A stretch of DNA of 32,000 bases from Corynebacterium glutamicum ATCC 13032 (GTDB taxonomy: Bacteria; Actinomycetota; Actinomycetes; Mycobacteriales; Mycobacteriaceae), in NCBI RefSeq assembly GCF_000011325.1, contig NC_003450.3, positions 2,790,001-2,822,000 on the forward strand, written 5' to 3'. Positions 1 to 32,000 of the stretch are shown piece after piece (positions within the stretch are counted from its first letter, which is position 1; each line of letters begins with the position of its first letter). The notes beneath the pieces were generated by a model, which ran no database searches, was not told where the DNA came from, and saw only the letters and a program-made list of their open reading frames with translations. Made by a program: the position numbers and the translations under genes.

Positions 1-92
1 ATTCATATTGAATTTCGCCCCACCTGCCAGGCTTTCGATCCTGGACCGAGCTCAATGCCGAGCAGTGCAAAGTTTAACTCAAGATCTTAGAA

Positions 93-126
93 TGTTGCAT
101 ATTGTTTTTTAGTTGTGTTGCATATT
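93..126 (+). promoter_or_regulatory. Pair of perfect 11-bp direct repeats (TGTTGCATATT at 93-103 and 116-126) in the AT-rich leader of the XRE-family gene; candidate operator pair
   Basis: Read directly: identical 11-mers start 23 bp apart. The second ends 27 bp before the ATG at 153. A regulatory role is inferred from position only. Confidence 0.3.
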
Positions 127-152
127 AAAACAATTTTTCATAACTTACATCC

Positions 153-554
153 ATGACAACAAATCAAGAAAAGTATCCAATCAGCGATCTAGTTCGCAAC
201 CAGCGCCGAACCCTCGACATGAATCAAGAGCATCTAGCTAAAGCCATAGACAAAACCCGATTCTGGGTAATCGACCTCGAAAAAGGAATATCCCGGAGAA
301 CCGGTGAACCATTCACCGTCGATCCAATGATGTGTATGAAGCTTGCAGAGGCTCTCGACCTTGATCCAGTAGAGGTTTTAAGTGCAGCGAAAGTTCCCGA
401 ATCTGAATGGCCAAATTTTTCGAAGATCATCTCCCAAAGTGACTATGTGAAGCATGTAGACATAACAAGACTGACCGTCCGCCAGCAAGATCTAGTCATC
501 AATCTGGTCAACGAATTTAAGGAGCTTAATTTGAACACGCCATATGAAAAGTGA
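153..554 (+). CDS. XRE-family helix-turn-helix DNA-binding protein (133 aa)
   Basis: ORF with ATG start. The N-terminal segment LVRNQRRTLDMNQEHLAKAIDKTRFWVIDLEKG fits the HTH_3/XRE pattern. Its codon usage is visibly more A/T-rich than the neighbouring genes. The C-terminal half is unrecognised. Confidence 0.6.
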   Translation: MTTNQEKYPISDLVRNQRRTLDMNQEHLAKAIDKTRFWVIDLEKGISRRTGEPFTVDPMMCMKLAEALDLDPVEVLSAAKVPESEWPNFSKIISQSDYVKHVDITRLTVRQQDLVINLVNEFKELNLNTPYEK

Positions 555-710
555 CTAATTTCAACCCAAACGGGAGCCTAAGTGAAATGAAATAATCCCC
601 TCACCAACTGGCGACATTCAAACACCGTTTCATTTCCAAACATCGAGCCAAGGGAAAAGAAAGCCCCTAAGCCCCGTGTTATTAAATGGAGACTTTTTGG
701 AGACCTCAAG

Positions 711-748
711 CCAAAAAGGGGCATTTTCATTAAGAAAATACCCCTTTG
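711..748 (-). terminator. Intrinsic terminator downstream of tRNA-Thr
   Basis: Hairpin GGGGCATTTTC-ATTAA-GAAAATACCCC (one internal mismatch). On the minus strand it is followed by a run of 5 T. It lies about 15 nt past the tRNA 3' end. Confidence 0.5.
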
Positions 749-762
749 ACCTGGTGTTATTG

Positions 763-835
763 AGCTGGAGAAGAGACTTGAACTCTCAACCTACGCATTA
801 CAAGTGCGTTGCGCTGCCAATTGCGCCACTCCAGC
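763..835 (-). tRNA. tRNA-Thr (anticodon UGU), 73 nt, no encoded CCA
   Basis: Hand-folded reverse complement: acceptor GCTGGAG/CTCCAGC; D arm GCGC-AATTGGCA-GCGC; anticodon arm ACGCA-CTTGTAA-TGCGT; variable loop AGGTT; T arm GAGAG-TTCAAGT-CTCTT; discriminator T. Confidence 0.9.
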
Positions 836-982
836 ACCGCAGATGCTGATGATCAACAACTACGAATACGTATCTTAGCGTATGTGTACATCACAATGGA
901 ATTCGGGGCTAGAGTATCTGGTGAACCGTGCATAAACGACCTGTGATTGGACTCTTTTTCCTTGCAAAATGTTTTCCAGCGG

Positions 983-2452
983 ATGTTGAGTTTTGCGACC
1001 CTTCGTGGCCGCATTTCAACAGTTGACGCTGCAAAAGCCGCACCTCCGCCATCGCCACTAGCCCCGATTGATCTCACTGACCATAGTCAAGTGGCCGGTG
1101 TGATGAATTTGGCTGCGAGAATTGGCGATATTTTGCTTTCTTCAGGTACGTCAAATAGTGACACCAAGGTACAAGTTCGAGCAGTGACCTCTGCGTACGG
1201 TTTGTACTACACGCACGTGGATATCACGTTGAATACGATCACCATCTTCACCAACATCGGTGTGGAGAGGAAGATGCCGGTCAACGTGTTTCATGTTGTA
1301 GGCAAGTTGGACACCAACTTCTCCAAACTGTCTGAGGTTGACCGTTTGATCCGTTCCATTCAGGCTGGTGCGACCCCGCCTGAGGTTGCCGAGAAAATCC
1401 TGGACGAGTTGGAGCAATCCCCTGCGTCTTATGGTTTCCCTGTTGCGTTGCTTGGCTGGGCAATGATGGGTGGTGCTGTTGCTGTGCTGTTGGGTGGTGG
1501 ATGGCAGGTTTCCCTAATTGCTTTTATTACCGCGTTCACGATCATTGCCACGACGTCATTTTTGGGAAAGAAGGGTTTGCCTACTTTCTTCCAAAATGTT
1601 GTTGGTGGTTTTATTGCCACGCTGCCTGCATCGATTGCTTATTCTTTGGCGTTGCAATTTGGTCTTGAGATCAAACCGAGCCAGATCATCGCATCTGGAA
1701 TTGTTGTGCTGTTGGCAGGTTTGACACTCGTGCAATCTCTGCAGGACGGCATCACGGGCGCTCCGGTGACAGCAAGTGCACGATTTTTCGAAACACTCCT
1801 GTTTACCGGCGGCATTGTTGCTGGCGTGGGTTTGGGCATTCAGCTTTCTGAAATCTTGCATGTCATGTTGCCTGCCATGGAGTCCGCTGCAGCACCTAAT
1901 TATTCGTCTACATTCGCCCGCATTATCGCTGGTGGCGTCACCGCAGCGGCCTTCGCAGTGGGTTGTTACGCGGAGTGGTCCTCGGTGATTATTGCGGGGC
2001 TTACTGCGCTGATGGGTTCTGCGTTTTATTACCTCTTCGTTGTTTATTTAGGCCCCGTCTCTGCCGCTGCGATTGCTGCAACAGCAGTTGGTTTCACTGG
2101 TGGTTTGCTTGCCCGTCGATTCTTGATTCCACCGTTGATTGTGGCGATTGCCGGCATCACACCAATGCTTCCAGGTCTAGCAATTTACCGCGGAATGTAC
2201 GCCACCCTGAATGATCAAACACTCATGGGTTTCACCAACATTGCGGTTGCTTTAGCCACTGCTTCATCACTTGCCGCTGGCGTGGTTTTGGGTGAGTGGA
2301 TTGCCCGCAGGCTACGTCGTCCACCACGCTTCAACCCATACCGTGCATTTACCAAGGCGAATGAGTTCTCCTTCCAGGAGGAAGCTGAGCAGAATCAGCG
2401 CCGGCAGAGAAAACGTCCAAAGACTAATCAGAGATTCGGTAATAAAAGGTAA
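983..2452 (+). CDS. thrE: Threonine/serine exporter ThrE (489 aa)
   Basis: The polytopic membrane protein starting MLSFATLRGRISTVDAAKAAPPPSPLAPIDL matches my recollection of C. glutamicum ThrE. The ATG at 983 is preferred over the TTG at 947 used by the ORF track. Confidence 0.88.
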   Translation: MLSFATLRGRISTVDAAKAAPPPSPLAPIDLTDHSQVAGVMNLAARIGDILLSSGTSNSDTKVQVRAVTSAYGLYYTHVDITLNTITIFTNIGVERKMPVNVFHVVGKLDTNFSKLSEVDRLIRSIQAGATPPEVAEKILDELEQSPASYGFPVALLGWAMMGGAVAVLLGGGWQVSLIAFITAFTIIATTSFLGKKGLPTFFQNVVGGFIATLPASIAYSLALQFGLEIKPSQIIASGIVVLLAGLTLVQSLQDGITGAPVTASARFFETLLFTGGIVAGVGLGIQLSEILHVMLPAMESAAAPNYSSTFARIIAGGVTAAAFAVGCYAEWSSVIIAGLTALMGSAFYYLFVVYLGPVSAAAIAATAVGFTGGLLARRFLIPPLIVAIAGITPMLPGLAIYRGMYATLNDQTLMGFTNIAVALATASSLAAGVVLGEWIARRLRRPPRFNPYRAFTKANEFSFQEEAEQNQRRQRKRPKTNQRFGNKR

Positions 2453-2531
2453 AAATCAACCTGCTTAGGCGTCTTTCGCTTAAATAGCGTAGAATATCGG
2501 GTCGATCGCTTTTAAACACTCAGGAGGATCC

Positions 2532-2861
2532 TTGCCGGCCAAAATCACGGACACTCGTCCCACCCCAGAATCCCTTCACGCTGTTGAAGAGGAAACCGCA
2601 GCCGGTGCCCGCAGGATTGTTGCCACCTATTCTAAGGACTTCTTCGACGGCGTCACTTTGATGTGCATGCTCGGCGTTGAACCTCAGGGCCTGCGTTACA
2701 CCAAGGTCGCTTCTGAACACGAGGAAGCTCAGCCAAAGAAGGCTACAAAGCGGACTCGTAAGGCACCAGCTAAGAAGGCTGCTGCTAAGAAAACGACCAA
2801 GAAGACCACTAAGAAAACTACTAAAAAGACCACCGCAAAGAAGACCACAAAGAAGTCTTAA
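2532..2861 (+). CDS. Small protein (109 aa) with a Lys/Thr/Ala-rich repeat tail (KAPAKKAAAKKTTKKTTKKTTKKTTAKKTTKKS), putative nucleic-acid-binding
   Basis: TTG start preceded by AGGAGG (2522-2527). It ends 12 nt before otsA. The tail is encoded by imperfect 12-nt tandem units at 2787-2858 that differ at synonymous positions. Confidence 0.6.
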   Translation: MPAKITDTRPTPESLHAVEEETAAGARRIVATYSKDFFDGVTLMCMLGVEPQGLRYTKVASEHEEAQPKKATKRTRKAPAKKAAAKKTTKKTTKKTTKKTTAKKTTKKS

Positions 2862-2873
2862 GCCGGATCTTAT

Positions 2874-4331
2874 ATGGATGATTCCAATAGCTTTGTAGTT
2901 GTTGCTAACCGTCTGCCAGTGGATATGACTGTCCACCCAGATGGTAGCTATAGCATCTCCCCCAGCCCCGGTGGCCTTGTCACGGGGCTTTCCCCCGTTC
3001 TGGAACAACATCGTGGATGTTGGGTCGGATGGCCTGGAACTGTAGATGTTGCACCCGAACCATTTCGAACAGATACGGGTGTTTTGCTGCACCCTGTTGT
3101 CCTCACTGCAAGTGACTATGAAGGCTTCTACGAGGGCTTTTCAAACGCAACGCTGTGGCCTCTTTTCCACGATCTGATTGTTACTCCGGTGTACAACACC
3201 GATTGGTGGCATGCGTTTCGGGAGGTAAACCTCAAGTTCGCTGAAGCCGTGAGCCAAGTGGCGGCACACGGTGCCACTGTGTGGGTGCAGGACTATCAGC
3301 TGTTGCTGGTTCCTGGCATTTTGCGCCAGATGCGCCCTGATTTGAAGATCGGTTTCTTCCTCCACATTCCCTTCCCTTCCCCTGATCTGTTCCGTCAGCT
3401 GCCGTGGCGTGAAGAGATTGTTCGAGGCATGCTGGGCGCAGATTTGGTGGGATTCCATTTGGTTCAAAACGCAGAAAACTTCCTTGCGTTAACCCAGCAG
3501 GTTGCCGGCACTGCCGGGTCTCATGTGGGTCAGCCGGACACCTTGCAGGTCAGTGGTGAAGCATTGGTGCGTGAGATTGGCGCTCATGTTGAAACCGCTG
3601 ACGGAAGGCGAGTTAGCGTCGGGGCGTTCCCGATCTCGATTGATGTTGAAATGTTTGGGGAGGCGTCGAAAAGCGCCGTTCTTGATCTTTTAAAAACGCT
3701 CGACGAGCCGGAAACCGTATTCCTGGGCGTTGACCGACTGGACTACACCAAGGGCATTTTGCAGCGCCTGCTTGCGTTTGAGGAACTGCTGGAATCCGGC
3801 GCGTTGGAGGCCGACAAAGCTGTGTTGCTGCAGGTCGCGACGCCTTCGCGTGAGCGCATTGATCACTATCGTGTGTCGCGTTCGCAGGTCGAGGAAGCCG
3901 TCGGCCGTATCAATGGTCGTTTCGGTCGCATGGGGCGTCCCGTGGTGCATTATCTACACAGGTCATTGAGCAAAAATGATCTCCAGGTGCTGTATACCGC
4001 AGCCGATGTCATGCTGGTTACGCCTTTTAAAGACGGTATGAACTTGGTGGCTAAAGAATTCGTGGCCAACCACCGCGACGGCACTGGTGCTTTGGTGCTG
4101 TCCGAATTTGCCGGCGCGGCCACTGAGCTGACCGGTGCGTATTTATGCAACCCATTTGATGTGGAATCCATCAAACGGCAAATGGTGGCAGCTGTCCATG
4201 ATTTGAAGCACAATCCGGAATCTGCGGCAACGCGAATGAAAACGAACAGCGAGCAGGTCTATACCCACGACGTCAACGTGTGGGCTAATAGTTTCCTGGA
4301 TTGTTTGGCACAGTCGGGAGAAAACTCATGA
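2874..4331 (+). CDS. otsA: Trehalose-6-phosphate synthase OtsA (GT20 family, 485 aa)
   Basis: Full-length ORF with family hallmarks (VVANRLP near the N-terminus, WVQDYQL, GVDRLDYTKG, MNLVAKE). otsB lies downstream. Confidence 0.95.
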   Translation: MDDSNSFVVVANRLPVDMTVHPDGSYSISPSPGGLVTGLSPVLEQHRGCWVGWPGTVDVAPEPFRTDTGVLLHPVVLTASDYEGFYEGFSNATLWPLFHDLIVTPVYNTDWWHAFREVNLKFAEAVSQVAAHGATVWVQDYQLLLVPGILRQMRPDLKIGFFLHIPFPSPDLFRQLPWREEIVRGMLGADLVGFHLVQNAENFLALTQQVAGTAGSHVGQPDTLQVSGEALVREIGAHVETADGRRVSVGAFPISIDVEMFGEASKSAVLDLLKTLDEPETVFLGVDRLDYTKGILQRLLAFEELLESGALEADKAVLLQVATPSRERIDHYRVSRSQVEEAVGRINGRFGRMGRPVVHYLHRSLSKNDLQVLYTAADVMLVTPFKDGMNLVAKEFVANHRDGTGALVLSEFAGAATELTGAYLCNPFDVESIKRQMVAAVHDLKHNPESAATRMKTNSEQVYTHDVNVWANSFLDCLAQSGENS

Positions 4332-4816
4332 ACCGCGCACGAATCGCGACCATAGGCGTTCTTCCGCTTGCTTTACTGCTGGCGTCCTGTGGTTCAGACA
4401 CCGTGGAAATGACAGATTCCACCTGGTTGGTGACCAATATTTACACCGATCCAGATGAGTCGAATTCGATCAGTAATCTTGTCATTTCCCAGCCCAGCTT
4501 AGATTTTGGCAATTCTTCCCTGTCTGGTTTCACTGGCTGTGTGCCTTTTACGGGGCGTGCGGAATTCTTCCAAAATGGTGAGCAAAGCTCTGTTCTGGAT
4601 GCCGATTATGTGACCTTGTCTTCCCTGGATTTCGATAAACTTCCCGATGATTGCCAAGGACAAGAACTCAAAGTTCATAACGAGCTGGTTGATCTTCTGC
4701 CTGGTTCTTTTGAAATCTCCAGGACTTCTGGTTCAGAAATCTTGCTGACTAGCGATGTCGATGAACTCGATCGGCCAGCAATCCGCTTGGTGTCCTGGAT
4801 CGCGCCGACATCTTAA
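4328..4816 (+). CDS. Putative lipoprotein with META (HslJ-like) domain (162 aa)
   Basis: The ATG at 4328 overlaps the otsA TGA (ATGA). Signal peptide with lipobox LLASC. META-like features: TWLVTNIY, GFTGCVPFTGRAEF, and a second conserved Cys in DDCQGQE. The TTG at 4301 in the ORF track is probably not the start. Confidence 0.7.
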   Translation: MNRARIATIGVLPLALLLASCGSDTVEMTDSTWLVTNIYTDPDESNSISNLVISQPSLDFGNSSLSGFTGCVPFTGRAEFFQNGEQSSVLDADYVTLSSLDFDKLPDDCQGQELKVHNELVDLLPGSFEISRTSGSEILLTSDVDELDRPAIRLVSWIAPTS

Positions 4817-4870
4817 GGTGCCAGGGCTTTAAAGTGCCAGGGGTTCTGTGGGATCCGTACACTGGTTCCC

Positions 4871-5641
4871 ATGACTTTGACTATTGAGGAAATCGCCAAG
4901 ACCAAAAAGCTTTTGGTTGTGTCCGATTTTGATGGAACCATCGCAGGATTTAGCAAGGACGCTTACAACGTTCCTATCAACCAGAAATCCCTCAAGGCGG
5001 TAAAAGACCTCTCCCAACAAGCAGACACTGATGTTGTCATTTTGTCGGGACGTCACCTGGAGGGATTGAAGACGGTTCTTGATCTTGGTCAGTACGACAT
5101 CACCATGGTGGGTTCACACGGTTCTGAGGATTCCTCCCGCCCGCGTACCCTCACTCCTGAAGAGGTAGCTCGCCTCGCCAAGATTGAAGCAGATCTGGAA
5201 AAGATCGTCGACGGCATCGAAGGCGCATTCGTGGAGATCAAGCCTTTCCACCGCGTGCTGCACTTCATCCGTGTTTCCGACAAGGACAAAGTCCAAGGAA
5301 TCCTCGCCCAAGCAGCACACGTAGACTCTTCCGGCCTGAAGGTTACTAACGGCAAGAGCATCATCGAATACTCCATCAGCTCCACCACCAAGGGCACCTG
5401 GCTGAAGGAATACGTTGACCGCACCGAGCCCACTGGTGTGATTTTCCTCGGCGATGACACCACCGATGAGCACGGTTTCAAAGCTTTAGAAAACGATGAT
5501 CGTGCCCTAACCGTCAAGGTTGGCGAAGGAGACACTGCAGCCAAAACCCGCGTCGACGATGTTGATAATGTGGGAATTTTCCTAGAGAAACTCGCCTACC
5601 ACCGCATGCAGTATGCGGAAAGCGTGCGATTGGGGATTTAA
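4871..5641 (+). CDS. otsB: Trehalose-6-phosphate phosphatase OtsB (HAD superfamily, 256 aa)
   Basis: HAD motif I DFDGT near the N-terminus and a GDDTTDE motif near the C-terminus. Synteny with otsA. Confidence 0.9.
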   Translation: MTLTIEEIAKTKKLLVVSDFDGTIAGFSKDAYNVPINQKSLKAVKDLSQQADTDVVILSGRHLEGLKTVLDLGQYDITMVGSHGSEDSSRPRTLTPEEVARLAKIEADLEKIVDGIEGAFVEIKPFHRVLHFIRVSDKDKVQGILAQAAHVDSSGLKVTNGKSIIEYSISSTTKGTWLKEYVDRTEPTGVIFLGDDTTDEHGFKALENDDRALTVKVGEGDTAAKTRVDDVDNVGIFLEKLAYHRMQYAESVRLGI

Positions 5642-5673
5642 GAGAGCCTAAACGCACGAAAAGTGCCACAAGC

Positions 5674-6756
5674 CTAGATTGGCGCAACCGTGGAACCTGG
5701 GTGGAAGGAAGTTTCCAATTCCACTTCTGGTTCCACGTATTCTTTGTCAATCATTTTCAACAGTGTTTCGCCGGCTTTGAACCCTTTGAGTTTGTTGGGT
5801 TGGATGACGGTGGTGAGATCCCGTGCGAGTGCCATGTGGGTGCCATCGAAACCAGTGAGGGATAGATCTGCAGGCGCTGATTTACCTACGCTTTTAAGGT
5901 ATTCCAGAACGCCGAATGCCAGTGCATCGACGGTACAGAGTACTGCGGTGAGGTCTGGGTGTGTTTCTAGAAGTTCTTTGGCCACTTCGAAGTTGTGTTG
6001 GCGGTTGTTGATCCAGCATTCCATGATCGGCACGGTGCCGGGATCGATTCCCGCTTCGATAAAGACTTCCATGGCACCCCTGACTCGGTCGCGTTGTACC
6101 TGGTATTGGGCGTTTTCGAGGCGCTCGCGGGTGACTTCGCCGTCGTTGTTTGCGCGGTCTAGGCGGATGGACAGGATGCCGATTTTGCGGTGGCCGGCGT
6201 CGATTAGCGCTTGAGCTGCAGGGGCGATGGCTTTGCGGTTATTTGGGGCAATAAACGGCATGCCTTCTTCGCGTGCAGGCTGGTCGGCGATGACTGCGGG
6301 CAAACCACGGGCACGGATGGCATCGATGTGTGGATCACCCTTGGCAACGGAGTAAATAACCACTCCGTCAACTGCAGCGTTGTTGACTAATTGTTGAGCC
6401 GAGACATGGTCAACGCTGCTCGCGGGCGAGGCAGGAATCAGCGTTAGTTGGGTGTCTCCAGCAGCTTGAGCCACCCCGGCAAGAAAGTCCACGGAGGCCA
6501 TATCTTCGAAGGCATAAGTGAGGTCCTCAGTAAGCAGCACTCCGATTGCGCCTGCTCTGCGTGTACGAAGGCTGCGGGCCACCGGATCAGGGCCGAGATA
6601 GCCCATATCTTCAGCGGTGTCGAGGATGCGTTGGCGAAGTTCTGCGGAGAGTTGCTCCGGCCGGTTGTAGGCGTTGGACACTGTGGTCCTTGAGATACCT
6701 AGTTTCGCGGCGATGGACGCGAGGGTTCCGTATTGTTGTTTCCTACCCATAATCAT
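5674..6756 (-). CDS. ipsA: LacI-family transcriptional regulator (IpsA-like, 358-360 aa)
   Basis: N-terminal LacI HTH (TLASIAAKLGISRTTVSNAYN) plus a periplasmic-binding-protein-like effector domain. Its position next to otsB matches my recollection of the C. glutamicum ipsA locus. An alternative ATG lies at 6750. Confidence 0.8.
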   Translation of the reverse strand: MIMGRKQQYGTLASIAAKLGISRTTVSNAYNRPEQLSAELRQRILDTAEDMGYLGPDPVARSLRTRRAGAIGVLLTEDLTYAFEDMASVDFLAGVAQAAGDTQLTLIPASPASSVDHVSAQQLVNNAAVDGVVIYSVAKGDPHIDAIRARGLPAVIADQPAREEGMPFIAPNNRKAIAPAAQALIDAGHRKIGILSIRLDRANNDGEVTRERLENAQYQVQRDRVRGAMEVFIEAGIDPGTVPIMECWINNRQHNFEVAKELLETHPDLTAVLCTVDALAFGVLEYLKSVGKSAPADLSLTGFDGTHMALARDLTTVIQPNKLKGFKAGETLLKMIDKEYVEPEVELETSFHPGSTVAPI

Positions 6757-6829
6757 TTCAATCTACCAGTTACCCCTATGGCGTATCCGAGGTCTAACGC
6801 GATTTTGCGATTTTCAATAAGTTTTCATG

Positions 6830-6858
6830 TTGACATCCTTTTTCAATAAGCATTTAAT
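6830..6858 (+). promoter_or_regulatory. Candidate sigma-A promoter TTGACA-17 bp-TTTAAT for the zinc ABC operon; predicted start site falls at or next to the ATG at 6866 (leaderless)
   Basis: TTGACA at 6830-6835 and TTTAAT at 6853-6858, with the ATG 7-8 nt downstream of the -10 box. TTTTCA hexamers at 6811-6816, 6822-6827 and 6840-6845; the last lies in the spacer. Confidence 0.4.
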
Positions 6859-6865
6859 GGCAGGT

Positions 6866-7810
6866 ATGAAAAAGCTTCTTTGGACACTCCCCATCCTCCC
6901 ACTGGTACTAGCTGGCTGCTCAACTGGATCAGCAGATTCCGCGGATTCCACCAACGCTGCCGGATCCAATTCCCTTAAAGTGGTCACCTCCACCCAGGTG
7001 TGGGCTGACGTCGCCGAAGCTGTCGCCCCAGATGTAGACATTGAAGCAATTATTACCGGTGGCGACATCGACCCTCATTCCTTCGAGCCTTCCGCTACCG
7101 ATATGGCTAAAGTTTCCGAAGCTGACATCATTATCGTCGGTGGCGGCGGCTATGATTCCTGGCTCTACGGCACCTTGGAAGACGATGATCGCATCATCCA
7201 CGCATTGGATCTCTCAGAGCATGACCACAGCGAGCATGATGATCACGAGCACGAAGCCGAAGAAGCCCACGAACACGACCACGATGAAGAGGGCCACGAT
7301 CATGACGTCGACAACGAGCACGTCTGGTACTCCACTGAATACGTCTCTGAGGTAGCTGAAGAGTTCGCAGAAAAAGTCACCGAGCTTGATCCCGAGGCAC
7401 AGGCCGATGCAACGGCTGTGACCACCAAGATGGACGAGCTGCACAATCAGATTCACGATCTTCCAGCAGTTCGCATTGCTCAGACCGAGCCGATCGCCGA
7501 TCACATTTTGTCCCACTCCGACATGGTGGAATCCACCCCTGAGGGTTACCGCGCAACCACGTTGAGCGAGAGCGAGCCAACCGCAGCAGATGTTGCGTCG
7601 TTCCAGGATGCAATTAACAACGGTGACCTCGATGTTTTGATCTACAACCCACAGTCCGCGTCGACTGTCGCGACCAGCTTGAAGGATTTGGCAGAAGAAA
7701 AAGGCATCCCAGTTGTTGAGATCTATGAGACCCCTCAAAACACCGAGAATTTCCTCGATGCATTCACCAAGGCAGTTGATGATCTCACCGCTGCCACTAA
7801 CCAGGTTTAG
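6866..7810 (+). CDS. znuA: ABC-transporter metal-binding lipoprotein, ZnuA-like (zinc) with a His/Asp/Glu-rich loop
   Basis: MKKLLWTLPILPLVLAGC signal peptide with lipobox. The cluster-9 binding-protein fold is inferred from sequence. The His-rich loop SEHDHSEHDDHEHEAEEAHEHDHDEEGHDHDVDNEH (about 7217-7321) is typical of zinc-specific ZnuA. The upstream ATG at 6827 would bury the signal peptide. Confidence 0.85.
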   Translation: MKKLLWTLPILPLVLAGCSTGSADSADSTNAAGSNSLKVVTSTQVWADVAEAVAPDVDIEAIITGGDIDPHSFEPSATDMAKVSEADIIIVGGGGYDSWLYGTLEDDDRIIHALDLSEHDHSEHDDHEHEAEEAHEHDHDEEGHDHDVDNEHVWYSTEYVSEVAEEFAEKVTELDPEAQADATAVTTKMDELHNQIHDLPAVRIAQTEPIADHILSHSDMVESTPEGYRATTLSESEPTAADVASFQDAINNGDLDVLIYNPQSASTVATSLKDLAEEKGIPVVEIYETPQNTENFLDAFTKAVDDLTAATNQV

Positions 7811-7820
7811 AATTATTTAA

Positions 7821-8513
7821 ATGCTGTTGACTTTCAATGATGCTGCGGTGGATCCCCTCTGGAGGGGCCTGAATTTAGAGCTCCGACAGGGGGAATTTCT
7901 TGCGGTTTTAGGCCCCAACGGCGTGGGAAAATCCACGCTCATCGGTACGATTTTGGGCACCCGAAAACTCACCCACGGTTCGGTTAAAACTGATGCCCGG
8001 GTGGGTTATATTCCGCAACAACGAATTTTCGATGTCCCGTTGCGTGCCCGCGATATGGTTTCGCTGTCCGCGGCGCATGGCGTGGTTTCCAAAAGGGGAC
8101 CCGCGAAGGGTGACGTCGATAAGCTTCTTGCCCGCGTGGGCGCTTCCGGAATCGCCGATCGACGCGTCGGCGAGCTCTCCGGCGGGCAGCAGCAGCTCGT
8201 CCGCCAAGCCCAGGCCCTTGCCACGCGCCCGCAATTATTGCTTGCCGACGAACCCCTCCTCAGCCTTGACCCCGGCGTCGCGCAGCGCACGGTGTCCCTA
8301 TTTGGTGAATTGAAGGCCGAAGGCGTCGGCGTTGTTGTGGTCACCCACGATGTCAATCCACTAATGGGCCTGGTAGATCGCATTTTGTACCTCGCCCCCA
8401 ACGGCCACACCATCGGCACGGTTGGCGATGTCATGCAGTCCGAAAAACTCAGCGAACTCTACAACGCACCCGTCACGGTGGCTCGCATCAACGACAGAAT
8501 CGTGGTGGTTTAA
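7821..8513 (+). CDS. znuC: ABC-transporter ATP-binding protein (ZnuC-like, 230 aa)
   Basis: Walker A GPNGVGKST, signature LSGGQQQ, Walker B LLLADEP. Confidence 0.88.
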   Translation: MLLTFNDAAVDPLWRGLNLELRQGEFLAVLGPNGVGKSTLIGTILGTRKLTHGSVKTDARVGYIPQQRIFDVPLRARDMVSLSAAHGVVSKRGPAKGDVDKLLARVGASGIADRRVGELSGGQQQLVRQAQALATRPQLLLADEPLLSLDPGVAQRTVSLFGELKAEGVGVVVVTHDVNPLMGLVDRILYLAPNGHTIGTVGDVMQSEKLSELYNAPVTVARINDRIVVV

Positions 8514-9395
8514 GTGGATCTATCCACCTGGCTTTCCGACACCCAATATCTCATCAGCGTCGATTTCGTCCAGCACGCACTCATCGCCTCCGCGCTGTTG
8601 GGCCTGCTCTCCGGTGTGATCGCGCCGCTCATCGTGGTGCGCCAACAGTCCTTCGCAGTCCACGGCACCGCCGAACTCGCCCTCATGGGAGCCGCCGCCG
8701 CGCTGCTCTTCGGATTGAATGTAGGCGGCGGTGCAGTGATCGGTTCCGTGGTCGCCGCGATCCTACTGGCATTACTCGGCATGAAACAACAAGATTCCGC
8801 CGTCGGTGCCGTGATGAGTTTCGGACTCGGTCTGTCCGTGCTGTTCATTCACCTCTACCCCGGCCGAAGCTCCACCGCGTTCTCCCTGCTCACAGGGCAA
8901 ATCGTTGGTGTTTCCTCATCATCGCTGTGGATCCTTGTGGCAGTCACCGTGATCGTGGTTAGCGCCGTGGTGATTTTCTGGCGCCCGCTGCTTTTCGCCA
9001 GCGCCGATCCGATCATGGCGCAGGCCTCCGGAGTAAACGTCCGATTCATCGCCGTTGCCTTCGCAGTTCTGGTTGGCCTCACCACGTCCCAGTCCGTGCA
9101 GATTGTCGGTGCGCTGCTGGTCATGGCATTGCTGATCACTCCCGGCGCGGCCGCTGTGGCGGTGACCGCCAATCCAGTGAAAGCCGTGGTGCTGGCAGTC
9201 ATCTTCGCGGAAGTATCGGCTGTCGGTGGCCTGCTATTGTCGCTAGCGCCTGGTTTGCCGGTGAGTGTTTTTGTCACCACCATCTCTTTTGTGATTTACC
9301 TGGTCTGCCGCCTGATCGGTTGGCTCCGCGGCCGTGGAGCTCAGCGTGACGAAGATGCTTATCGACGCCGCCAGCACGATCACCACCCTCACTAG
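8514..9395 (+). CDS. znuB: ABC-transporter permease (ZnuB-like, ABC-3 family, 293 aa)
   Basis: GTG start immediately after the znuC stop. Highly hydrophobic multi-span protein. The His-rich C-terminal end is HDHHPH. Confidence 0.85.
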   Translation: MDLSTWLSDTQYLISVDFVQHALIASALLGLLSGVIAPLIVVRQQSFAVHGTAELALMGAAAALLFGLNVGGGAVIGSVVAAILLALLGMKQQDSAVGAVMSFGLGLSVLFIHLYPGRSSTAFSLLTGQIVGVSSSSLWILVAVTVIVVSAVVIFWRPLLFASADPIMAQASGVNVRFIAVAFAVLVGLTTSQSVQIVGALLVMALLITPGAAAVAVTANPVKAVVLAVIFAEVSAVGGLLLSLAPGLPVSVFVTTISFVIYLVCRLIGWLRGRGAQRDEDAYRRRQHDHHPH

Positions 9396-9430
9396 GCGTT
9401 TCGAAGTCCTATTTCAAGGGTCCACTTAAA

Positions 9431-9444
9431 AGGGGAAACCAGAC
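9431..9444. repeat. Left copy of the 14-bp target-site duplication AGGGGAAACCAGAC
   Basis: Identical 14-mer in direct orientation at 11163-11176, immediately outside the IS termini. Confidence 0.75.
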
Positions 9445-11162
9445 TGTTTTGTGTCAGAGGGTTGTGCACACTCAGTGTCATGACCTTATGCACACTTAAT
9501 GCCATGACCTTGTGCATGCATAGTGTCATGACCTTGTGCACACCCCAGACCTACACCACAGGCATAGTCCTAGGCTGCTCACAATTGACATCATGCCTAA
9601 ACCCCTACCCCCAGAAACCCGACGCAAGATCATCGATTTCGATCCGTTCGCACCGAACAGCCCCTCGATCGAAGAGTTCTGCAGTCGGCTAAAAATATCG
9701 CGGCGCAGCTTCTACAACATCCGCAACCGATACCAACAAGACGCCAACGCAGCACTGCATCCACACTCCAGCGCCCCAATCACCGCCCGGCGAACGTACG
9801 ATGAATCCATCACCAGCACCTTGCTGTCCATCCGCGCACGCCTGAAAGCCCAAGGATGGGAGTACGGCCCGATCTCTATTCGATTCGAAGGCATCTCCAC
9901 CGGGGAACTGACTGCACCGATTCCATCTGTTTCAACCATTGCTCGTTTGTTACGCGCCGCAGGAGCTGTTGAAAGTAACCCTAAGAAGCGACCGAAGTCG
10001 TCGGTGGTGAGGTTTCAACGAGGTCAAGCCATGGAAATGTGGCAAATAGATGGTTTCATCTACACACTGCACGATACTGATCTGACTCGGGTAACGATCT
10101 ATCAAATCCTTGATGATGCCACTCGGTTTGATGTCGGAACCTGTGTCTTCCCCGCGAATGAAAACTCAGTCGATGCCCGAACAGCGCTAGAACAAGCGAT
10201 TGCTCATTTCGGTGCCCCGCATGAATTACTCAGTGATAACGGCTCAGCGTTTAACCGGATGCGGCAAGGATACGTCGGAAGCTTGGAAAGCTATCTCGCG
10301 ACGGTGGGGTGTTTAAGCATTACCGGCAAGCCTGGGCATCCTCAAACCCAAGGTAAAAACGAACGCAGCCACCGCACACTATTTCGTTTCCTTCAAGCTC
10401 ATCAACCACACACACTTGAGGAATGTGCGCACTATATTGAACAGTTCCGCGATCATTACAACAATCGTCGCCCGCATCAGGGGTTGCCGAATAATCTCAC
10501 CCCGGCCGCGGCCTGGGAGATTGTGGGCTGTGTGGAACAACAACCCCCGATTGATCCCGTCGTGCTTCAACAGCAAGCCGATCACTATGCCCGTCGTCGA
10601 ATTGAGAAGCAATCAGATGTCCCGCTTGTTCGGCAGGAGGAATCTGTTCCGGTGTCTAAGATGCAGCAGACCGAGCAACGTCGACGGGTACGTCGTTTTG
10701 GTAAAAAGCCGGTGGATCCTGATGTGTTTACGTTTGCTGGGAATAATCAGAAGGTGGTGTTCCAGGGGATGCGTATTTCTGTTCCTCGTACGATGAGGGA
10801 CAGGGAGTTTTATCGGACGGTGACGGCAACTGAGCTTGGTTTCTGGGATGCGATAACCGGGGAGCTTGAGTTGTCGATTCCGTTGCCGGTTGTGGCGATT
10901 GCCCGGGGTAAGTCGTATATCAATTCTTACAACATTCGTGGGGTGTGGATGCAACACCCGACACCGTTGTGGCAACGCAAACGTGATGAGGCTGAGAAGC
11001 GATTCAAGTCGATAGATCCGGGGGATCTTCTGCGCTAGAAACTTGTCCCGAGGGGCTGGGTTGGTGTGCACACTGCTGTGGCTTTGTGTGTGCACAACCT
11101 AGTGGGATAGGGCGTGCACAAGGATATGACATTGGGTGTGCACAACGTGCTGACACTTTACA
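9445..11162 (+). mobile_element. Complete insertion sequence (1718 bp), single rve-type DDE transposase, IS481-like
   Basis: Termini are TGT...ACA. Imperfect inverted repeats of about 50 bp: IRL TGTTTTGTGTCAGAGGGTTGTGCACAC... versus reverse-complemented IRR TGTAAAGTGTCAGCACGTTGTGCACAC.... Each end carries about four copies of a GTGCAC(A)-containing subterminal repeat; at the left end, three roughly 22-bp units contain CATGACCTT(A/G)TGCA. Flanked by a 14-bp direct duplication. Confidence 0.85.
9536..11038 (+). CDS. DDE transposase (integrase core/rve domain), 481-500 aa
   Basis: Catalytic-region motifs WQIDGF, LSDNGSAF, HPQTQGKNERSHRTL. The longest ORF starts at GTG 9536, inside a terminal repeat; ATG 9593 (MPKPLPPETRRKI) is an equally plausible start. 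Confidence 0.85.
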   Translation: MHTPDLHHRHSPRLLTIDIMPKPLPPETRRKIIDFDPFAPNSPSIEEFCSRLKISRRSFYNIRNRYQQDANAALHPHSSAPITARRTYDESITSTLLSIRARLKAQGWEYGPISIRFEGISTGELTAPIPSVSTIARLLRAAGAVESNPKKRPKSSVVRFQRGQAMEMWQIDGFIYTLHDTDLTRVTIYQILDDATRFDVGTCVFPANENSVDARTALEQAIAHFGAPHELLSDNGSAFNRMRQGYVGSLESYLATVGCLSITGKPGHPQTQGKNERSHRTLFRFLQAHQPHTLEECAHYIEQFRDHYNNRRPHQGLPNNLTPAAAWEIVGCVEQQPPIDPVVLQQQADHYARRRIEKQSDVPLVRQEESVPVSKMQQTEQRRRVRRFGKKPVDPDVFTFAGNNQKVVFQGMRISVPRTMRDREFYRTVTATELGFWDAITGELELSIPLPVVAIARGKSYINSYNIRGVWMQHPTPLWQRKRDEAEKRFKSIDPGDLLR

Positions 11163-11176
11163 AGGGGAAACCAGAC
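11163..11176. repeat. Right copy of the 14-bp target-site duplication AGGGGAAACCAGAC
   Basis: See the left copy at 9431-9444. Confidence 0.75.
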
Positions 11177-11305
11177 AGGCGTGACAAAAATCTAGATTTC
11201 CGCCAGGTTTTGGCACGCCTGTCCGGTTTAGGGGATTGGAAACCGGACACACGTGACAGAACTTCGAGTTTTTCGCCAATCTTGTCACGCCTGTCTGGTT
11301 TGCCT
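11163..11305. repeat. MITE/REP-like palindromic element: four copies of a ~20-bp unit AAACC(A/G)GACAGGCGTGACAA arranged forward-reverse-forward-reverse
   Basis: Units at 11168-11187 (+), 11210-11229 (inverted), 11240-11258 (+) and 11282-11301 (inverted). The outermost pair is a perfect 20-bp inverted repeat. The loop of the first pair contains the perfect palindrome AAATCTAGATTT. Confidence 0.7.
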
Positions 11306-11445
11306 CGAGAAGGGTGATTTCACGGCCAAGACTTCTAAAAGTTCGACCTCACAGAATCGCTTCTAAGGGCCTAAAGCTGCTCTCCCCAGAACTCACTACC
11401 CATATGGAAATCTCGACGCCTTAAACGCCTATGTTTCGAGGTTGC

Positions 11446-11547
11446 TTCTTAACAGCGATTTCACGGTTCCAATACCTCAAGCTCAATTTCTCAGCGGCGA
11501 TTTCGCTCGGTTTTCCCCGGTTTTCCGACCGAAATCGCTGTTAAGAA
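11446..11547. repeat. Perfect 17-bp inverted repeat TTCTTAACAGCGATTTC / GAAATCGCTGTTAAGAA separated by 68 bp
   Basis: Arms at 11446-11462 and 11531-11547, just downstream of the FAD-oxidoreductase stop. The interval contains the direct repeats CGGTTTTCC x2 and GATTTCACGG (also present at about 11316). Confidence 0.65.
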
Positions 11548-11555
11548 ATCGACAT

Positions 11556-13247
11556 TTAGGAGTTAGCCAGTTCTTTGCCCGCGATGTATCCGAATGCCAG
11601 CGCTGGGCCAAGGTTGATGCCACCTGCTGGGTAGAAACCACCCATGATGGAGGCACGATCGTTGCCTGCGGTGTAGAGGCCATCGATGATCGTGTCGTCA
11701 TCGCGGAGAACTCGTGATTTTCCATCGGCTTTGATGCCATCGAAGGTGCCAAACGAACCCGGAACAACTTTCACAGCGTAGAACGGGCCCTTTTCGATTG
11801 GTGCGAGTGATGGGTTGGGGCCGATCTTGGGGTCGCCACCGTACTTGTTGAATGAAGTGGATCCGCGACCGAATTCTGGGTCTTCGCCCCGGCGCGCGTT
11901 TTCATTGAATTCCGTGACGGTGGCGCGCAAACCTGCAGGATCAATGCCACATTTTTGGGCTAGTTCCTCGATGGTTTTGCCCTTTACCAAGTATCCAGAA
12001 CGCAGGTATGGGGTGAGTGGTACGGGTAGTGGCTTGGCCATTCCCAGTGGGTATTTGCGCACGAAGGTGGAGTCGGCGATCTGCCAGGATGCAACTGGTT
12101 CGCCTTCGGGGGCTGCTTTCAGCATGGCGTCAACGTAGTCGTAGTAGCCGTTGGCTTCATTGACGAATCGCTTACCTGTGGAGACAACACCGATGGAGCC
12201 TGGTTTTGCGCGGTCCATGATGTGGGGGAAGGTGCCGACTTTTCCGTTGAAGTATGGGACCAATGAAACAGGGCACCATGCTGCTGGGGATTTCAGGTCG
12301 TTGACAAAACCTGCACCGATTTCCCGAGCCATGGATAGTCCGTCGCCGGTGGTTTCTGCTGGCGCGAGGGTCCAGTGTTCTTGACCTGATGGGGTGCGTG
12401 GGAAGAGTTCCTTGCGCAGGTCAACGTTGTTGGGGAATCCACCAGTGGCGAGCACGACGCCGGCAGTGGCTTCGAAATCTACCAAGCCCTGTGGGGTTTG
12501 TACTTTCACGCCGGTAACGCGGTCGTTTTTGTAATTCAACGACACTGCGGAGTGATTGACCAGGAGATCAACGCCCAGCTTGTCTGCAGAGGTAGCCAGT
12601 CGAGCGGTGAGTGCTGCACCGTTGACCATCTGCATATTGCGTTTGTGCACGACCATGTCCCACATGTGCACGATGACGCGCCTGGCGGCATGTACCCAAC
12701 CACGTGGATCGAACTGTGAAGCAGAGAGGAATTTCGTCAGGTCAGGCCCAGCCATGATGCCCATTCCCAGGAAGGAGGTTTCATACAGCTGGTGGCGCAG
12801 TTTTGGAAGAACACTCTTGGGTACTTTGCGTCCGTTGAATGGTTTTGGCCCAACGGAGCGGTGTCCAGTGCCAGCACCGGGGAGGTTGCCGTAGATGTCG
12901 TTGATTTTCGCGCCGGGGGTCCACTGCAGGTCGGTGTTTTTTTCAAAGAAATCGACCATTTCAGGGGCTGCGTCCAAGAAGGCGGAGATGTTGTCTTCTT
13001 GGTAGTACTCCCCCACTACCGCTTGCAGGTAGGTTTGGAATTCTTCTTTGGATTCCACTACTCCGTCTTTGCGCGCAAGGCTGGTTCCAGGAGTCCAAGC
13101 CCAACCGCCGGACCAGGTGGTGGCTCCACCGAGTACTGAGGCCTTTTCAATTACAGCGACTTTCTTACCGCCGTAAGCTGCACTGACTGCAGCTGATAAT
13201 CCGCCAGCGCCGGAACCGACAACGATGACATCATATTGGTGTTTCAT
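11556..13247 (-). CDS. FAD-dependent oxidoreductase (KstD / fumarate-reductase-flavoprotein-like, 563 aa)
   Basis: N-terminal dinucleotide-binding motif YDVIVVGSGAGGLSAA...EKA. Intact ORF. Its ATG directly abuts the stop of the upstream gene. Confidence 0.8.
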   Translation of the reverse strand: MKHQYDVIVVGSGAGGLSAAVSAAYGGKKVAVIEKASVLGGATTWSGGWAWTPGTSLARKDGVVESKEEFQTYLQAVVGEYYQEDNISAFLDAAPEMVDFFEKNTDLQWTPGAKINDIYGNLPGAGTGHRSVGPKPFNGRKVPKSVLPKLRHQLYETSFLGMGIMAGPDLTKFLSASQFDPRGWVHAARRVIVHMWDMVVHKRNMQMVNGAALTARLATSADKLGVDLLVNHSAVSLNYKNDRVTGVKVQTPQGLVDFEATAGVVLATGGFPNNVDLRKELFPRTPSGQEHWTLAPAETTGDGLSMAREIGAGFVNDLKSPAAWCPVSLVPYFNGKVGTFPHIMDRAKPGSIGVVSTGKRFVNEANGYYDYVDAMLKAAPEGEPVASWQIADSTFVRKYPLGMAKPLPVPLTPYLRSGYLVKGKTIEELAQKCGIDPAGLRATVTEFNENARRGEDPEFGRGSTSFNKYGGDPKIGPNPSLAPIEKGPFYAVKVVPGSFGTFDGIKADGKSRVLRDDDTIIDGLYTAGNDRASIMGGFYPAGGINLGPALAFGYIAGKELANS

Positions 13248-13997
13248 TTAGACTGCTTCCTCAATTTTTTCTAACAGAGCTTGGGTGGTGTTGTAGAGGT
13301 GGTTGATCCATCCGGCGTCGCCACGAGAGGCTACTTCCCCATCGTTGGGGGTCTCCACGCTGAGTGGGACGTTAGAATCCAGGGCGTTGACAAAGGTCAG
13401 GAGGTTTTGTTCACCTTCGCCGGGAGCCAGACGCAGGGAGCGGGATTCTGTAACCAGTCCGTCGAGGTCAGCCGGGCGTTGCAGAGGGCTATCGCAAAGC
13501 TGGAGAACTCCTAGAACATCGGTGACGTCGGTGAGTTCTTCTGGGGTGGCTCCGAACCTGGCCATGTGCAAGGTGTCCGCCACGACTTTTCCGCCGGAGT
13601 CTCTGGCGATTGCTGCTGCCTGCGGAATGGAATGCACGCTGCGGTAAGAGATTGGCTCTAGGGCTGGGGTGACTCCGAAATCACGGGCATCGTCAACCAT
13701 GGCACCGATCGTGTCGGTCAGGGGCGCAATGTTGTCATCACCGGCGGCGATGGTGAAGGTTTTAGCTCCCAGTGCTCCGGCGGCTTCTAGTGCGGGAAGC
13801 CAGGCCTCGCGGGTGGTGTCTGCGTTTACCTGTAGGAATTCAGTGTCGAGCACATACAGGGCGGTTTCTTTCAACGCTTGTTGGGTTGCAGCCAGCAGTG
13901 GGGATCCTGGGGAAAGGTCATATACACGTTCGTTGGGGGTTACTGCGATGACGCGCAGACCGACAAAGGAGAAACCAGTGGCAGCTGCGAGGCGCAC
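13248..13997 (-). CDS. Sugar-phosphate isomerase/epimerase-like TIM-barrel protein (AP_endonuc_2 / xylose-isomerase-like); N-terminus apparently lacks a canonical start codon
   Basis: The ORF track starts at GTG 13997, which has no SD. The reading frame stays open upstream and encodes a family-typical N-terminus (SRQIGLAPLSSLSTPPDQL). There an ACG at 14055-14057 sits 8 nt after GGAAG, where an ATG would be expected. Confidence 0.55.
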   Translation of the reverse strand: MRLAAATGFSFVGLRVIAVTPNERVYDLSPGSPLLAATQQALKETALYVLDTEFLQVNADTTREAWLPALEAAGALGAKTFTIAAGDDNIAPLTDTIGAMVDDARDFGVTPALEPISYRSVHSIPQAAAIARDSGGKVVADTLHMARFGATPEELTDVTDVLGVLQLCDSPLQRPADLDGLVTESRSLRLAPGEGEQNLLTFVNALDSNVPLSVETPNDGEVASRGDAGWINHLYNTTQALLEKIEEAV

Positions 13998-14071
13998 TAG
14001 TTGATCAGGTGGTGTGGACAGGGAGGATAAAGGTGCAAGACCGATTTGGCGTGACGTTTTAAAAGCTTCCG

Positions 14072-15111
14072 TTAGATCAAAGAGACCGGCTGGTGGGTGG
14101 CTGCTGATTCGTAGACACCAAGGAGAACTTTCAGAGCTCTGGTGGCATCGCGGCCGGTGATCAGTGGTGGGCGGCCTTCGTTGAGCGCATCGATAAAGTC
14201 TGCGATCTGGGCGGTGTGATACGGGATCAAAGCACCGTTGATGATGGAAAGATCGGCATTGGGATAAAGATCCGCGGGGTGGGATGGGGTGGTTTCGACG
14301 GTGTCGTTTTCACTGCGAACAATGAGCCTGCCGTCGGTACCTTCAGGGAATTCCAGGATCGTCATGGTGGCACCCTTTGTTCCCATCACCTGCACTTGTG
14401 CGCCGAGTGCTGGCTCTGCGGCGGTGGTGGCTGAAATTGTGGCCAACGCGCCCGATTCAAAACGCACAGTGGCAACGGCGCTGTCTTCGACTTCGATGTT
14501 GTCGCCGTGTTTGAAGGAGTTGGTGTAGCCGAAAACTTCCACGGGTTCGCCCAACAGCCAGTACAAAAGATCGATGTAGTGGATGGCTTGAGTCATGAGC
14601 ACTCCACCGCCATCGGCTGCCCAGGTTCCTCGCCATGGGGTTGCTGTGTAATAGGAATGCTCTCGGTAAAGCGCTACCGTGCATTGGCCCATGACGGCTC
14701 CTTTTTCATTTTTTGAGCCGCGGGCCAGAAGCGGCGCTGGAAGAGCACGCCAAGTTGGACCCCTGCGGACTCGCAGGCATCGATCATGCGCTGTGCGGAA
14801 TCGAGTTCGATGGCGATTGGCTTCTCACAAAGCACGTGCACTCCGGCGGCAGCAGCGGCGAGGACCACTGTTTCGTGGGTTGGATGTGGGGTGCAGACTG
14901 CGACAATGTCCACCCCGGAGGCGAGGATCTCATCGACAGACGTGAAACTGGGAGAAATTCCATATTTCGCTGCGGTTTCCGATGCTTTCGCACCATCCAC
15001 ATCACAGACTGCGCTGACTTCTGCGCCGGGGATTGCCTGAACTGCTTCGATATGGTTTCGGCTGATTGCACCGCAACCGATGATGCCGACTTTCCAGATC
15101 TTGTCAGACAT
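14072..15111 (-). pseudogene. Gfo/Idh/MocA-family oxidoreductase split by a frameshift into a 145-aa Rossmann part and a 206-aa C-terminal part
   Basis: The N-terminal ORF (14674-15111) has KVGIIGCGAISRNH. The C-terminal ORF (14072-14692) has the family C-domain (WRGTWAADGGGVLMTQAIHYIDLL). The two frames overlap at 14674-14692, next to homopolymer runs at 14702-14706 and 14709-14714. Confidence 0.75.
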
Positions 15112-16460
15112 TATTTCTTCCCTAGATCTTCAAGCTTGGTGAAGGCGGTTTCCTTGGTGGTCAAAATAACTGCGGCAGACAGTGCGATTGCGCCGATGAT
15201 GAATCCCGCAACAGCTTCCCAACCGTTCCATGCGTACAGGGCGGTGGCGATGGTTGGTGCGAAACCAACGATGATCAGACCGAGCTGGTTGCCCATAGCC
15301 ATGCCGGTGTAGCGCACGGAAGATGCGAACATTTCTGGGAAGAAAATGGTCCACACGCCGTTCCAGCAGGAGTAGAACAAACCTTGGTTGACCAAGCACA
15401 GTGCGAAGATCAGCACAAGGTCAGCTTCAGAGATTGCCTGGAAGTAGAAGTAGGTGGTGATTGCACAGGTGATGGCCCCGAACAGCAAGACTGGCTTGCG
15501 GCCAATGCGGTCAGAGACCCACGCGGCCAAAGGAATCGTTCCGATGGAAAGCCCCAGCGCGATGGTGTTCACCATCACCATGAAGGAACGATCGATGCCG
15601 ATTTCGTTGGCGGCGTATGCCAGTGCGTAAACGTTGAAAGTGGTCTGAACAACGGCGAAGAAGGTGATCAGGAAAACTCGTGCGACATCAATGCCCTGGG
15701 TGCGCAGCACAGCCAAAGCCGGAGCGCCTGCGTCCTCTTCGGCCTTCTCAGTTGATGCTTCCTCCAGTCGGGTGCGCACGAAGTATGCGACAACTAAAAC
15801 CAGTGCGGAAAGCAGGAAAGGTACGCGCCAGCCCCATGACATGAGGTGTTCTTCCGGCAGCATCAAGAACGGGATAAATACCAAGCCAGCCAGGACGTTT
15901 CCAACTGAGCAACCCGCCATCACCGATGAGGTGAAGAATCCACGCTTGCCTTCAGGAGAATGTTCCATGGTCAGTGTGGATGCACCTGCAGCTTCTGCGA
16001 CTGCAGAGAATCCCTATGCGATGCGGGCGATCATCAACAGCACGGTCGCCCAAATGCCGATCTGTCCGTAGGTGGGCAGAAGTCCGATGGAAATGGAGGC
16101 GATACCCATGATCATCAACGTCACCATGAGGGCGGTTTTGCGACTGATCTTATCGCCAACATGTCCCATCACCAGACCACCGATGGGGCGCGCAATGTAC
16201 GCAACACCGAATGAGGCGAGAGAGCCGATCGTCGCGACGACTGGGTCGCCCTGTGGGAAGAAGAGGTGATTGAACAGCAGCGCGGAGGCGGTGCCGTAAA
16301 TGACAAAGTCGTAGTACTCCAGAGTCGAACCCAAAAGTGACGCCAAGGCGGCTTTCTTTGGGGACTTTGCTGGGCTTTCTGCCTCACGCAGCTTCAAAGA
16401 TGCAGTTTCAGGAGCGGCGGTTGCGGTCCTCACGGTTTCCATGTGATCACCCTTTCTCAT
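15111..16460 (-). pseudogene. MFS transporter (metabolite:H+ symporter type) interrupted by an in-frame TAG
   Basis: ORFs 16014-16460 and 15111-15968 are in the same frame. Reading through gives IARIA-TAG-GFSAVAEAAGASTLTMEHSPEGKRGF. The TAG (16014-16016) sits where the family normally has Gln (CAG). LEYYDFVIYG is an MHS-type motif. The likely start is ATG 16442, preceded by GAAAGGG. Confidence 0.75.
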
Positions 16461-16596
16461 TAAGAATCATGAACTTAATCACGTTTAATGTTCTTTAGAA
16501 TAGGTGTCACAAACACACAACCAAGTTCTTCCCATTCAATGGGAAGAGGTGGGTGTAGGGGCATTCACGCCAAATGGGCGCGTTCGAAATGCGAAC

Positions 16597-17366
16597 TTAA
16601 TATAGAGAGTCTTTTTGTAGCCTTACGCTGAGCTTTTGGCATGCATCAAGCACCACAGAAACCGCCTGATTCACATCAATTTCATCGTTCCTCGCCACTA
16701 CCCCCACTGATGCCCGAACAACCCCTTTTCGATCAAAAACCGGAGCCGCAACCGCCGTATTCTCCGGAATCAGACCACCCACAAATACAAAATGCCCCGT
16801 CGCGCGAATTTCCGGGAGCATCGCAGCTACAGCAGCACCATCCGTAATATCCCCCGAAATGGAATCCTTAAACGGCGAACTCGTCACTGCCTTAATGGTT
16901 TGCGGCGAAGCAAACGCCAACATCACCAACCCCAATGATGTGGTGTGCAAATCCAAACGCCCCGCATGCCTGCCCAAAAGACGCAGCTGACTATCCGTCG
17001 AATCGAAACGCTCCACATACAAAATCGTACGATCCACAAAATCCGGCACCGCCAAACACACGTATTGCCCCAGCTCTTCACGCACATCACTCAAGATGGT
17101 CTGAGCTTGCAGCCTCATGCGCTCCAAAGGATTCGCCCTCACAAACGTCTCCCACGCATGCGTGCCGATGCCATATTTGCCGTCAGAAAAGCGCTCCAGC
17201 AACTTCACCGACGTCAATTCCACGACCAAACGGTGCGCCGTCGAGCTAGGCAAACCACTGCGACGCGCGATTTCCGAGGCCCCAACCTCGCGTTTTCTGC
17301 ATCAAAGCAGTGCAACACCCGCATGGTGCGTTGCAACACCGTTTCCCCCGATGAAGAATTAGCCAT
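16597..17366 (-). pseudogene. IclR-family transcriptional regulator with a frameshift inside the N-terminal HTH region
   Basis: ATG 17366 opens a 50-codon frame (MANSSSGETVLQRTMRVLHCFDAEN...) that then runs out of frame. The HTH continuation GASEIARRSGLPSSTAHRLVVEL and the whole effector domain are in the frame of ORF 16597-17253. One extra A in the A4 run (17293-17296) would join them into about 256 aa. Confidence 0.75.
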
Positions 17367-17383
17367 GCCCAAAGTATAGGGAA

Positions 17384-17412
17384 GCGTCGAAAAGCATTTT
17401 GCTTTTCGACGC
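17384..17412 (-). terminator. Perfect 13-bp stem / 3-nt loop hairpin (GCGTCGAAAAGCA-TTT-TGCTTTTCGACGC) downstream of the rRNA methyltransferase gene
   Basis: Read directly. It lies 12 nt after the stop at 17424 and upstream of the IclR ATG. No clean T-tract follows on either strand. Confidence 0.45.
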
Positions 17413-17423
17413 CAACCTCCGGC

Positions 17424-18365
17424 TTAACCCTTAATGCGACGCTGGCGCGAGAACTCCGACAGCACGACGCCGGCAGCAACCGAAGCGTTCAGCGATTCAA
17501 CCCAGCCCTCGGTGGGTATGGACATGATGGTGTCGCAGTTTTCGCGAACGAGACGGGAAATTCCCTTGCCCTCAGAACCGACGACGATGACAACGTTGTC
17601 GGTGCCGTCGTAGGTGTCCAAAGTGTGGTCGCCGCCAGCGTCAAGGCCGACGACCTGGTAACCGTTTTGCTGGAATTCCTTCACGACACGAGTCATGTTG
17701 GTTTCCTTCGCCACTGGCACACGCGCTGCGGTACCAGCAGAAGTACGCCATGCAACAGCGGTCACAGATGCTGAACGACGCTCCGGAATGATGACACCGT
17801 TGCCGCCGAAAGCACCGACGGAACGAATCACAGCACCCAAGTTACGTGGGTCGGTGATGTTATCCAGAATCACGAACATGCCTGGCTTCTTAGAAGCCGC
17901 AGCATTGGCGATCAGATCATGAACATCTGCGTACTCGTAAGGAGGGATCGCCAGGCCGATGCCCTGGTGCATGCCGTTGCCGGTCATACGATCCAGCTCC
18001 AGCTTGTTAACCTCCAGCACTGGAAGATTTCGGCCAGCCGCAGTGTGCACTGCCTCGCTCAGACGCTCATCGTTCGCCGCACCCTCTGCAACATACAAAG
18101 CAGTCGCTGGAACGCGTGCATGCAGACATTCCAGCACTGGGTTACGGCCCACAACCAACTCTGGCATTTCACGCTGGTGGCGTCCACGATCACGACGATC
18201 ACGCTCCACCTTGCGCTTGTGAGCTGCGTGATAGGTGCGATCCTCAGCTTTAGGGGTAGGCCCCTTACCTTTCAGACCGCGACGAACCTGTCCGCCACTG
18301 CCCTTGGTTGCACCTTTTTTATTGGTCTTGCGTAAGCCGCCTCGACGACTGTCATTTCCTGCCAT
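17424..18365 (-). CDS. rlmB: SpoU/TrmH-family RNA 2'-O-methyltransferase (RlmB-like) with a Lys/Arg-rich N-terminal extension
   Basis: SpoU motifs ([47 protein letters not shown]). The cysS-adjacent position is conserved in actinobacteria. Confidence 0.85.
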
Positions 18366-18396
18366 GTTTAAATTATCTCCTTAAAAGTGTCTGTAA

Positions 18397-19779
18397 TTAC
18401 TGCAATTTCCATGTAGCGCCATCTGCGGTATCCACAACCTCAATACCAGCATCGGCAAGACGATCTCGAACCTCATCAGCAACCGCCCAATTCTTCTCAG
18501 CACGAGCAGTTGCACGACGCTCAAGCTCCGAAGAAATCAGCACATCAAGCGCCTTATCTGCCTTGCCATCAGCGCCTGCATCTGAACCCCATTCAACGGG
18601 GTCGAAGCCCAAAACGCCAGTCATCGCACGAACCGAGGAAGCAAGCTTCTCCGCTGCCTCACGATCACCCTTATCCAAGGCAGCATTGCCCTCGCGGACA
18701 GCGTTATGGATTTCAGCCAAAGCCTTAGGAACTGCAATATCCTCATCCATCGCAACTTCAAAACCTGGCGTCCACTCGCCTACCTCAACATCCCCCACAC
18801 GCTCAAGGAAAGACTCAATGCGACGGTAACCCACCGCAGCTTCACTCAAAGCGCTCTCGGAATACTCAAGGACGGAACGGTAATGGGCAGACCCAAGGTA
18901 ATAACGAAGCTCGACAGGACGAACCTGCTTTAGCATTTCCGGCACAGCCAAAACATTGCCCAAAGACTTGGACATTTTCTCGCCGGCCATTGTTACCCAG
19001 TGATTGTGCATCCAGTAGTTGGCAAATTTATCGCCAGCCGCATGTGCCTGGGCAATTTCATTTTCATGGTGTGGAAATTGCAGATCCAAACCACCACAGT
19101 GAATATCAAATTGCTCACCCAAATAGTAGGTGGCCATGGCAGAGCATTCCAAATGCCAACCCGGCCGGCCGTCTCCCCAAGGGGTTGGCCATGACGGCTC
19201 ACCCGGTTTGGCAGCCTTCCACAGAGCAAAGTCCTGTGGCCCCCGCTTACCAAAGTTATCGGGCTCGCCCTGCTCCATATCTTCAACACGGTTTCCGGAC
19301 AAAGAACCATAGTCAGATCCTTCAGCCTTGGACCACGCTGCGACATCAAAGTACACAGAGCCATCAACGGCGTAAGCAAAGCCGTTATCAATCAAGCGCT
19401 GCATGTACTTAATCATCTGAGTGACGTGGCCTGTTGCACGAGGCTCCGTTGATGGAGGAAGCACACCCAACGTGTTGTACGTCCAGGTGAATTCACGTTC
19501 ATAGGTGGACACCCATTCCCACCAAGGGCGACCATTTTCAGATGCCTTGGTGAGAATCTTGTCATCGATATCAGTGACATTGCGAACAAATGCCACATCA
19601 AGTCCCTTAGCCATGAGCCAGCGGCGCAAAATATCAAACGCTACTGCTGAACGAACATGTCCAATGTGGGGTGAAGATTGCGGGGTGGCACCACACAGGT
19701 ACACCGAGGCATGACCTGGTTGAACAGGTTTAAAATCTCGAAGCGTACGGGTACCGGTGTCAAAGATGCGTAGAGTCAC
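18397..19779 (-). CDS. cysS: Cysteine--tRNA ligase CysS
   Basis: Class I motifs HIGH (SPHIGHVRS) and KMSKS. The GTG at 19779 gives MTLRIFDTG and 460 aa, which I recall for C. glutamicum CysS. The ORF-track TTG at 19812 is the maximal alternative. Confidence 0.9.
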
Positions 19780-19821
19780 GTCCCCTAGTCTAACCTGTGT
19801 GCGAACACTCAAGGTTTCAAC

Positions 19822-21807
19822 TTATGGTGTTGCTGGCACCGCTTCTTTCTTTGCGACGTTGAGCAGGTTGGCTCCCGCTTCAATTTCGCCCAAACCGTAA
19901 GTGTTTACAGGTCCGGTTTTCTTGTAATTCGAAACAACAATCGGCGTGGTTACCTCATAACCTGCAGCCTTAATGGCATCAATATCGAATTCACACAGCA
20001 GCTCCCCTGCTTTGACTTCATCGCCCTGCTTCTTCAGCGGGTTAAAGTGCGTGCCGTTGAGGTTTACTGTGTCGAAACCAATGTGCATCAAGATATCCAC
20101 ATTGGAACCATCCTCAGCCTTGGTGCGAACTGCGAAAGCATGGCCAGATGGGAATGCCACCACAATCTTTCCACTCACCGGAGAAACTAACTGCCCCTTG
20201 GTTGGGACGATGGCAACGCCCGAGCCAAGCTTTCCGCTGGCAAACATGGCATCGCTGACGCTGCTCAGTGCAATAGCTTCACCGGTCAAAGGTGCCTGGA
20301 TGATGGTGGAATCGTTTGAAAATTCTGCGGGTGCTTCTGCTTCGGCTTTGGTCGTTCCTGCAGGCACTGGAGCAGCGGTTGCATCTGGATCAATGCTGCC
20401 GTTGCGGCGAACCAAGTAAAGGCCATAAGCAATCGCTGCGCCGAATGCGATGAAGAAGGTAACAACTGCACACACCAAGAACATGACCATATCTGGAGCA
20501 TCAATAGAAACAACACCCAAGAAACCTGCAGCGCCCAACGCAACTGCCTTGATATTAAAGAGTGCAATCAAAGCGCCACCGATAGCTGCGGTACCGATAC
20601 CGATGAAGAACGGCCAGCGCAGGCGAAGGTTCACACCGAAGATCGCAGGCTCCGTAATACCAAGAACAGCGGAGACACCTGAAGCACCTGCAAGGCCCTT
20701 GAGCTTTTCACTCTTCGCCAGGAAGAACACTGCCAAACATGCCGCACCCTGGGCGATATTAGCCATAGATGCCGTTGCGAAGATGAAGGATCCACCCTGG
20801 TTAAACAGCTCCAGCTCAATTGGCGGGAAGGACTGGTGCAGACCAGTGATGACGATTGGTGAGTAGACCAGACCGAAGAGCAGACCGCCGACTGGACCAC
20901 CGAAATCATAAAGTCCCTGTAGACCGTGTGCCAGCACATCGCCCACCCAGCGCATTGCTGGGCCAATGGCGATGAATGTAAGGAATCCGGTGAGCAGCAA
21001 CGTCAGCACTGGAGTGATCAGGAAGTCTGCAGTGCCCTTGAGTCGCTTGTGCAGGAACTTCTCGATCGTTGCCAGAATCCAAGAAACCACCAGCACAGGA
21101 AGCACGGTGCCCTGGTAACCGGCTTGGGCAACATCTAAACCAAACAGGGACCACATTGGCATTTCGCCCGCAGCCATGGTGGCGGCCACGTCGTAGCCGT
21201 TCACCAAGCTCGGGAACACCATCGCCATACCAATACCGGCGCCCAGGAACTCATTGCCGCCGAAACGCTTGGTTGCGGTGAAACCAACCAACACTGGCAA
21301 GAACGCGAACGGCGCAGATGCCATGAGGTTGATCATCTCAGCAACACCGCTGATCTGAGGGAACATCTCCACCAGTGATTGCGGACCGAACAGATCCTGC
21401 GCAACCAACACATTGTTGATAGCCATGAGCAGACCGCCACCAACCAAGATTGGAATCAGCGGGACGAAAATGTCCGCCAATACCTTCACAGCACGGCTGA
21501 ACCAGTTGGCGTTGTTAGCCACAACATCTTTGAGCTGCTCTGTGGACACAGCGATGTCTTTGGAGGTTGCGTCATCGAGTTCTTTGAAAACATGATCCAC
21601 ATCGCCTGGCCCGACGATGATCTGGAACATACCACCCGTTTCAAACGTGCCTTTCAGATCTGGATCATCATCCAGACTTTGGCGATCCACATCCTTGGTG
21701 TCTTTGAGCACGAGGCGTAAACGCGTTGCACAGTGTGCGGCGGCGACAATGTTGTCTTCGCCGCCAATGTCGCGCAGGATGCGTTGCGCGAGGTCCTTAT
21801 GGTCCAT
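19822..21807 (-). CDS. ptsS: Sucrose-specific PTS enzyme IIBCA (661 aa)
   Basis: EIIB Cys motif ([10 protein letters not shown]), a large EIIC membrane domain, and a C-terminal EIIA-Glc-type domain (HIGFDTV). The ATG at 21807 is preceded by AAGGAGA; the ORF-track start at 21849 is unlikely. Confidence 0.92.
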
Positions 21808-21957
21808 GAATTTCTCCTTAACCGGGAAGAAGCAAAAATATTCAGACATGAATGTTTGTTCAAAAGCTAAACAACATTAAACCTGTTTATTTGTGTCCGA
21901 TCAAGGGATTTTGCGAAGTATTTGTACAATTCGCCACAAAAGACCCTTTTTTATGAC

Positions 21958-23259
21958 TTATCTCTCAATAGTGTCACCTTTGAAAGCCCGGAAAGCGAAT
22001 GAAACCTGTCCATCACCTGCAGTTATCTCAATGGCTGTATTATCGTCCGCGATCACTAATTCGCCAGGTTTTACCTCAGCTACGCGACGATCACCACCAC
22101 GATCCACAGACAAACGGACACCATCCCACTCGAGGGAAATATTGCCTCGGATGTCTACTCGGACAGGTTCAGAACCTAATACAGATCTGATTACCCCTGA
22201 CTCCCCCTCTGGGAGAAGAAGCTCTTGATAGATCGCGTGGTTGCGCAAATGAAGCTTGCGGGGCACAGTCAGGCAGTGCACCCATCCTTCCCGTGCAACT
22301 GTTGGGTGATCATCCTGCGCGGGCAGCCCCATCCAGCCCACGAGCCAGGCATCAGAACCGTTTACTGCAACCTGCGGTGCGTAGAATTCATGGCCGAAAT
22401 CCAGCTCGCTGAATCCTCGCAAGACGCGGAAGGTCGTTCCTTCAAGCTTGCCGACGACATATCCGCACTGGTCAGAGCTTGCGTAGTGAGTAACCTCATC
22501 GTGGATTCGGTCCAATCCTTGTGGACAGAAAATCAGCACGTCGAGATCTTCGCCAGTTTCTTCATCGCGAAGCGTAAAAAGGTTGGGGCATTCCCACATG
22601 TAGCCACCGGGAACGAGATCAGGAGCAGAACCAGGTTGTGCATCACTGAGGTCAAAGGTGATTTCACCGGAGAATTCCCAGTTTTCAAGATCTGTCGAGC
22701 GGTATAGAACCGCTGCACCGGTGAGGTTTTCGCGTTGGGCCCCAAGAACCATTTTCCAACCATCACCATCAGGGCTGATCATGGGATCGCGGTAATGGGG
22801 TGTGAAACCGCTGGCGGGTCCGTCGATAAGCGGATTTTTAGGCGAACGGCGATGAATGCCGCCCATCAGCCCAGTTGGGTCCTCGACTTCGACGAGGTTT
22901 TGGGTGGCGCGGCGCTTGCCGTCAATTTTTAGGTTGCCGGTGTAGAAAAGTTTAAGTGTGCCGTCAGTAAATACGGCTCCACCGGAATAGCATCCATCCA
23001 GGTCATAGGATGCATCCGGGTAAAGAGCGTCGGGCAGGTGCGTCCACTGCAATCGCTGCGGTCCGGTCAACGGCGTGGTGGTGTGAGCCCAGCCGGTGCG
23101 CTTTGGTGCGAAGGGGAAACCTGGATCGTGCTGGTAGTAGACGTGGAGGGTATCGCCATCGACGTACATTCCGTTGGGATCATTGAGCCTGCCCTGCGGA
23201 GGAGTCACATGGTACGCAGGGCGCAAACTGGAAAGTTCTGTGTGCATAGCCCCACACAC
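21958..23259 (-). CDS. scrB: Sucrose-6-phosphate hydrolase (GH32)
   Basis: GH32 motifs: LNDPNG near the N-terminus, RDP, and the EC motif (WECPNL). GTG 23259 follows AAAGGAAAG; ATG 23247 is an alternative start. Confidence 0.9.
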   Translation of the reverse strand: MCGAMHTELSSLRPAYHVTPPQGRLNDPNGMYVDGDTLHVYYQHDPGFPFAPKRTGWAHTTTPLTGPQRLQWTHLPDALYPDASYDLDGCYSGGAVFTDGTLKLFYTGNLKIDGKRRATQNLVEVEDPTGLMGGIHRRSPKNPLIDGPASGFTPHYRDPMISPDGDGWKMVLGAQRENLTGAAVLYRSTDLENWEFSGEITFDLSDAQPGSAPDLVPGGYMWECPNLFTLRDEETGEDLDVLIFCPQGLDRIHDEVTHYASSDQCGYVVGKLEGTTFRVLRGFSELDFGHEFYAPQVAVNGSDAWLVGWMGLPAQDDHPTVAREGWVHCLTVPRKLHLRNHAIYQELLLPEGESGVIRSVLGSEPVRVDIRGNISLEWDGVRLSVDRGGDRRVAEVKPGELVIADDNTAIEITAGDGQVSFAFRAFKGDTIER

Positions 23260-23276
23260 TACTTTCCTTTTTGTTT

Positions 23277-24038
23277 CTAGCGCAGCTTTAATTGCTCCAT
23301 GAGACGGTAGTGATCAGCGTTTTCCAGCTTGGATGCTGCTGCTTCATCAACGATGATGGTGGCATTGTTGTGCATCTGCAGGATGGAACCTGGGCACATG
23401 GCGGTCAGTGGGCCTTCCACAGTTCCGCGGATGGCGTCGGCTTTTCCTTCACCAGTTGCCACCAACACGATGTTTTGCGCGCGGGACAAAGTGCCCAAAC
23501 CCTGGGTGAGGGCGTGGGTTGGGACCTCTTCGATGGTGTTGAAGAATCGAGCGTTGTCCTCCACAGTTTTAGGGTGCAGCGCCTGGACCTTTGTCAGTCC
23601 TGACAGAGAAGATGATGGCTCATTGAAAGCGATGTGGCCGTTTCCGCCGATGCCAAGGATTTGAACATCAACGGATTCTGCAGCGATCTTTGCCTCATAC
23701 TCTGCAGCTGCTTCGTATGGATCAGGGTTTGCACCATCTGGGCTGTAGACCTCTTCATCAACGATGTCGATGTGGTCAGTGAACTCTTTACGAATGGTTT
23801 TGAAGTAGCTGTTTTCATCGTCGCGCGTTAATCCCACGTATTCATCCAACAAGAATGCCTTGCAGTTCTTGAATGACACTTCCCCAGCTTCATACATGCG
23901 AATGAGCTCTTGGTAGGTGCTCAAAGGTGACGATCCAGTTGCAAGCCCCAAGGTTCCGCCCTTAGTTGCGAAGGGTGCGATCAGGGCTGCCGCTGCTTTG
24001 CCGACTTCTTGCTCGTCTTTGCAGATGATGATGTCCAT
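23277..24038 (-). CDS. nagB: Glucosamine-6-phosphate deaminase
   Basis: 253-aa NagB-family sequence (LGLATGSSP, LDEYVGL, GIGGNGHIAFNEP). Confidence 0.92.
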   Translation of the reverse strand: MDIIICKDEQEVGKAAAALIAPFATKGGTLGLATGSSPLSTYQELIRMYEAGEVSFKNCKAFLLDEYVGLTRDDENSYFKTIRKEFTDHIDIVDEEVYSPDGANPDPYEAAAEYEAKIAAESVDVQILGIGGNGHIAFNEPSSSLSGLTKVQALHPKTVEDNARFFNTIEEVPTHALTQGLGTLSRAQNIVLVATGEGKADAIRGTVEGPLTAMCPGSILQMHNNATIIVDEAAASKLENADHYRLMEQLKLR

Positions 24039-24078
24039 GGTCGGACTCCTTTTATTATCAGGAAAGTTTTGCTCGTAT

Positions 24079-25245
24079 TTAAATTACTTGATGGTCTAAA
24101 TGGACCTGTTGTAACTGGCCGTTTGAGTCAAAGACCACAAAATTTACAGGGTTGGATTTAACGATTTCGTGATCGCTAAGTCCGAGAATTTTGGCGGCGA
24201 CGGTTGAGGTGTGGAGGGTCGCGTCGATAAGCGTCATACCCCTGCGCACGTGGTGCACGAACTGACTCGCTAGTGTGCTGGTACCCCCGGCGATGGCGCC
24301 GCCATCGCGCAGACGGGCGACGCCATCGGTGACGGTGACGTTCAAAACGCCCAAAATGTACTCACCGTCTGGCATTCCGGCGGCTTCCATGGCGTCCGTG
24401 ATGAAAAAGGCGTTGTTGGAACGAGCTAGATCGACCGTTCCATCGGCCAAATGCACGCCGTCGGCGATCAACTCAACATATGCGTCCCCGGCACGTGCCG
24501 CAGCAAGCAAAGCGCCCACGCTGCCGGGATCCCTATGATGCAGCGGAGGCATCGCATTGAACAAATGCGTAGCCGTGACCGTCACATTTTTCTCTTTAGC
24601 CAAGGCAATTGCGCTGGTAGTGGTATCAAAATCTGCATCAGTGTGCCCGAAGGAAGCAATGATGTGGTGCGCTGCGCAGAGATCGAGAAGCTCAGTAAGA
24701 TTGTCAGTTTCCGGCGCTACTGTGATCGATTTGATCCAACCTTTTCCCGCATGGATCACCTGGGCAAGATCTGTTGGGTTGCCGGGAAAAATAAAATCCG
24801 GGTTTTGAGCACCACAACGGCATGCGTTGATGAAAGGACCCTCGAGGTGAATGCCGCACAGCAGGCCCTCTTCACACAAGGGAATAAGGTTTTCCACCTG
24901 CGCTGCCAGTGCGTCAGCCGGCGCCGAAACCATGCTTGCCAACATCACGGTCGTGCCATGTTCGCGGTGATACTGCGCGGCATTCCTCGCCTGGTCCTGC
25001 GTTCCCGTAGGAAACGCGCCACCGTTTCCACCGTGATTATGAAGATCAATAAAACTGGGAACAATCGTGGGGAGTTCGGGGTGGAATCCTGCGTTTTTAG
25101 GTGCTGGTTCTCCAGAGAGTTCCGTGATGATGCCGTTTTCGAGTTGGAGAAAGCCATCAATCACCCCGTGGGGGGTAACAATTCTTCCTTCAATTTTTTT
25201 AACTGCTTGACCTGCATTTTCTTGATAATGCACCACTTCTGCCAT
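24079..25245 (-). CDS. nagA: N-acetylglucosamine-6-phosphate deacetylase
   Basis: Amidohydrolase-fold NagA features (DLHNHGGNG, HLEGPF, ATHLFNAM). Lies upstream of nagB. Confidence 0.9.
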   Translation of the reverse strand: MAEVVHYQENAGQAVKKIEGRIVTPHGVIDGFLQLENGIITELSGEPAPKNAGFHPELPTIVPSFIDLHNHGGNGGAFPTGTQDQARNAAQYHREHGTTVMLASMVSAPADALAAQVENLIPLCEEGLLCGIHLEGPFINACRCGAQNPDFIFPGNPTDLAQVIHAGKGWIKSITVAPETDNLTELLDLCAAHHIIASFGHTDADFDTTTSAIALAKEKNVTVTATHLFNAMPPLHHRDPGSVGALLAAARAGDAYVELIADGVHLADGTVDLARSNNAFFITDAMEAAGMPDGEYILGVLNVTVTDGVARLRDGGAIAGGTSTLASQFVHHVRRGMTLIDATLHTSTVAAKILGLSDHEIVKSNPVNFVVFDSNGQLQQVHLDHQVI

Positions 25246-25283
25246 CTTTCTGAGGTTATTTGCTTCCTTCCAGCAAGCATAGG

Positions 25284-25304
25284 ACGTATGATGTCTTATG
25301 TCTA
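25284..25304. promoter_or_regulatory. NanR-type operator ACGTATGATGTCTTATGTCTA in the nagA / nanA divergent intergenic region
   Basis: Shares 18 of 21 positions with the 21-mer at 30458-30478 (ACGTCTGATGTCTGATGTATA). It fits the NanR consensus as I remember it from the C. glutamicum literature. Confidence 0.7.
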
Positions 25305-25458
25305 CGGATTTAGGTTAATTATCTTCGGACTTGAGGCCTGCTGTTGCAGGTCTACTGAATTACCTCAGCCTTCCAAGCTGATGATGCATTACTTAAAAAC
25401 TGCAGACACTTGAAAAACTTCTCACCCGCACTCGTTCCCTCAACCCACAAGGAGCACC

Positions 25459-26397
25459 ATGGCTTCCGCAACTTTCACCGGCGTGATCCCACCCGTAATG
25501 ACCCCACTCCACGCCGACGGCAGTGTGGATGTAGAAAGCCTCCGCAAGCTCGTTGACCACCTCATCAATGGTGGCGTCGACGGACTTTTCGCACTGGGCT
25601 CCTCAGGCGAAGCGGCATTCCTCACCCGCGCCCAGCGCAAACTCGCACTGACCACCATCATCGAGCACACCGCAGGCCGCGTTCCCGTAACTGCTGGTGT
25701 CATTGAAACCACCACTGCTCGCGTGATTGAGCTCGTGGAAGATGCCCTGGAGGCTGGTGCCGAAGGCCTCGTTGCCACTGCACCTTTCTACACCCGCACC
25801 CACGATGTGGAAATTGAAGAACACTTCCGCAAGATCCACGCCGCCGCTCCAGAGCTTCCACTGTTTGCCTACAACATCCCAGTGTCGGTGCACTCCAACC
25901 TCAACCCAGTCATGCTTTTGACGCTGGCCAAGGATGGCGTTCTTGCAGGCACCAAGGATTCCAGTGGCAATGATGGCGCAATCCGCTCACTGATCGAAGC
26001 TCGTGATGATGCTGGACTCACTGAGCAGTTCAAGATCCTCACCGGCAGCGAAACCACCGTTGATTTCGCCTACCTTGCGGGTGCCGATGGAGTTGTCCCA
26101 GGCCTGGGCAATGTTGATCCTGCAGCATACGCAGCTTTAGCAAAACTCTGCCTCGATGGAAAGTGGGCAGAAGCTGCTGCTTTGCAGAAGCGCATCAACC
26201 ACCTCTTCCACATCGTCTTCGTGGGAGACACCTCCCATATGTCCGGATCCAGCGCTGGTTTGGGCGGTTTCAAGACAGCACTCGCACACCTTGGCATTAT
26301 TGAATCCAATGCGATGGCAGTTCCTCACCAGAGCCTCAGCGACGAAGAAACTGCTCGCATTCACGCCATTGTTGATGAATTCCTGTACACCGCTTAA
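25459..26397 (+). CDS. nanA: N-acetylneuraminate lyase (DapA/NAL family, 312 aa)
   Basis: DapA-family sequence (GSSGE, YNIP, active-site Lys context GTKDSSG). Sits in a nanA-nanK-nanE arrangement. AAGGAG SD. Confidence 0.85.
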   Translation: MASATFTGVIPPVMTPLHADGSVDVESLRKLVDHLINGGVDGLFALGSSGEAAFLTRAQRKLALTTIIEHTAGRVPVTAGVIETTTARVIELVEDALEAGAEGLVATAPFYTRTHDVEIEEHFRKIHAAAPELPLFAYNIPVSVHSNLNPVMLLTLAKDGVLAGTKDSSGNDGAIRSLIEARDDAGLTEQFKILTGSETTVDFAYLAGADGVVPGLGNVDPAAYAALAKLCLDGKWAEAAALQKRINHLFHIVFVGDTSHMSGSSAGLGGFKTALAHLGIIESNAMAVPHQSLSDEETARIHAIVDEFLYTA

Positions 26398-26409
26398 GGC
26401 CCACACCTC

Positions 26410-27321
26410 ATGACTGATCCCACTTGCACCCTTGCCCTTGATATTGGTGCCACAAAGATTGCCTACGCACTAGTCCCCGATAACACCCCGACGACAACAT
26501 TGTCCACGGGACGCTTGGGAACAAAAGAAGGCGACAGCCCTATCGAGCAGATCCGGCTGGTTCTTCTGGCAGGCTTAAAAGCTGCCGAGGAACACGGTCT
26601 CAGTGTCGCCCGCATCGGCATGGGCGCTCCTGGTGTAATTCTGGGACCAGAGGGAACCATCGTGTACAACGGTGAAACCCTCACAGAGTGGGCAGGCACT
26701 GACCTGCGAGGATTATCCCGAGAAGTCCTCAACGTTCCATTCGCGGCACACAATGATGTCCGCGTATGGGCCTACGGTGAGCACCACTTAGGCACCGGCA
26801 AAGACCTCACCGGCAGGGTACTCTACGTGTCCCTCGGCACTGGAGTCGGCGGAGCAATCATCGAAGACGGAATCATGATGAGTAGCCCCACTGGAACTGC
26901 GGGAGAATTCGCAGAAGTTGTGTGCTCTGACCATGCAGGATTAGCCGTTCGGTGCGAAAATGTAGCAAGTGGCACCGGCCTAACCAGGTACTACAACGAG
27001 GCCGCCGCAACTCAACTTGACCTTCCCGCCATCATGGAGCGCTTCCACCAAGGTGACGGCCTGGCACAGCAAATCATTACTGGAAATCTCCGAGGCTTTG
27101 GCCAAGCGCTAGGCGCATTAGTCACAGTGCTGGACCTTTCCGCAGTAGTAGTTGGAGGCGGAGTCGCAGGCATCGGCGCACCCGTCATGGATCCCATCAC
27201 CGCAGGGATTTTCGATCGAGTGTTAACCCCCAACAAATCCGTACAAGTTTTAAGCACGTCCCTTGGTGCCCAAGCAGCCGTCATCGCAGCAGCAAAATAT
27301 GCCCGCGATAACGCCTTTTAA
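26410..27321 (+). CDS. nanK: ROK-family sugar kinase (N-acetylmannosamine kinase)
   Basis: ROK features (LALDIGATKIAYAL, GTGVGGAII). Located between nanA and nanE. Confidence 0.8.
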   Translation: MTDPTCTLALDIGATKIAYALVPDNTPTTTLSTGRLGTKEGDSPIEQIRLVLLAGLKAAEEHGLSVARIGMGAPGVILGPEGTIVYNGETLTEWAGTDLRGLSREVLNVPFAAHNDVRVWAYGEHHLGTGKDLTGRVLYVSLGTGVGGAIIEDGIMMSSPTGTAGEFAEVVCSDHAGLAVRCENVASGTGLTRYYNEAAATQLDLPAIMERFHQGDGLAQQIITGNLRGFGQALGALVTVLDLSAVVVGGGVAGIGAPVMDPITAGIFDRVLTPNKSVQVLSTSLGAQAAVIAAAKYARDNAF

Positions 27322-27363
27322 GCACCTAAAACGCTGTTCTCAACACAGGAGTTTCCTTAAATA

Positions 27364-28062
27364 ATGGACTTAAATACTCAACGCTCAAAGCTCTACGCAC
27401 AGCTTCAAGGCCAGCTCATTGTTTCCGTGCAAGCTCCCGACGGCCATGCCATGCGAGATACCCATACGCTCACCCATGTGGCCGCAGCCTGTGTCGATGG
27501 CGGTGCTCCTGCCATTCGCTGTGGCGGTTACGGCGGTTTGGAAGATATCCGTTCAATCTCCAACCGTGTCGACGTTCCCGTTTTCGGACTCACCAAAGAA
27601 GGCTCCGAAGGAGTTTACATCACCCCAACCAGGGATTCCGTTCGAGCAGTGGCAGAATCCGGCGCCACTGTAGTCTGCGCGGATGCAACTTTCCGACCTA
27701 GGCCTGACGGCTCCACCTTTGCAGAGCTGGTCACTGTTGCCCACGATTCCGGAATTCTCATCATGGCGGACTGCGCAACTCCCGAAGAAGTTCTCAGTGC
27801 GCATAAGGCTGGCGCGGATTTTGTGTCCACCACGCTTGCTGGATACACCGAACACCGCGAGAAAACAGTCGGTCCAGATTTCGATTGCCTCCGCGAAGCA
27901 CGTGAGTTAGTTCCCGATGCGTTCCTCATTGGCGAAGGTCGCTTCTCCAACCCTGCGGATGTGGCGCACGGTCGTCTCATTGGTGCCAACGCGATCATCG
28001 TGGGCACCGCAATCACTGACCCTGGTTTCATCACTGGACAGTTCGCGTCACTGTTGCACTAG
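27364..28062 (+). CDS. nanE: N-acetylmannosamine-6-phosphate 2-epimerase
   Basis: 232-aa NanE-family TIM-barrel sequence (LIVSVQA, ADCAT, STTLAGYT, IVGTAIT). Confidence 0.85.
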   Translation: MDLNTQRSKLYAQLQGQLIVSVQAPDGHAMRDTHTLTHVAAACVDGGAPAIRCGGYGGLEDIRSISNRVDVPVFGLTKEGSEGVYITPTRDSVRAVAESGATVVCADATFRPRPDGSTFAELVTVAHDSGILIMADCATPEEVLSAHKAGADFVSTTLAGYTEHREKTVGPDFDCLREARELVPDAFLIGEGRFSNPADVAHGRLIGANAIIVGTAITDPGFITGQFASLLH

Positions 28063-28082
28063 CACTTAGTCCAGCGCTGCAC

Positions 28083-28130
28083 GGATCCACCACAAATCGC
28101 TCTGATCAGCGGTTTTGTGGTGGATTTTTG
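28083..28130 (+). terminator. Intrinsic terminator after nanE: long hairpin with perfect 12-bp outer arms ATCCACCACAAA / TTTGTGGTGGAT followed by T5
   Basis: Arms at 28085-28096 and 28114-28125. The inner part contains the palindrome CTGATCAG. T-run at 28125-28129. It starts 21 nt after the nanE stop. Confidence 0.7.
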
Positions 28131-28153
28131 CGTCTCATCTGCCTAAAAGCGCT

Positions 28154-28200
28154 AGGATCCACCACAGATTCCAAGATTCCTCAGGGATGTGGTGGATCCT
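28154..28200. repeat. Second hairpin built from the same GGATCCACCACA unit: perfect 13-bp arms AGGATCCACCACA / TGTGGTGGATCCT with a 21-nt loop
   Basis: Arms at 28154-28166 and 28188-28200. No T-tract follows directly on either strand. Confidence 0.6.
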
Positions 28201-28347
28201 TGCCCTGCTAACCCCCAGTAACCACACAGGAATCACACCAGCCTCAGTAGCCCCAAAAACAACAGTGCCAGAATCGCTTCTAAGAGCCCAACGACCCCAA
28301 AACCTACCCAGCACCCATCCCGCAATTAAAGGACCGCAAATCGGCCT

Positions 28348-29565
28348 CTACAGCCCCACTCCAAAATCCTGTTTAACTTCCCCCAACGAGCGACCATCAT
28401 AAGGAACCGTGACGCCGTAAGCCACTTCTCCACCCTTGCGGATATCAAAAACCAATTCATCCCCAATTTCCAGGGTCTGTCGCGCGGGCTTGCCTCGAGT
28501 GCGGATTTTTTGGGTGCTCGCGTCTGGATTGGACACAATTTTGAATACACCTTCACCCCATTGCGATGCGTCAGGCAGTGCGACTTCGATGCCGTCATGG
28601 TCATCGTTGATCACCACATGGCGGAGGGATATGGCATCGGAAATGGGCTCATCGATCCGCAGCGAAATATCATTTACGCTGATCACCGTGCATTTTATCG
28701 CGCGCGTTCCCTCTGCTTCCCACACCACGGCAACATCTCCGTTGGGCATTTCCGCAGCGGTTGAATAGGCGGCTTCTTCGCGCTCGATGGTGATGCGATG
28801 CGCCCAGGTCGCTCCTTCGTCGCTGGATAAATCAACCACCAAGTGGCGTCGCAGATCAGGGTCCGCCAGGTGCGTTGCGGCGAGCATTCCAGCCGCTTTC
28901 CAGTAGAACACGTGGCCGTTGCAGCCGGGGTCGATTAGTTCAGGCACAGGCTCCAGCGGAGTGAATGTCTCCCCGAAATCATCGGACACACTGCTCAGAC
29001 GGTGTCCCACCCCCCTGGAATGCAGCACAATCCGACCGCTCGGCAGCTGCGTCATCGCGGATTCGTTACCGCCGGCAATATCGGTGATGTGGCCATCGCT
29101 GCGCAGAATCCGAAGCGAAATCTCGCGCCCGCGCCGCACCACAAAACTCTGAATCCACCGCCCATCCGCCAGGACAAGTCCCGTCCCCGACGAGGCGAAC
29201 GCGGCATCAACATCCGCAAAATAGTGGGCCATGCTTATCGACGTCCACCCACTCACATCCCGGCGCGCCAGCCGGGGTTCAAGGTCGGTGGGATCCTCAA
29301 AAAATCCTGCGAGGTTGGACAATCCGTGGAAGCACAGATCGCCCGTGACAAGGCAGACATCGCCCACACCGCGGTGTTCAGTTTCGACGATTGCTGGTTC
29401 TGGGGTGGTCCAGGTGATGCCGTCTGAGGATCGCGCTGACACCACGTCGATGGGTGCGGGGAGGTCGTCAACACTGAGGCGGGCGTCGAAAAGCGTTAAA
29501 AGACCCTGATCCCAGACCAGCGCGGGAATGCGGTACAACCCGCGCGCAATGAGGCTAGTGCGCAT
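28348..29565 (-). CDS. Sialidase-like (BNR/Asp-box beta-propeller) protein, 405 aa, no N-terminal signal peptide
   Basis: YRIP motif at residues 11-14. Asp-box-like repeats SSDGITWT, SDDFGETFT, SSDEGATWA. The start codon lies inside the 3' end of nanR (11-nt overlap, 29555-29565). Confidence 0.75.
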   Translation of the reverse strand: MRTSLIARGLYRIPALVWDQGLLTLFDARLSVDDLPAPIDVVSARSSDGITWTTPEPAIVETEHRGVGDVCLVTGDLCFHGLSNLAGFFEDPTDLEPRLARRDVSGWTSISMAHYFADVDAAFASSGTGLVLADGRWIQSFVVRRGREISLRILRSDGHITDIAGGNESAMTQLPSGRIVLHSRGVGHRLSSVSDDFGETFTPLEPVPELIDPGCNGHVFYWKAAGMLAATHLADPDLRRHLVVDLSSDEGATWAHRITIEREEAAYSTAAEMPNGDVAVVWEAEGTRAIKCTVISVNDISLRIDEPISDAISLRHVVINDDHDGIEVALPDASQWGEGVFKIVSNPDASTQKIRTRGKPARQTLEIGDELVFDIRKGGEVAYGVTVPYDGRSLGEVKQDFGVGL

Positions 29566-30286
29566 CGAGCATGTTGGAAATCATGCGGCGAAACGGCGCG
29601 TAGTGAGCGAGCACGGCGCTGCGATAATCGTCGATGTTGCCGCTGGAGAGCGCTTCGACGATGTCGCTGTGAGCTTTGATGGTTTCGTCGATGTCTGCGG
29701 GCATAGCCAGATTGAGCATGGGCTGCGCCTCGGTTTGGATCTGCCAAAACGCATCGTTGAGCTCTCTAATCAGCGGGTTTTTCGTTCGCGCTAGGAGTGC
29801 TCGGTGGAATTTTTGATCCTCCACCACAAAGGATTCGCCCTGATCGTTGTGCTCGCGCATCTTGTCCACCAGATCAAGGAGTAGCTCGCGGTCATCGTCG
29901 GTGAACACCTCGATCAGCTCTTCGCCAAGTGAAAGGTCAAGGATTTCGCGGGTATCCACCACGTAGAAAAGGTTTTCCACCGAGGTGTCATTGTCCAACA
30001 CCGTGCGGAACACCATCCCGTTGATCAGGGGCTCGAGGGACATCCTGGACACGAAAGTGCCGTAGCCGTGGCGAACCTCGACGATGTCCAAGGTCACGAG
30101 CGCGCGGATCGCCTCCCTGATCGCAGAACGGGAACAACCCAATTCCTCACATAAGAACGCTTCGGAAGGAAGAAGGTCTCCCGTACGCAGCCGGTTGTCC
30201 CGAATGTATTTTTTAATGTCGCGCACTGCTTCTTGAGTAGTGGACCTTGATCGCGAAGTCTTTTTGGAGCTTTCCATTGTGTTCAC
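29555..30286 (-). CDS. nanR: GntR-family (FadR/FCD subfamily) transcriptional regulator NanR
   Basis: N-terminal GntR winged HTH (LPSEAFLCEELGCSRSAIREAIRAL) plus an all-helical C-terminal domain. Located between the sialidase-like gene and the sialic-acid ABC transporter. Confidence 0.85.
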   Translation of the reverse strand: MNTMESSKKTSRSRSTTQEAVRDIKKYIRDNRLRTGDLLPSEAFLCEELGCSRSAIREAIRALVTLDIVEVRHGYGTFVSRMSLEPLINGMVFRTVLDNDTSVENLFYVVDTREILDLSLGEELIEVFTDDDRELLLDLVDKMREHNDQGESFVVEDQKFHRALLARTKNPLIRELNDAFWQIQTEAQPMLNLAMPADIDETIKAHSDIVEALSSGNIDDYRSAVLAHYAPFRRMISNMLDAH

Positions 30287-30457
30287 TTCCTAATCTGGAG
30301 ATGGTTCTGATCATATCGACTGTCGTTTCCATCAGACCCCATCCGTCTTATCTGAAGTGCTTTCAGATGTTCTACCTGCAAGTTTCTAGACGGCACCCCA
30401 CTGTAGGGGTAAGTAAATGTGCATTTTCTGAAATGATTTCAAAAAATTTATTCCTAA

Positions 30458-30478
30458 ACGTCTGATGTCTGATGTATA
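30458..30478. promoter_or_regulatory. NanR-type operator ACGTCTGATGTCTGATGTATA in the nanR / siaE intergenic region
   Basis: Near-identical to the 21-mer at 25284-25304. Contains a tandem TGATGT(C/A). Its 3' end overlaps a -10-like TATATT (30475-30480), and a TTGACA lies at 30479-30484. Confidence 0.7.
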
Positions 30479-30584
30479 TTGACACTACAGCAATTCAATG
30501 ACACCGCTCACAATTTCTTTTAATGAGCATAGCGTCACAATTCAACTCACGGCCTGGGCCCCTCTTTTAAAAAGGATGTACCTC

Positions 30585-32000
30585 ATGAGCACCACGATTA
30601 CTCGCCGCAATTTCCTCCGAGCAACCGGAATCCTCGGTGTCGCAGCTGGCATCGGCGCAACACTTGCTGCATGTGCACCAGACAACACCGGCACCAGCGG
30701 ATCCACCTCCACCGCAGCTGGCACCGGAACTGCAAATGAAGAAGGCACCATCACCGCAGCCATCTCCTACGAACTGGGAACCAACGGCTACGACCCAATG
30801 ACCACCACCTCGGCTCTCACTGTGGCAGCCAACTGGCACACCCTTGAAGGCCTCACCGAAATCGACCCAGCCACCGGCGAGGTCTACGCAGCACTCGCCA
30901 GCGCACTGCCTTCAGCCGATGCGACCTCCCTAGACATCAAGCTTCGCGACGGCGCCACCTTCCACAACGGCGACGCAGTCACCGCAGACGACGTAGTCTT
31001 CTCTTTTGAGCGAGTCCTCGATCCAGCCAACAACTCCCTTTACGCATCCTTCATCCCATTCATCAAGTCAGTCACCAAGAAGGATGACACCACCGTCACC
31101 ATCGACCTCGACTACGCAACCGGCATCATCAGCGAACGCCTCGCAGTAGTAAAGATCGTGCCAAAGTCCGTCGTGGAAGCAGACGCATCCGGATTCGACG
31201 CCAACCCAATCGGCTCCGGCCCATACAAGATGACCGACAACGGTGCATCCAAGGTGGTCAAGTTCGAGCGCAACGACGACTACAACGGCCCACGCCCAGC
31301 ACGTGCCGCCAAGATGGAATGGCAGATCATCCCCGACGCCTCCACCCGCACCAACTCCCTTCAGTCCGGCAGCACCATGGCCATCGACTCCGTTCCATAC
31401 CTGTCGATCCCACAGCTTGAAGCCACCAGCACCGTAGAATCCGTCCAAGGATTCGGCCTCCTGTTCGCCATGTTCAACTGCTCCGAAGGCAACCCCTTCA
31501 ACGACGTCCGCAACCGCCAGGCATTCCTCTACGCACTGGACATGGACAAGATCGTTAAGACCGGCATGTCCGACCAGGCAACCCCAGCCACCTCCTTCGT
31601 GCAGAAGGAACACCCCAACTACAACCAGGCATCCACGGTCTACTCCCTCGACGCCGACAAAGCCAAGGCGCTGTTCGCTGAAACCGGCCTTACCAGCCTC
31701 AACCTCCTGTGCACCGACCACGACTGGGTCAAGAACTGCACCCCACTGATCCAGGAATCCCTCGCAGCCCTTGGCATCAACGTTTCCTTCACCGAACGTA
31801 AATCCGCCGACGTCTACAACACCATCGACGGCAAGCCAGAAGCATACGACGTCGTCATCGCCCCAGGTGACCCATCCGTCTTCGGCAACGACCCAGACCT
31901 CCTCATGCGCTGGTGGTACGCCGGCGACGTCTGGACCGACTCCCGCATGCACTGGAAGGGCAGCGAATCCTACGACCAGGTACAAAACCTCCTGGAAGAA
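30585..32000 (+). CDS. siaE: ABC-transporter substrate-binding lipoprotein, family 5 (sialic-acid binding protein), 5' partial (472 codons, continues beyond the window)
   Basis: Not in the ORF track because no stop is reached. I translated it by hand from ATG 30585 (SD AAAGGA). It starts MSTTITRRNFLRATGILGVAAGIGATLAAC (twin-arginine motif plus lipobox), followed by a typical family-5 SBP sequence (FHNGDAVTADDVVFSFERVLDP...). The frame is open to position 32000. Confidence 0.85.
   Translation, partial: MSTTITRRNFLRATGILGVAAGIGATLAACAPDNTGTSGSTSTAAGTGTANEEGTITAAISYELGTNGYDPMTTTSALTVAANWHTLEGLTEIDPATGEVYAALASALPSADATSLDIKLRDGATFHNGDAVTADDVVFSFERVLDPANNSLYASFIPFIKSVTKKDDTTVTIDLDYATGIISERLAVVKIVPKSVVEADASGFDANPIGSGPYKMTDNGASKVVKFERNDDYNGPRPARAAKMEWQIIPDASTRTNSLQSGSTMAIDSVPYLSIPQLEATSTVESVQGFGLLFAMFNCSEGNPFNDVRNRQAFLYALDMDKIVKTGMSDQATPATSFVQKEHPNYNQASTVYSLDADKAKALFAETGLTSLNLLCTDHDWVKNCTPLIQESLAALGINVSFTERKSADVYNTIDGKPEAYDVVIAPGDPSVFGNDPDLLMRWWYAGDVWTDSRMHWKGSESYDQVQNLLEE

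Follow-up and report, generated by a model that had tools for sequence, protein, structure and literature searches.

Four of the five genes in a catabolic-type cassette (cg2916 to cg2922) are truly broken in the ATCC 13032 lineage of Corynebacterium glutamicum, and we consider it probable (approximately 85%) that the cassette is a lineage-specific accessory catabolic operon that is decaying neutrally. The window, meaning the whole 32,000-nucleotide stretch that was analysed, derives from the ATCC 13032/MB001 lineage. On its minus strand the genes are arranged in the order IclR regulator, MFS transporter, Gfo/Idh/MocA oxidoreductase, AP_endonuc_2 TIM barrel, and FAD_binding_2 protein. Base 15111 is common to the MFS stop and the oxidoreductase start (TAATG), and the TIM stop directly adjoins the FAD start (TAA-ATG at 13248/13247). 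This gene order and these tight junctions had been described in an earlier note made from the letters alone; the coordinates and domain matches agreed with that description, and its view of the locus as a regulator plus one operon was upheld. The features are as follows.

16597 to 17366, minus strand: IclR-family regulator pseudogene (cg2922), with a G5 run shortened to G4 by a 1-bp deletion
16443 to 16596, minus strand: IclR-MFS intergenic/promoter region, from the alignment of strains
15111 to 16442, minus strand: MFS transporter pseudogene (cg2921 + cg2920), with an in-frame TAG
14072 to 15111, minus strand: Gfo/Idh/MocA oxidoreductase pseudogene (cg2919 + cg2918), with a 25-bp deletion
13248 to 14057, minus strand: TIM-barrel gene of the xylose-isomerase-like type (cg2917), in which the ATG start has become ACG
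13500 to 13525, no strand: apparent recombination breakpoint inside the TIM gene, from comparison with CP007722 and CP007724
11556 to 13247, minus strand: intact FAD-dependent oxidoreductase (cg2916), KstD/ChcC2-like, with a full-length ORF
about 9445 to 11157, plus strand: IS element with a 500-aa rve/HTH transposase (9536-11038)

Each of the lesions was checked base by base by alignment with intact C. glutamicum alleles; the four are different and independent, as the earlier note had proposed, and all lie inside the intervals that it named. The regulator gene has G4 at 17283-17280 in place of the G5 run found in seven intact strains, which shifts the frame within the HTH region approximately 28 codons in. 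The leftover ORF of 218 aa (16597-17253) keeps the IclR_C domain (PF01614) alone, and a Pfam search found no PF09339 HTH_IclR in the window and no match for the 52-aa N-terminal IclR ORF; the window copy thus lacks the two-domain architecture of the intact allele (256 aa, with both PF09339 and PF01614). The MFS gene, 443 aa in its intact form, is interrupted by a C>T change at 16016 that converts CAG to TAG at 16016-16014 (Q143*), and three other missense changes in it (G148V, P230S, and T278A), likewise 13032-specific, each replace a nearly invariant residue. The oxidoreductase gene is missing 25 bp (CTTGTCGACGGCTCCCTTGGCCAAC) at the junction between 14698 and 14697, which leaves an N-terminal ORF of 145 aa and a C-terminal ORF of 206 aa, so that PF01408 and PF02894, found in one protein in the 354-aa intact allele, are on separate ORFs in the window. 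In the TIM gene, a T>C change at 14056 replaces the ATG start by ACG; the frame remains open, and annotators start the gene downstream at GTG (13997) or CTG, giving a RefSeq product of 257 aa. The lost N-terminus includes the nearly invariant residues G6, A8, L10, S11, and P17, and two further missense changes (G66A and R112P) affect nearly invariant residues of the same protein. The near invariance of the positions hit by these missense changes was established across 38-73 orthologues. Only the distal FAD gene is intact, as had been claimed; it has no 13032-specific substitutions, and its protein is identical to those of CP007722 and CP007724, both of which have intact clusters.

Eleven loci from other C. 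glutamicum strains contain all five genes of the cassette in intact form, with product lengths of 256, 437-445, 354, 269, and 563-566 aa; there, as in the window, the cassette is located between rlmB and a znu-like ABC operon. Seven intact records (AP009044, CP022614, CP012194, CP121344, CP041729, CP007722, and CP007724) share 97.6-99% DNA identity with the window and encode proteins of 256, 443, 354, 269, and 563 aa; the flanking genes have equal product lengths across all strains compared. The same gene order recurs in several other species of Corynebacterium and in numerous Micrococcaceae, whose cassettes additionally include an OYE/FadH-like Fe-S flavoenzyme and an aldo-keto reductase. The alignment with orthologous loci that the earlier note had suggested therefore revealed intact versions in other strains and species, and the idea that related genomes might share the split ORFs as conserved half-proteins fails, since those genomes have intact genes. 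The same note had seen here a case for resurrecting a pathway. Other strains already carry intact alleles, which makes this unnecessary; judged from the alignments, a repair limited to the four lesions would moreover not reverse the missense changes at nearly invariant residues. Between about 140 and 225 independent contigs, some of them assembled from separate sequencing runs, carry the broken ORFs, in a sampling dominated by laboratory derivatives of ATCC 13032. Every contig examined that had the MFS nonsense codon and was long enough also carried the other three lesions. No strain with only one to three lesions was found among the contigs examined, so the lesions may have arisen in any order and need not be strictly independent in time.

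The substitutions on the 13032-specific branch support the claim that selection on the pathway has been relaxed. The MFS, oxidoreductase, and TIM genes together accumulated 13 nonsynonymous and 6 synonymous changes, compared with 5 nonsynonymous and 35 synonymous changes in the flanking ptsS, cysS, and rlmB genes (Fisher p = 3e-5, or 1.5e-4 when the two lesions are omitted). Among the intact strains, in which all five genes are under purifying selection, the same cassette genes have pN/pS values of 0.07-0.20. By our arithmetic, the density of 13032-specific substitutions is approximately 7.6 per kb in 16016-13525 and approximately 2.2 per kb in cysS/rlmB, the roughly threefold excess that is expected for neutral versus constrained sequence. 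The decay is visible only in this 2.5-kb core, because the FAD gene has no lineage-specific substitutions and the IclR gene none beyond its deletion. In the IclR-MFS spacer two changes are specific to 13032, T>C at 16569 and the loss of 1 bp from a C run near 16561. The spacer also contains a conserved 9-bp-arm hairpin or palindrome at 16547-16527 and, ahead of the MFS start, an imperfect palindrome that is AT-rich; these palindromes are a putative operator or terminator.

On the basis of these results, we suggest that most C. glutamicum strains would possess a working cassette, consisting of an IclR-type regulator followed by a co-directional, tightly packed four-gene operon, and that the pathway would no longer have been needed in the ATCC 13032 lineage. 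Selection was probably relaxed over essentially the whole lineage-specific branch, along which the four independent knock-outs built up together with five or more missense changes that are probably damaging. The distal flavoprotein gene lies within a shared recombination tract: from 13525 upward the window differs by approximately 1% from CP007722 and CP007724, and from 13500 down to approximately 7000 it is identical to both, the IS excluded. Since the tract around this gene does not differ from that of strains with an intact cluster, the gene provides no evidence of retained function; its integrity may reflect recombination history rather than selection and need not mean that the enzyme is useful.

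The observation of the earlier note that the damaged genes are next to an IS insertion was correct as far as the existence of the element is concerned, but the element disrupts nothing. It is situated outside the operon, in the spacer where the 3' ends of an ABC permease gene and the FAD gene face each other, and is flanked by an unusually long, 19-bp near-identical direct repeat (9426-9444 and 11158-11176). Its ends are imperfect terminal inverted repeats of approximately 94 nt with three 24-nt-spaced repeats per end, and its transposase scored 198 bits against the IS481-family model NF033577 (cut-off 224). The element is absent at this site from every other strain examined, and one genome contains all four lesions without it. 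Its intergenic position and its presumed timing indicate that it is not a cause of the decay.

The mosaic structure of the locus raises the possibility, which we regard as clearly the less likely history, that the dead MFS-oxidoreductase-TIM segment was imported by homologous recombination from an unsampled lineage; this would be a variant of pseudogenisation and not an alternative to it. The mosaicism is strong, with the breakpoint in the TIM gene separating the identical tract (13500 to approximately 7000) from sequence that is approximately 1% divergent upstream, the nearby ptsS clearly contains imported sequence (of the 33 lineage-specific changes in its 750 bp, 29 are synonymous), and every lineage-specific cluster substitution falls in 16016-13525. 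The IclR frameshift and two promoter-region differences are nevertheless outside the 2.5-kb core, and the core divergence of approximately 0.76% is similar to the estimated synonymous divergence of the neighbouring genes, so that no import is required. A history of adaptive loss appears improbable. Under this explanation a first hit, such as the regulator frameshift, would have de-repressed a costly or harmful pathway, with structural knock-outs favoured subsequently. The regulator is indeed inactivated, and four knock-outs in a row exceed what is needed to kill a pathway; furthermore, cg2919 was reported among the ten most up-regulated genes in an RNA-seq study of long-term high-lysine conditions (PMC9395588), so that transcription and regulation of the locus persist, a point that also counts against the main reading. 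The branch pN/pS of approximately 0.6-0.7 (a Nei-Gojobori-style estimate) nonetheless shows no excess over neutrality, neutral decay of the other genes is expected once one gene is dead, and the IclR protein could be either a repressor or an activator.

It is very improbable that the split genes are functional as they stand, whether as two-piece proteins or by programmed frameshifting, stop read-through, or alternative starts. Although the TIM frame is open, with its annotated product from an alternative start, and each oxidoreductase half keeps a complete Pfam domain, the splits occur in one lineage only and all other strains and species examined have single full-length genes; in addition, the 25-bp deletion removes conserved codons, the TIM truncation takes the five nearly invariant residues listed above, and selection is relaxed. 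The least credible explanation, that the lesions are sequencing or assembly errors (which the earlier note had recognised as a threat) or date from the mutagenesis or domestication of a single laboratory stock, is already effectively refuted: a 1-bp homopolymer change and single-base changes are typical error types, but the broken ORFs are present in the separately deposited BAC00031/BAC00032 and CAF21299/CAF21300, in MB001, and in assemblies of separate sequencing runs, the lesions thus recurring in many independent assemblies and on more than 150 independent contigs, a 25-bp deletion is not an error type, and the lesions are accompanied by another 19 substitutions, of mixed types, that are specific to the lineage, a number too large to have arisen in decades of laboratory culture.

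Inactivated accessory genes in a widely used reference strain have parallels in the ilvG frameshift of Escherichia coli K-12 and the sfp/swrA frameshifts of Bacillus subtilis 168. As in those strains, the accessory genes that are inactivated in ATCC 13032 by point lesions are whole in its wild relatives; unlike them, it has four consecutive damaged genes and a measurable signature of relaxed selection. The decay here is old and natural and not a single domestication event.

The proposal that the cluster serves sugar, polyol, or inositol-like catabolism was only partly supported. The affinities of the transporter, the flavoprotein, and the regulator, compared here as families, instead favour a hydroaromatic or alicyclic acid over a sugar, since a ShiA-type transporter is combined with a KstD/ChcC2-like flavoprotein and a PcaR/PobR-type regulator. 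This substrate model is based on family resemblance alone, the IolG, ShiA, KstD, and ChcC2 equivalogs all being below cut-off. The best-scoring NCBIfam families for the intact MFS protein were the metabolite:H+ symporter family (TIGR00883; 353 bits, cut-off 443) and the shikimate transporter ShiA (NF007414; 292 bits, cut-off 538). For the intact IclR protein the best NCBIfam match was PcaR/PcaU/PobR (72 bits versus a 285-bit cut-off). The intact oxidoreductase scored 168 bits against the IolG equivalog (cut-off 355) and is therefore, by that model, not an inositol 2-dehydrogenase. The TIM protein exceeded the gathering cut-off of PF01261 (50.9 versus 31.1 bits) and had no match in an NCBIfam search; its orthologue profile matched 2g0w (1e-17), 5hmq (8e-6), and 1i60 (1e-4), these matches comprising Lmo2234, a TIM-barrel/HPPD fusion protein (5hmq), which we take to be the QuiC1 dehydroshikimate dehydratase, and IolI (1i60).

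The FAD protein matched PF00890 (E = 1e-101) and surpassed the cut-off of NF009476, an uncharacterised "FAD-dependent oxidoreductase" family (1127 versus 940 bits). Its match to the ChcC2 model (E = 1e-145, 486 bits, cut-off 900) was better than those to the two KstD equivalogs (449 versus 789 bits and 422 versus 788 bits, both below cut-off). The best PDB matches, over the full length, were the KstD structures 7p18 and 4c3x (E = 8e-86). Of the four catalytic positions of KstD1, three are kept, Tyr318, Tyr487, and Gly491 corresponding to Y368, Y539, and G543, whereas Tyr119 aligns to Ile118; the roles of these residues are presumably those assigned in KstD1 structural work. Further unlike KstD systems, there are no other steroid-catabolism genes near the cassette and the transporter is of the organic-acid type.

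A precedent is the chc system of Sinomonas cyclohexanicum (Yamamoto et al. 2021), in which, according to the summary in PMC9795900, oxidation of a ring hydroxyl gives a ketone, after which two KstD-like desaturases aromatise the ring to 4-hydroxybenzoate. The cassette resembles chc in the ChcC2 match of its FAD protein and is common in the same family as the chc host, the Micrococcaceae; it differs in that the ChcC2 score is far below the cut-off and in having no P450 hydroxylase and a single desaturase. To our knowledge, the chc cluster contains no Gfo/Idh/MocA dehydrogenase and TIM-barrel enzyme. The cassette shares with iol clusters an IolG-like dehydrogenase and a TIM profile weakly matching IolI, and with the quinate/shikimate (qsu/qui) genes a transporter closest to ShiA and a TIM profile weakly matching 5hmq, but the IolG and ShiA scores given above separate it from both, and no IolB/C/D/E-like or QsuC/D-like genes were present in three annotated orthologous flanks (L002, L013, and L017). 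An assignment as an iol cluster was rejected, the sub-cut-off IolG-like dehydrogenase and the TIM barrel distantly related to IolI being the only such components, with no other iol-like genes in the cluster of the window or in the same three flanks. We know of no KstD-like flavoprotein in the iol or qsu/qui pathways.

We tentatively propose that the intact cassette might encode an undescribed route from a hydroaromatic acid to hydroxybenzoate via a Gfo-type dehydrogenase, a TIM-barrel dehydratase/isomerase, and a ChcC2/KstD-like desaturase, of which ATCC 13032 would be a natural null mutant. The transporter might import a hydroxylated cyclohexane- or cyclohexene-carboxylate-type acid, the dehydrogenase might oxidise a ring hydroxyl to a ketone, the TIM-barrel enzyme could dehydrate or isomerise the cyclic ketone, and the flavoprotein could desaturate alpha,beta to the ketone to yield hydroxybenzoate, which would enter the beta-ketoadipate pathway.

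The significance of the finding is mainly practical, as the reference chassis of C. glutamicum is ATCC 13032 together with its derivatives, MB001 and production strains. Their annotated cg2917-cg2922 comprise seven CDSs with ordinary deposited names ("putative oxidoreductase", "permease", or "regulator"); these are the remains of four dead genes and should be treated as pseudogenes in metabolic models, transcriptome interpretation, and regulon lists. The cluster is uncharacterised yet widely conserved in actinobacteria, and comparison of ATCC 13032 with strains R or ATCC 14067, which hold the complete cassette, offers a ready-made test of its substrate. In evolutionary terms, the locus is a clean but ordinary case of neutral operon decay in a recombining species, in which a pathway decays once it is not needed.

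The five genes of the cluster, defined by ORF listing and Pfam scans, were recovered on the minus strand in the order that the earlier note had claimed and are laid out as follows.

16597-17366, minus strand: IclR regulator, present as a 218-aa ORF with IclR_C only and a 52-aa N-terminal ORF
15111-16442, minus strand: MFS transporter, present as ORFs of 148/142 aa and 285 aa
14072-15111, minus strand: Gfo/Idh/MocA oxidoreductase, present as ORFs of 145 aa (PF01408) and 206 aa (PF02894)
13248-14057, minus strand: TIM barrel (PF01261), with the longest ORF starting from a GTG at 13997
11556-13247, minus strand: FAD_binding_2 enzyme, intact, 563 aa

Base 15111 is common to the MFS stop and the oxidoreductase start (TAATG), and the FAD start directly abuts the TIM-barrel stop (TAA-ATG), both junctions being as previously described. 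A scan for promoter and terminator consensus sequences gave no more matches in the locus than expected by chance. The sequence of CP020658 was 100% identical to the window across 10.9 kb. In MB001, a derivative of ATCC 13032, the genes are named cgp_2916 to cgp_2922 and are filed as ordinary CDSs; the labels deposited for the cluster are "putative 3-oxosteroid 1-dehydrogenase," "putative oxidoreductase" (twice), "putative shikimate permease," "putative metabolite permease," and "IclR-family regulator."

Many C. glutamicum contigs were found to carry the FAD enzyme when its exact protein sequence was looked up. CP007724 and CP007722 encode the identical FAD protein, lack the IS element, and carry full-length upstream genes (256, 443, 354, and 269 aa). 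Intact cassettes were also present at the same site (rlmB to the znu-like ABC operon) in AP009044, CP022614, CP121344, CP012194, APJJ01, CP041729, LHDK01, and AQPS01, which answers the proposal to search other genomes for undamaged orthologous loci. These conspecific alleles were taken from exact-protein look-ups; the FAD contig scan, which needs exact 8-mer peptide matches, had C. kalidii (76% identity) as its top match and returned no C. glutamicum record. The intact cassette of LHDK01000002 and AQPS01000020, which represent one lineage (locus positions about 4750-10590), differs by ∼16% at the DNA level (pS about 0.5), unlike its flanks, which are only about 1-6% different, and its proteins are still nearest to the C. 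glutamicum alleles (84-94%). This points to replacement of the cassette as a unit or to an old polymorphism.

Base-level alignment with the intact alleles resolved one lesion in each of the four damaged genes, every one within the interval flagged earlier. The IclR gene has a G5 run shortened to G4 at 17283-17280, the MFS gene has a C>T change at 16016 (CAG>TAG, Q143*), the oxidoreductase gene has lost 25 bp (CTTGTCGACGGCTCCCTTGGCCAAC; junction 14698|14697), and the TIM-barrel gene has a T>C change at 14056 that converts ATG to ACG. The distal FAD gene retains its full 563-aa ORF, as had been claimed. At the lesion sites, all seven closely related intact strains and the divergent LHDK01 allele share the other state, so the state in the window is derived. 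The IclR-MFS spacer carries two further 13032-specific changes, T>C at 16569 and, near 16561, a C run shortened by 1 bp.

The lesions are not assembly artefacts, since the broken ORFs recur on about 140-225 contigs, including separately deposited genomes and single-run assemblies. All the contigs with the MFS nonsense codon that were read and that reach far enough also carry the other three lesions, and no intermediate state was found when strains carrying a subset of the four were sought. Two 249-aa TIM-barrel proteins (P0022 and P0025) considered as partial-lesion candidates proved to be intact-type alleles annotated from a downstream start, and the cassette of CP041729, the genome that matches them, is fully intact. 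Functional split genes were considered as an explanation and rejected in tests of family membership.

Among the intact strains, pN/pS of the five genes was 0.07-0.20, so the cassette is functional in the strains that keep it intact. We then counted 13032-specific changes, defined as those at sites on which the seven other close strains are unanimous. In the MFS, oxidoreductase, and TIM-barrel genes there were 19 such substitutions, 13 nonsynonymous (two of the lesions included) and 6 synonymous, versus 5 nonsynonymous and 35 synonymous on the same branch in ptsS, cysS, and rlmB (Fisher's exact p = 3e-5, or 1.5e-4 without the two lesions). By our arithmetic, the density of these changes was about 7.6/kb in 16016-13525 versus about 2.2/kb in cysS/rlmB, an excess close to the threefold one expected of neutral over constrained sequence. 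Several additional missense changes fall at nearly invariant positions of the orthologues in other genomes, namely G148V (G in 38/38), P230S, and T278A in the MFS protein and G66A (72/73) and R112P (70/73) in the TIM barrel. The branch counts, the density, and these missense changes together support the earlier proposal of relaxed selection in this lineage rather than one accident. The 12-20 N-terminal residues lost from the TIM barrel without its original start include nearly invariant ones, and function would probably not return if the four obvious lesions alone were mended.

The FAD gene has zero 13032-specific changes. From about 13500 to about 7000 the window is identical to CP007722/CP007724, apart from the IS element and a few adjoining indels, and this tract spans the FAD gene, the znu-like ABC operon, and part of a LacI-type regulator gene. 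Divergence from the same two genomes is about 1% on both sides of the tract, and one breakpoint lies near 13525, inside the TIM-barrel gene. The tract is clearly the product of mosaic recombination among strains. Shared recombination history or a short elapsed time, not selective retention, is the best explanation for the integrity of the FAD gene. Given the same mosaicism, the decayed core may itself have been imported from an unsampled lineage. A separate cluster of changes was seen in the sucrose PTS gene ptsS (21260-20550), where 29 of 33 13032-specific substitutions in about 750 bp are synonymous; it resembles sequence imported by recombination from a diverged donor into a background that is otherwise about 99% identical.

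The IS element that had been reported to adjoin the cluster lies at about 9445-11157 and encodes a 500-aa rve/HTH transposase, for which the nearest family was IS481 at 198 bits, below the 224-bit cut-off. It occupies the spacer between two convergent genes and disrupts no gene. Its termini are ∼94-nt imperfect inverted repeats, each with three copies of a GTGCACA-containing motif spaced 24 nt apart, and its flanks (9426-9444 and 11158-11176) form a near-identical direct repeat of 19 bp that is single copy at the empty sites of other strains; target duplications are not usually this long. CP080542 carries all four lesions without the IS element, so the insertion was not their cause and probably came later, unless the element was removed by engineering. 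Downstream of the FAD gene, at 11169-11300, are paired ∼61-nt inverted/duplicated palindromic units with a direct-repeat spacing of 72 nt; besides the IS element, CP080542 apparently lacks one of these units, and it has five mismatches at the 3' end of its FAD gene. Outside the left IS flank, at ∼9421, a 13032-specific deletion of 4-6 bp (GGGTTCGTGTCCAC to GGGTCCAC) lies in the spacer 3' of an ABC permease gene.

The IclR-MFS-Gfo-TIM-FAD order is kept in C. glyciniphilum, C. halotolerans, and other corynebacteria as well as in many Arthrobacter, Paenarthrobacter, Sinomonas, and Citricoccus genomes. Two annotated Micrococcaceae loci have an OYE/FadH-like Fe-S flavoenzyme (BaiCD-like, about 680 aa) between the oxidoreductase and the TIM barrel. 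The Arthrobacter oryzae locus (L013, 6145-9862) has an additional DkgA-like aldo-keto reductase between the TIM-barrel and FAD genes, and in the Paenarthrobacter aurescens locus (L017, 6651-9968) the flavoenzyme and the TIM barrel share one 1105-aa ORF, an apparent fusion.

In NCBIfam, the transporter was nearest to metabolite:H+ symporters and ShiA, the regulator to the PcaR/PobR type, and the dehydrogenase to IolG, all under cut-off, and the flavoprotein belonged to the uncharacterised family NF009476. The next-best characterised relatives of the flavoprotein were ChcC2, a 4-oxocyclohex-2-ene-1-carboxylate dehydrogenase, and KstD. KstD structures were its top PDB matches, and it keeps three of four KstD1 catalytic positions. 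Searched singly against the PDB, the TIM-barrel protein gave one structural-genomics match only; a profile of its orthologues did slightly better, matching Lmo2234 and, weakly, IolI and 5hmq, a TIM-barrel/HPPD fusion that is presumably the dehydroshikimate dehydratase QuiC1. In the cyclohexanecarboxylate route, a ring hydroxyl is oxidised and two such desaturases then aromatise the ring (PMC9795900). On the basis of these family relatives, structural matches, and known route, we tentatively propose, at rather low probability, that the cassette would convert a hydroaromatic or alicyclic acid to a hydroxybenzoate by oxidation, dehydration, and desaturation. We hold such an acid likelier than the sugar, polyol, or inositol-like compound guessed earlier; an inositol or sugar pathway and a steroid pathway were considered and rejected in tests of family and cluster membership.

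A literature search on cg2916-cg2922 found no paper on the cluster, and a combined search of domain terms returned nothing. The "Cg2917" named as a lactate permease in one paper does not fit the TIM-barrel gene and is probably a slip. A published RNA-seq study (PMC9395588) places cg2919 among the ten genes most up-regulated in long-term adaptation to high lysine, and its authors chose the gene for over-expression as a tolerance candidate; in our analysis, cg2919 is half of a broken oxidoreductase gene (14072-15111, with cg2918). Accessory operons that have decayed in a single strain are a familiar kind of feature, and the CDS fragments are already in the public annotations of this most-studied C. 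glutamicum strain. To this the present analysis makes small additions: it defines the four lesions to the base, tests selection on the same branch, explains the intact FAD gene by recombination, and shows intact alleles to be common in the species.
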